Positions 1 to 64,000 of a DNA stretch of 64,000 nt are shown piece after piece. Made by a program: the position numbers and the translations under genes. This stretch comes from Camelus ferus (Eukaryota). The notes below the pieces were generated by a model. It had not been told where the DNA came from, did no database searches, and worked only from the letters and a program-made list of their open reading frames with translations. Position 1 is the first letter of the stretch; every line of letters begins with the position of its first letter. Where the stretch lies: contig NC_045715.1 in assembly GCF_009834535.1 (NCBI RefSeq), forward strand, positions 22,072,001 through 22,136,000, in the 5' to 3' direction.

Positions 1-45
1 GTGTGCGTGCGCATGCACACGCGCACACACACACACCCCACTGAC

Positions 46-3000
46 CTCCAGCTCATCCTTGGAGGCTGCATCCAGCATCACAAGGTCCTTCAAGAAGGTG
101 CCAAGGTATGGGACTACACCCTGAGGTTAGAGGTGAGAGTCAGTCACCCCCACCACTGATCCGAGGGCTCCCCATCCCTCCGTACTTCCCTATCCCACTG
201 CCTGAGAAAACAAGTTTAATTCTCCTCACCCAGAGTGCCTCCCCTTCGCATCCAGCAGACTGCTTCCACTCTCCCACATCCCTTACTCCTTCACAGCCAT
301 CCTCCATTTGTCACTCACCCCACCCCGGAAGCCAGACCTCGGGCCCTTCTTGGAATTCGGCTCTAGAGAGGGTTGCAGCTTCACCTCCTGGTGGTGACAG
401 AACATTAAGATATGGGGGTGGGAGGGAGGAGCAGGGAGGGCTGGCAATGCCAGGGAATAGGGCCTCACCTGCAGGAGTAGCTCCCGGCTCTGGGAATAAT
501 TATCCTCCTCGGAGAAAATCTGGCAGAGGCTGGAGAAGACTCTGAGGCTGTCCCTGGGGGGGGTGGCAGCAGCCTTGAGGATGGGCCTGACTCAGTTCTC
601 CCCTTCCCCACCCTCACCCCAGCCCAGTGCCCCATCCTCCCCACCTGGTTGTTTCCCCCCAGGCTGCCCGAAGCCTGTGAATGGGGCTGGATTGCAGGGC
701 CGACACAACAGCATAAACTGAAGAGAAGTTTCGGAGCAGGCGGCACTCCTGTGGGGGTCACAGAGGGAGGCTGCTGCTGTGGGACCTCTTTCCACACCAC
801 AGTCCCCAAGAGGGCTGGTCCTATCTCTTACTTGTGCCACGCGGATCCACTTCTCCAGGAGCCGGGCCCTCTGAGGGGGACGAAGTGGCCGGACGGTCAC
901 CTCCCCAGACCGTTCTCCAGCTGAGGTAGCCCCCAGGACAGAGCTGACCACTGCCCCTGCCACCTTGTTGAACTGAGTGACAGTAGCCCGGACAGATGGG
1001 CAGAGGTGGGAATGTCCTGGCCGGTCTCTGTGACCCCACAGGCCCCCCAGACACTGGGAGGGGACCAGATTGAGAAACAGCTCCTGCAGGGCAGAGGTCA
1101 GAGGTTAAATTTCATAGTCAAGTGAGGTCAGCCTTCAAATATCAGGGGTGTGAGGATCTCAAGTGGCCAAGAATCCAGAGGGACACAGGGTTTGAAGGGC
1201 AACAACCAAGGGGAAATGGGGAAAGGTCAAAACTGGGTGGACAGAGGAGACTGGGAGCTGGATCAGGAAGGACTGGAAGCAAGGTAAGGATCTGGAGTCA
1301 GGGACAGGNNNNNNNNNNNNNNNNNNNNNNNNNNNNNNNNNNNNNNNNNNNNNNNNNNNNNNNNNNNNNNNNNNNNNNNNNNNNNNNNNNNNNNNNNNNN
1401 NNNNNNNNNNNNNNNNNNNNNNNNNNNNNNNNNNNNNNNNNNNNNNNNNNNNNNNNNNNNNNNNNNNNNNNNGAGTCCACCCGGGACCGGAGGTTGCGGA
1501 TGAGGTCAGCGCTGTCCCCCCCAACACCCTCCCCAGCTGCATACCCTGTCCGAAGCAAGAAACTCTCAAGCCGGTCAAGCTGACCCTTGACCTCAGAGCC
1601 AAAATCTTCAGGGTGAGAGGCCAGCCAGGTTGACAGTACAGAGATGGCTACCCTGGGAGAAGGGGAATCAGCCAGGGGTCAGATGACAGGCTGCAGCTTG
1701 GGCATAGGGAACCGAGAGGTTAAGGGCCAGGGGTCACTCACCCTTTTGTCCTCTCTAGTTCATCAGTAGGATGAGATTCAAGGGCTTCCAGCCTGGGGAG
1801 GGGAAGAGATTCTATCTGTCCGTTTTTTCCAAACCCCCAGTGGCTTTGACTATTTTGGTGACTATTCTGGCTTTAGAAAGTCCAGACACCTCCATGACCC
1901 TTGGTCTCTTATGACCCTGACCTGTCAGCCACAAGCCCTAGTAGGGCAGGTGTAGAGGTGAAGGCCCGGTGGGTGGCCAGGAAGGCTGCTGTGAAGGTCA
2001 CGTCAGCCCCTGATGTCCGGGCATCCAGCAGGTGTCGGACAAGGGCCTCCAGTGTGCCAGCTCGCAGCCTCCGGGAGGAACGCGGGGGAGGCCTCGGGGC
2101 CTGGGGAAGACAGAGGGCCCTTTTTCAACTCTGCCCCTAGGTCTCTGGGGGAAAAAATCCCAGACCTAGGAGAAGATCCAGGCTCACTGTATTAAAACTC
2201 AGAGAGAGCAGAAGACTTGACCTAAGTCACACAGCAGAGTCCGGTCTCCAGACCTCTAACCTAGCACTCCAGCCAGAAAGTTGGTCAGAGGGAGGGGAAC
2301 TGGGAGGCCAGAAGTCAAAGTTATGATCTCACCAAGGGATCAAGAGGCTGATACTGGCGACTTGTGACAGTAAAGATGGCACCATCCTCCTCCTCATCCC
2401 AGACAGATACAGGGACCTGGAGGAGCAAGGCAGGGTAGGTCAGAAAGTTCCACACCCCAACTGCCCAACCCTTACCCCCAGGCCCAACTCCTCCCTTGGT
2501 ACCCCTCACCTGTTGCGGAGGGAGGCAGTACCAGCGAGTACGAGGGGTGGGGGGGGCTGGTGACCCCAGGTCTCCCCCACTGGGGCCCAGACAGCCCCCC
2601 CCAAGCCGTCTTAGGGCCCGGTGGAGTCTAGGAAGTAGTAGTGGGGGGTTGGATGGAATGCAGAAACCCTGATCCTGGAGACTGCTGTAGCCCCTTCCCC
2701 CCAGAGCTGAACCCCAGAACAGAAGAGGATCAAGGCGCAAAGTGTAGAAAGGGGAAAGCGAGAAAGGTAGAAAGCCTGAGGCAGAGACCTTGAGAAGCTG
2801 AAACCTGTCACAGGCACAGCCGCATGCTCCGCCCTCCCCCGCAGGAACTGGCCAAGCCCAAAGAGTTAGTCCTTCCCCTTAGCCCCCTTTCCCCGGGTCC
2901 CTCAGCCCTGGAGACCCCCCTCAAGGTGGCGGCTCAGATCCCAATACAGGAAGGAGAAGGGGAAGTGGGTTGATGGGGGGGGGGCGTAGACTCAGAGAGT

Positions 3001-3835
3001 CATGTGACCCAGCCCTTCCCCCAACCGATCCCGAAAAACCAGACCTGCTAGTCACCCAGACTCTGGACCCAAGAGTCCAAAGCCTCGGGGCTCCAAATCC
3101 AACTTCTGGCCCTTCCCGAGGCCCCAATCCCAGCCACCGCCATTAGTCCCATAGAAAAGCAGGTGACCACCCGCCGATCGGCCTGGGATGGTCCCTTCAA
3201 GGTCCGAGAACCTTGGCTTCCCGCCTCCACCCAGCCCGAGGCTGGTGGGGGGAGGGGTCACGAAATCGAAGGGTTCCTTCCCCAATCCTGGATTCAGAGG
3301 AGCGGGTTACTGTGGAAACAAACCCCTCCCCGGCAAACAAAAATAAGGAGGGAGGCAGGGACCTAGACAAAATGCCCAGAGACAAGCACAAGCGGGCATA
3401 GGTGGAGCGGGCCAGAGACCCGCAGGAGAGCCAGCCAGACGCTCCTGGCAGAAACCGGGCAGGTTCCTGCGGGCAGGTCCTGAATCACACTGCCACAGAG
3501 AACCACAGAAACGCCGGGACTCCCCGCAGCGGGGAGACAGGCAGACACCAGCAAGGGGCACGGAAGTAGCTGAGGCTGGGAGGAAGAGATGAAGGGACAC
3601 AGAGACACGAAGAGAAAGGTGGAGAGTCTCTGAAATATACACGCCCAACCTCCCACCACCCGCATCTCACCTCGTCTTCTTCTTCCTCCTCCTCCTCCTC
3701 CTCCTCCTGCCCCCCGCCCACGCCCCGGCCACCTGGGCCCCCACCCTCTTCGGGGTCTCGGCTCCGGAAGCTGCTCAGCACGACTCCCCCGGAGGGGCTC
3801 GTGTCCCAAAGCAGCCGCAGGGGCCGCGGGAGCAT
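46..3835 (-). CDS. RGL2: Ral guanine nucleotide dissociation stimulator-like 2, 5' part (gene continues off the left edge)
   Basis: ATG at 3835 gives [32 protein letters not shown]. Phase-consistent GT-AG coding exons: 3671-3835, 2333-2416, 1922-2100, 1742-1792, 1652-(gap 1309-1472), 832-1083, 645-748, 469-553, 319-387, 46-120. Peptides match RGL2 REM and CDC25 RasGEF regions as recalled ([33 protein letters not shown]). Confidence 0.97.
1309..1472. other. Assembly gap (N x164) covering the end of an RGL2 exon
   Basis: Run of N. Confidence 0.99.
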
Positions 3836-4620
3836 GGCCGAGTGAAGGAATCAGCGGGGTCGGGCCATGGGGGCGCCTGGGGAGAGACAGGAGGGGGAGG
3901 CAGGTGGAGAGTCAGGTGGGCGCGGGGAAGCCGGGAGGGGAGGTACGCGGGTGGGTTCTATGTTTTACTAGATGGGAGTCCTGCAGGGAGGCTGGGCGGG
4001 GGGCAACACAGGGGTGGAATTGGGGGGGGGGGCTGGTGCATTTTGAGGATGGGGGTCACGAGTACAGGAACGGGCAGGGTCACTGGGTGCTCTGGCTCTG
4101 ACCTGCTCTGGATGGGTGGGGGCAGCGCGGGTCCCGGGCCGCTGTTCCCGTCCGTCTCCGGCCCCCGATCAAGTTCCTGGACTGAGTCCCCTCCCCGGCT
4201 TTTCCGCACCCCCTTGTACCCCCCCCCCCCCGCCAGACTCCCGGGCCCTCCCGCCCTTTCCGCTCCCCCCAACGTCCGCCCGCTCCGAGAGCAGGAGCCA
4301 AAAAGGGAAGGAAGTGAGGACAGGAGCCAGGGCTGCGGACTAGGGGAGCGTTGGACACCAGAGGTCAGGACCCAGAGGCCCGGGTCACGAGCAACGCTGT
4401 CCTTGGGTCCCACTGACTCGGGGATCCTGGAATTCAATTCGCCCCGCACTGAATTGGGATAAAGATTCCAGTCTCCAGCCCCCGGGGAAGAGCAGGAGCA
4501 GTATTTGACATCCCCCTCTCCCGACACAACGACGAGGCTAAAACTCCCGCGGGAAGTGTTTTAGGCTGGGACGGACCTAGTTACTCCAGCCTTCGGGGTT
4601 ACTCTCCCACCCGCACTCAC

Positions 4621-4800
4621 GCGTATAGCAGGCCGAAATCCACTCCGGCTTTTCCGAGAAACCCTCGGCTTCCGCCCGCTTGAAAGGGGGCGGGGCAGGA
4701 AGCTGCCACTTCCGGTTCCAGACGGCGCTCCGGGGTTTCCGAGGCTGGGATCTCAGCTCCCTTACGGTCATCCCCGGAGAGCCGAGGCTTGAGGGCATCC
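4621..4800 (-). promoter_or_regulatory. RGL2: RGL2 CpG-island promoter and probable non-coding exon 1
   Basis: CpG-rich; GC box GGGGCGGGGC near 4686, ETS core CACTTCCGG near 4707, strong minus-strand donor CGC|GTGAGT with exon end at 4621. Exon 2 acceptor gives exon start at 3876. Confidence 0.6.
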
Positions 4801-4975
4801 TGCCTGCCATTAGCGGCGCCTGACCCCAAAGTGTTTCGAAAGGGGATTGGGTATCGCAAAGGCGTTTTAGAGGTCCGGGTCACGAAGGAACCACTGGTGA
4901 CTGGAAGTCATTGTGCTTGGAAAGGGGATCCCTGGAGTAGAATGGAGACATCCCCGTTGGAAGCACTCGAGCAAC

Positions 4976-4981
4976 TTTATT
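4976..4981 (-). terminator. Probable TAPBP polyadenylation signal (AATAAA)
   Basis: TTTATT on + strand about 1.07 kb past the TAPBP stop and just upstream of the RGL2 promoter; assignment is inference. Confidence 0.55.
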
Positions 4982-5544
4982 TCCCACAAGATTAGACCCG
5001 CTCCCCGCGTCTGTTTTGCCGACCATTCTGCCCTCCTGAGGTCCCTAAGCCGAGGCGGCCGCTTCCTTCCTCCAATAGTTACTTGCTCCAACACCTGATT
5101 TTGAATACTTAGGACGCCAAAAGACTCCAATTTCTTACATTGAGCGGCCTCCAGTGGGCGCCAGGCCCTTTGCCTGCGCGGAGGACACAGCAGTGGACAG
5201 ACAGGCTCATCCTGGCCTTTGAGAGGCCCGACAGTCCGGGCGGGGAGACAGGCATTTAACAACGACTCGAACGATTACTTAAATACAACCATGGCGAACC
5301 GCACAAGAGGGACACGCGGCGGTCTGAGGGAATAACGAGGCTGACCTGGTCTGGAGCCCGGGGAGGGCGAGGGTGGACCAGACCGAGGGAAAAGAGCTCT
5401 GGGACCCAGGGAGGATAAGAGGCCATTGGAGGAAAGGATTAGCCGCCGGTGGGACAAGCATCGAGAGGAGGGCTGGAGAGCACCAAGTGGGCTTGAAGAG
5501 GGATGCATAGGCCAGGACAAGAAGAATGGATCTGGCCTCTAGAG

Positions 5545-5870
5545 CACCGGTTCCTATTCCAGAGGTCCCTGAGACTATTTCAGGGGGGTATTTAAACTAT
5601 TTTCATAACAATACTAAACTATTATTTGCCTCTTCGCTCTCATTCTCTAAAAAATGTACAGTAGAGTTTTCCTGAAGCTACATGGTGTGTAGTGACATTG
5701 TCCTCACAGCTAATGGAAGTGTGCTTGTGTATTCCTGTGTATTAAATTGTTCTCAATTTTAAGTTCTAATACAATAAATGTCTATAGTTTATAACCCACA
5801 CAAGAAAAGCTCTATAGAGTCCTTGGTAATTTTTAAAAGGTCCTAAGACCAAAAATTTTGAGAACCGCTG
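5545..5870. mobile_element. Non-autonomous hAT-Charlie DNA transposon (MITE)
   Basis: Perfect 8-bp target-site duplication CTCTAGAG (5537-5544 and 5871-5878); Charlie-like terminus TTTTGAGAACCGCTG. Confidence 0.85.
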
Positions 5871-6047
5871 CTCTAGAGCTCTAAGAAGGTGAATACCGTG
5901 GATTTGTGTCTTTTAAGAAAACATTCTGGCCGCTCAGTGGAAAGAGACTGAAGGGATCAGGAACAGAGGGTGTACAATTTGGGAGAGTTACTACAATAGC
6001 TCAGACCAGAGATGATCATGGCTTCCCCAGGATGGTGGCGAGTGGCC

Positions 6048-9000
6048 TCACTGTGTTTTCTGGAAGAGAAGTGAAAAGGAGGTGAGGAATTCAGGATTTT
6101 AGAAAGCAGGGTGAAGTGTTTATGGTCAATCCAGAGACAAATTAACATCACAGGCACAGACGGTGGCAGAAGAAAGAGGCTAACACTTTCTGTATGTTTT
6201 CTGTCTGGTGGATGCTGTGCCAAGGGGTTTTGCTCCTGCATCTTTCAAAGGAGATGCACTATCTCTAATCATCCCAACAGCCCTCCGAGCCTCTGCTGTC
6301 CAGTAGGGAATCCACCACCCACTTGTGTCTGTTGAGCATTTGAAATGTGGCTAGTCCGAATTGAGGTGTGCTGACAGTTTAAAATAAACCCCTGCTTTTG
6401 AAGACTTAGGATAGAAAAAAACACTGTAATTTCTTATACTGAGTACATGTCAAAGTGATAATAGTAAGGATATATTAGGTATATTTTTACCTTTTTAATG
6501 CAGCCACTAGAGTATGTACTTAAATTTACCTCTGTGGCTTGCATGATATTTCTGTAGGACAATGCTGCCTAAGTAATTTATTGTTTAATTTTTTTACTTA
6601 ATTTTTTTGGAGGTACTGGGGATTGAACCCAGGACCTTGTGCATGCCGAGCATACACTCTACCACTGATCTATACCCTCACCCCCATCCCCAATTTTTTA
6701 TCCCTACATCCAAGAAAGCTGAGGTGTAGCATGTTCAAGGTGGCCAGGTTTAACAGAGGTTTGTGTGAATTCCAAGTCTGGTTTCTACCCACCAGGCCAG
6801 CAGCCTCCCTCGTGGGTGAGGAGTTGGAAGGAAGGGTTAAATGAGAAGGGAAAGATAAAGGAAGGTGGAGTGTTGTTACCTTCTCTGTTGAATCCTTGGA
6901 AGTGGCCTGGTAGGCAGCTGTGGAGAGAGATGGAGAAAGGATGGGATGGGGGAGTAGTAGGGCAGAGGAATGGGGGTGAAGCTTCTGGGAGTAGGCAGAG
7001 AATGTCTGCCAGTCAAGGGTCCCAGTCTAGGTGGGGTTCACACTCACCAGCCCAGCCCAGCGCCTTGACAAGCCCGAGGATGAGAAAGGCAGACAGGAAG
7101 AGGCCTACGCCGTCCTCCAGAGAGGGCCCAGAGAGACCTGGCAAGGAGAAGCTGTAAGAGTGAGTCTTACATTCCCAGGCACCAGACCCCAGCTTCTCCA
7201 TCTTCCCAGCTCTTACCTGCCACCTGCAGGGTGACCTCGGCGCTGCGCCCCAAGGCTGGCAGGCTAGGGTGGTGGACACGACAGGCATAGCGTGCCCCAT
7301 GCTGCCTAGTGGTGACTGGGGGTGGTTGCAGGTGTGCAGAGAGACTGACAGAGCCATCTGAGTGGTGGCGCAGGGCAGACAGCCACCTCTGCCCCTCGGC
7401 CTTCTGAAAGCTGCCCTCTGGACCTCCCCGGAGCTCCCACTCCACCTTCAGGCTGTCAGAGGGGTAGAAGTGGGACACCAGGCAAAGCAACTCCGGGGGT
7501 GCCTCCCCGGGGGCGGCCCATACAAGAGGTGCTGGTGTCAGGGACACCGTGGGGGGCTCTGAGGAGAGAGTGAGAAAGGAGCATGGGGGAATCATCTACA
7601 TTGCCCTGCCTCGGAGACCCTCAGTGGGCCCTCTGGCTCCCCCCAAACTGAGAGGGGTTTGGGTTTTTTCTTCCAGGATGGGGAGCCCACCAACTGCCCA
7701 TTGGTGTTTCACAGGAATCCCTGTGCCAAGGCCCCTATTCTCAGGGACCCCTATTCCCTCAGATTTGGGAATGTTCATCCCAAAGCCTCTCTGACACCCA
7801 GGGACCCAAGTCTGTCTCCCTCTACTCACCCAGCACCCTTTTCTCCACCATCCCTCCCCTTGTCATGGTGTCCCCATAACCCCAATGACCACCCTCTACC
7901 CATGGGGACCCCTATCCCCTCACTCACTCTGCACAGCAAGCTCCAGGGTGATCTGCCCTTGCAGGTATGGCAGGTGTACAATGGCCAGATAGGTGCCCTC
8001 CTGGAAGGGCCGCACTGCAGGCAGCCAGAAGGTTCCATTTCCGGTCCATGGACCCAAGGGCTCCTCATCATCCCAAGCAGCAAATGCCACCGCTCCCTCT
8101 TGGGCAGCTGGCATTTGCGCATTCAGCCCAGGAGTTGCAGCCAGCAGCAGGTGCCCCTTACCCTGGTGTTGCCGTCGCCACTCCAGCCCAAAGGGAGGGG
8201 GACCTGGGGCCAGACATGTAGCAGCCTTGGGGGTGGGCGGCATGTAAGCAAAGCTCAAGTCCAGCAGGGCATCTTCTCCCAGTCGGATGCGAGGGGTGGG
8301 GGTGTGAGTGAGGACAGTCAGCACAGCTAGGGAGCATGGGGAGAGGAGGGAGTGGAGGGGCATGCGGGAGAGAAAGAAGGAAAAAATAGAGACATGGAGT
8401 TATGGGGGGATTCAACTCCAATTTACCACCCCACCTTCTTCCACCATCTCCCAGCCCTCCCTGCAAATCCCCTTTGCCTGAGACTGAGTGGCACCCGGTG
8501 TGACTGAGAGTGAGCAGAGAGGTCTAGAGGCGAACAAGAGCAGTGAATGGGGATGGCCATTGAAGGCTGCTCTGAACACACAGCCTGCTCAAGCTCTGGG
8601 GACAGCGGGATCTGAGTGTGCTTCTGACTCAACCTGAACCAGTCCAGTCTCCATACCCTACCCTTGGAGAGCCAGGCCTTTAGTTTGCTGGTGAACACAG
8701 TGAAGACTCAGGACTGTCAACCCTGTGGTGCTATACAGAGTATTTACCGACTCTGGAAGGTTCTGGTTTTTGCCTAAACCTGAACACAGACTGCTGTGAT
8801 CTACTGAGGCAGTATACGCAGTAAGTACCTGGAGCCTTGTGGCTCCATTAAATAAATAAACAAACAAACAAACACACACATACACAAACCTAATTATCTC
8901 CCCACCAAAAAAAAAAAAAAGGGGGGAAAAAGAAAAAGACAGGCAGCCTCTGCCCTCAAATTGTGTACAGTCTAATAAGGCAGATAGATGATCAAACTGC

Positions 9001-9615
9001 AAAATAAAATGTGCCATGTGCTATCCCCATAAGGCCCTACTTCTGTGTCCCAAATAGATCTTACGTCTGTTTCCAACTCAAGTTCTCATCAATATACACC
9101 TGGACAATGACAACAGCCTCCTCTCAGGTCTCCCTATCCTCAGTCTCTCTCGCCCCTTCATTTCTTCCTCCACACTGTAACCAAATAATGTGGCTTCAAG
9201 TCTGATCCAGTCACTTGCCTATTTAAAAATATCAGCTACCTAAGAGGCCAGCAACTAAAGGCACAGGCTAAAGCTAGATGGCTTGGGTTCAATTCTGAGC
9301 CCTGCTTCTTACAAGTTGCACGGCCCTGGGCAAGTCACCTAACTGCTCTGTGTCTCATATTTCTTCATCTGTGACATGGGGATAATATCAGTACCTAGTT
9401 CTTACAGTTGTTGAGAGGAATAAATAAGATTATGCCTATAAAGTGCTTAGAACAGGACCTGGCATACAGAAAATACTTAGCTGTTACTATTTTCATTACT
9501 GTCATCATCATCAATTTGGGAAAATGACTTTATATTTTACCCGTTAGTCTAATGATATGATCCTTGCCTACCTTTTGTAAAAATCTAGTAAAATAGCAGG
9601 CTTCTGGGGAAATGG

Positions 9616-9647
<32 letters not shown>

Positions 9648-12600
9648 AAACTTCTGATGGTTCACTATCACTTATAAACCTCAATAATCCAGTCAGAACC
9701 CACCTTTCCAGACTTCTCTTGCATCCTAAGAACCAGCCACATAGAATCCCTGTCTTGTGACCAGTAGAAACTCTAACCATTGGTCTTTGCTTTGTTCAAT
9801 AAAGTTCCTTCAGTTTACAAGGCCCCTCCCCATTTTCTCCAACATGTAAATATTCCATGTCCCTCAAGATCTGTTCCACTGCCAGAAATGTCTGCATCTT
9901 CAAGGCAGAAGTAATCTTTTTTCTCTTGTGATTATTTTTATGTAAGTTTAAATCCTAGCTTCTTAGGCCTACAAGGTTAAACTTCTCTGAACCTCATGGG
10001 ATTGTTTTTGTTCAATAGAGTGAAAAAAGTAAGCAAACTCACTTAGTGTATTCAAATCCAAAAACATACCTTTGAAGTGTTAAAATCAATCTGTAGGATT
10101 AATAAACAAAATCTAAAGATTTTACAGTTCAACCCTTAAGCTAGCCCTTTAATATGGGTTATTAAAGCAATTTGAGATTTGCATCCCACAAACGGAACTC
10201 TGTGAAAATACAAATATAAACACAACAGGGCCAGAACAATAAGGACATTTCTACCTGTTCTGTAGTTTGTACTATATAGGTTTTTGCTTTTCTGTTAAAA
10301 GGTGAATGGTAACAACTATTATAAAGTATTAGTGAAAAAATTCAAACCCAAATCTAATCAAGCATCTAGATCTAACTGCCAATTTATAAGTACTATGGAG
10401 AGAAAAGGAACAAGGGAAATGACATGATGAGGAAACAATTTGCCAAATACTGAAAGTGGGACTTCTACAGAACAAATGACAAATCAATAGCATTTAAAAG
10501 GGTGGGGCAATTACAAAGAAAAGAGACTTAAGAGACAAAATTTTAAGGACTAAATATCTGTGGTTCTCCCTCCCCGCCTACCCTTTCAATTTGTATGTGG
10601 AAGCCTTGACCCACTGTATGACTGTATTTGGAGACAGTGACTGTGAGGAGATGATAAAAGTTAAATGAGGTCATAAAGGTAGGGCCCTAATCTGATAGAG
10701 CTGGTGCCCTTATAGGAAGAGGAAGAAACACCAAGAGTTCACTCTCTCTCCTCTGTATCAGGACACAGCCAGAAGGTGGCCATCTGTAACCACAGGGGAG
10801 GGTTCTCACCAGACACCAACCGTGCTAGCACCTTGATCTCAGACTTGATCTTTGACTTCTAGCCTCCAGAACTGTGAGAAAATAAATTCCTATTGTTTAA
10901 GCTACCCGATCTATGATATTTTGTTCTGGCAGGCCGAGCAGATTCAACAACCAACTATAACACAGATTTCTTTTTGATCCTAATTCAAGCAAATCAACTG
11001 TAAAAGAACGTCATTGAGACAATTGGGAAATTTTTAATATGAGTCAGGAATTAAATGATATTAAGGAATTGTCTGTTTTGTTAGGTATGATAATGCTATT
11101 AAAGTGGGGGTTTTATTAGAGTAATTTTCTTTTAATGGACATACTGGGGATTGAACCCAGGACCTGATGCATGCTAAGGATGCACTCTACCACTGAGCTG
11201 TATCTTCCCCCCTCAAAGCCATTATTTAATAGAAATGCTTACTGAAGTACTTATGAGTAAAATAATATGATAGGATATACTTAAAAACACTTCCAAAAAA
11301 GAGTAGAAGGTTGGGGGAAGATATGTGAAACAATTTGTTAAAATGTAATAACTATGCAAGTGGGTAACAGGCATATGGGGGGTTCAATTTACTATTCTCT
11401 ACTTTAGCATGTCATTGAAATTTTCCACAACAATGTTTTAACAGAATGATGAGAATTAAATGCCATACACACGAAGTATATTAATAAAGTATATTTGTCA
11501 ATAAACATTTTAGAGTATTTGATAACTAATTTGTTAAGAAATAATGTATAAATGTATATTAGCAAAATTACCAATGATTTGTGACCCTGGAAAGAGTCCA
11601 TTTTTAATTTTATATTAAAAAAACAACTTTCATTTTTTAAAATCCCTAATCAAGCAGAAATGCTTGAAGAGGAAGACTGAGCACAGCAAGGAATTTTCAC
11701 CCCCAGTGGTGGATGAGATACAATACTTTTCCCACCTGGGCACTCCCATGGCTCCCTATCTGCACTTCTTTTATGGCCCAAGTTACTTTCCACTCTACAA
11801 TTATCCATGACAGATCTGATGAGAACTTTCTTGAGGGTAGAATCTACATCAGATCACCTTTGTGACCCTTAAAAATACCCAGGGCCACCCCAGAGATTTT
11901 GATTTAATTCACCTGGAGTAGGACTTAGGCTTCAGTATATTTTAGAAACTTCCAAAAAGGATTCTTATTTGCAGCCTGGACTGAGAACTACTGGGCCCTT
12001 ATTTATTCTTGGTGCTAATTTAAGTTATGGAGTCAGCAAATAAATTAACAAAGTACCTCCCTTGATAGTCACAACGAAGGAAAGGCAGATGGGAAATACT
12101 GTCCACATTTTACAGTTGGAAAAGTAGACTCAGAGAGAAAATGACATTCTCACCCCCACCTCATGAAGCCAGGAAATATTCCTGCCTACTAGAGAGAGCT
12201 ACTGTCCCCACAAGCAGCAGTTTACCTCTGCCCCTGCCCAGGTCGAGGTCTGGTGACTAAGAATGGAGATGTTAGCAGAGGTGAGGGCTGCAGGGTGGTT
12301 GCTGATTCCTGTAGATGATTCTCAATGAGGAGGGGGGCAGGGAGAAGGTACTGGGGGAGGGGAAGGTGTAGGGCTGGGCTGGGGTTGACCAGGAGGTCAG
12401 GCTGTATTTTTTCCATAAAATCACACAAGGCTGAAGGAAACTGAAGACTCCATTCATACCCTACCCACCCTCCCGAGAAGAGTTCCTAGAAATCCCAAAT
12501 CCCCGCCAGATCTTCTCCATTCTTGCTTTATCCATCCACTCCCTCCCTTCCTCTCTCCCTGCGCCCTAGCCAAGCAAAGTGCCTGACTCCGGGGCCTCAA

Positions 12601-14074
12601 ACCCCATTGCACGATGCAGTTAATTGGTCTTTGCAGTGGGAACGTGGGAACCGTTAGGTCTCCCACCGCTTCCTTTCTGCTCACGCACTCAAGCCCAGCA
12701 TCTGGTGACGAGAGAGTCAGTGAATCCTCACTCGCTATAAGGAAGAGGCTGCAGCGTAGGTGAGCGCGCTTGAGCTCAAAAGCGTGAGCTTTGCAGGACC
12801 GGATGTGGGCACGGGTGGGGCTCGAAAACCCTGTTTTTAAACAGGGTAAGAATCGCAAGTAGCAAGATCTAGCAGGAAAGAAGTTCCTCCTTCTGAGACC
12901 CTCCCAACACCTTTGCCTTGCAAGTTTCTTAAGGTCCAGTGTCCAGAACCCCTGCCTCTCTCCAAAGCTCCGCCCCCGGAACACCACGAAGCCCCGCCCC
13001 CAATAAAAATTTTTAACAGGTCTGGGGCTAGGAGAAGCGGTTAGGGACAGGTTTTTTTTTTCTTTCTTTCTTTTTTGTATACAACTGTTAGAGATAGTTT
13101 AATTTTAGCTGAACCGCCTCGATTTACAAATAAGGAAACTGAGAGTTGACTGGGGAAATGACTCGCTCAAGTTGGCACAGCGAGTCACCGGCTGATCTGG
13201 ACCCCTATTATCTACCCGTTTATCTCCACTTCCCCTCCTTAGATACCTGTAGCCATGGTGATGAGAGCAGGCTCAAGCTGAGGCTCGGACTCTCGTCGAA
13301 GGAGGCTGGAGAGGCTGAGGACCGGGCTGGATATGCTGACCATGAGCCAAGTCCCGTCCAGGGCCCGCGGGCAGCTCTGCTCCGGAGTCAAGACGCTGAC
13401 CCAGTTTGCTGAGGCAGGGAACGGGACGTATCGGCTCAGCTCGCAGCGTGGCGCGGGGGCGTCCCGGGGGTACCGCCTGAAGGCCGCCAGGAGGGCACCC
13501 GCAGGATCTGTGAGCGCAGAGAAGGGAGTTGCTGCTGTAGAGTCGCCACCAGGAAAGGGCCGGGGATGGCAGCGTCCAGGGAACTTCAGACGTACAGATT
13601 ACCAGGTAGTGAGAGATTTAGCAGTAATCCAGTTTCATTTTACAGAGGGGGAAACTAAGGCCCGAGGTCACTGCGAGACCTAAAAAGGAGGGGGTCTCGA
13701 TGGAGACGACAGCGTTAGGAGCGAGTCGGGGGGACTCACCATGCACTTTCAGGTAGAGCTCTGGGTCGAGGTCCGGCCGGGGAAGTAGGCTCTCCGCGCC
13801 CTGGCGCAGCAGCAGTGCAGCGGGTTTCTTGGTTAGCTGGCCCCTGCCCGCATCCTCCACCAACCAACACTCTATCACCGCGGGTCCCGCCGAGACGGCG
13901 GTCCCAAAGCCTGGGGGAGAGGGGCGCAAGTAAGGGGACAAGCCCAATGTCAGGTGACCCAACCTCCCACTCTCCCGTTCCGACGTGCCAGGGTCACCTC
14001 TGGCATCCCTGGGCAAAGAGTCGCGGGGTTTGCTCACCCAAAGCCACAGCGAGGAGCAGGGACAGAGGCTTCAT
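6048..14074 (-). CDS. TAPBP: Tapasin (TAP-binding protein), 449 aa, 8 exons
   Basis: Exons 14038-14074, 13740-13910, 13247-13507, 7928-8326, 7217-7558, 7048-7137, 6880-6917, 6048-6059 (1350 nt, frame intact). MKPLSLLLAVALG signal peptide, GPAVIECW, SCPRALDG, GLEWRRQH, GNGT glycosylation site, IgC domain, TM lysine GLVKALGW, C-terminal KKTQ ER-retrieval motif. Confidence 0.98.
6291..6567 (-). mobile_element. MER33/MER3-type hAT-Charlie element in TAPBP intron 7
   Basis: CTGCTGTCCAGTAG...GTTGAGCATTTGAAATGTGGCTAGTCCGAATTGAG...GGACAATGCTG matches the recalled MER33 consensus in reverse. Confidence 0.75.
6575..6684 (-). mobile_element. tRNA-Ala-derived SINE (camelid Vic-like)
   Basis: Reverse of GAGGGTATAGATCAGTGGTAGAG...GGTTCAATCCCCAGTACCTCCA plus A-rich tail. 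Confidence 0.85.
9235..9500 (+). mobile_element. MIR SINE
   Basis: CTTGGGTTCAATTCTGAGC...CCCTGGGCAAGTCACCTAAC...CTCATATTTCTTCATCTGTGACATGGGGATAATA...AAGTGCTTAGAACAG core. Confidence 0.8.
10543..10949 (+). mobile_element. MaLR solo LTR (MLT1A-like)
   Basis: GACTGTATTTGGAGACAG...GTTAAATGAGGTCATAAAGGTAGGGCCCTAATC...CCTCCAGAACTGTGAGAAAATAAATTCCTATTGTTTAAGC hallmark blocks. Confidence 0.8.
11105..11212 (-). mobile_element. tRNA-Ala-derived SINE
   Basis: Degenerate A and B boxes in reverse orientation with tail. Confidence 0.8.
11850..11993. mobile_element. MER5A-like hAT-Charlie fragment
   Basis: CCACCCCAGAGATTTTGATTTAATT...GATTCTTATTTGCAGCCTGGACTGAGAACTACTG. Confidence 0.65.
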
Positions 14075-14099
14075 GGCGCCGCGATCTTCTCAGTCCCGA

Positions 14100-14260
14100 A
14101 GCCTCCTCTTCCCCCTTTCACTTTCACTTTCCTCCAAAGGCCAGCAGGAGGGGTGGAGGAAGTCCCAGCTCTGATTAGGTTACAGCGCGTGGGAGGCAGG
14201 TGCTTCCCCCACTGGCTGGGCAGGGATCCCTGAACATCCTCTCCAGTTCTGGTCTGGAGA
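14100..14260 (-). promoter_or_regulatory. TAPBP: TAPBP promoter/5'UTR with tandem IRF element and kB-like site
   Basis: GAAAGTGAAAGTGAAAG on - strand at 14115-14131; GGGACTTCC at 14158-14166. Confidence 0.75.
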
Positions 14261-14462
14261 CCTCGGCCTCGCCCTGCCCTCCTGGACCTCCCAGTACCAC
14301 AGAGTCCAGGAGCCTTCCCACACCCTAGGCTCCCCTTCCCGTGCCCTCTCCCCCAGAATCCACCTCCCTGAGAACCATTACTACACCTTCCCCGACCTGT
14401 GCCAGGTCCCTAGCAAACACACAGGGGTTGTCGGGAAGCCAAATGAAATGACCAATAAATAT

Positions 14463-14468
14463 TTTAAT
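14463..14468 (-). terminator. Probable ZBTB22 polyadenylation signal (ATTAAA)
   Basis: Hexamer in an AT-rich block about 570 nt past the ZBTB22 stop; inference. Confidence 0.5.
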
Positions 14469-15035
14469 CACTGTTTAAAAAAAATAAGATTTAAAATAAA
14501 AACCTTGTACTCCTGTGACTTACTCCCTCTTTGTCTCCATTCCCCCCTCCCCAATGATAATGGAGTTGGGGGAACCCAAGGTGGGGAAAGAGGGGTTAGG
14601 GTAGAAATAAGGGGCACATCCTCTGGGGGGCAAGATATATTCTACGACAAGGGTGGGGCTCAAAGGCCTGGTCCCCACAACAACACAAACACAGACTTCA
14701 GATACAGACTACAACCACCTGACCCTTGATCCAGTGACTCCAGGATGCTCAACAAGCCCCATTCCCCTCCCCACCATATGGGTGCCTGGGCTCTCGGCTT
14801 CAGTGTACCCATCTGAATGGAAGGAAGGGCTTAGTTCTGGGGATGCTTTGGGGAGGAGGGGCTGAGGAGTGGAATGGGGTGGCCCAAGATGCAACGCGGT
14901 TCCCCCTCCAGAATATATACAAGTCCATAGCGATAGGAAGACAGTGTGTTAGGAGATCACCTAGGGGACACAGCGCCCCTGGCTCGTGATCCCTATTCCC
15001 TCTTCCCAGGAAGCTACTCCCAGTAATCTGCCTCT

Positions 15036-16940
15036 TCAGTTTGCTCCTCCGCCCCCACTGAAGCCCATCTCCACCTTGGGGACACTGGGTGGGGACCAGA
15101 CACGTCGGCTGGGCGGAGGCGTGGCCCCACTGGCCTCATCACCACTGCCCCTGCCAGGGGACTCTCTCTTGGGCTGCAAGGCTGGCCCCATGGGCCCACC
15201 AGGTCCCGGTCCGGCCCCACTCCCACCTAGGCGGTGCCGGCGCTCACAGTGTCCTCGGTGTCGCATGAAGCTGTCTCGCCACATGAACTTCTTGGCACAG
15301 ACACCGCACTCATAGGGCTTGAGGCCTGTGTGCGTCTTCATGTGCTCTGTCAGGTGGTGCTTCATCTTGAACTTTTTGTTGCACACGGGGCAGTCAAAGG
15401 GCCGCAGGTTGAGATGCATGTTCACATGCCGGTCTCGCATGCTCTTGTGGGAAAAGGCCTTGCCGCAGTGGCACAGAAATATCTTATTTCCATCCCCACT
15501 GCCTGTCCCTCCAGAGGTCCCACCAGTGCCACTTGGCATACCCAGGCCCCCTGCTGGTGTGCCCCCCAGGGTCACCGCCCCATGTTCAGCTTGGTTCCCT
15601 GGCGGCTGGCCTGGAGCCTGTGAGGAGGAGGAGGAGGAGGAAGAGGATGGGAAGACTAGGATTTGGTTGGCCTGCATGTCCAGGGGAAGCAGGGGCCTTG
15701 GAGGGTGAGAGGCAGTATACGAGGAAGGGGTGGGTCCCCCTGAATCATCAAGCCCTGCCCCAGGACCCCCACCTTCATAGGGGCCAAAGTCATTGGAGGA
15801 CTCACAGAAATTGACCTGCTCCTCTCCCTTGTCCGGAGGCTCAGACAGGGTCCGGACATCACTTATGCTAAGGGTAGCCTCAGGTCCTCCCCCTGCTGGA
15901 ACCCCCGAGCCACCCCCAAGCTCTTCATCTTCATCATCCTCACAGGTTAACACCAAGTCTTCCTCCTCCTCCTCCTCTTCGAGGTCTGGGTCCTGGGGAG
16001 CCAAGGGTGCTGGTGCTGGGCAGTTTCCACCCCGCTTCACATATACCCAGTGTTTCTGTGGCACGATGCTGGGGGGTGCATAGGTGGGCCGCCTGAGCCC
16101 AGACCCAGGGACCACCGCACCCCTCCCATCCCCACCATCATCACACAGCTCGTCTGCCTCCAGCAGCAGCTTTCCAGAAGTAGCCCCACCACTGCCAACC
16201 ACAGGGGCTGGGAACACAGGGCCACCTCCTCGACGCTCCCCGCTGCCCACTGCAGAAGCTGCAAATGCCTCTTGGGAGGAAGAGGAGAAATCAGTGGACT
16301 CCCGGGGGCTGAAGTAGTTGCTGCTGCTGGGGGACTGATTCTCACTGGCCCGACTGGAGGCATGGGAGCGCACGGAGCCCACTGGGGCAGGGGTCACAGT
16401 GCCCCCACTCCCTGAGGGGACCCCAGCACCAGGGACAGTGACTGAGGTGGCTGCAGCAGTGGTGATGGTGGTGGCAGTGGCCGAGGCCCGGCCCTCGCGG
16501 AGGAGTTCAGTGCATTTATCCACAATGTGCCACATTTGGAGCACAGACCCCACTGTGAGGAAGTTGACAATGTCAGCAGCGGCCATGCTGAGGCGGCCAG
16601 TATAAGCCGAAGCCAAGACAGTCTCGAAGGCTCCTGGGTCCATGACACTGGGCAGTGAGATGGAGGTCATGCCCTTGAGTAGGACCTGGTCGTGGAAGTA
16701 AGGGGAAGAGGCAGCCAGGACAGCACGATGAGCCCTGAATTCACGTCCCTGCACTCGGATGGACACATCACAGAGCTGGCCTTGTAGCCGCTGCTGATTG
16801 AGGGACTCCAGAAGGGCACTGGTCACCTCAGGGAAGGACACGTGCACCACTGCAGCTGCAGGCAGGGGCAGTGGTGGGGGAGCCAGCGATAGAGGCAGGG
16901 GGAGTGCTGCCCCACTGGAAGACAGAGGAGAAGGCTCCAT
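15036..16940 (-). CDS. ZBTB22: Zinc finger and BTB domain protein 22, 634 aa, single coding exon
   Basis: Uninterrupted ORF with BTB/POZ domain (LCDVSIRVQGREFRAHRAVLAASSPYF), acidic tract and three C-terminal zinc fingers with HTGLKPY linker; exon acceptor at 17010-17011; expected syntenic position. Confidence 0.97.
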   Translation of the reverse strand: MEPSPLSSSGAALPLPLSLAPPPLPLPAAAVVHVSFPEVTSALLESLNQQRLQGQLCDVSIRVQGREFRAHRAVLAASSPYFHDQVLLKGMTSISLPSVMDPGAFETVLASAYTGRLSMAAADIVNFLTVGSVLQMWHIVDKCTELLREGRASATATTITTAAATSVTVPGAGVPSGSGGTVTPAPVGSVRSHASSRASENQSPSSSNYFSPRESTDFSSSSQEAFAASAVGSGERRGGGPVFPAPVVGSGGATSGKLLLEADELCDDGGDGRGAVVPGSGLRRPTYAPPSIVPQKHWVYVKRGGNCPAPAPLAPQDPDLEEEEEEEDLVLTCEDDEDEELGGGSGVPAGGGPEATLSISDVRTLSEPPDKGEEQVNFCESSNDFGPYEGGGPGAGLDDSGGPTPSSYTASHPPRPLLPLDMQANQILVFPSSSSSSSSSQAPGQPPGNQAEHGAVTLGGTPAGGLGMPSGTGGTSGGTGSGDGNKIFLCHCGKAFSHKSMRDRHVNMHLNLRPFDCPVCNKKFKMKHHLTEHMKTHTGLKPYECGVCAKKFMWRDSFMRHRGHCERRHRLGGSGAGPGPGGPMGPALQPKRESPGRGSGDEASGATPPPSRRVWSPPSVPKVEMGFSGGGGAN

Positions 16941-17449
16941 GGTGTGGAGGGAAGAGGTACCCCCCCAGCCACAGAAGCAAGGGAAGGAGGAGGGCGGCCG
17001 GGGGGGTCTCTGGAAAGAGAAAGAGAGACCATTGATAACATCTCATAATGACAGTTTAAAAACATGTTCAAGCTTATTGTCTGAGTAACTCCCCACAACA
17101 ACACTATAAGATAGCTATTCCTTTCAACCTCACTTGACAGATGAGGAAACTGAGGCTCAGAAAGATTAAGAGATTATCCAAGGTCACATCAGTAAGTGGC
17201 AGGGCCCTAACTCCAAATCCAATGCTCTTTTCTTGGACGTTAGAGAAATAAGGTGCTCCTGGGGAGTGGGGTGCCTCCCCTCAGAAATTTCCACTTGCCT
17301 GAGAGCCTGACTTTCCAAAATTTACCTTTTTGGTGTGTTGCACCCTTTTCTTGGGAGGGGGGCAAGTGGGCTCTGGTACTGAAAACCACCCCTCTCTCCC
17401 ATGTCCCTTCAGGCTATGCCCCCTGGCTCTTTCGCCAGCCACGCCCCTT

Positions 17450-18200
17450 GGCCCCAAGTTACCTATAACCCCGCCCATTAGGCCCCGCCCTTCTCAAGAT
17501 CCGCCCCGTAGCTCTTTTGGCCCCGCCCCTTGCCTTCCCCCGCCCACATCGGACCCCGCCCCCCTCTGCTCCGCCCCAAGCGCTACTTTGACCTCCTCTC
17601 CCACCCGGAAGNNNNNNNNNNNNNNNNNNNNNNNNNNNNNNNNNNNNNNNNNNNNNNNNNNNNNNNNNNNNNNNNNNNNNNNNNNNNNNNNNNNNNNNNN
17701 NNNNNNNNNNNNNNNNNNNNNNNNNNNNNNNNNNNNNNNNNNNNNNNNNNNNNNNNNNNNNNNNNNNNNNNNNNNNNNNNNNCAGGCGGGCACCCCCACC
17801 CGAGCCGCTGGGCAATACTCGGCCGACTCGGCCACTTCGCCTTTAAAGAACAGTTGTCTCATTCCACCTTAAAGGTACCAGGTCTCTTCCGCCCCTGACT
17901 TAGGGCTTGGTTCGGCCGAAGCTCTCATTCCCTTTTAATTCGGTAAGCCTGCCTCTTCCCACTGGCGATGGGTCCTGGCCACGGCTGCCTGAGCTCCGCC
18001 CCCGAGCTGTGGCCATTAGCAGATTTGCGGGATCTAATCGCCCCGGTCTCCCAGCTTCCGACAGTCCCCCAGAAACCCCACCCCCTTCCTCCGGGCCTGG
18101 ATTGGCCAAATAACCTTGAGTAGGCCCCTGATTGGCCTTTTTACTGCTACCGCTCGAAGTGAGAAAGTAAAGCGCGTTCAAGAAGTTGAAGCACATTTTT
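17450..18200 (-). promoter_or_regulatory. ZBTB22: ZBTB22 CpG-rich promoter region
   Basis: Multiple CCCGCCC GC boxes (17470-17580), two ATTGG (CCAAT) boxes near 18101 and 18132, candidate donor ATAG|GTAAC at 17463; partly in gap 17612-17782. Confidence 0.6.
17612..17782. other. Assembly gap (N x171) in ZBTB22 promoter region
   Basis: Run of N. Confidence 0.99.
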
Positions 18201-18396
18201 TTAGTGCCTAGCAGAGGGCAAGGGGAAGGCCTGAGGGCGAGGAAATCCCAAGAAAGGCCTGCTAAAGGTAGCTAGAAAGGACAGATCCAGGGCTACCCAG
18301 GAGGCAGGCTAACTCTAAACCAGAGAACAGCTGGTGCCAATCACGAGCTGGTGAGTGCAGGCCGAGGAAAAGACAGGGGTACAATAAGAAAAGAAC

Positions 18397-18409
18397 TTTA
18401 TTGTTTATT
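18397..18409 (-). terminator. DAXX tandem polyadenylation signals (2x AATAAA)
   Basis: TTTATT at 18397-18402 and 18404-18409, about 160 nt past the stop. Confidence 0.8.
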
Positions 18410-18566
18410 AATGTTTCTGTGTAAAACTTAAGCCTTTAAAAAAAAAAAAAAAAGAAACCACCAAAAGGGGATTAGCTCAGTCCATCCCTTCCTCTGTCGT
18501 CTGCTTCCCACCATCCTCCAAATACTATTCCAAAACATTTTGTAGGCAGGGAGGAGGGGGAGGCAG

Positions 18567-21500
18567 CTAATCAGAATCTGAGAGCACGATGATCTCCTCT
18601 GGATCGCACTGTGTGGCCACACTCATCTGCAGGGGAGTGAGAGACAAAAAGTCAGAGAGGTCTGGAACATAGTGGGAGTTCGAGAAGCAGAGGGAAAGAC
18701 TTATCAGAGATTAAAAATTGGGGTGGGAAAAAAAGGAAGCAAGAGGACGTGGTGGGTGCAATATTCAGAGAACCCAAAAGAGAACAGTGAGAGAGAATGA
18801 AGTCAGGAAAAGTGTCCGCCTCTTACCTTATAAGTACCAGGCCTGAAGGGTTGTGATTGGGGGGTTTGGGACAACCGGGGTGGAAATGGACTACAGAGGG
18901 AGCTGGTCACCAGGCCATGGCTAGGAGAGTCCACCCTCGTTGAGGAATCAGCAACTGGAGCCATGGAAGCCAAGGGGGAAGGTGGGCTGGGCAGCGTACA
19001 TGTCTTCTTCCCATTCTTCCCACGCAATGCCCTTTGCCTTTCCACATAGCTAGGGACAGAAACATAAAGGTGTGGAGGGGTCTGGGGAGCCTGAGGCTGG
19101 AGGGGGAGTGTTCAGTTTCTCCCAGCAGACCCAGTTCCACAACATTCCTCTCAGAAAAAAGCCCCCTGGAGTCCCTCCTTGGCTTCCCTCTTCCCTCTCC
19201 TTGTTGCTATTACCTATTTCTTAATGGCCCTGCTTCTGTTTGCTTCTCCATCCGAGATTTCTTCCGGGGAGGACTGGCATCTCCCCAGGTGTGAGGAGAG
19301 ACACCTCCATTGAAGGAAGTGGAGGTGACCATGGCTGCTCCATTCTCCAAAACAGTGGTGAGGGGTTCCTCTGATTGCTTCCTGGAAGAGGAAACATCCC
19401 TCTCCTCAGGAGAAGGGGTTGTATCCAGAGGCAAGGCTTCAATCTCTAGCTCAAAGAGCTGAGACATAGGGCTCTCTTCCTCCAGGGGCAACTCTTCGAG
19501 GTGTTCTCCATTGCTTTCAGCATCTATGCTGGAGAGGGCTGGGGGCTCTTCTGACAGTGAAGATGGTGACACTGCGAGGCTTTTGTTTTGTTGCTCCCCT
19601 GAAGACCTGCTGATCCCTTTGCTAGGTTCCAGTTTCTTTTCGGTGGAGATCTGTAGCAGGGACGTGGGGCTCTTATCTCCATCCTTACCTGGAAAAGAAG
19701 TAAAGAGGAGAGAGGTAACAGAAGAACTAGGGGAGAGAAAACCGCTGAGAGGACACTAGGAGAAAGAGGAGGAAGAGGAGGAAGGGAAGGATCTCAAACA
19801 GGGGGCTCATGCCCAAGAGTAGAGGGAACTGACACATGGGAAGACTGTCCTTGACATACCTGCTTCCTCCTCCTCCTCTTCATCGTCCCCCTGACCTTCC
19901 TGCATCTGTTCCAGATCCTCCTCTTCTTCAGAATCTGTGGCGTCCTCCTCTTCTTCCTCCTCTTCTTCCTCCTCCTCCTCTTCCTCCTCCTCATCACTTT
20001 CCTCATCTTCTTCATCATCTGTCTCAGCCTTGAAGGTGGTAGGGCATTCCTGGGATGCCATCCCACTAGGGCCCTACAGGGAACAAAGGAGTTTCTCTAA
20101 GGAATCCCTTGCCCTAGAGGGGCTGGTTCTTGTGTTCCTTCTGCACACTTCCCTATCAGTCACCATGGACTCCCTCCTGGCCAGTGCAGGAAAAGGATAG
20201 GGTCTCTGAAGGGTGTTTCCCTTCCATACCTCACCAGAATCCAGGGAGGCTTTGGGGGGATCTACAGAGTGGGAAGAGGTGGCTTGGGGGAGCCGGGCTC
20301 TTCTCCTCTGTCTCTCGCCCTCCTCACTCTGGTCTTGCATCATTGCATATTTAGAGATGACCTCATCCAGACGGCTCATAGCCAAGCTCCGGTTCTCCCG
20401 CAGGCGCCGGGCGAGGGCAGGATCTGACAGTGCGGGATCAATGCCTATGTGGGAAGACATAAAGTCAGAGCAGTCACCCAGAACCCAACCCAGAAGGAGG
20501 GACTAGAGAGATGCCTCCTCCGCCACACACCTGACATACTAGGGTTACTTATGGGNNNNNNNNNNNNNNNNNNNNNNNNNNNNNNNNNNNNNNNNNNNNN
20601 NNNNNNNNNNNNNNNNNNNNNNNNNNNNNNNNNNNNNNNNNNNNNNNNNNNNNNNNNNNNNNNNNNNNNNNNNNNNNNNNNNNNNNNNNNNNNNNNNNNN
20701 NNNNNNNNNNNNNNNNNNNGCAGCTGCCTTCTCTACGGCCCGCAGCACATCTCCATAGTCAGGGAAGGTGTCAAGCCCTGGTTTGTTGATGAGCCGCTCA
20801 ATGCGCCTGTTCACCTCTGGGTAGCGGGTACCACGATAGGGGATGCGCTGCTCTATGACCCGGCCTGTCAGTGAAGAGCAGTCTTTCAGCTCACACAGCC
20901 GCCCAAAGAGGCGGATCAGCTTACGCTTCAACCTTGCCTCCTGCAGGTAAGTGGAGTCTGGGTCGTCCAGTTCTGAGAGATCCAGCTCCTTTTCCTGCAG
21001 CCGCCGGATCTCCGCTACATAGAGTGCTAGCAGCTGCTCCAAGCGCTGGATCTGCCGCCGGGAACCACGGGTCCTTGGGGCCTCAGAGGCAGTGGTCTCA
21101 GCATTTGTGGGGTCCGAGGAGGAGTCTGTGGGAGGGTTATTCCCAGAGGGCTCACTAGAGGTGGTGGCAGCAGGGGCCAGGTTCAGCTTCTTCTTGGCTG
21201 AGTGGGCCTTGAGGACAGTGCAGAGCTCATTAATGTAGACATAGAGCTTAGCTGGTCGGCTCTGAGCCCGAGAGAGGACCCGAGAGAGGATGTTGCAGAA
21301 CTCCGCGGAGGCCAAAAACAGAGAGTGGGCACGCTGCTGCCGGTTATAGAGGAATGGGACCACCTCAGGGTGGTCCGCTGTCTGCGTCTTACACAGTTCA
21401 AGGAACTGGAGGGTTCAGGGGAAAAGGGGAGGGGGAAAGAGACAAGGGATGGGGTTGAGAGAAAGAAGGCGTGGTGGGGTTAGTGGGGAAGAAAGGATAG

Positions 21501-21766
21501 GAGAGCCAGTCAGCCATCCCCCTCCCTGGAGTACAAGAATCTTCTCCCCTAAAGCTCACCTCTTTAAACAGCTTCTCATTCTCCAACTTGTAGCATTTCT
21601 TGCCGCCCGGACTACTGCTTCCTCTGGCCCCATGGGGCTGGGAAGAGCCAGGGGCTTCTGCCCCGGGTGAGGCCGGATTGGGGGGTGGGTGGGAGGGCCC
21701 TGGCTGAGCAGCTGCTTCGTCTTCATCATCATCATCCAGCACGATGATGCTGTTAGCGGTGGCCAT
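18567..21766 (-). CDS. DAXX: Death domain-associated protein 6 (H3.3 chaperone), about 741 aa
   Basis: Exons 21560-21766, 21405-about 20574 (donor inside gap 20556-20719), 20230-20444, 19860-20073, 19214-19688, 18827-19049, 18567-18626. N-terminal SIM MATANSIIVLDDDDEDE, helical bundle, histone-binding domain, acidic tract, C-terminal SIM IIVLSDSD*. Confidence 0.98.
20556..20719. other. Assembly gap (N x164) covering the end of the DAXX large exon
   Basis: Run of N. Confidence 0.99.
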
Positions 21767-22649
21767 GGGGGATCAAATCCCCCGAAGGGAGGAAGTGTTG
21801 GGGATTTCGTAATTCCTGCTGGAAGGGGATGGGGCCTCAGAAAGAGCCCCTCCAGCACAGCCCCATCCCTTTATCTCACACATTTTCCAGTCTTCCTGGG
21901 TTTCAAAAACACCCAGCCATGCTCAACAGTGTCCTCACTGCCTGTGTTCAGCAACCATTAGTACCATATGTTTTTCTGGACCTTTACTGTGGGAGCCCCA
22001 AACTGTCTGAAAACCTCAAGTCCCACCCCCAGCTCCACCCCTCACGTCGATATCCGGTCTTTCGGTTGTGTTTCTCTACTATTTCTCATAGTTGGCAAGT
22101 TGACTCTTACTCTCAATCTCTGGACCGCCTCTCACATTGCACTCCAGATTTCCTTGACATCCTCTTGAACAGATACCACACCCCGGGTGGCATTACCTCA
22201 CGTGTTATCCCCCTCTGCTTTCACACACATCAAATCCACATCCTCACCCCAACCTGAAGGATCACCCCAACTCCTAGACTCTCTGGGGCGAAGGAGGTTC
22301 CCTCCCAACAATCCATTCCCTTTTTTCCTGCTTAAATTATCTCCATATTCCACCCCCTGATGGGTCTCCTCAACCCAGGGCATTAGGTTGGAGATATTTC
22401 ACCTCAAGACCCCTCCCTCTCAACCCACCCTAATTTTCCTCATTCTCTCCCTGTGACCTGTAACTGATCGTGAGCCCCACACTGGGCTCTCCTGAATCCT
22501 CTCAGATTCCAGCCCTGAGTCCGGCCCCTTACCCTAGATGAGCTTCCCGCCAAGTCCCCCGCCCCCAGTTCAGCCCCCGGCCGCCCCACTCCCCTTCAGG
22601 GATAGGAAGGAAGGAACTACAGCTTGCCCCTCAGACTCAGAGCCCGGGA

Positions 22650-23120
22650 CTCCCCAATACCTCTCCCTCGACATTCCCGCCCCCGCCTTCGCTCTCCGCA
22701 CCGTCGGGCCCCCACCTCAGAAACGGTCTCTCGAGGCGACCCTCGCCGCCGATCTCAGAACCTCGCATGGTTCCCTCCGCCTTCCTTCCCCCTCCCACCG
22801 CAGGCCCCACTCCGGACCGGAAGTCTAGGAGTTTCCGCCTACAGGCACCTGGGAGCGGCCATATTATCGCACGGAATCCCCCGTGGCCGGAAGTCGCGGT
22901 AGGCCCGCCCCCCGAGCGCCCGCCCATATTGTCAGCGGCTCCCTTCCCCCTGACCTGCTGGGGGAGGATTTGTCACTTCAGGGGGTCCCAAAGTACCTGG
23001 GGGCCGCCATTTTGCCATACGGCGTTAGCTACGCCTGGACTGGGGCGCGCCGCGGATTAAGCTCTTTTCATCCGGTGCTTCTGCGACTCCGCCAATCAGA
23101 AACTTCCGGCCCAACCGCCC
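22650..23120 (-). promoter_or_regulatory. DAXX: DAXX CpG-island promoter with candidate alternative non-coding first exons
   Basis: Minus-strand donors GAG|GTATTG (exon end 22661) and CAG|GTACTT (near 22996); ETS, YY1 and CCAAT motifs. Confidence 0.7.
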
Positions 23121-24603
23121 ACGAGTCGCATGCAGCGAGGACTGAGCCACCTTTCCAAGTACGGGAGGGGGGAACGCAACAGGGCAGCTAAAGAATTGGG
23201 CCCTCCATGGCTGCATAGGGATGCAAGGAAGGTCGGGAGTCTCTTAAGAAGGAAATGAAATCTTTTCCATCCGCTGGGCTTTTGACAAGCCTTCTAGTGC
23301 TATTTTCCTACCTGCCAGGTAGTTTCCACGGCTTAATCGACTGTCCCTGACATTCCCTTCTACGGGCTGCGCGCTCCCTTGCCGCTGTCCAGCAGCTACT
23401 TCTACATCCAGGTGCCAACATCTCCCAGTCGTGAAATCATAATACATGCATGCAAATGAGCAAAACGCGCTATACAGATGTGGTGGTGTTATTATTATTG
23501 CTATTGTTGTTGGTTTTGCTTTTCAAGCTCCACCACAGACTAATGACCAACCAAGTAGGGACCTAGGTGGTTCTCTGTCCTTTTCTGGAGGAGGTCCTCG
23601 AGGCACAGGCGGTGATAACCAGTAGGCTGTGCTTTGTCCAGGAGCTCCAGGGCCTGAGGACGGGCAATGTAGGGCGGAGACTCTGAGGAGAATCTGTGCA
23701 AATTGCCGCTGTGAGAGCTGTGAGACGAAATGAGGCTCATAAAATACCTCGAGTCTCGTCTCCTTTTCCTCTGGGAGAGCTGATGAAAGAACATGAGAGA
23801 AGAAACGGACTTTGACGCCCACCTCGCCCGCATCCCCACCTAGCCCAGCTTTAGGGACACTAGAAGGACTCGTGGAGGCAAAGCTGGGTCCAAACGTGAG
23901 CTTCTGGGAAAACCGAAAAGGTTAACACATTTCCAGTCCCTGAGATTCCCACTTCCTGCATCATTGCGCATTCCACAAATGGTGAGCATCTTTCTAGGAC
24001 CACAGACCCTTACATCCCCAAGCTCTCAGAGTCCCAGAACCTCAAACCCTCCTTTCCGTTAAAGAATCCCACTTCTCTCCAATAGTCTAAGCCTATAGTC
24101 TTCAAATTGGGGAACATGAAAACACTCCAAAGGGTACTCGGATTTGGAAGCTATAAGGGATTTAATTTCCAGAGCCTCAACTTTCCCAAAATTTGTCTTC
24201 CTGAGTAAATGCCTGCAGTAGAGCTTCTCCTTCTTTTTCCCTTTTACAATAGATTTTTTCCCTCTTTAAAAAGAAAAAGTATAGTCTCAACCATGCAATC
24301 TCCTGGGGATAATCTTACCTTGTCTTAAATAGACATGTAGCCAGGTTCTTTCATCAAACCACCATAAGCACCACCTCGTCTATGTCATTTAAAATATTAT
24401 TTTTTATTTTAACAATTATGAGTTTGTACAATCTTTATGCTATTCGACCAGTTCTGCTCTTATAATAATTGTAATGATAACCCAGAAGAAATTTTTCTAA
24501 AAAGCTAGAGTCGTATGGTTACAAGAAAGAAAAATAATTTTCATTTCAGTTAATACATATGCAGGAACGTTTGATAGATAGGTCAATAAAAAGACTTTCA
24601 AGT

Positions 24604-24693
24604 TGGGGAGGGAAATAGCTCAGCGGTAGATCGCATGCTTAGCATGTATGAGGTCTTGGGTTCAACCCTCAATTCCATTAAAAAAAAAAAAAA
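24604..24693 (+). mobile_element. tRNA-Ala-derived SINE
   Basis: GGGGAGGGAAATAGCTCAGCGGTAGA...GGTTCAACCC + poly(A); TSD about AAAG(A)CTTTCAAGT. Confidence 0.9.
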
Positions 24694-24804
24694 GCTTTCA
24701 AGTATAAAAGCATAAAATTGTCTGTAGGGAAATAGAATGGTAACAGGAGTTCTGGAAGAAAAGGAATGATAGAAGAAGAAAAGGAAAGATTCCCAATTGT
24801 ATTT

Positions 24805-24883
24805 GGGGGGGTAATTAGGTTTTTTTTTAAATGGAGTTACTGGGTATCCCCCACTTTTAATGGAGGTACTGAGCTCCCCCACA
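24805..24883 (-). mobile_element. Internally deleted dimeric SINE derivative
   Basis: Two short SINE 5'/3' end fusions plus one tail, bounded by 14-bp TSD TCCCAATT(G/A)TATTT (24791-24804, 24884-24897). Confidence 0.7.
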
Positions 24884-25227
24884 TCCCAATTATATTTTTA
24901 AATGTATTGTATTCTGATGTTTCAATTCCCTTGGACATTCAAAAGATTGATTTAATTGTTTTATTTTAAAATGTAAGTATTTTTATATGCCAGGAATTAC
25001 ATCCTTGAAACAATTTTAATTTATGATGAAAAATTTTAGATGCTCACTTAAAAATACTTGTACAAACTTTTTCAAAATTATTTCCCAGAGTATAGATGCA
25101 GAAATTTTAAGACAGCTAGCTGCTATAAGCTATCCAAGTGTCCCTCCCCGGCCCCCAACTATTGCCATTCCCCCGTCTCCCCTCTCACCTCCGTTGCAGG
25201 GAAAGAGGATGTTTATAGGAAAGGCGG

Positions 25228-25470
25228 TCACAATTCCAGCTCCTCCTCCTTCTGTGGTGTTCTCAGGAGCCAGTCCCCAAACTTTGCCCATGGTAGCAGC
25301 CACAGCAGCTTATACACAGCCTCCAGCATTAGCAGTGTCAGGAAGAGGACCAGAAAGATAAAGAAGGCCTTATCCATGGCCCGACGCAGAGGACCCCTGG
25401 GAGGAGAGGGACGCTGGGCAAATGCAAGGAACACATCCTCCTCGTCCACATCACCCTCCTCCTCGGCCAT
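25228..25470 (-). CDS. SMIM40: Small integral membrane protein 40, 80 aa
   Basis: ORF MAEEEGDVDEEDVFLAFAQRPSPPRGPLRRAMDKAFFIFLVLFLTLLMLEAVYKLLWLLPW...EEELEL with strong Kozak (AGGATGG) and one hydrophobic segment; matches recalled human SMIM40 and its position between DAXX and KIFC1. Confidence 0.92.
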   Translation of the reverse strand: MAEEEGDVDEEDVFLAFAQRPSPPRGPLRRAMDKAFFIFLVLFLTLLMLEAVYKLLWLLPWAKFGDWLLRTPQKEEELEL

Positions 25471-26669
25471 CCTAGCCCACAGTCTGATTCTGACAGCTTG
25501 CTGGCTCAGGGAGGCTGAGATGGAAGCCCTTACTCAGCGTTGCCAGGATTAAGGAGTGTGGTGTTGGTAAATTCTGCACCTGTGTGGCTTGACCCCAATT
25601 CCCCCATACAGAGAAAGAAAGGATAGTAGGGCTTCTGAGCCTTTGGAATAATCAGTGCAATGTGAATGGCCTGGATTAAATAATTCCTAAAGTCTGCCCA
25701 GCTTTAGCATTTTATAATTCTATATTTCAGGAATTGAAGGCCCAACATAGAGACATGCAAGCTGAAACTGCCCAAGTTAATCTGGGTCTCTAGGCTTAAG
25801 GCTCAAGGTCTTGGGCCCCTACAGAGAATGAGCAATGGACCTAGTATGCTACGGTAAGCGGCTCTCAATCAAGCATCATCTAAAGTCCATTCTGGCATTA
25901 ACAGTGCGGGGGTGGGGGGCGGGAAGGAACTCTCCTAACCTAGGCGGGTGGGCGGGATTGGGAGGGTGGGATGGGCAGTGGGAGGGATGGGAAGGGGGAG
26001 GGATGGGAAGGGGGAGGGTTGTGCAGAGGCGGCTCCAGTCGGCGCAGGCGTAGTTCTTCAAGTCTGCAGGCCGACAAAGATTGCAGGGCAGAAACCCAGC
26101 GGGCTGTCTTCCAGACTTTGAGGACGATTATAATTGGGCTGCAGGAGCCCAAGCGGAAGTTTATAAAAAGAGAAAGACCTTGATTGGTCAGCGGGGCGAG
26201 GGTAAATGATTGAGACTTAACTGTTGGGGCAATAAGAAGGAAGATTGAGGTTTTGTTTGAGGAGTCCTGATCTGAGTTGCTCGTGGGAAATTTCCAAGTT
26301 GCTGTCTTGGGGCAAGGGTTGAAGCCATTTTGACCAGGTTCTTGAGGGAAATCAAAGTCCGTATGGAGACCTGCGGCCCACCTCCCCACCTCCCAAAAGT
26401 AGTGGTTGTTGGATGGAGTGTGGACAGCAGAGGAAGCGGCGCTTGAGTTAGTGGACCTCATATCTGGCGCTTCAAGGGTCTGTTACCTAAAACTCCATTT
26501 TGATTTTAATAAGACATTGTTTTCTTGGAAAGACCTTGTTTACCCCAAAATGGTACAAACGATGTCACAATTTTGTTTACAGTCAACTCATATTATCGTG
26601 TGCTCCACCACAGGAGGTTACATTACGAATCAAAAAGCCTGGATCCGGGTCCGAACGAATCACTAGTTG

Positions 26670-27008
26670 TGTTAAATTAATTAAACAAGGAGGCCATTAA
26701 ACTGAGGGGGCTCTAACGTCGTGGCAGCCTATCTTAGCAAGCCAAAGTCTAAACCCATCCAGGCCTCAAGCTTACGTAATCAAAATGGTAAAGGGCAACC
26801 AATCACACACAGCCGACTAGGTAGGTTTTAATCTACAGCCAATGAAATAATTTCCTTTCTCTGCTTCCACACTTTCTCCACTTAAGCCTTTCCCAGGGCT
26901 CAGATCTGAGGAATGCTCACAACCACTTCTGGTTTGACTCTACCCCATTCCAATGCATTTTTGCTCAAATAACTCAAATTTTTAACATGCCTCAGTTTCT
27001 TTTTAACA
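26670..27008 (+). mobile_element. ERV1-class solo LTR inserted in a MIR fragment
   Basis: TGTTAA...TTAACA termini, 4-bp TSD GTTG (26666-26669, 27009-27012), two CCAAT boxes, MIR sequence on both sides. Confidence 0.85.
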
Positions 27009-27422
27009 GTTGTGTGAACAAGACCTTGGGCGAGTCACCTGACTTTTCTTTAGTTTTTTATACAATTGAAAAACTTGCTCCAGATTTGTCATGAATAAGG
27101 TGGTTTCGTTTTTTTTTTTTTTTTATAAATAAATTATGAACTGCTGTGTAAATATAATGTATTGATTTCTGATACCCTCACTTGTGTCTCAGGCAAGTTT
27201 GAAATAAGGGCACCCAAACATCTTTATCATCTTCATACAGTTCCTTCCCCATGGTAGGTTCAGCACTAAGATCTTGTATAATACATAAACCTAGCACTTT
27301 ATTGAATAAAAAAGTTTTTTGAAGTAATTGCAAACAATACCAGGAACTCTGGCATCTTTTTCACCCTAATTCCCCATTTGTCAACGTTTTGCTATATTTG
27401 TTTATCTCTCAACTCCAATATA

Positions 27423-27901
27423 ACCATAAGTTATAGGTGTCACTCCAAAATTCAGATATTGTAGCCCTAACTCCCCATATCTCAGAATATGACCTTATTT
27501 GGAAATAGAGTTGTTGCAGATGTGATTCATTAAATTAAGAAGAGGTCATACTGCAGTCAGGTAAATCTTTAATCCAATATGACTGATGTCCTTATAAAAA
27601 GGGGAAATTTGGGCACATACATGCATACAATGAGAACACCAGGTGAACATGAAGGCAGAGATAGGGTTGATGTGTCTACAAGCCAAGGAACACCAAAAAT
27701 TGCCAGCAAACCAACAGACTACTCTGCTAGGAAAGAGTCATGGAACAAACTACTCTGTCACAGTCCTCAGAAAGAAACAACCCTGCCAACACTTTGATTG
27801 CAGACTTCTATGCTTCAGAATTATGAGGCAATAAATTTCTATTGTTTAAGCCATCCTGTTTGTGGTACTTTGTTATGTACCTAGCCTAGCAAACTAATAT
27901 A
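27423..27901 (+). mobile_element. MaLR solo LTR (MLT1B/C-like)
   Basis: GACCTTATTTGGAAATAG...CCAATATGACTGATGTCCTTATAAAAAGGGG...AATAAATTTCTATTGTTTAAGCCA. Confidence 0.85.
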
Positions 27902-27904
27902 CCA

Positions 27905-28048
27905 TTCTAATCAGGGAATCAAAAATTGACAAACCTCTGGCCAGGTTTACCAAGAAGAAAAGAGAGAGAACACAAATAAACAAAATGAAAAAGCAAAATG
28001 GGGAAATTACAACCAATACCACAGAAATACAAAAAACTGTAAGAGGAA
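27905..28048 (+). mobile_element. L1 ORF2 fragment
   Basis: AAAATTGACAAACCTCTGGCCAG...AAATGGGGAAATTACAACCAATACCACAGAAATACAAAAA (KIDKPLARL..GEITTNTTEIQK). Confidence 0.8.
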
Positions 28049-28519
28049 ATCAACACCACTATCCAATTCATAGGTACATTTCAGTTTTCATCAGCTTTCC
28101 CACTAATGTCTCTGTCCTTTCTGGCTCAGGACCACATACTGAATTTGTTGTCATATATCTGCAGTCTCCTTCAATCTAGGCAGTTCCTCTGTCCTTCCCT
28201 GTCTTTCATGAATCACTTTTAAAGTGTACATGCTTTTCATTTCTGTAAGATGTCCCTTAAACCTAAATGCATGTAAGGGCAACAGAGAAAAGATGTGCCT
28301 TTCTTGGTGAACCATAACAGAAGGTTCGGGGGGGGGGGGGGAACCATCTCACCCCTGGTGCTGCCAAACCAGTCTGGCAGGTTTTTCCATCATAAAGCCA
28401 TCACTGTCCCTTTGTAATTCCTAGATATCTGAGACATCACCAAATCTACACCTATCTGCCTTAGCATCCATGGATCACCCCCATGGGAATAAGCACGATG
28501 ATGTTTATTAAATGATGAC

Positions 28520-28610
28520 TTTTGTTGTTGTTGTCAATGGAGGTATTGGGGACTGACCCCAGGACCTCACGCATGCCAAGCATGTGCTCTACCACTGAGC
28601 TATGCACCCC
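28520..28610 (-). mobile_element. tRNA-Ala-derived SINE
   Basis: Reverse tRNA-like body; TSD about ATGATGA(C/T)TTTT. Confidence 0.85.
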
Positions 28611-29174
28611 CATGATGATTTTTTTTTTCATTCCATCATTTCTTCTTCAGTTTTTGTCAGTCAACAATCTAGTATAAAAGAGAATATTTTCTCTCATTTA
28701 TTTATATCATATGGACTTATGGATTCCTATTTTACTCGGTGAATTATAATCCATTACTATTGTATTTATGTAGTCTGGACCCATGCATTTCTATTTTATT
28801 TAATTAATTGTAATCAGTTACTATCATTATTAATTTTATGTACAAATTATCCCAAATTTGGCAAATGAGAAAGCCCTTCCAGCTAGCTCCTGTGTCCTTT
28901 CAAAATGTTCTCAACATTATTTAAGCATTTCCTTACATTCTGATACAACAGGTAATCCATTCTCAATTTGTACTTTTCCTGTCTCAGCCCAGGAATCAAC
29001 CATTTCTTTAAGGGGCTCTGGCTTCTTTTGACAAAGATGGTATTTGGAAGCCAAGATCTGGGTGCCAGATGTTCTCATTTCTACTACAATGACATGTTTT
29101 TAGGCCTTCTCAGCAGACAGAGCTAAGAAAGGTATGAATGTATATACGTATACACACAGACACACATACACACT

Positions 29175-29470
29175 CTGTTCCAGTTACTATTGCCACCTAA
29201 CATACCACCCCAAAACTTGATGCAAAACGACCATTTGTTATGCCCATGGACTACTATGTCAGAGAGGACACAGTGAGGATAGCTTGTGTTTGTTTAGTGA
29301 TGGTCTGTGTTCTTATCTGGGAAGACTTAAAAGCTGAAGGTGAGAACTGCTGAGATCTGGAATCACCTGGAGGTATCCTCGCTCACGTGTCTGGTAATTG
29401 ATGCTAGCTTTCAGCTGGATCTCTGCTGGGGCTGTGGGCCAGAACACTTACGTGTGTCCTTTCTATGTAA
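29175..29470 (-). mobile_element. MaLR LTR fragment (MLT1E/F-like)
   Basis: CAGTTACTATTGCCACCTAACATACCACCCCAAAACTT 3'-end block in reverse. Confidence 0.6.
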
Positions 29471-30277
29471 TTATGCTGTAATAATTGAGATTTTCACATA
29501 ATCTATGTTCTATTGATGGTAATGGGATAAAGAAATTAAAAGTTAAAAAAGAAGAATTTAAAAGTTAAATGCAACTGATTTCACTTTACATAATTATATA
29601 TATTTTCAGAAAGATGTAAAATAAAGTTAATGTAAAATAAAGTTATTTCTGTGCTTTCAAATGTTATTTTTCTAATGTTTAAATCATCTATTAAAATTAA
29701 AATGTAAAACAAATTATACTGAATAAATATTAAAAATTGTTTCTAGAAAGCTGACACTTTAAAATTTAACTCTTTGAAATTTTAATTTAATCATATTAAA
29801 TATTTTTATAAAAATAAAACTATATGTAATTCAAGCATTAGATGTCTATTTAGTTGCCAGTGTAACTTCATGTGCCATGTTTGTTAAGCATACTTAGATA
29901 CATACCAATTTAAAAGTAATATTGTGTAGTACAGGAAAATTTTTCTTAGCCACCATGTGCAACTGTGGCTCTACTGGGAAATGATACATCATCATGTAAG
30001 AAAGTATTGCATTCGTGGTGACTGAGAGAGAATATTTGACAAGTTAATTGATTTGTCTTTTCTCTTACCTAACCACCATCACTGCTAAATCCTCCCTGCA
30101 TTCAAACAAGGGTCCATGTCTAGGCTCAGCAGCAGCACAACCCATACATCTTCACAGCATTGGGTCACCACCACCTTTTGTTTCAATGATAGAGGACAAG
30201 AGGTATGGAGACACAGTTCCTTGGGATTGAATAGTGTTAATTACAACAGCCCATGTGTAGCCTTATGGTCAGGTGGT

Positions 30278-30838
30278 ATATAGTAGGCAGCTTTCTAAAA
30301 TGGCTCCTAGTGATCTCCACCTTCTGATATTCATGCCCTGTGTAATCCTCTCCTCTTGAGTGTGGACTGAATCTAGTGACTTGCTTCTAACGAATAGAAT
30401 ATGGGAAAATTGATGAGATGTTTCTTTTGAGATTAAGCCATAAAAGTCATGACTTTTGTCTTGTAGGCAGCCTCTCTACTGCTGACTTTGAGGAAGCAAG
30501 CTGCCATTCTGGAGAGGCCCACATGGCCACAAACTGAGGGTGACCTCCGGGCAATAGCCAACAAGAAACTGATGGCTTCAGTCCAGCAATCTTTAAGGAA
30601 CTGAATCCTGCCAACAACTGGGGGAGCAAGCTTAGAAGAAGGTCTTTCCCCAACTGAGCCTTCAGTTGAGATCACTGGCAGCACCTGGATGGCAGCTTTG
30701 TGATACACCCTGAAGCAGACGGTCAGGGTAGGCTTCTCTCAGATTTCTGACCCACAGAAATCATGAAATAATGTGTGTTTTTTTGAACCACTAAAAAAAT
30801 TTGTGGTAATCTTTTATGCAGCAAAGACAACTAATATA
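30278..30838 (+). mobile_element. MaLR solo LTR (MLT1F-like)
   Basis: GGCAGCTTTCTAAAATGGCTCC...GACTTGCTTCTAACGAATAGAATATGG...GAACTGAATCCTGCCAACAAC...GCAGCAAAGACAACTAATATA. Confidence 0.85.
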
Positions 30839-31365
30839 TTGTGCCAGAATTAAGTGTCAGATCCTTAGTAAGAGAGATACCCATATGTCCTTTCTGAATC
30901 TGTCCGTTTTGTGTTATGACATGTGGGGTTCGCTAAAATATGGGGCTCAAGACAGAGTCCCTTCTTGCCTGGGTATGAGAGCAATACCAGGACCAGTTAA
31001 TTAGTCTTCAGTTTTTTTTTCTTGCATGTTTCCTAAAAACATTTTGGAAAACTATGTGACTTCTTGTGTATTTTTTACTTTATATCTAATTTCTTTTCTT
31101 GAAAATTAAAACAACTACAAAGAGTGTAAAATTGTGATATCTTGTAAATAGTGCCATTTTAAAGTGAGACTGTTTATATTACTCTTTTAAATGTATCCAA
31201 TAGAACCTATATGCCATAGCTTTTTGATATTCAACATCATCTTTTTAAAATGTATTAATAAAATGTTCTTCAACAGGTAGACATTTTACATTATTTATTT
31301 TTCCTTCGAATTCATATTTTGTTCGCTTCCACTACATAATTTTATCTTAATTTAATGTATTTTTT

Positions 31366-31548
31366 AAAAATAAATCATTTCTTCTTTTTAAAATTTTGAT
31401 TTTGGGGGGGAAGGTAATTAAGTTTATATATTTATTTGTTTTTATTTTTATTTTATTTATTTATTTTTTAATGGAGGTGCTTGGGATTAAACCCAGGACC
31501 TCATGCATGCTAAGCATGGGCTCTACCACTTGAGCTATACCCTCCTCC
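31366..31548 (-). mobile_element. tRNA-Ala-derived SINE with full tail
   Basis: Reverse tRNA-like body plus GGTAATTAAGTTTAT tail motif. Confidence 0.9.
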
Positions 31549-31599
31549 AATTTAACGTAGTTTATATCTAAAAGTGTTGTATTGACCTCCCTATATTTC

Positions 31600-32220
31600 T
31601 CTGCAACAAAATATATTTTTAAAAATTAGTTCTTTTCAATTTCTTTTAACCATAGTACTATGTTTAAAATTTTCTTTTGGATTGAACTATTAGCAACAGC
31701 CCAAATTGATCAAAGTCACATAAGTACATTATACATTTTGAAAGATAACCATTATACATAAATACAAAATTTTATTCAAAATGCATCTTTTAATGGCTTT
31801 TCAACTAGTCCATGTTTCATTGAATCACATTGCTGGAATGAGACAGCATTCAGTAACAATTCTCTTTCTATTTTTTTCCTTTTCATCAAAATAAGAGCTG
31901 AGAGTTCTTGTTCACATAAATAAGTAAATGGAAATGGAAATATTTTTATTATAGCAATGACACTCACTTCTTTGGACTCCATCTGAATTATATGTCAAAA
32001 ATCACATCATGAGCCATCATTAAATTTATTTTAATGATATTCAAGCTGAAAACTCAATTAGATTCTCTTTTAATCTTGTTTAAAGCAAAGAATAGGAAAC
32101 CACCTGACTTGCTAAAGGATTCATTACTCAATCATTAGAGTAATTTACTTCCAAAAACAATATTTCTAATATTTCAAATTGTACCTCTGTTTAGCAACCC
32201 AGATGTTTTTACATTTCCCC
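31600..32220 (-). pseudogene. Decayed hAT (Charlie-type) transposase C-terminal fragment
   Basis: ORF 31776-31982 contains PFPFTYLCEQELSALILMKRK, resembling the hATC dimerisation motif PFPSTYLCExGFSAL; surrounding frames are broken. Confidence 0.7.
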
Positions 32221-33039
32221 ACCTTGGGAGAATGGCAAATGGGCAATGGTAAAAAAGGAGGAGAGAAATGAGAATTTGCACAACAGTTCTCATGCAAACC
32301 AGTTTTAGGAAAATGACATAGGAATAGAATATGTGAAAATGAATACCTTCATAACAGACCATGCCCTCATTCCCTTTGTAAGGTTTTTGTGTGAATTTTG
32401 GAGTCTGCACACTCCAGGGTGAAGACCACTGGACTAGGGAAGTGTAGTATGATTGTCAGCCGGCATGACGTCTACTTGAGATTTACCGTAAATTCAAAGT
32501 GAGACCAGCTAGTATGGTGGTGTGGTTCTCTTTCCCTCCAGATACATTCAGTTACGTGTGTGCAATGGCAGAGTTGGCAGAGAGTGAGGGCTTTGCCAAG
32601 AGTGCTGGGAATGGATGAAGTAGCAAAGGAGTCAAGGCTGTGTGCAAAAATAACATCAGGCTTATTGGTGAAGTCCAGTCAGGAAGGTGAGTACTAAAAT
32701 TTCCAGTTCTTAAGGAGGAGCTCTTCCAGGGTAGCAAAGTGAGAAGAGAAGAGAGTCACAGATCAGGCTTTGGACAGTTCTAGGATTTAATGTCAAGAAA
32801 CCATGGAGATCAAGAGTCATTTGAGAGGTAGGAAGGGTATCAAAAATTGTTGGGTCTTGGAGGTTAAGAGACAAATGTCCCAAGAAAGTGGAAGTCTACT
32901 TGTCATCTGCTGCTGCAAAATCAAATAAGAGGAAGTCTCTAAAGTTCACTATATTTAGTTACATGGAAGTTATTGGGGAATTTAGGGAGAGTAAGCCAAA
33001 CAGATCTTTACATTTACTTCATTGAATTTTACTTTTCTT

Positions 33040-33510
33040 TTTAACAATGTGTATCAAACTATCCTAAAATTTCATGTCTTAAAACAACAGCCATTTAATT
33101 AGCTCACCCTTCCACGTGTCGGCAGTATGGGCTGGGATCATGTATACAATTCTTTTAAAGCAAGGTTCTCTCTTGTATTTGTTATCAGCTGCTGGTCAGT
33201 TGATAACTATGCTTCTGAAGACTGGCTGGGTGTTGCTGGAATGATAGGAAGCACTTCGGCCTCACGTCTTGTCATCCAGAAGACTAGCCTGAGTGTGTTT
33301 GCTGGCAGGGTTTCAGGACTGAGAGCAGAACGTACAAGGCTTCCTGAGGCTTACGCTCAGAGCTGGTATAAGGTCACTTCTATCTTGTTTTACTGACCGA
33401 AGCAAGTCACAAGGCCAATCCAGATTCCAGGAGTATGGAAACAAGGTCCACCTTTTGATGGAGTACCTGCCAAGACACACTGTCAAGAGCCTGGATAACA
33501 GGAAGTAGGG
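33040..33510 (-). mobile_element. MaLR LTR (MLT1G/H-like)
   Basis: TCTTAAAACAACAGCCATTTAATTAGCTCAC...GCAAGTCACAAGGCCAATCCAGATTC...CCACCTTTTGATGG. Confidence 0.7.
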
Positions 33511-34714
33511 GAGAATTGGAGACAATTCAACACCTAGATGGATTCAGAATTTGGGATACAGAGTGTAGGGGAGAGAGAGTCGGCAATCATGGGGTTATAC
33601 AAACCCACAAACAGCCCACAGAGCAAGTCAATCTGAACATGTCATGACCAGAGGAAACCAAAACCACTTCTGGCCTGTGCTGGTTAAGTGAAGCATTTCC
33701 TCCTCTTACTTCCCTGCATCTGTCTTTGATGGGTACGGTGGGACACTGAGGAAGGCTAAAAAGAGATGCACAAAGAAGCAGCTGGACACATTGCCTCTTT
33801 TTCCTAACACAGCTATCCAAGTCAAGCCAGTGATAGCTGGCCAAGAGAAGAAACTTCATTTAAAATAAAGTGTGGAGGACTTTCCAGAGGGAGATTGAGC
33901 AGATACACTCTGTGGCCTTCTTGAGTATTGTTCAGAGAGGAAGGAAGAGCTAGCCCCACAGGGCAGATTCCAAGAGACCATGGGGTAAAGGATAACACTA
34001 TTATCAGATTACAATCTGCAAGTACACAGACGCATGTACTGCTACAGAAGTTAAAAACTACAAATTGTCGTAAGTGGTATAAAGGAAATAAACAGCATGA
34101 GAGAGAATTAGTGATATAGATAGTGGGGAGGCACTGAGTTCCTTGATGGAGAGGCCCGAAAAGGGCACCCCAAGGCGACTTGAAGTAAGACAATGAACCA
34201 GTCCCAGTGTTTCAGGCAGAGGGACTGACTAGTGTGAAGTCCCAAGCCAGGAAAGACCTTGGCATGTTTGACACCAATTCTTTTTCCTTTTTAACTACAA
34301 TTTATGGGATAAAAAACACATTTTACTGCTGCAATCCAGAACACATACGTGTCTAAAACAAAAATTTCATGAAATTCTTCTTCTACATAAAATGCTAAAA
34401 TGTACTCTGATATTTTATTTCACTTCAGAATCATTGAGATATAATTTGCATACTGTCAAATTCACCCGTTTCAGGTGTACAGTTCCATGTATTTTGACAA
34501 ATGTATATAATTGCATACATCACCACAATCAAGATACAGAACACTTCCATCGCCTTCAAAATTCCTTCTTGTCCCTTTGTAGTGAATCCCCTTTCCCACT
34601 GTGAAGCCATTGGCAAGCACAGATCTGATTTCTGCTCCTATAGATTTAAAAAAATAGTTTTTCTTGATGTGTCTGCCTACATGTTTATTGATTTGGTATC
34701 ATTGATTTTCTTAT

Positions 34715-34918
34715 TAACTTTTTAATTTTTTATTTTTTTACTTCATTACATTTTTGTTTTGTTTTAGCAGGGAGGTAATTAGGTTTATTTAGTTATTTAT
34801 TAGGAGGAGGTAATTAGGTTTATGGGTTGACTGATTGACTAATGGAGGTGCTGGGGATTGAACCCAGGACCTTGTGCATGCTAAGCATGTGCTCTACCAC
34901 TGAGCTATACCCTCCCTC
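34715..34918 (-). mobile_element. tRNA-Ala-derived SINE with duplicated tail motif
   Basis: Near-consensus body 34843-34918; GGAGGTAATTAGGTTTAT occurs at 34771-34788 and 34806-34823. Confidence 0.9.
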
Positions 34919-35352
34919 ATCAATGATTTTTCTCTATTGTTTTTCTGTTCTCAACTTCATTGATTTCTGCTCTAATCCCCCTTATTTCTTCCCTGTTTAC
35001 TTTGAATTTAATTTGCTCTTTTTTCCTAATTTCTTAAGATGGAAGCTTAGATTAATGATTTGAAACATTTCTTGTTCTTTAGTTTAATGTTTACATTTCC
35101 ATTCAGGTGCCCCTTTACCTGTGTCCCACAAATTTTGATATGTTGTGTTTTCATCTGCATTCAATTCAAAATCTTTTCTAATTTCCCTTATGATCTCCTC
35201 TTTGACCCATGGGTTATTTGGACGTGTACTGTTTAATATGCAAGTATTTGAGAGATTTTTCAAATATCATTCTGTTATTGATTTCTAATTTAATTCAGTT
35301 GTAGTCAAAGAACACACTTTTTATGATTTCAGTTATTTAAAATTTGTTGGCA

Positions 35353-35449
35353 GGGGACGGGGTATAGCTCAGTGGTAGAGTGCATGCTTAGCATGCATGA
35401 GGTCCTGGGTTCAATCCCCAGTGTTTCCACTTAAAAAATTTAAAAAAAA
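35353..35449 (+). mobile_element. tRNA-Ala-derived SINE
   Basis: GGGTATAGCTCAGTGGTAGAGTGCATGCTTAGCATGCATGAGGTCCTGGGTTCAATCCCCAGT + A-rich tail. Confidence 0.9.
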
Positions 35450-36327
35450 TTTTTTAAACAACTTTATTGTGGTATAATTTCTGTCCAGTAAACTACACAT
35501 ATTTCAGATGTACAACTTGATGAGTTTTGATAGATATATACACCTATGAAACCACCATTTCCATCAACTCCCCAAGAGACGCAAATTTCAAAAGAGGCAT
35601 GATGACTGTCCAGAATCTCTAAGTGTGCAGGGTCACCTCTGGTGCACCCCCAGTGTTCTATCAGACCTCTAGTGATGATGAGGTCCCTGGTGCTGCCACA
35701 TCTCTGCCCCCATCACTGTCCTTTTACACCGAGCTTCTGCACAGAAGGACTTGGGTGGTGCATCAACCTCCTTCCACAGGCCTCAGCTCCCACTGCTGGG
35801 GATGTGGTCTTTATTGGTTCTTATCTTCTCCCTTGTTCTAAAGCAGAAGGTCTTCGCAGGGAGTTCAAATTTCCCCCATCCAGGTATAACTTGATTCATT
35901 TTGTTTTTTCACTCATTCACTTAATCAAAGTCAACAAATATTTATTTATAGCCAACTTTGTGCATCCACATTCCAAGCATGGGAGTAGTGGTGAACAAAA
36001 ATTAGGTCACTGCCCTCATGCAGCTTGTGGTCCAGCTGAAAATACTAACATTAGTGAGACATTACAGTGAAATGTGAAGTGAGTTACGATAGAGGAAATA
36101 AAACGTGCTCTGAGAGGTATGGAACAGTGACATCTAATCTAGTGTGAGAGACAGTAAAGAGCTTGCTAAGGATGTGAAGTTCAGGATAAGAACTGAAGGA
36201 TGAGTAGAAGTGAGTCCAGTAAAAGAGTGGTTGGTTGGGGGCTCATTGTTTTGTACAAATTGTTTCTAAAACATTTCATGAGATTATTATTACCTGGATA
36301 CAGATTTATAACCAACATTAAAAACAA

Positions 36328-36435
36328 GGGGGGAGGGTATAGCTCAGTGGTATAGCACATGCTTAGCATGCATGAGGTCCTGGGCCTAATGCCTAGTACA
36401 CCATTAAAAAAGAAATTAAAATAAAAACAACAACA
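36328..36435 (+). mobile_element. tRNA-Ala-derived SINE
   Basis: Intact A box, damaged B box, A-rich tail. Confidence 0.88.
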
Positions 36436-36439
36436 ACAT

Positions 36440-36615
36440 ACACCTTTCCAGAGAACAGATAAAGAGAGTATGCTTTCGAACTATTTTATGAGACTTAATA
36501 TAACCTTGATAACAACATTAGACAAAGACGGTTCAAGAAAGGACAACTATAGGTTAATCTCACTGACAAACATAGGTGGAAAAATTCTAAACAAAAGTTT
36601 TGTAGACCAAGCCAA

Positions 36616-36672
<57 letters not shown>

Positions 36673-37085
36673 ACTAACCTGACAATTAAAAAAAAACATA
36701 AATAGTGATCATGTTGTTTGTAAGGATTTGATTGTCTGCACAGAAAACCCAACACATTATCAGAATTGATAGGGGAACTTAGAAACATTTTTAAAAAGGA
36801 GATTAATAACCCAAACAATTAGTTTCCTTTATAGCAGTAGCAGATAGTAAGAAAATATAATTTTATAAAAGCTCTTTAGAATACAATAAAAAATTTAAGA
36901 TAATTAGGAATAAATCAAGCAAAAGTGTTCAAGAAATTTTGGAGAAGAATTACAGCATTTTATTGAAAGACGCTAAAGAAGACCCAATAAATGCATTAAT
37001 GGATAAGGAGAAAATATTACAATGATGTCAACTCTCTGCAAATTAATTTCTGCATCTAATTCAATTTTAATAAAAATTCTCAGTA
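36440..37085 (+). mobile_element. L1 ORF2 (RT region) fragments
   Basis: ORF 36470-36682 NYRLISLTNIGGKILNK resembles L1 NFRPISLMNIDAKILNK. Confidence 0.8.
36619..36668. repeat. (GT)25 microsatellite
   Basis: Perfect dinucleotide run of 50 bp. Confidence 0.98.
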
Positions 37086-38267
37086 ACATTTTTTCTGGAC
37101 TATATAGTATGTCACATCCATGATCTCTTTTAGTTTTTGTCATTGCCTCTCTATCTGCTCATCTGTCTGTGCGCCTTACTGGACAAGAACTTCAAAAAAG
37201 GCAGGGACCATGTCTGTCCTGTTCACTGCTATATTCCCAGCATCCAGCACAGGGTGACGTGTTGGAGGTACACCAGGCTCCATTCAGCTACAATTGGCCT
37301 AGAATAAGTGTGTCTCACACTAAATTTGCACCTTGCATAAAAATGAAGCAAGATGTTAACACTGATTTTTCTTTTATAACTAGGTTTTTCTGAGGACCAG
37401 TGGTCAGACAAAGGAAGGTGGTTCCCTAGACCTACTTTAAAGGGTGTATCTTCACTGGATCTTTGACACTGTTTTTTGGAGTGGTAATGGACTTTACATA
37501 GGGAGTGGCTGTCTCCTGGAAGGCCTGTCCACACAGATGGGGGTGAGTGATGCCTCCTTGGCAACTGGGCCTAGGGTGGGGGTCTTCATGGCTAAGGCAG
37601 GGACCTGGAAGAAGAGAGGGCACCCAGAGACCCCCTGGGCACCTTCCAACACTTTCCATTTCCCATTAAAGACATGACATTAGAATAGAGAAAACCAAAT
37701 TTCTTTCTTCTAATCAAACCTCTAGCCCACTTAAATGACCAATTTTTTCTAAGTCTAGATATGAACATTTCCATTATGAGAAACTCTCCAGGATCTTCAT
37801 TCATTGTGGTTTGTTGTAGTGGGATCTTGTGATACATGGTTAGAAATAATATTCCTGTTCAGCTTGAGATGAAACACGGATGATGCCTGGATTCTGAAGG
37901 TGCCCTCAAGCCCAGTGCCACATGGCCATTCTCAGCCCTAGTCTTGCTTCCCCTCCCAGTTTAGATCTGTGCCTTTGGCTGGATTTGGATAGTTTGGGAG
38001 AGCAGGGAGAGGAACAAAGAGATGACAGAAGAGGCTCCAGCCATCTGTTTGGAGTTAATGCCAGGAGTTCTCTTACTTTTCTGAGAAAACCACTGGGGAA
38101 ATAATTACCACGTGGACAAAAAAATCTCTATTAGTCTTAGGGTAGGAAAACGCAAACAGGAATTTTCCAGCGACCCCCATCTGACTTTTGTGTCCTCAAA
38201 AACATGTCAATTGATATCATTTTGGAGGGGTATTTACTCCTTGGTCTCAAGGAAACCTTTTTTTTTT

Positions 38268-38401
38268 TTTAATTCTTATTTTTTTTTATTGAAGTGTAGT
38301 CAATTTACAATGTTAGTTTCAGGTGTACAGCAAAGCAATTCAGTTATACACATACATACATATCTATATTTTTTCAGATTCTTTTCCATTATAGCTCATT
38401 A
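38268..38401 (-). mobile_element. L1 3' end, short and 5'-truncated
   Basis: Poly(T) then TTGAAGTGTAGTCAATTTACAATGTTAGTTTCAGGTGTACAGCAAAG. Confidence 0.8.
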
Positions 38402-39035
38402 AAACCTACACCTATACCTGTACCTGAACTTCTCCAGACTTCATATCAACAAAGTTCTTTTCTTGCAATGTTTCCTATTAGATATCACTGTGACCTGTAA
38501 CTGATTTGAACCAAGACTGAATTAGTCTTTTATTTTGTAAAAATTTTCATGCCACACCTGTTACTGAAGTCTTCAAAATTACAATTTTCAGTGGCCACAT
38601 TATATTCCACATGTTCTCAAATGCCTTTCTTTCATTGAATCCATCTCATTTTACAATCATACACTGAGTGATGTGGCTGTGTGTTTCATATCTGCCTCTT
38701 CATTTGATTGTTAAGTTCCCTAAGGGCAGGGTCATGTCAATTCTGGCTCAGGGTTGAATCACCAGCAGCAGCATACACAGTAGATGCATTGCTCCTAATA
38801 TATATATTATATGTAAAACATACATGTTATTATAAATATATAAGTTCAATTTACATTACATAATATAGTTTTGTCATCTCCTATTTAATAATCATCCACT
38901 GGTGAACATTTTGGTTGTTTCCAGTACTCTGCTTATGTAAACCTTTTATGCACATTTCCAATTATTTCCTTAAACTAAATTCTTAAATTGGAGTGATACA
39001 TTAAGAGGTGTTGGTACTTTCAAGTTTCCTGAACT

Positions 39036-39122
39036 TTTTTTTTTAATGGAGGTACAGGGGCTTGAACCCAGGAACTTGTACATGCCCAGCATGCACTCTA
39101 CCACTGAGCTGTACCCTCCCCC
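39036..39122 (-). mobile_element. tRNA-Ala-derived SINE
   Basis: 15-bp TSD CAAGTTTC(C/T)TGAACT at 39021-39035 and 39123-39137. Confidence 0.92.
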
Positions 39123-39607
39123 CAAGTTTCTTGAACTTCTAGGAAAGAAGTACCAATTTATACTCCCAGCAATAATATATAAGAGTCCAGTTTGTTAGGA
39201 AAACATATTTCATTCTTCTCAGTTTCTTTTCATTCTATTTATCTTTTGGTGTAATATATTCATACGATGCAAAATGTGAAAGTACTCCTCCCTGCCCTGG
39301 CACACTTAGGGCTGCCTGGTGTTCGTGTCATCTTGGTCTTCACTTCCTACTCAGCCTAGACAATATGGAGGCTTTTTTTTCTCACCCCCAAAGGCTTCTT
39401 TTTTGGGGGAACAAAAGGCTAATGGTGCACTTCAGACCTAACGGTAGTTATGTTCTTTAATGGTATTTTTCAGATAATATGGTTTTAACTACACTTGTAA
39501 AACATTTTTGAGACTTGTTTTGTATATTTTCTTAGTAATACACATATTCATAAATTTTAGGATGTAAGAGTCGACATGTTTTAAATTATTAATTCTGTTG
39601 TTCTAAG

Positions 39608-40056
39608 TTTTTTTTTTAAATTGAAGTATAGTTGACATACAATCTTGTGTTAGTTTCAGGTATACAGCAAAGTGATTCAGTTATACATATATATTCTTTT
39701 TCATAGTCTTTTCCATTATGGTTTATTACAAGATATTGAATATAGTTCCTTGTGCTATACAGTAGGACCTTGTTGTTTATCTATTTTATATATATAGTAG
39801 TTTGTATCTGGTAACTCCAAACTCCTAATATATCCCTCCCCACCCATTTCCCCTTTGGTAACCGTAAGTTTGTTCTTTATGTCCGTTTCTGTTTTGCAAA
39901 TAAGTTCATTTGTATTATATTTTAGATTCCACATGTAAGTGATATCATAAGATATTTTTCTTTGACGTACTTCACTTAGTATGATAATCTCTAGGTCCAT
40001 CCATGTTGCTGCAAATGGCATTATTTCATTCTTTTCTATTGGTGAGTAGTATTCTG
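39608..40056 (-). mobile_element. L1 3'UTR (laurasiatherian/artiodactyl type)
   Basis: TTGAAGTATAGTTGA...GTGCTATACAGTAGGACCTTGTTG...TAGATTCCACATGTAAGTGATATC...CATCCATGTTGCTGCAAATGGC. Confidence 0.85.
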
Positions 40057-41479
40057 AATGGCACATTTTAAAAGTTATTTTCTAACAGATGGTTGCTGAT
40101 GATAGAAATGCAAAAGATTTTACATATTAATATTTTTCTATATTGATTTTGTAATGCAGCAGCCTTGCTAAACTCACTTATCAATTCTATCTGAATTTTC
40201 TTTTGGGGTTGCTACACATGCAAAATTTCCTCTGCGATACTCACATACTTGTTTCTTCCCAATTTTTTCTATATTTGCTGTTGTTTATGGACTGTCTAAA
40301 ACTTCCATTATTGTATTGACTAGGATTATTGACAGCAGGTATCCTTGCCTTGTTCCTCATCTTAAGAGAAATGGTTTCAACACTTCACCATTATTGTGCT
40401 GTGTGCTGTTAGATTTTTGAAGATGTCCTTTATCATGTTATGGTTTTTTTCTTTAGTATCAATGGATGTTGAATAGTTTGAGTCACTTGCATCAATTAAG
40501 ATGAATAAACTTTTTCTTCTTTAATGCCCGTATTTCTCCTAGTCTAACATTTGTTTAACTTTCATAAATGTCTTTTGCTATACATTTCTTCTTGGGTTTC
40601 TTCTCTCAGTTCTCCTTACCCATCCATTAAACGTTGGTCCTCGCCCGTTTCCTCCCTCATTCCTCACTCTTTAAGCTCTTGCTTCTTGTAGGTTTCCTAG
40701 GACTCCGAGGCTGGGGGATGACGACTGGGTTTTCAGTCTGCTCCCCTCCCCAAGCACGTTTGAATCCAAATTAAATAATAGAAGATGGGTGGCTTGAGTT
40801 CCAGTTTGGCCAATCTCCAATTATGCACCAGGCCAAATCCCTTAGTTCCCTGCCTTTCCGTCTCATAAATCAGATCCCTGTCCTGTCTAGTTCCAGGATT
40901 GGTTGGAAACTCAGCTGAGTAAATGCAGTAGAACCACTCTGCAAATTATTCATAGGTAAGGAGTTATTGTTTTTATTACTAAGATTATTAGTAGTGTGAG
41001 ATAACCGATATAGCTTGGATTTTGAAAGCTAATGGAATCTAGATCCATTCCCAAACAGCAGTGTGACCTTGAACTTGTTACTTAATCTTTCTAAACTTGT
41101 CTCCTTCACCTGGCTTGCAGATAAGAAACACAAAGCATTTGACACACAGTAAGAGCTCAGTGAACTTATCGATTATTAAAAGAGATCATGCACGTGCAGT
41201 TAGCTTGAAAAGCATAAAATACTTCATAAACGGAAGTAGTAAACCCTGCACAGGTTCTAGGCACAGAGGGACCCAAGCCAGTTCTCCAGCACTAGGAACT
41301 GCGCCCAGGACATAGGAGGTAGGGTGAGGCGGGTGACTGCAGAGAAAAATCCTCTTCCCCTGGGCCTCGAATCCCCATTGTCGGGCTTCCATGGAGCGCC
41401 AAGCTGTATTAAAGGTCCCTAAGTTTGGTGAGAAGTGCCAAAGTGACCGGTGAATGGGCAGACTCGGCCACTCATATCA

Positions 41480-42152
41480 GCGCGGAGGATCCAATTCCAC
41501 TTCCGGGATCGGTTTTAAGTCGCAGGGATGCCGTGCGCTACAGCCTCAATCACAACGATCCAGTTCTGATTAGCTAACGAGTGCACTTCCTACTGTCGTC
41601 GCTACGGGGCGCTCGCCCCACCCCGCGCCTTGCTCGGGTCCTTGTTTGCGCACGCGTGATTCCTTTTTTTCAGCGTCCCCGCCCCTACACCAGTTATGTT
41701 CCGGCGGCGTGCTCCAGGCAATTTCTGACGCACGAAGCGGCGGCCGGGAGCCGAGCGGAAGTCCAGTGCGACTGCTGCTAAAAGACGGGTTGGGTAAGAC
41801 AAGGAAAAGTGGAGCCGGAAGTGTGACTAAACCGCCTGCCTCTCCGGCGCGGGGGAAGCAGGAAAGAGAAGGAGCTGGCTGGGAGGGGTGTGGCCTAGGG
41901 AGGCGGAGGGCGCTGCGATTGGCCCTCGGCTGTGGTGACGGCGACGATTGGCCCCTGCGTGCGGAGCGAGGTGAGAAGGGTAGCGGCCGTTAAAATTCAA
42001 AAGTGGCGGGTGTGGCGCGGAGCTGGCAGCGCCGAAGGCCCGAGAGCGCGTGCTCTGTGTCGCGAGCTGGCGAGAGAACGCAGGTCCCGGGAGCCTTGGC
42101 CCCCTGTCCTCTTCCATTGCGCTTCCCCGGCGTGTGTGGCACGGAGCTGGAC
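41480..42152 (+). promoter_or_regulatory. KIFC1: KIFC1 CpG-island promoter
   Basis: ETS cores (CCGGAAGT near 41816), two ATTGG boxes (41918, 41947), inverted CHR TTCAAA (41996-42001) next to GTGGCGGG. Confidence 0.8.
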
Positions 42153-45100
42153 ATGGAGCCGCAGGTGAGTAGGGGCCGGCGCGGGGACGACAGCTGGCCG
42201 CTGCCGATGCAGACGTGCTGATGAGCTCCCGAATCCCGGAGGGTCAAGATCCAAGCACCCTCACAAGGTTGACGAGGATGAGGAATGGAGAGTGGAGAAG
42301 GCAGGGAGCAGTCCCAGGAGGTCAGAGGGCAAGTCTACCTGCCTTCCCTCAGCATCCTAGAGTACCCTGCGCCCTTGCTCACTTTCGTGTTTCCAGGATT
42401 TTCCATTTCGAATTCTCAGGCTTGTCTGGACACATTCCCATCTGTCCATTCCTACGTATTATTGCAGTGTGTTATTGAGAAGGGTGAGGTCTGAGATGAC
42501 CTGTACCTCTGGGGAAATGGTGCTGAGGCCGTGTCCCTGCTGACGTCCTTTTGTGTCACCTCTTTACTGCCGCTTTGAGGCGTAGGAAGGGGAGAGAGAG
42601 AGTGATGTGTCCTGAAGTACTCCTCATTCTCTCTCCTTCCCCAGGTTTTGTAGAGATCTCTGCTCAGTGGAACTGGATAACTTAGTTTCTTCTCTTATCA
42701 GCGCCCTTCTGCACCGCACAACCACCTGCAGCCTCCCCTCTCCAGTGGAGAGAGCTGTGTTTGTGACAGTGAGAATGGATTGACTTCTGGTGTCAGAAAA
42801 GGGCTCCTCCATGAATCCTCTGTTTACTAGTATTTCCCATTCAGATTTATCCAAAGTCAAGTTTCAACTTGAAGAGATACTTTGTATCCTGCCAGCCAGA
42901 GGGCGGAGCAGTGTGATGCGACAGTGAAAAATAATAGAAGCCTTCTCATATCTATTCATCATCAACTATTTACTGGGCACTATGACTATGTGCTTGAGGC
43001 GCAGCAGTGAACAGGCAGAGATCTCTGTCATGGAGCTGACATTCTATTGGAAGGCAGACATATGTGATAAGTAAATTATATGATGCTGTTACGAAGGTGA
43101 TAAGTGCTATGGAGAAAAGGCAAAAATTGGGCAGATTAAGAGGGGGAGGGGAGGCCAACTGGCAGGTTGGTTAGACGGTTAAGTAGGGTGGTTTTAGTAA
43201 GCTCCATTAAGAATGAAGTGAGGTGGAAATGGAATGGAGTGGGAAGTTGTGGGAAGGGAAGTCAGGTAACCGAGATGGGAGGTTGTTGATCCCATTGCTT
43301 CTTGCTGTTGTGAGGACTTTGACTTTTACTCCCAGTGAGATGAGGAATCATTGGATGGTTTCAAGCAAAGAGAGACAAGATCTGTCTTAACGTTTTAAGA
43401 AGACCACTCTAGCAGCTACTCTAGACTATAAGGGAGCAAGGATAGAAACAAGGAGGCCTATTAGGAGTGGGGCAGTTTTTCTCAACTTTCACATTATTGG
43501 TATTGTATTGTTGGGGGCTGTCCTGTACATTGTGTGATGTTTAGCAGCACTCCTGGCTTTTACCCACTAGATGCCAGTAACAACCCATACCTAATCATGA
43601 ACATCAAAATGTCTCCAGAGTAAAGTCATCCCTAGTTGAGAACCAGTGGAGTATGGTAATCTAGGTGAGAGATGATGGTGACTTGGATCATGGTAGTAGC
43701 AGTGGAAGTAGTAACAGGTGGTCAGATTCTCGATAGATTTGGAAGATAGAGTCAGCCACGTTTGCTGATGTTAGGTGTCATATGTAAGGGAATGAGAGGA
43801 CTCTGAGTGTTTAGCTTGAGCTACTGAAAGATGGAATTATATCAACTGAGATGGAGAAAGCTGCAAGTAGAGGAAATTTGAAGGAGGGTTGGACATCAGG
43901 AGGTCAGATTGGATGTGTTAAGTTTGACGTACCAATTAGATTTCCAGGTGGAGACATTGGGAAGGCAGTTCCATATGAGTTTCTGGGCAAGGTCTGGGCT
44001 GGAGATAGACATTTGGGAGTTGTCAGCATATGAGGGTATCTAAAGCCATGGGAATGGACTATGTGTAGATAGAGAATAGAGAGACCACCATGAAAGTTTG
44101 GAGAGATGAAGAGGATCTACCAGTGAGGTAGGAAAGCCAAGAGGGGATGGTCTCTCAGAAGCTAAATGAAGAGAGTATATTTAGGAAGAGAAGTGAACAG
44201 TTTTATCAAATGCTGCTGAGGGGTCAAGAAACACAAAGATGAAGAACTGATTTAGCAACACAGGGTTACTTGTAACCTCGAGAGCAGTTTGGGTGGAATG
44301 GTGGGAGTGAAAGCCTGATTGGGACAGGTTTAGGAGAGAAAAACGCTTTTAGGTTGGAAGCAATAATAGCACATGTTGTATGCTGATTGGAGTGATCCAG
44401 GAGAATGTGAAAGTGATGGTGTAGAGGAGAGAAGAAAGGATTGCTGGAACTCTGTTCCTGAGTAGGTGAGAGGTGTGATGCGAATGTGGAGGGGTTGCCT
44501 TAGCAACAGGGCAACCATCTCTAATCCTGGGAAGTGGGTATTTCCAGGAGGGGTTCAATGAAAAGCTGTTTTTATAGAAGGTTAAGTGCTTATGCTTATT
44601 GTGGAAAGTTGGGAGCCATCATGTCTAGCTTTATAGAGCGGAGAAAAATAAATACTGCACTCCATGGAGTTGTCCTGAATTAACAAACCTTTGAACACAT
44701 TTTCTGAACCCACACAAATCCCAGGGAGATACATCTTTAGTAGACCCACTATGATAGTGTAGAGAGAACGAAGGGCACAGTTTATTTTAAAATTCAGTGG
44801 GTTTTTTTCCCCTCTGTTTTATTTAATGGGGGGGAGGTTAGATTTGTTTGTTTGTTTATTTTAATGAAAGTATTGAGGATTGAACCCAGGACCTCATGCA
44901 CGCTAAGCATGAGCTCTACCACTAAGCTAAATCTTCCCCCCCAAAATTCAGTGTTTGAAATCCTTAAAGAAAAATTGGGGTTTCATACTAGATTTGATTC
45001 AACTGAATTAAAATAAGCATTCTTTGTACATATTTCTGCAGGTGGCAGGAAAAAGAATGCCACCTCCTTTTTTTTTTTTTTTCCTTTTTATTTGTATAGG

Positions 45101-48100
45101 AGCCAATGGTTTGGATGTATCAAAGTTCGAGTATTTCCCTGCTGGTAGACATCTAATTTCATTTCTTTAAAAATGTATTAAGTCCTGCTGTGTAGCTGAC
45201 ATTGTACCAGGCACTCTGGTTATATATAGTTGTGTACAAAACAGATATGTTCTTGTGATGCTAATAGTCTAACGTAAGGAAAAGCAATAAACCAACAAAA
45301 TTTAAAAAACCAAGATATCATAATGTTTCAGAGTTTTCTCTATAGTGATGCTCTGTGAACATCCTTGAATATATCTCTTTGTATCCCAGGTAGCTCAGCC
45401 TCACTTTCCCAAAGTTGAATTTAGTATTTCTTAAAAACTAGCCCTTCAGGTACTCTCAGATCTTTCCAGATTATTTCTTACAACTGCCTGTGAATCTGCA
45501 ATGATTTTAAAATGAAAAGTTTAATTAAAAAACAAAAGACAACAAACCCAGGTTTTCTGCCTGTGATCTTGGCTAATGGCACCATGGCAGGCACCTTGGA
45601 GTCAGCCTGGACTCCTCCATCTCCCTCACTGCCTGCGCTCTACCTCCCTCCCCTAATCCAGCTCCCTGTTAGGTCAGTACTTGGTTTCAGTAATCCAGCC
45701 CCTCTGCTAGCTCCCCACTGCCCGGAAGTCTCTTTGATGGATTTCTGCTTAGCCTTCAAACTCATAGAACATCCCTTCCCAGCTGAATTCCATGAGAATT
45801 AAACTCTAATATCCTAAGGCATCCTTTATATCTAGTGAATTAACTTCTCTCTTAGGCACCTAGAATAGTAAGATCTGTTTACATCCTTGGGAGAACTGAG
45901 AAAACAGATCATTTTCTGTGGAGCTTAATGCTTTTGTACCCCCAGCTTGGAAAGGCTGCCCTAGTAAGTAAGCTCTGAGAAGGCAGGGACTTTACATTTA
46001 TTACTCTTGCCCCAGGGCCTAGAACAGCGTCTGGTCCAGAGCAGTCATTCAACAAACCTAGTGCAATGAATCCTTGTTGAATGAATGAATGGATGGATGA
46101 AGGAAGGAAGGATGCCATCCCGCTGCCTGTGATAACCCTCATCTTTTATTTCCATTCAATCTTGCATTGCTAACAGTTCATTTTTTCAGTTCAAATCTAG
46201 TCATACTATTCTCCTGACTGAAAAAACATCAGGGTCCCTCTTGCCACCAATAAACCCCAGACTCTCTATCTCGGCATACTGACTGCCGCAGTCTTTTCCC
46301 TTCTGCCTGTGTTTTCATCTGTGTACATCCCTGTGTTCATTTGAACAGAATAATTTGTCATTCCTCGCATGCACCCCTCCTTGCTTTCTGCCTAAGCCCA
46401 TTAAGCCAACTCTTTCTCATCCTCAAGGTTCGGCCTAAAAGTACCTTTCAGAATTGTCCCTTGACAGTCTCCCTGTCCAAACTGGATGCCCACCCCCTCC
46501 TTTGGGATCCTTTTATGATAGCACTCAGTAAAGATTTAATTATCTCTTTAAATGCTTCTCTTCCTCTGCTGTCCCATGAGCATATTGAGGGCAGGGACAA
46601 CATCTGTTACTCCAGAATCCAGATCATTTTCTGGCATATCACAGGCACTTTGTAAATATTGAATGAATGAAGTAAACTGAATGGCAGAGTGAGACTGGCC
46701 TTGGCATTAAGTGTTACCTATAGTGAAAACCAGAAGTTGATTCCACACATGGGGCTTTCCTAATGGTGGAATAGGAATAGGGTGACCACTTGTCCTGGTT
46801 TGCATAGGCGTGAACTGGTTTTAGGACAAATACTTGTGTCCCAAGTATTTGGCAAACCAGAATGGTTGGTTACCCCAGGTAGGACTCACCATGGGGTGGA
46901 CATAGTCCCCAGGCACCGAACTGGGCTGCTTAGAGGAGCAGATCTTTCTTTCCCTCTGCCCCCACCTCATACCTATACTTAGGTGCTCTTGAAACTGGTC
47001 ATGGCTACTACCTTCTAGTCTTCTCCAGGCAAGTCAGCCTATGTACAGCTCATTATTATTATTCACAATAGGCTCTCTCATATATTTTTCACATGCCTGA
47101 TCAGAAACTGTACCTAGCTCTCCACATATGCAGGGCTAAAGCCTAAACTACCTCCTAGCTTGGCATCAGTGCCCTGCAAGGCAGTGTGGTCTAGAGGTTA
47201 AAAACATGGCCTCCAGTGGGAGGGATAAATTAGGAGTTTGGGATTAACAGATACATACTACTTTATAAAAGTAGATAACCAACAAGGTCTTACTGTGTAG
47301 CACAGGGAACTATATTCAGTATCTTGTAATAACCTATAATAATGGAAAAAATCTGAAAAAAGAATCTGATAATATAATATATGGAGAGTGAAAGAACTGA
47401 ATCACTTTTCTGTACACTGTAAACTAACACAACATTGTAAATCAACTAGACTTCAATTAAAAAACAAATACATAAACAAACATGGCCTCCAGAATGAGAC
47501 TGTCTAGATTCTAACCCTGACTCTGCCTTTCACTCAGCTGATGACCTCAGAAGAGCTATTTTACCCCTCAGTGCCTTCCTTCCCTCCTCTGCAAAATGAG
47601 GCTAATAATAGTAGCTCCTCAGGGGGCTGCTGTGAGGAGTAAGTACATGGATCCATATAAAGCATTTAAAACAGTGCCTAATAAATGTTACCTGCTCCTC
47701 CCACCCAGTCTTCAGCCTTGTGTATCTTCCAACTTTCTCTGTTGGTTTCCCAGCCATCCCATGTGCAGCTTAAGATTTTGCCTTCCACAAGGAGTGTTGC
47801 TTTTTCTCTGCTTGTTTCAGTACTACCGTTAAAGTTAGCTGAAGTCCAATATCTGTCTGGCTTTTCCCTTTGAGAATGCCCCCTCTTTTGTGTTCTTTCC
47901 CCCCTCTCTCCGTGGTTTTTGGCTGGCACATAATCTGTGAGCCCCAGTTGGTGGCACAAGAGGTTCTCAGTTGATGCTTGTTGGCAGCAATATTGAGAAT
48001 TAGGCTGTAGGGGGTGGGGGCAGGGGGCAAAAAAGGGAGTTCTTAGAACATTTGGGTCCCAGAGTATTGTCTTCAGGGTCTCTCTCTTCCCAGCAGAGGT

Positions 48101-51100
48101 CCCCCTTGCTGGAAGTGAAGGGGAACATAGAGCTGAAGAGACCCCTGGTGAAGGTGGCTTCCCGGCTGCCTCTCCCAGGAAGCAGGCGTAAGAGGGGGCC
48201 TGACCAGATGGAGGATGCCTTGGAGCCTGAGAAGGTGAGCTGTCTTTGGAAATCCGCACGCGCGTAGGCGGGTGTGTGTGTTTGTGTGCGTGTGTGTCTG
48301 TGTCTTTGTAAAACAATCAGGGAGGGTAACTGGATTCCAACCCACCCTTGTCTTTCCCCCAGAAAAGGACACGAGGCCTGGGCACAACAACCAAAATTGC
48401 CACGTCTCGCCCCAGAGCACCGGTCCTCACCACAGTGCCACCGACACAAGGCCAGACCGCAGGTGGGCTCCAGGGGTGGACAGAGGCCAAGGGCACAAAG
48501 GCCAGTTCTCTTTAATTCACTTTTTTCTTTTCTTTTCTTTCATTTTTAGCTTATTTTGAATAGGTAATACATTTCACTTGTTTAAAAATTCCAAAGGCAC
48601 TAAAGGTGTTATACAGTGAATAATCTCCCTCCTGCCCGTGTACTCGAGCCACCCAGCTTCCCTCCCCAGGGGCAACTCTGTGTCCTTCCAGGGATAGTCT
48701 ACGGGTATTCCAGCAGTTATGGGCATGTTCCCCAACATTTTTTACACAAATGGCAGCATCCTTTACACATGATTTTTCCCCCTCCTGCTCTTCTTGCTTA
48801 TCTTGGTCCAGCTTGTCTCTTGGCATGTTGGTCCTAGGAAGGATATCTCTAGAGTTATTCCAACTCAGGGGAAGAGGGAAGTTACCTTATTTCTAATCTT
48901 CTGAAAAAGCAACCCCTCTGCCGCTGGCCCAGCCAGAGTACGTGCCACCCTGAGAATCACGACTCTGCTTTTCTTCTCTCCCATCTCCTGGCAGCTCCAA
49001 AAGTTCCCAAAAAGACAGGACCCCGATGTTCCACAGCTGTTGCCACAGGTAACGGTGCTTAAGAGCTGGGGCTGAGATGGGATCTTGTGTAATGCATGTC
49101 TGTGTGGAAAGGGAGAATGATGGGAGTGGAGGGACACTGGTGCTGTAATTCTGTATGTTGCCTCCCATTTCTCTAGTGTTGAAGAATCAGAAGCCAGGCC
49201 CTGCTGTTCCTGCCCAGAAGCCTGGCAGTAAGTGACAAATATAATCATTGGGTGAGAGGCTGGGATAGGGAAGAGGAGATGGTGAGTACCCAGAAAAATC
49301 CTTCTGGTCTCTTCCCTGTCTGGAGGGGAAGGAGATGTAGCCTTAGGTGTGGAGCCCTGAAAAGCTAGGAGAGAGGAGAGGTAGAAGGCCAGGACTTCCT
49401 GACCTTTGTCTCTTCTGTGCCCATCTTAGCAGCAGCTGCTCCTCCAATGGTGGGAGGGAAGAAGCCCGGCAAACGTCCAGCCTGGGACTTAAAGGGTCAG
49501 TTATGTGACCTAAACGCAGAGCTGAAGTGCTGCCGTGAGAGGACTCAGATGCTGGCCCAGGAAAACCAACAGCTGCGAGACCAGCTCAGGGAGGCCCAGC
49601 AACAGGCCACGGCCCTGGGGGCAGAGCGGAGGGTGCTGGAAGAGGAGTTGGTCAGGGTCCGGACCCAGGCCGAGCAGGGCCAGCAGGAGCTGGGGAACCT
49701 GAGTGCCCGTGTCCTAGAGCTAGAAGAGCGGCTGGGCACGCAGGAGGGCCTAGTGCAGGAGCTCCAGAAAGAACAGTTGGGATTGCAGGAGGAGCGGAGA
49801 GGCCTGGCTGCCCGGCTGGAAGAGCAGGAGGTAAGGGCCAGATTTTCACCTAACGCTGACCCTTCTTTCTAGGTTACCCTGAAGTCACTTTGGGCTCAGA
49901 ATCTCTGACCATGTCTCTCCAGCAGTACACGGCTGTCCTCTACCCTTCTCCACCCCAGCCCGCTCCTGATTCTGTCGTGCTTTCTGTCCCACTTCACCCT
50001 GTCCTGGCTGTTTTCATTGCTCTCCCTGGATCTATGTCTCCTCTGTTTCTCCATCACCCTCTCTTTCTTTCTGTCTTTCCTGATCAGAAATCCTCATGCA
50101 TTCTCTCTCCCTCTTCTCACCCACTTGACTCCTCGGTGAGCACCAACTAGATTGAGTTACTTGCAGTCTCTCAAATGACTCAGTTCTCCATGCAGCATTT
50201 TGCAGATGCGCTTCCTTCTTTGTGGGATATTCTTGCTCTGCTCCATCCTTCCCTTGGTGTGTCACTCCCGTACTTTCAGTTGTCAGCCTAGGTATCATAT
50301 TCCTCGTGCCCCTTCTGGATATTCCCATAGCATTCCTCTTCTAGTACCATCATTCTGGTTTTTTTGTGTCCTCCTTTATCAGACTGTGAAGTCCTTGGGG
50401 GCAGGGACCAGCCTGATTCCCACCCCTATCCCATCATGACTTGTTCTTATTCTTGATTGCATCTCACCCTCTGCATCTGTTCTGTTCTGGGCAGAGGAGG
50501 CTGCAGGGATCAGAGGCGGCTCTGTTGGGCAGCCAAGCAGAGGTGGCATCTCTGCAGCAGAAGACTGCAGCCCAGGAGGCCTTACTGGCTGAGCGGGACG
50601 AACGTCTCCATGGGCTAGAGATGGAGCGCCGACGGCTACACAACCAACTACAGGAGCTCAAAGGCAACATCCGTGTATTCTGCCGGGTCCGCCCTGTCCT
50701 TCCAGGGGAGTCCACCCCACCCCCTGGCTTCCTCCTGTTTCCTCCTGGCCCTGGCGGGCCATCTGATCCTCCAACGCGACTCAGCCTCTCCCGGTCTGAT
50801 GAGCGGCGTGGGACCCTGAGTGGGGCACCAGCCCCCACCACCCGCCATGACTTCTCTTTTGACCGGGTATTCCCACCAGGGAGTGGACAGGACGAAGTGT
50901 TTGAGGAGATTTCCATGCTGGTCCAGTCAGCCCTGGATGGCTACCCAGTATGCATCTTTGCCTATGGCCAGACAGGCAGTGGCAAGACCTTCACCATGGA
51001 GGGTGGGCCTGGGGGAGACACCCAAATGGAGGGGCTCATCCCTCGGGCCCTGCGGCATCTCTTCTCTGTGGCCCAGGAGCTGAGTGGCCAGGGCTGGACC

Positions 51101-54100
51101 TACAGCTTTGTGGCAAGTTACGTAGAGATCTACAATGAGACTGTTCGAGACCTGCTGGCCACCGGGACCCGGAAGGGCCAGGCGGGTGAGTGCGAGATTC
51201 GCCGGGCAGGGCCGGGGAGTGAGGAGCTCACTGTCACCAACGCCCGATATGTTCCTGTCTCTTGTGAGAAAGAGGTAAGCACTGAGGGGCACTAGGCCTG
51301 GAAAATGAGGAGACGTGGGCAGGGTGACACAAGATGGAGGTGGACAGAGAAGGGAGCAGGAGAGAGTTGAAGGATGAGGTGCTACGTTCAGTTTGGGCTG
51401 GTGGCCAGTGAGGTGCACCTGCCTTAATAGGACCAAGGAACCAAGGAGAGAAGTGATGCTTCTGCTGAAGCGGATGCCACTAACCTCCTGCCTGTTGATC
51501 TCAGGTCTCACTTCCCACCACTCTCCTTACTGCTCCTCAGCCATGCTAGCCTCCTGACTGTTCCTCAGCTCACTAGTCACACTCTCGGGTCAGGGCCTTT
51601 GCACTTGCTATCTCTTTTGCCTGAATGTTCCTCTCCTGGAATGGCTTGCTCCCTCGCTGCCTTAAGATTTTAAGGCACTGAGGCCATCTCTGGCCATCCT
51701 ATCTGAAATTACAACCCTTACCCCATCCTCACACACTCTGATTTTTCTGTTTTATTTTCCTCCTTAATTCTCTTAGACATATTATGCATTTTACTTATTT
51801 ATTTTGTCTTTCGCTGGCTAGAAAGGAAGCTCCAACAGAGCAGGTGCTGAGTCTTACCCATTGCATACCTGACATCGCTATGTACTGACTTCCTGCCCGC
51901 CTTTGCTTCTTGCTGCTCCCCATCCCCAGGTGGAGGCCCTGCTCCATCTGGCCCACCAAAACCGGGCTGTAGCCCGCACAGCCCAGAACGAGCGGTCATC
52001 ACGCAGTCACAGCGTGTTCCAGCTGCAGATCTCTGGGGAACACACTGGACGAGGCCTGCAGTGCGGTGCACCCCTCAGTCTTGTGGACCTGGCTGGGAGC
52101 GAGCGGCTAGACCCCGGCTTAGCCCTCGGTCCTGGGGAGCGGGAGCGCCTTCGGGAAACACAGGCCATTAACAGCAGCCTGTCCACCCTGGGGCTGGTCA
52201 TCATGGCCTTGAGCAACAAGGTAGGAATGGGGTGGGGACAGATGGAACCTGGGGAGAGGTTGGGGCTGGCCATGCTGAATCCTGCCCTGTCGTAATCACC
52301 TGTCCCCCCAACCCTCTAGGAGTCCCACGTGCCTTACCGGAACAGCAAGCTTACCTACCTGTTGCAGAACTCTCTGGGTGGCAGCGCGAAGATGTGAGTG
52401 GAAGGGGTCAGGTGGGAAATACGGTTAAAGGTGGGAAAGGGGAAACAGTGGAGACCAGGTCCCAGCTCTGCCCGGTCACTGATGCTGGGGCCTGGCCCCT
52501 CTCTCTCTCCACAGGCTCATGTTTGTGAACATTTCTCCCCTAGAAGAGAACGTCTCTGAGTCCCTCAACTCCCTACGCTTTGCCTCCAAGGTGCGGTCAC
52601 TACCAATCCCAGCCTTGTCAGGCCTCCTGGTGGTTGTAGGCTTCTCCATCCTGACTCTCTGTCCTTCAGGCCAGGGGGGACATTCATCCAGAAAGGATTT
52701 ACATTTGCCAGGCATCTGGAGCACTACCTACTTGGATCCTTTTTTTTTTTTTTTTAATTATTGGCTTTTGGGTATTTTAAAATAAGTATTTAAAAATAGG
52801 TAGTTGAAAAGTTAAAACTATATAGAAAGCGAAACACAACAAATGAGGTGTTTTTTTTTTAATTTTTTTTAAGGGGGGAGGAAATTAAGTTTATTTATTT
52901 ATTTATATATTTTTAAATCAAGATACTGGGGATTGAACCCAAGACGTTATGAATGCTAAGCACGCCTTCTACCACTGAGCTATACCCTCCCCCACCCCCA
53001 ACAAATGAAGTTTTACCATAGCCCCTGATCTACCCCATTCTCCCCACCTGCCCTAGTAGAGGTAGTCATTTTTATCATTTATCATTCTGCTTATCCTTCC
53101 AGTGTTTCTTTTTGCAAATACAAGCAATATGCATGTGCTTTTCCCTCCTTATATAAGACACCTCTCCCCCTCTCTCTTTCATATATATGTTGTCCTACAC
53201 CTTTTTTTTTCCTTTTTTTTTTTTTGTTTTTTTGATTAACAAGACAGCCCCAGGATTGCTTGCCACCAGCACATGGAGATCATCCCATTATTTTTACATC
53301 TGGCTGGGACTCCACTGAGTGGATGCACCAAAGTTTATCCACCAGTTCCCTCTACTGGACACTTGGATTTTTTCTACCCTTTTTCTATTACAAACAAGGC
53401 CATGTTGACCAACCCTGTATATATGTCATTTTGAATTTTTTTTTTTTTTTTTAGTTATATCTAACTGTCTAGGGAGAGATTCTTAAATGGGATTCCTGAA
53501 TCAAAGACAGGTTTTTCAGACTACTCCAAATAGTGTGAATTCAGGCTCCAGTCCCCACAAGGGTCAACTGTGTCCATGGCCTTTAATTCTCTAGGAGACT
53601 CAAGCTCCCTCCACTATAGTTAAGTCAGGAAGTTTCTTTACTGTCTGCCTCTGGAGGGTGATTTTTTTTCTCCCATTTTTCATTAGCCCTACGGTGGGTT
53701 CTGGCTTTATTCAGGGTCTCTGATCAGGCATGCCCTTCTGCTGCACTCTTGCCACCATGGAAGTCATCAGCCACCTTAGCACCCTGCCCTGGTCTACTTT
53801 AGTCAGGATTTCCCTTGCTATCTTGTAAGTTCAATTAAATTTCAATTAAAATTCTATCAACATCATTAACACTCAACAACATGAACTTTTTAATGTCCTC
53901 TGATACCCAGTTTATGTTAAATTTCCTAGTCGTCTTAGAAATGTCTTTTATACGTTAGGTTTGTTCCAGTCAGGATCAAAGCAAGGGCCACTTATTCCAC
54001 TTGGCTGAAATTGTCTCTTAAGTTTCTTTTAATCTATAATAACCTCACCCCCTTTTATAGCATTTATTTGTTGCAGTAGGGTCATTTGTCCTATGGCACA

Positions 54101-55359
54101 TACCATATTCTAGATTTGGGCTGGTTGCTTCCTCTTTCCTCCACAGTTCTTGTTATCTGGTAGTTAGATTTAGACATTTGATTTGAATTGGGTTCAAATT
54201 TCTTTGGCAAGAAAACTTAGACGGTGTGATATACTTTCTAATGCATCATATCAGGAGGCACCTTATATCTAGTTGTTCCATTAATGATGTGAAAATTGAT
54301 CATCAGATTTGGGTATTGTCAGCCTGATCTATCTATTTAAAAACTATCAACTTTTTCTCCTAGTGATTTTATCACACAATGATATCTAGATCGATTATTG
54401 GGGAATTTTACTCTGTTTGTTTGTTTGGGTGAGGAGAGGGGAAGGTAATTAGGTTTACTTATTTATTTTTAGAGGAGATACTGGGGGTGAACCCAGGGCC
54501 TTGTGTATGCTAAGCATGTGCTCTACTACTTGAGCTATACCCTCCCCACTATTACTGGGGAGTTTTTAAATGATGGTTTTCTGGTTTTCTCAGTTGTTCT
54601 ACACTTATTAGTTATGATTCTTCTATAAAGAACTTCCATTGCCATCTATTTGGTTATTCTGAAATTCAGTTCATATAGGTAAGATAGGGTAAATGCTAGA
54701 TTCTTTGTCAGTTTTCAGTATTATAAATTGATATCCTGGCAACTTCCAAAGGTAAACAGTGAGGTTTTATCTGGGAGGTAACATTTTACAGATAACTGTA
54801 TTTTTGGTATATAACCTTTGCAGTCATTATTCTTTCTGATACTCAAATTGCCCATTTTTGACCAGTGGAAGCTCCAGCTTGGCTCCTGTGTCCTTTGGAC
54901 AGGTCCCCAGTAGTCTTTACTTCAGATCCATCTTGTACATTTCCTGCCTTAGACTTGGAATTATTAATTCTCCAAAGAGCCTTGGTTCCTAAATGAGTGT
55001 TACTTGTTTTATCTAGCTTATTAAAACCATTAGTGGTGGGAGGGCTTTGGAGTCTCTAGTTAACTGTACTGCTAGAAACGGAAGCTCCTCTCTCTGCTCC
55101 ATCCCTTCTCAGGCTTTTTCCCCTCTTCCATACCTAGTATGCCTCCTGGGCATGGGAGACCTCTGAGACCAGACTGAACCTGCTTTTAGAGGCCCTTTTT
55201 CAGGATTGTCTGAGGGCAGCCCTGTTATTGGGAGTTGGGAAGTGATTCTGGGAAAACTGTTTCGGTTACTCCGAAAACCTTTTAATCCTGTCTATCTAAA
55301 CCCCCTGTCTGCAGGTGAACCAGTGTGTTATTGGTACTGCCCAGGCGAACAGGAAATGA
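42153..55359 (+). CDS. KIFC1: Kinesin-14 motor KIFC1 (HSET), 673 aa, 11 exons
   Basis: Exons 42153-42164, 48097-48234, 48363-48462, 48995-49048, 49177-49227, 49430-49830, 50495-51274, 51930-52220, 52320-52393, 52515-52590, 55315-55359 (2022 nt). C-terminal motor with ELKGNIRVFCRVRP neck, GQTGSGKT P-loop, NERSSRSH switch I, DLAGSE switch II. Confidence 0.98.
42955..44350 (-). mobile_element. L2 LINE fragment in KIFC1 intron 1
   Basis: ATTCATCATCAACTATTTACTGGGCAC...GCAGTGAACAGGCAGA...CATGGAGCTGACATTCTA and continuing purine-rich antisense L2 text. Confidence 0.8.
43473..43648. mobile_element. MER20 (hAT-Charlie) nested in L2
   Basis: GGGGGCTGTCCTGTACATTGTGTGATGTTTAGCAGCACTCCTGGC...ACCCACTAGATGCCAGTA...GTTGAGAACCAGTG. 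Confidence 0.85.
44800..44942 (-). mobile_element. tRNA-Ala-derived SINE
   Basis: TSD AAAATTCAGTG on both sides; reverse tRNA-like body plus tail. Confidence 0.9.
47217..47477 (+). mobile_element. 5'-truncated L1 3' end inserted into a MIR
   Basis: Perfect 15-bp TSD AAACATGGCCTCCAG (47202-47216, 47478-47492); MIR continues to about 47690. Confidence 0.9.
52848..52998 (-). mobile_element. tRNA-Ala-derived SINE
   Basis: Reverse body plus tail; TSD about CAACAAATGA(G/A)G. Confidence 0.88.
54410..54549 (-). mobile_element. tRNA-Ala-derived SINE within an old L1 fragment
   Basis: GGTAATTAGGTTTA tail motif; TSD about ATTA(T/C)TGGGGA(A/G)TTTT. Confidence 0.88.
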
Positions 55360-55457
55360 AGACGGAGCTAGATCCTCTGTGTGTGTGTGTGGGCGCGAGG
55401 AAGGGGGGCTGGTGGGGTGTTCTTTATTGTGGGGTGCTGTGGTATCTGGGCCTATTA

Positions 55458-55495
55458 AATAAAGAAGAGTTTTTTTGGTCATTTTTTTAAATAAA
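55458..55495 (+). terminator. KIFC1 polyadenylation signals (2x AATAAA)
   Basis: AATAAA near 55458 and at 55490-55495, 100-135 nt past the stop. Confidence 0.8.
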
Positions 55496-55599
55496 GGTTT
55501 TATTAGCGGTTGCCCAGTAAGGGAAATACTTTTCATATCTGTAAAGATGGGAACTGTCGATCATCCATTCTGCCAAACATTTGTGTTTCGCGGGGCCAG

Positions 55600-56800
55600 A
55601 GCTTCGGCTTTCTCCCTAACTGGCCATCCCTGGAGTCGAGGGGCGGGGGCTTCAGCTCCCATACTCTGCCCTCCTCATCCACGTCGAGTTGTGCCCACTG
55701 GGTATCCACAGTACTAGTTGTTTTCCCTTTGCCACAGGCCACCCCAGCACCAGGCAGGAACTCCTTTGGTGAGTGTGGGAAGGTGGAAACCCGAGCCCGG
55801 GGCGGGACCGGCGCGCCCGCCCACAAACTGCTGGCTCTTTCCTCCCGCTCTTTCCCTGCCTTCGCGTTCGAACTGCCAGGGCTGGCCCCGCCCGCCGCCC
55901 ATTGGCTGGCTCTGGGCGGCGTCACCGCCTCGGTACGAGCCCTCCTGATCCATGCACCCGCCTTGGAAGTGCGGGGCGGGACGTACGCCTGCCGACTCGC
56001 GCCAACCGGGGAGAGCCACCGCCCCATAAAGGAGAGGCTCAGTCCTCCCAGGTGCCGCGCGCGGGAGGGGTCACGCGTGCGCAGAAGCGCGGCGGCAGTG
56101 AAGGGGGGAACAACTAACCACGGAGAGGGCGGGGCCGGGGGGGAAAAGGCGGGAGGGCGGGGCACTTGAGGGAGGAGGGCGTGGCGGGGGCAATGGGAAG
56201 GGTGAATGGAGGGCGGGGTCGTGAACTGGGGCCGGGGGGAGGGACTTGGAGTGACCATGAAGATTGGGGGGGCAGTTAACGGATGTGGCTTGGGGCGGGG
56301 GCCAGTCCGGAGGCCGGCTGCTGGGAGGGGGGATTCCCTCCTGCCCCGAGGGCAGGTCTCCCTTTGGAGGCAGGGGCTGCGGGGATTCCCTCTCCCGCCA
56401 GGTCCGACTGTCCGCCCGCACCGGCCGCGGAGAGATCGCCGCCGCTAGCCCCGCGCNNNNNNNNNNNNNNNNNNNNNNNNNNNNNNNNNNNNNNNNNNNN
56501 NNNNNNNNNNNNNNNNNNNNNNNNNNNNNNNNNNNNNNNNNNNNNNNNNNNNNNNNNNNNNNNNNNNNNNNNNNNNNNNNNNNNNNNNNNNNNNNNNNNN
56601 NNNNNNNNNNNNNNNNNNNNNNNNNNNNNNNNNNNNNNNNNNNNNNNNNNNNNNNNNNNNNNNNNNNNNNNNNNNNNNNNNNNNNNNNNNNNNNNNNNGC
56701 ACGCCCTCCGACGCCTAGACGTGCCCTCCCCGCGCGGGGGGTTCGCCTCGGTCTCCGACGTCTGCCTCTGCCCGGCTCTCGGCGGCCCCAGCTGTCACTG
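55600..56800 (+). promoter_or_regulatory. PHF1: PHF1 CpG-island promoter and non-coding exon 1
   Basis: Very CpG-rich, many GC boxes, ATTGG near 55901, donor CTG|GTAAGG at 56800; partly in gap 56457-56698. Confidence 0.75.
56457..56698. other. Assembly gap (N x242) in PHF1 CpG island
   Basis: Run of N. Confidence 0.99.
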
Positions 56801-57548
56801 GTAAGGAGGCGGCGGGAGGCGCCCGTGGGGGGGCAGGGAGCCGGGGGTCGGCGCGCAGGGCGCGAGCGGGAGAGCCGCGCCGCCCTGGCATTGAGTCGGG
56901 CTGGGCCGACTCAAGTCCCCTCTCAGACTCGCCGTCATGGGGAGTAGAGACTGGGACTGGGACACGCCCCCCTCCCGGGGCACTCAGGGAAGTTATCTAA
57001 CCCGGGGGCAGGGAGCCCCGAATTTGAGGGTGACCTGACATAACCTGGCACTAGGATGATTGTTCTGAATGAGACACGCGGGCTCGGGAGGCAGCTGTTT
57101 CCAGTCTGAAAAACATCTCCAGAAAAGCTCCCAAAACACATCTCTGGGAAACAGAGCACCTCTGTTACACCTCTAAACAGCAGTAGAAGGTGACAGTAGA
57201 CACTGACTGGTAACCTTTGCTTCTGCAACCACCGTCTCTGCTAAAATCTCAAGGCCAGAGTATAACATCCCAGGGGAGCTCTGGAAGCTGGGAAACTATA
57301 GAACTAGGGTGGGGGGCGGTGGTTAGGGAGAAGAGAGCTAGTGGCGACTCAGTTGGAAGAGCTGGAGTCAAGAAGCTTGGAAGGGGTGCCCAGTGGTTTC
57401 CTATCCAGGTGTCTCAGGGATATGGAGACTAGAAGCACACCTGCTAGAGTCCTTGATGGAAAAATAGGTGAAGAAAATGGGGATGGTTCCTCAGCATCCA
57501 TAACCTTCTCCTCCCATCCTACTTCTGGCTAGGCCCCCCCAGGATGCA

Positions 57549-60500
57549 ATGGCACAGCCCCCTCGGCTGAGCCGCTCTGGTGCCCCCCAACTTTGGGACC
57601 CAGCTTCCCCTGCTCCCACCTCAGGCCCCAGGCCTCGACTATGGGAGGGTCAAGATGTGCTGGCCAGGTGGACAGATGGGCTGCTATATTTGGGGACCAT
57701 CAAAAAGGTAGGACATTTGACCTCTGATCTGTCACCTTTTCTCCATTCCCCTCATCTAGTTCTGACTCCCATTTGACCTTCTGTGCTCAACCATTCCAGG
57801 TGGACAGTGCTCGGGAGGTGTGTCTGGTCCAGTTTGAGGATGATTCCCAGTTTCTGGTTCTATGGAAAGACATCAGCCCTGGTGAGACCCTAGAGGCCTG
57901 AGAGTGTGCATCCCATGGAAAACAGAAATTGGGCATGCGGGACCAAAGAGGGCTTAAGAACAGGCCCCTGACACTGTGTTCCCTCATAGCTGCCCTCCCG
58001 GGGGAGGAACTCCTCTGCTGTGTCTGTCGCTCTGAGACTGTGGTCCCTGGGAACCGGCTAGTCAGCTGTGAGAAGTGTCGCCATGGTGAGAGGGCAGGAC
58101 ACCTGAATGGTCCAGCTTGCCCTGGGCCTTCCAGGATGCCTCTGACCCTTCCCTACAACACTGTCCTTACACCACCTGTCCTGGCCTGAGTCCCCAAGCC
58201 ACTGCTCTGACTAGTCTCCCCAACCCTGTAACCTCACTCCTTTCCAGCACAGGGAGAGGTAGTCATGGGATGGAGATGTGTGAGCTTTGTGGGCAAAGAG
58301 TAGTTAAAATACACCCTTTTCTAACCGTATGACCTTGGACCTCCTAAACCCCTAGGAGCTTCAGTTGCATAAACATAATACACTTACCCTAGCAGGACTG
58401 TGGTCAAGGATGAAATGAGATGGATAAGACTCTTCTGTCCCAGTGTCTAGCACATACAGGTATGCAATGCAATGAGTGGTCTACCATCAATACTATCATT
58501 ATTCAGCTTACCACCAGGACTGCCACGTTCCAAGGGCCCCAGCCCCTGGAGAGGGAGAGGGCACATCCTGGGTCTGCCGCCAGTGTGTCTTTGCCATCGC
58601 CACCAAGGTAAAGGCACCTTCCTGTGGGAGCCTCCCACCCACAGCCTCTCCCAAGCCCTTCCTCCCCCCACCCCTCTGAAGCGGTCTGCTTGCTCCATCT
58701 CTGCAGAGGGGAGGTGCACTGAAGAAGGGCCCCTATGCCCGGGCCATGCTGGGCATGAAGCTTTCTCTGCCATACGGACTAAAGGGGCTGGACTGGGACG
58801 CTGGACATCTGAGCAACCGGCAGCAGAGCTACTGTTATTGTGGTGGCCCTGGGGAGTGAGTAATGAGGGGTGGGGGTTAAGGAATGAAAGATGAGGGTGT
58901 GGATCCTAGGGAATGAAGGAGAAAGAACAGGGTGAGGGGAGTGCTGAAGGGGGTGGGAGGAGGTAGTGAGCAGCGTTTGGGGCAGTTGGGGGGGTGTGTT
59001 TGGAGCTCAGTAGTCCTGTGCTTCCCCTCAGGTGGAACCTGAAAATGCTGCAGTGCCGGAGCTGCCTGCAGTGGTTCCACGAGGCCTGCACCCAGTGTCT
59101 GAGCAAGCCCCTCCTCTACGGGGACAGGTGACTTAGGGCGGCTCTCCCTCCCACCCCATAACCACTCTCTCCCCAACATCTGAAGCTTTGCTTACCTGTT
59201 CGCCCCACCCTTGCTCAGGAGTCCTCCACAGCACAGTGTAGTTTTCCTGGGTAAGGTGCATTCTCTCCCTCTTGCCCACATCCAGGTTCTATGAGTTTGA
59301 ATGCTGTGTGTGTCGGGGGGGCCCTGAGAAGGTCCGGAGGCTGCAGCTTCGCTGGTGAGCTGGATGAGGCACTACCCCAGCGTAACTCCTCTCTCAACAC
59401 CCCCATGATTTCACCTTACGCACCCCAGTTCACTGCCCTGGACCCCCCTGGCTTTTGTGAACGCTTCCACAACCTTGACAAACCAATATTTCTCCAGGGT
59501 GGATGTGGCGCATCTTGTCCTCTATCACCTCAGTGTTTGCTGTAAGAAAAAATACTTTGATTTTGACCGTGAGATCCTCCCCTTCACCTCTGAGAATTGG
59601 GACAGTTTGCTCCTTGGGGAGGTAAGGGGTAGTGGAGCTCTGGGGGTTAGGGTGGAAGAGGGAGATGTGAAGAAAAGGGGTAGGGAGGGATCACTGCTCC
59701 CCTGACCCCATTTTCCTTCCCCAGCTCTCAGACACTCCCAAGGGAGAACGTTCTTCCAAGCTCCTCTCCGCTCTCAACAGCCACAAGGACCGGTGAGTTG
59801 GAGGGAGGCTCAGAGATGGACAAGTGGATATGGAAGCCTGGGACGGGAGGGGCTGCCACCCACCTGGGAGATCATCTCTGAAAAGGACTGAGGAACAGTA
59901 TATAAGAGGGCCCCTTTTCTATAGCACTGACCCTGTATCATTTCTCTCCTCACCCCAGTTTCATTTCAGGGAGGGAGATTAAGAAGAGGAAATGCTTGTT
60001 TGGTCTCCATGCTCGGATCCCTCCCCCTGTGGAGCCCCCTACTGGAGATGGAGCCCCCACCAGGTCACTGGTCCAGGGGGGATGGGGAAGTTCTCAGGGT
60101 CTATGTATGGAAATGGGGNNNNNNNNNNNNNNNNNNNNNNNNNNNNNNNNNNNNNNNNNNNNNNNNNNNNNNNNNNNNNNNNNNNNNNNNNNNNNNNNNN
60201 NNNNNNNNNNNNNNNNNNNNNNNNNNNNNNNNNNNNNNNNNNNNNNNNNNNNNNNNNNNNNNNNNNNNNNNNNNNNNNNNNNNNNNNNNNNNNNNNNNNN
60301 NNNNNNNNNNNNNNNNNNNNNNNNNNNNNNNNNNNNNNNNNNNNNNNNNNNNNNACTGCAGGTACAGGGGCAAGGGAACCCCATGGGGCAAATGGTGGTG
60401 TGGGAAGGAATCAAGGATTATCTCTCAGTCCTTTGCTCCTTTTAGGCCTCAGTGTCTCCACCACCCTCCAGTCCTAACCAGAGTTACCAGGGCAGCAGCG

Positions 60501-61341
60501 GCTACAACTTCCGTCCCACAGATGCCCGCTGCCTGCCCAGGTCAGTGCTCCTCCACCCTCCAACCAGATATGCTCCCTCAGAACCTCTCTTCCAATTGTC
60601 TACATCTTCTTCTGGACTTTCTCACTCAGAATTCTTTTCCCTCTCCCCTTTGGTTACCCACTTCTTGTCCTAGAGAGACTTCTAGAACCAATGTCTGCTT
60701 CCCAGTATCCTGGGGATGGGGGTTCCTTGAGGGTAGTGTTTGAGCTCCACCATTCTCAGGGGGAGAGGGTCCTGTTCCCCTGCTTCCTGTCCTGACTTTC
60801 CCCTCCCCAACCCCAGCAGTCCCATCCGGATGTTCGCTTCCTTCCACCCCTCTGCCAGCACCGCAGGGACCTCTGGGGATGGTGAACCCCCAGACAGGTG
60901 AGATTCTACCCCTTTATCTCTGATACTCCTCTTCACCTCTGTGTTAAGTTCCTCAGTCTCTAACCATTTTTTTGTTCCTCTGAGCCACACATGGCCTCCA
61001 TTTCTGGTTAATCCTTATCTATGCTGGACTCACAATTTCCTTCTCTCCCTAGGTCACCCCTGGAACTTCACATTGGTTTCCCCACAGATATCCCTAAAAG
61101 TGCCCCCCACTCGATGACTGCCTCATCTTCCTCAGTCCCTGCCCCCTCCCCAGGTCTCCCTAGACGCTCAGCGCCCTCTTCTCCCCTGTGCCGAAGTTTG
61201 TCTCCTGGGACTGGGGGAGGAGTCCGAGGTGGGGTTGGCTACCTGTCCNNNNNNNNNNNNNNNNNNNNNNNNNNNNNNNNNNNNNNNNNNNNNNNNNNNN
61301 NNNNNNNNNNNNNNNNNNNNNNNNNNNNNNNNNNNNNNNNN
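57549..61341 (+). CDS. PHF1: PHD finger protein 1 (Polycomb-like 1); stop lies in a gap, so the end is estimated
   Basis: Exons 57549-57707, 57800-57881, 57990-58085, 58507-58607, 58707-58855, 59032-59127, 59286-59354, 59498-59621, 59725-59792, 59959-60063, (gap)-60361, 60446-60540, 60817-60897, 61053-(gap 61249-61484). Tudor ([15 protein letters not shown]), two PHD fingers, winged-helix EH region. End estimated from the recalled 30-aa human tail. Confidence 0.97.
60119..60354. other. Assembly gap (N x236) covering most of one PHF1 exon
   Basis: Run of N followed by ACTGCAG|GTAC donor. Confidence 0.99.
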
Positions 61342-61484
61342 NNNNNNNNNNNNNNNNNNNNNNNNNNNNNNNNNNNNNNNNNNNNNNNNNNNNNNNNNNN
61401 NNNNNNNNNNNNNNNNNNNNNNNNNNNNNNNNNNNNNNNNNNNNNNNNNNNNNNNNNNNNNNNNNNNNNNNNNNNNNNNNNNNN
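61249..61484. other. Assembly gap (N x236) covering the PHF1 stop codon
   Basis: Run of N. Confidence 0.99.
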
Positions 61485-61665
61485 TGGGGAAGAGGCTCTC
61501 TTCTCTACTCCCTTCATGATTCCTGACCCTTCCCCTCTCCCTCTTCCCATTTCCTTTGATGTTATTTTGTTACAGCTTTTTAAATATTTTTTAAAATTAT
61601 TTAACCCTTGGGGATGGAGACTGAGGAAGGGGGATGATAAAGGGTCCCGGGCTCTGTATGATTGA

Positions 61666-61681
61666 AATAAAGATAAATAAA
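61666..61681 (+). terminator. PHF1 polyadenylation signals (2x AATAAA)
   Basis: AATAAA at 61666-61671 and 61676-61681. Confidence 0.8.
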
Positions 61682-61802
61682 CAAGCTTAGCAGCTCTGAG
61701 TCATTCTGAGAGATGTAAACGGAGGGGCTAGAAGCAATTCTAATCCTTCCAACCAAATTCATTTCTTGACAAGGAATAAGGCACAGAGAACTAAAGATAG
61801 GA

Positions 61803-61808
61803 TTTATT
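61803..61808 (-). terminator. CUTA polyadenylation signal (AATAAA)
   Basis: TTTATT about 75 nt past the CUTA stop. Confidence 0.8.
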
Positions 61809-61881
61809 TAAGGTCCAGTCATCACCTGGAAGTCAGAGGGCACTGAAGTATATGAGGGGAACATGGCAAGAACAGGGCTCA

Positions 61882-63184
61882 TTATGGTAGGGCTGTGCTG
61901 GAGTCAGAAACTGACTCTGTAACCTGGCGCACCCAATGCAGGTACGGGGAGTTCCCCTGCTCCACAGGCAATGCAATCACCTCAGCCACTTCGTAAGGGT
62001 GCACAGAACTGCAAAAAAGATGAGGATGGGTGGGGAATCGCTCAAAGGTTTACCTAAAGGAGTCCCCCCTCAGGCTCACCCAACAAGGCTCACCCTCACC
62101 TCTACCCATCTCAAAAGTTCTCACCGAACAAAATCTGTCAAAGCTGGAACCAACGAGCTTTGGGTTTTAATCATCTAAGGGGTGAAGACAAACATGGTTG
62201 AAACAAGGGGTGGAGTTGATTTCATGATCTCAGACGAGGGAAAGGGGTGAAAGTAAGTGGTCATGGAATTAGGCTTTTGTTGTGTGGGGGGACATTTCTC
62301 ACCATCAGCACTTCACTGTCCTCCTCAATCTTTCCTTTCCACTCATAGCTGAAAAGGTCAGGGAGAGAGCATTGTGGAAGCAGATTTCCCCCAACGAAAA
62401 AGACTGCCAGTCAGCCCCTTGAGTTAGGTTAACCCCCCAACTCCTGTGACTCACATGGATGTAATCTGAGGGATGAGGTTGACGCAGGCTGCCAGGCGCT
62501 TCTCCACCACAGCCCTGAAGGTTAAGAGACAGCCCATTCAGAGCCCCCATGACCCGGATTTTTGCACTAGCAGCCCAAGAGACAGGCAGGAAGCAGCGGG
62601 AGGGCATTCTTCTCCCCCACCCCCAACTCTCCCTTCATGAACATCCTTCCTCGCTCCACACCGAGATCCCCACCTGGCGATCTCCTTGGCGACCTTCTCG
62701 TTGGGACAGGTGACAAAAGCTGCAGATACCGAGCCAGGAACATAGGCGGAGCCCGAGGCCGGTGAGGGCTGGGACGGGGGGCTTCCTGAAGCCATGGACA
62801 GCAGGGCTCGGGATAGCAACAGAAGGCGGGAGACCACAGGCAGCAGCGCCGGCATCCAAAGAAGGGAGAAGAGCAGAGCGGCCTGAGAGCAGGAAGTGAA
62901 TTCGGTGTCTCCCCATAAATACCCCAGGAAATTACACCCCGGGGGCCCTTCGCTTGGATAGACACTCAAGTCTCTGCCCTCCCTCGTCTGCACCCCGAAG
63001 GAAAAGGTTCCCGAAGCTGCGAGAGTAACCCGAAATAAAGCAAAGACTAGGTTTTCACTTCCTCCTTGGGGCCAACCTCGGGTTTTGGATGCGGGTGGTG
63101 GTCGAGGCTTCCAGTACCGGAAGGGGAGGGGCGGTCACTCACCCCTCCGCCGAGCAGGATTGTGGGAGCCCGCCCCCACCTCAT
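61882..63184 (-). CDS. CUTA: Protein CutA homolog, 177 aa
   Basis: Exons 63143-63184, 62674-62882, 62455-62514, 62303-62348, 62125-62174, 61882-62008 (534 nt). Hydrophobic N-terminus then CutA1 domain ([54 protein letters not shown]). Confidence 0.97.
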
Positions 63185-63277
63185 GCAGCCTATGCTGGTA
63201 GAGGAGGGTTGAATATCAAAGACCACACATTACGCCGAGAAAGGACCCCAAACCCAGGAAGAGCGGCCTCTTCTTAC

Positions 63278-63640
63278 CTGGGCGGCAGCCACGTGATATG
63301 AAAACAGCGCAGACCACGTGACAGTAGAAGCCGGAACACCCTAACCTCCAGAGCCGGCCAATCCTGGCCCTCATGTGGCCCGGTGTGCCCCGCCTCCTGG
63401 TGAGGGAGGAGCAAAGAGGGACCCAGCCAACCAACAGCTGTACCCGAAGACGTGCACGGAAATGGCTCGCCTGTTTCCGTGTAAACCGGAAACGGCCAAT
63501 TGCCGACTAAGCAGAGCCGCAGCTGCGTTCCACTGTCACGTGAGGGGGCCGGTCCCTTCAGGCGGCAGTACCTCAATGAGCTGTGGGAAGAGGCCAATCG
63601 CCGGGTAGCCCTGCAAGCCACGTGATGAGAGAGCTGGCTC
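63278..63640 (-). promoter_or_regulatory. CUTA: CUTA promoter/exon 1 with four CACGTG E-boxes
   Basis: Donor CAG|GTAAG at 63278; CACGTG at 63290, 63315, 63537, 63619; CCAAT and ETS cores. Confidence 0.75.
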
Positions 63641-64000
63641 TAGGAAAGGGGGGCTGGAGACCCCGCGGAGTCGATGCGTCAGGTTATCGAGTGGGGAAAT
63701 CATCCTTAAACCCCAGAATGTGCCTAGTAACAGCCCCTACACTGTTCTTGAAGGCCTTGAGGAATGAGAGAGTCTTAGGAGATTGAACCTTAGGGGTTGA
63801 AGAGAGCAGCCCCTGCAATTTTAGGACTGACAGATGCCTGGGTTGGGGAGTGCATGATGATAATCTGAGAAGGCAGCTGTCCCTGGTTGGGGGGAAGTGA
63901 TTAGGCAGGCATGGCATGGCAAGACCATGGCTAGGTGAGGAAAGGCATTTTAAAAGGACAGAGACCCTGTAAATGAGATAGAGGATGATTAAAATGGGGC

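Follow-up and report, generated by a model that had tools for sequence, protein, structure and literature searches.

RGL2, a Ras effector and RalGEF, couples Ras to Ral signalling; the REM and Ras-GEF domains follow its N-terminus. In the RalGDS family (RALGDS, RGL1 and RGL2), different 5' exons join a conserved exon in phase 0. The exon encoding ...WDEEEDG... in RGL2 is the counterpart of the exons encoding ...IGEELINGV... in RALGDS and ...WGEEVEEGA... in RGL1. RefSeq variant 2 of human RGL2 (UniProt isoform 2) has a different 5' exon and an annotated start at a downstream Met, residues 1–82 being missing. Conserved CUG-initiated N-terminal extensions are found in PTEN-L, MYC and FGF2. A class of non-AUG N-terminal extensions was reportedly found by comparative genomics by Ivanov et al. 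in NAR in 2011. A search of the literature on RGL2 isoforms, an alternative promoter or first exon, PhyloCSF and non-AUG start yielded nothing relevant.

The candidate considered here lies in the first coding intron of RGL2. Like the alternative 5' exons of the RalGDS family, it would join the conserved exon in phase 0. The human variant is annotated with a start at a downstream Met and an untranslated 5' exon, whereas the candidate 5' exon described below shows a signature of selection at the codon level and contains no AUG. With the non-AUG extensions of PTEN-L, MYC and FGF2 the candidate shares a codon-conserved open frame upstream of and in frame with the CDS, the lack of an in-frame AUG, and an invariant CUG flanked by a purine at −3 and by G at +4. 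The known extensions are situated in the main 5' UTR, whereas that of RGL2 would be located on a putative alternative first exon, with a predicted CUG start. Unannotated exons of the PhyloCSF type provide a further likeness, namely a bias of changes towards third positions, omega below 1, indels that keep the frame and limits that fall at a splice site; those exons have a calibrated genome-wide score, whereas our analysis is based on 12 taxa and hand-made tests.

The window, i.e. the whole 64,000-nt stretch of Camelus ferus DNA that was analysed, was compared with 11 orthologous contigs from other taxa, giving a set of 12 mammalian sequences. All RGL2 exons and candidate blocks are on the minus strand. 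Changes at the first, second and third codon positions were counted by the Fitch method (given below as first/second/third), and omega was estimated under the GY codon model with a likelihood-ratio test against omega = 1. Splice sites were scored with a crude weight matrix, and the scores are good for ranking only. Whether the host intron is called intron 1 or "intron 2" hinges on a possible 5' UTR exon. The canonical exons are as follows.

3671–3835, minus strand: canonical ATG exon of RGL2 (exon 1), 55 codons, ending in EEEDE, with the phase-0 donor GAG|GTGAGA.
2333–2416, minus strand: canonical exon 2, seen also in the spliced locus L011.
1922–2100, minus strand: canonical exon 3, Met-free in Camelus ferus.

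The changes are distributed over the codon positions as 11/18/32 in exon 1 and 5/16/32 in exon 2, where omega equals 0.30. Exon 1 is joined directly to exon 2 in the spliced orthologous ORFs P0006 and P0008–P0014, and all spliced N-terminal ORFs (at most 346 aa) that public assemblies and UniRef/NCBI yielded have this canonical form. Given that exon 3 contains no Met in this species, a transcript lacking exon 1 would otherwise have no N-terminal start.

The earlier note had read two hidden coding exons out of this intron, block A (3285–3056) and the 118-nt block B (2627–2510), which together would replace the acidic N-terminus of 55 residues. The length of that N-terminus is correct, and the frames, donors, acceptor and 118-nt block are all present. 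The 93-nt spacer between block B and exon 2 is stop-free, and the phases of A, B and exon 2 do match arithmetically. The GC content of the intron is 61%, and its three frames contain 5, 9 and 10 stops. An open run of at least 84 codons occurs in 99% of first-order Markov shuffles of the intron; hence open frames by themselves carry no meaning. In bulk RNA runs, 93–96% of sampled words of 2300–3900 were found, so that the whole intron is present there, and in poly(A) blood runs, 7–8%. The coverage in bulk RNA fits intron retention or pre-mRNA and is uninformative with regard to block B.

Three features concern block A and the conserved elements around it.

3055–3306, minus strand: block A, an 84-codon stop-free frame without ATG, ordinary intron and not an exon.
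3251–3370, minus strand: conserved non-coding element overlapping the 5' end of block A.
2990–3057, minus strand: the most conserved non-coding block of the intron in the 12-taxon alignment.

The frame of block A ends in LLGPESG and runs into GG|GTGACT at 3056/3055. It accumulates 1.55 changes per site, the same as the intron background, with no codon periodicity (116/126/112) and omega of 1.13 (p = 0.36). Every 60 nt contains 6–10 distinct gap runs, most of them of a length not divisible by three, and most taxa carry frameshifting indels. The donor TGG|GTGACT scores 0.5 bits, compared with 3.3–7.4 for neighbouring donors, and is situated inside a conserved non-coding block. Other taxa have a better GTGAGG within an extra segment of 10–14 bases just upstream of this donor, and the segment is missing here. 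Block A contains no ATG, only TTG at 3285, and the phase-0 donor of exon 1 is unable to feed it in frame. Protein searches with block A (word-index, 1.84 billion cluster representatives, Pfam) returned nothing relevant. In phmmer, the 84-residue frame had no RalGDS-family match among the 1.84 billion representatives, where isoforms may hide behind representatives of 50%-identity clusters; the sole match was an unrelated bacterial repeat protein (E = 2.7e-5). The PRFSDL motif, which the earlier note ascribed to RALGDS and RGL1 isoforms, was likewise not found by phmmer in this set, and since no paralogue there carries it, the suggested ancient family-wide module is left without support. On this comparison, block A is plain intron, stop-free by chance.

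The element at 3251–3370 has a rate of 0.67–0.98 and few indels, shows no codon periodicity (12/13/15 and 13/16/16), and includes the acceptor-like tttgtttccacag|TAAC. The block at 2990–3057, which begins at GTGACT, the putative donor of block A, has a rate of 0.82–0.90, again without periodicity. An E-box within it reads CACGTGAC in most taxa and CACATGAC in the window.

Block B and its surroundings comprise the following features.

2510–2713, minus strand: candidate alternative coding exon "1b", 68 codons, the only frame-preserving stretch of the intron.
2510–2632, minus strand: core under purifying selection, roughly block B and the two preceding codons (Pro, Arg).
2633–2674, minus strand: pyrimidine-rich and Pro-rich stretch of 14 codons.
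2504–2509, minus strand: donor GTGAGG after CAG, phase 0, 7.4 bits, the strongest donor of the region.
2417–2509, minus strand: intron of 93 nt between the candidate exon and exon 2, stop-free here and non-coding.

The 118-nt block reads LHRALRRL...LPPQQ and is in frame with exon 2 at 2416. Of the six reading frames over 2713–2510, sense frame 0 alone stays open in 11 of the 12 taxa; in 11/12 the length is divisible by three (204, 210, 210 and 183 nt). Five of the six indels in this region are multiples of three (−9, +6, +6, −12 and −3), the exception being −1 in L013. In the flanks, 6–14 gap runs occur in each 60 nt, and the majority have lengths not divisible by three. The 5' limit of the preserved frame, about 2713, is marked by +1 and −1 indels at about 2716, and L012 has an in-frame TAG at 2716–2714.

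Within the core the changes are distributed as 15/28/52 (p = 1.5e-5) at a rate of 0.77. Omega equals 0.40 (likelihood-ratio test, p = 6e-5), close to the value in exon 2, and is 3.1 and 1.3 in the other two sense frames of the core and 1.0–1.2 in block A, the 93-nt intron and the linker 2674–2633. The signal survives the removal of L010, L012 and L013, and it is also present in the clade of the window alone; codon periodicity was found nowhere else in the intron. Both the low rate and the periodicity stop exactly at the CAG|GTGAGG donor. Beyond it, the 93-nt intron has changes of 45/55/54, a rate of 1.66, omega of 1.02 and many indels of lengths not divisible by three. Ten of the 12 taxa have the identical donor; L012 has GTTAGG, and L010 has GTGATG three bases earlier.

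Upstream of the core, the stretch 2674–2633 evolves neutrally (21/25/24, rate 1.67, omega 1.18) and has a single indel, +6 in L012. It may be a coding linker free of constraint, or else a polypyrimidine tract. Further upstream, the periodicity at 2713–2675 (5/8/15, p = 0.06; omega 0.59, p = 0.22) is only suggestive. L012 has a weakened donor and many replacements, and L013 has a deletion of 1 nt; the exon may have been lost in the L012/L013 lineage, or an error in the contig may explain the L013 deletion. An Atlas look-alike search with block B gave only chance-level matches (0.72 or less).

The alignment demonstrates that block B evolves as a genuine protein-coding exon would, in the frame of the RGL2 exon that follows. 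Of the two hidden coding exons proposed, B stands, with its low omega, its chosen frame and its donor, and A falls. The dN/dS and frameshift comparison that the earlier note had suggested separates them in the same way: 0.40 with five of six indels in frame for B, and 1.13 with frameshifting indels for A.

The following sites may define the 5' end of the coding region in block B.

2702–2704, minus strand: CTG codon in frame 0, invariant in 12/12 taxa, context GCTCTGG (G at −3, G at +4), candidate non-AUG start.
2675–2676, minus strand: AG invariant in 12/12 taxa, preceded by a tract with 7/16 pyrimidines, crude score −4.3.
2628–2629, minus strand: TAG acceptor of the earlier note (cttccTAG|A), crude score 3.3, clade-specific.

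AG at 2707 is a fourth candidate, present in 10 of the 12 taxa. The TAG acceptor was called good, and it is so in this species; the AG is found in only five taxa (the window, L016, L015, L005 and L017). The others have CGA, CGG, CCA or CCT at that codon, CGA and CGG being synonymous (Arg) with AGA. As the acceptor is confined to the clade of the window, the A-to-B junction is not ancestral. Two entries fit the conservation pattern, namely an intronic first exon translated from CTG 2704 and a 165-nt cassette entered via AG 2675.

In the 11 taxa checked (L010 was left out, having no anchor at the reference column), the frame of block B can be followed upstream to the next stop without meeting an in-frame ATG, and 2823–2510 is free of ATG in every frame. 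Depletion of ATG is also seen in control stretches of the intron, so that in the leader it is not specific. The N-terminus of at least 116 residues derived from joining A and B has no start codon.

We favour an alternative first exon because there is no in-frame ATG in these 11 taxa and the acceptors are either weak or not conserved. In this reading, to which we assign a probability of roughly 0.4, RGL2 has a real alternative 5' exon, conserved and translated, of which block B forms the constrained 3' part and which is entered most probably as an intronic first exon with CTG 2704. Its transcription would begin within the intron itself, at a point 3' of the conserved blocks with E-box, ETS-like and GC-box sequences, and its translation at the invariant CTG 2704, which is in a good Kozak context. 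The alternative exon would then be spliced from CAG|GTGAGG (2510|2509) to exon 2 in phase 0. The predicted product is a form of RGL2 whose 55-residue acidic N-terminus gives way to a basic, Pro-rich leader of about 65 residues. The position of the CTG at the 5' edge of the frame-preserved region and the L012 stop just upstream of it argue for this start. Against the reading as a whole stand the 14 codons at 2674–2633, with no constraint at the protein level, the canonical form of all spliced N-terminal ORFs recovered, the low CpG ratio near the exon (see below) and the defects in L012 and L013. The fuller proposal, a second conserved RGL2 proteoform expressed from a promoter within the intron and begun at a CUG codon, with a conserved PPTP (Pro-x-Thr-Pro) site in its leader, is put forward tentatively, on comparative evidence. 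A scan of metagenome contigs for the junction of block B with exon 2 gave 0 matches and had very low power.

The same donor could instead end an in-frame cassette. With AG 2676–2675 as the acceptor, the exon would span 2674–2510 (165 nt, 55 codons) between exons 1 and 2, in phase 0 at both junctions and in frame with both exons; 55 residues would be added after the acidic stretch and a new start codon would be unnecessary. The AG is kept in all taxa, the length is divisible by three in 11/12 (165, 171 and 153 nt; L010 would have 150 nt via its earlier donor), and conservation extends into the adjoining region 2713–2675, a common trait of the intronic sequence beside regulated exons. However, the tract is poor, with a run of G before the AG, and competing AGs occur 7–10 nt upstream (at −8/−9 and −11/−12). 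Moreover, the first 14 codons would be coding yet neutral in evolution, and the block upstream of the AG faintly shows the codon periodicity of the core and has, in L010, a deletion of 9 nt, in-frame in length. The ORF of exon 1, insert and exon 2 is absent among database matches, and a scan of metagenome contigs for the 3671>2674 junction, which had very little power, gave 0 matches. We regard the cassette as unlikely.

Less probably, block B is conserved in a non-coding role, whether as enhancer, promoter-proximal element or splicing regulator or as a 5' exon that stays untranslated, and its periodicity is coincidental. There are several other strongly conserved non-coding blocks in the same intron, the core at 2612–2535 is almost invariant in the nearer taxa, the start codon is absent, and a G/C-rich hairpin can be drawn. 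However, the p-values for periodicity and omega given above are both independent of how the block was chosen, the indels keep the frame, and the periodicity is missing from the other conserved blocks. The fold is no better than that of shuffled sequences (z = −0.28), and no Rfam family was matched; a structured RNA or miRNA at block B was rejected on this fold value and on Rfam hits that were all sub-threshold (E of 0.2 or more).

We consider it slightly less likely still that block B is an internal coding exon fed by some other upstream exon through the acceptor at 2708–2707 (phase 1) or, in the clade of the window only, the TAG at 2629–2628 (phase 2). A phase-matched donor could be within exon 1, e.g. 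CAG|GTGGCC at codon 36. The acceptor gttctggggttcag|C at 2708–2707 scores 2.6, the TAG scores better, and the 5' limit of frame preservation is near the former. Neither AG is universal, though: L012 and L010 have instead an AG 7 nt upstream, in a different phase. Furthermore, no coding signature that could supply a start is seen in 3950–2250 beyond exons 1, 2 and block B, and the 118-nt version spliced from the normal donor of exon 1 would cause a frameshift and a stop in exon 2.

The joining of A (to 3056) to B (from 2627) and exon 2, with at least 116 residues common to RALGDS and RGL1, has in its favour matching phases and three pieces that are stop-free in this species, but it is contradicted by the comparative data and hardly credible, given the neutral evolution and frameshifting indels of A, its 0.5-bit donor, the acceptor of B in 5/12 taxa only, the absence of ATG from both blocks and the lack of a RalGDS-family match for A.

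Three further candidates were rejected. A CpG-island promoter at the exon is unsupported, the observed/expected CpG ratio near it being just 0.23–0.36. An antisense gene was considered because one plus-strand frame has the same wobble columns and omega, but every antisense frame of 2713–2510 contains stops in most taxa. Block B is not recognizable as a duplicate of exon 1 (LPRPLRLL...SPSGG vs ...GPSGG), local DNA and protein alignments being no better than those of shuffled sequences (P about 0.3).

Most open frames of compatible phase in GC-rich introns are noise, as block A exemplifies, and a small cross-species alignment suffices to separate the noise of block A from the signal of block B. 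Exon 1b may already be annotated in well-curated genomes; the remaining interest would then be selection at the protein level without an AUG. If the AUG-less proteoform exists, current annotation would either omit it or give it as untranslated. RGL2 would then have a second, regulated form, possibly with different localisation, phosphorylation or autoinhibition.

The 5' portion of a gene of the RalGDS family lies on the minus strand of the window; its N-terminus agrees with that of RGL2. The coding exons considered here are as follows (a slash marks a splice boundary).

3835–3671, minus strand: ATG exon (exon 1), 55 codons ending in ...EEEDE, with the phase-0 donor GAG/GTGAGA
2416–2333, minus strand: next coding exon (exon 2), ...PLDPL
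2100–1922, minus strand: exon 3

The three exons are directly joined in spliced orthologous ORFs containing the Pfam RasGEF_N domain (P0006, P0008–P0014; locus L011). The intron between exons 1 and 2 is 1254 nt long and houses two segments, block A (3285–3056) and block B (118 nt, 2627–2510), which the earlier note had proposed to be spliced to each other and then to exon 2. All the sequence features listed there were located in the window: the frame from 3306 to 3055 is stop-free and terminates in GG/GTGACT, block B is flanked by ...cttcctag/A and CAG/GTGAGG and is in frame with exon 2, the 93-nt spacer (2509–2417) lacks stops, and the phases agree. The observation is thus accurate; its interpretation is half right.

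An ORF upstream of the gene on an orthologous contig has a weak immunoglobulin C1-set match and an AATAAA occurs at 4981 in the window, both fitting TAPBP as the upstream neighbor. Long open frames cross the 5' flank (3836–4530) into the RGL2 ATG in several other taxa (P0022, P0025) and the window has a 189-residue ORF at 3958–4527; such frames probably arise by chance in a GC-rich promoter or 5' UTR. The window also has six N runs of 164–242 bases (1309–1472, 17612–17782, 20556–20719, 56457–56698, 60119–60354 and 61249–61484), the first of which falls within the RGL2 gene body.

Open frames in the intron carry no information by themselves. Its G+C content is 61%, the three frames have 5, 9 and 10 stops, open runs reach 154 codons, and runs of at least 84 codons occur in 99% of Markov shuffles. 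Orthologs were found by a word-index protein search against ORFs from public assemblies, using as queries the 139-residue read-through ORF (2740–2324) and the canonical N-terminus. The contigs of the matched ORFs yielded 11 further distinct taxa (L001, L004, L005, L009, L010 and L012–L017), colinear with the window over the whole intron; pairwise identity among the 12 loci was 0.56–0.95. Comparative tests used the MAFFT alignment of the 12 sequences and the FastTree topology.

Block B (core 2632–2510) evolves in the coding manner. Changes by codon position were 15/28/52 (p=1.5e-5) at 0.77 changes per site, with omega of 0.40 (p=6e-5), compared to 5/16/32, 0.63 and 0.30 (p=5e-5) for exon 2, and to 45/55/54, 1.66 and 1.02 for the 93-nt intron. 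A sliding scan over 3950–2250 gave significant periodicity in exon 1, exon 2 and block B only, and the two remaining sense frames of block B have omega of 3.1 and 1.3. The periodicity was retained after dropping the most divergent taxon (p=0.004), or this taxon together with two possibly degenerate ones (p=0.002), and within the five-taxon clade of the window alone (1/5/10, p=0.02). Indels in 2713–2510 are −9, +6, +6, −12 and −3, the sole exception to multiples of three being a 1-nt deletion in L013; the flanking intron has 6–14 gap runs per 60 nt, most with lengths that three does not divide. Only this frame of the six is open in 11 of the 12 taxa over 2713–2510. The low rate and periodicity stop exactly at the donor CAG/GTGAGG (between 2510 and 2509), the best of the region and identical in 10 of the 12 taxa. 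Given these results, and since the tests drew on no information behind the original choice of the block, we take block B as likely coding in frame with exon 2, and very probably a true part of a coding exon that is joined to it.

Antisense coding was rejected: one antisense frame shares the wobble columns and hence the omega, and has stops in most taxa. Two sister loci appear degenerate over the candidate exon: in L013 the 1-nt deletion creates a stop, and in L012 the donor is GTTAGG, amino-acid replacements are numerous and a TAG lies in frame upstream. Either lineage-specific loss or, for L013, a contig error may be responsible.

Block A, in contrast, is by the same alignment intron. It changes at 1.55 per site (1.3–1.7 in the surrounding intron), evenly over codon positions (116/126/112, p=0.64), with omega of 1.13 (p=0.36 vs omega=1). 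Each 60 nt of it holds 6–10 distinct gap runs, most of a length not divisible by three, much as in the flanking intron. Conservation is confined to its first ~50 nt, which belong to a non-coding element (3370–3251) without periodicity. The block contains no ATG and cannot be entered in frame from the phase-0 donor of exon 1 via either nearby AG; an N-terminus of at least 116 residues is unsupported. Its donor TGG/GTGACT scores 0.5 bits vs 3.3–7.4 for neighboring donors under a crude consensus matrix; this donor is also the start of a ~70-nt block, conserved in all 12 taxa, that includes an E-box, and hence conservation there is not about splicing. The 84-residue translation had no match in Pfam or among short proteins, and its sole match among 1.84 billion cluster representatives was an unrelated bacterial repeat protein. 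The PRFSDL motif, thought to mark a module common to the family, recurs in other species within ORFs that read through this same intron, which in this comparison is DNA-level orthology and not a paralog module. In one such ORF (P0029, locus L013) the read-through from exon 1 continues in phase into the frame of block A, illustrating how predicted PRFSDL "long isoforms" could come from intron retention in some species.

The intron has the following conserved non-coding blocks.

2990–3057, minus strand: most conserved block, alignable in all 12 taxa, with the E-box CACGTGAC in most taxa and CACATGAC in the clade of the window
3251–3370, minus strand: further conserved block
2904–2967, minus strand: further conserved block
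2765–2840, minus strand: further conserved block

The first, which shows no periodicity by codon position, is probably regulatory. The features of the other three are a strong acceptor-like tttgtttccacag/TAAC in one, repeats of CTTCC (ETS-like) in another and GGGCGG paired with GCATGCG in a third; taken together they resemble an intronic promoter or enhancer. The blocks with the E-box, the repeats and the pair are situated upstream of the candidate exon, near which CpG observed/expected is low. At 3056–3071 the window species lacks an extra 10–14-base segment (CTGGGTGAGG...) just upstream of GGGTGACT; it is recognizable in 10 of the 11 other taxa (degenerate in L010) and gives a better GTGAGG donor-like site in most carriers.

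How the block B frame is entered may be considered from its 5' side. No in-frame ATG lies between block B and the next upstream stop in the 11 taxa checked (L010 is unanchored at the reference column), and none in any frame in 2823–2510, a depletion not specific to this stretch. An in-frame TAG at 2716–2714 in L012, together with +1/−1 indels at ~2716, means that the frame cannot reach beyond ~2713. Positions 2713–2675 are conserved, and their changes hint at periodicity (5/8/15, p=0.06; rate 0.72, omega 0.59); the pyrimidine-rich 2674–2633 is neutral (21/25/24, 1.67 and 1.18), yet has only one indel, of 6 nt. The triplet CTG at 2704–2702, in the context GCTCTGG (G at −3 and +4), is invariant in 12 of 12 taxa. 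As exon 3 of the window species encodes no Met, only a non-AUG start would give the full-length protein from a transcript that omits exon 1. Our tentative reading, with a probability of roughly 0.4, is an intronic alternative first exon whose translation would start at this CUG.

Block B may instead belong to a 165-nt phase-0 cassette, in frame with exons 1 and 2, with the AG at 2676–2675 as acceptor. This AG is invariant in all 12 taxa, but its context is poor (a G-run upstream, 7 of 16 pyrimidines, competing AGs nearby), and we consider the cassette doubtful. A non-coding element with coincidental periodicity is unlikely in view of the codon statistics. Entry from another upstream partner seems slightly less plausible still. 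The AG at 2708–2707 has a better tract than that at 2676–2675 but is in phase 1 and absent from two taxa. The junction of block A to block B is very improbable: besides the weak donor, its acceptor AG (2629–2628) is present in 5 of 12 taxa, all of one clade, the codon elsewhere being CGA/CGG (Arg, synonymous with AGA) or CCA/CCT.

Among ORFs of 76–346 residues from public assemblies, NCBI and UniRef, all spliced N-termini join canonical exon 1 to exon 2, and all sequences with block B are unspliced genomic-type contigs. Of the words sampled from 2300–3900, 93–96% occur in the contigs of several bulk RNA-seq runs, the whole intron included, and just 7–8% in poly(A) blood runs, which suggests that some libraries contain a sizeable share of retained intron or pre-mRNA. 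The comparative signal for block B is clean, while we infer its mode of entry; full-length isoforms exceed the search length, so the exon may already be annotated. Human RefSeq RGL2 variant 2 has a different 5' exon with the annotated start at a downstream Met, the corresponding UniProt isoform 2 lacking residues 1–82. Should the variant 2 exon end at the ortholog of 2510, the candidate exon has been described before, and the novelty would be selection at the protein level on an exon with no AUG. In kind, the candidate exon comes closest to the alternative 5' exons known in the RalGDS family, to conserved N-terminal extensions that start at non-AUG codons, and to exons recognized from their codon-substitution signatures; it would add to these rather than found a new kind.
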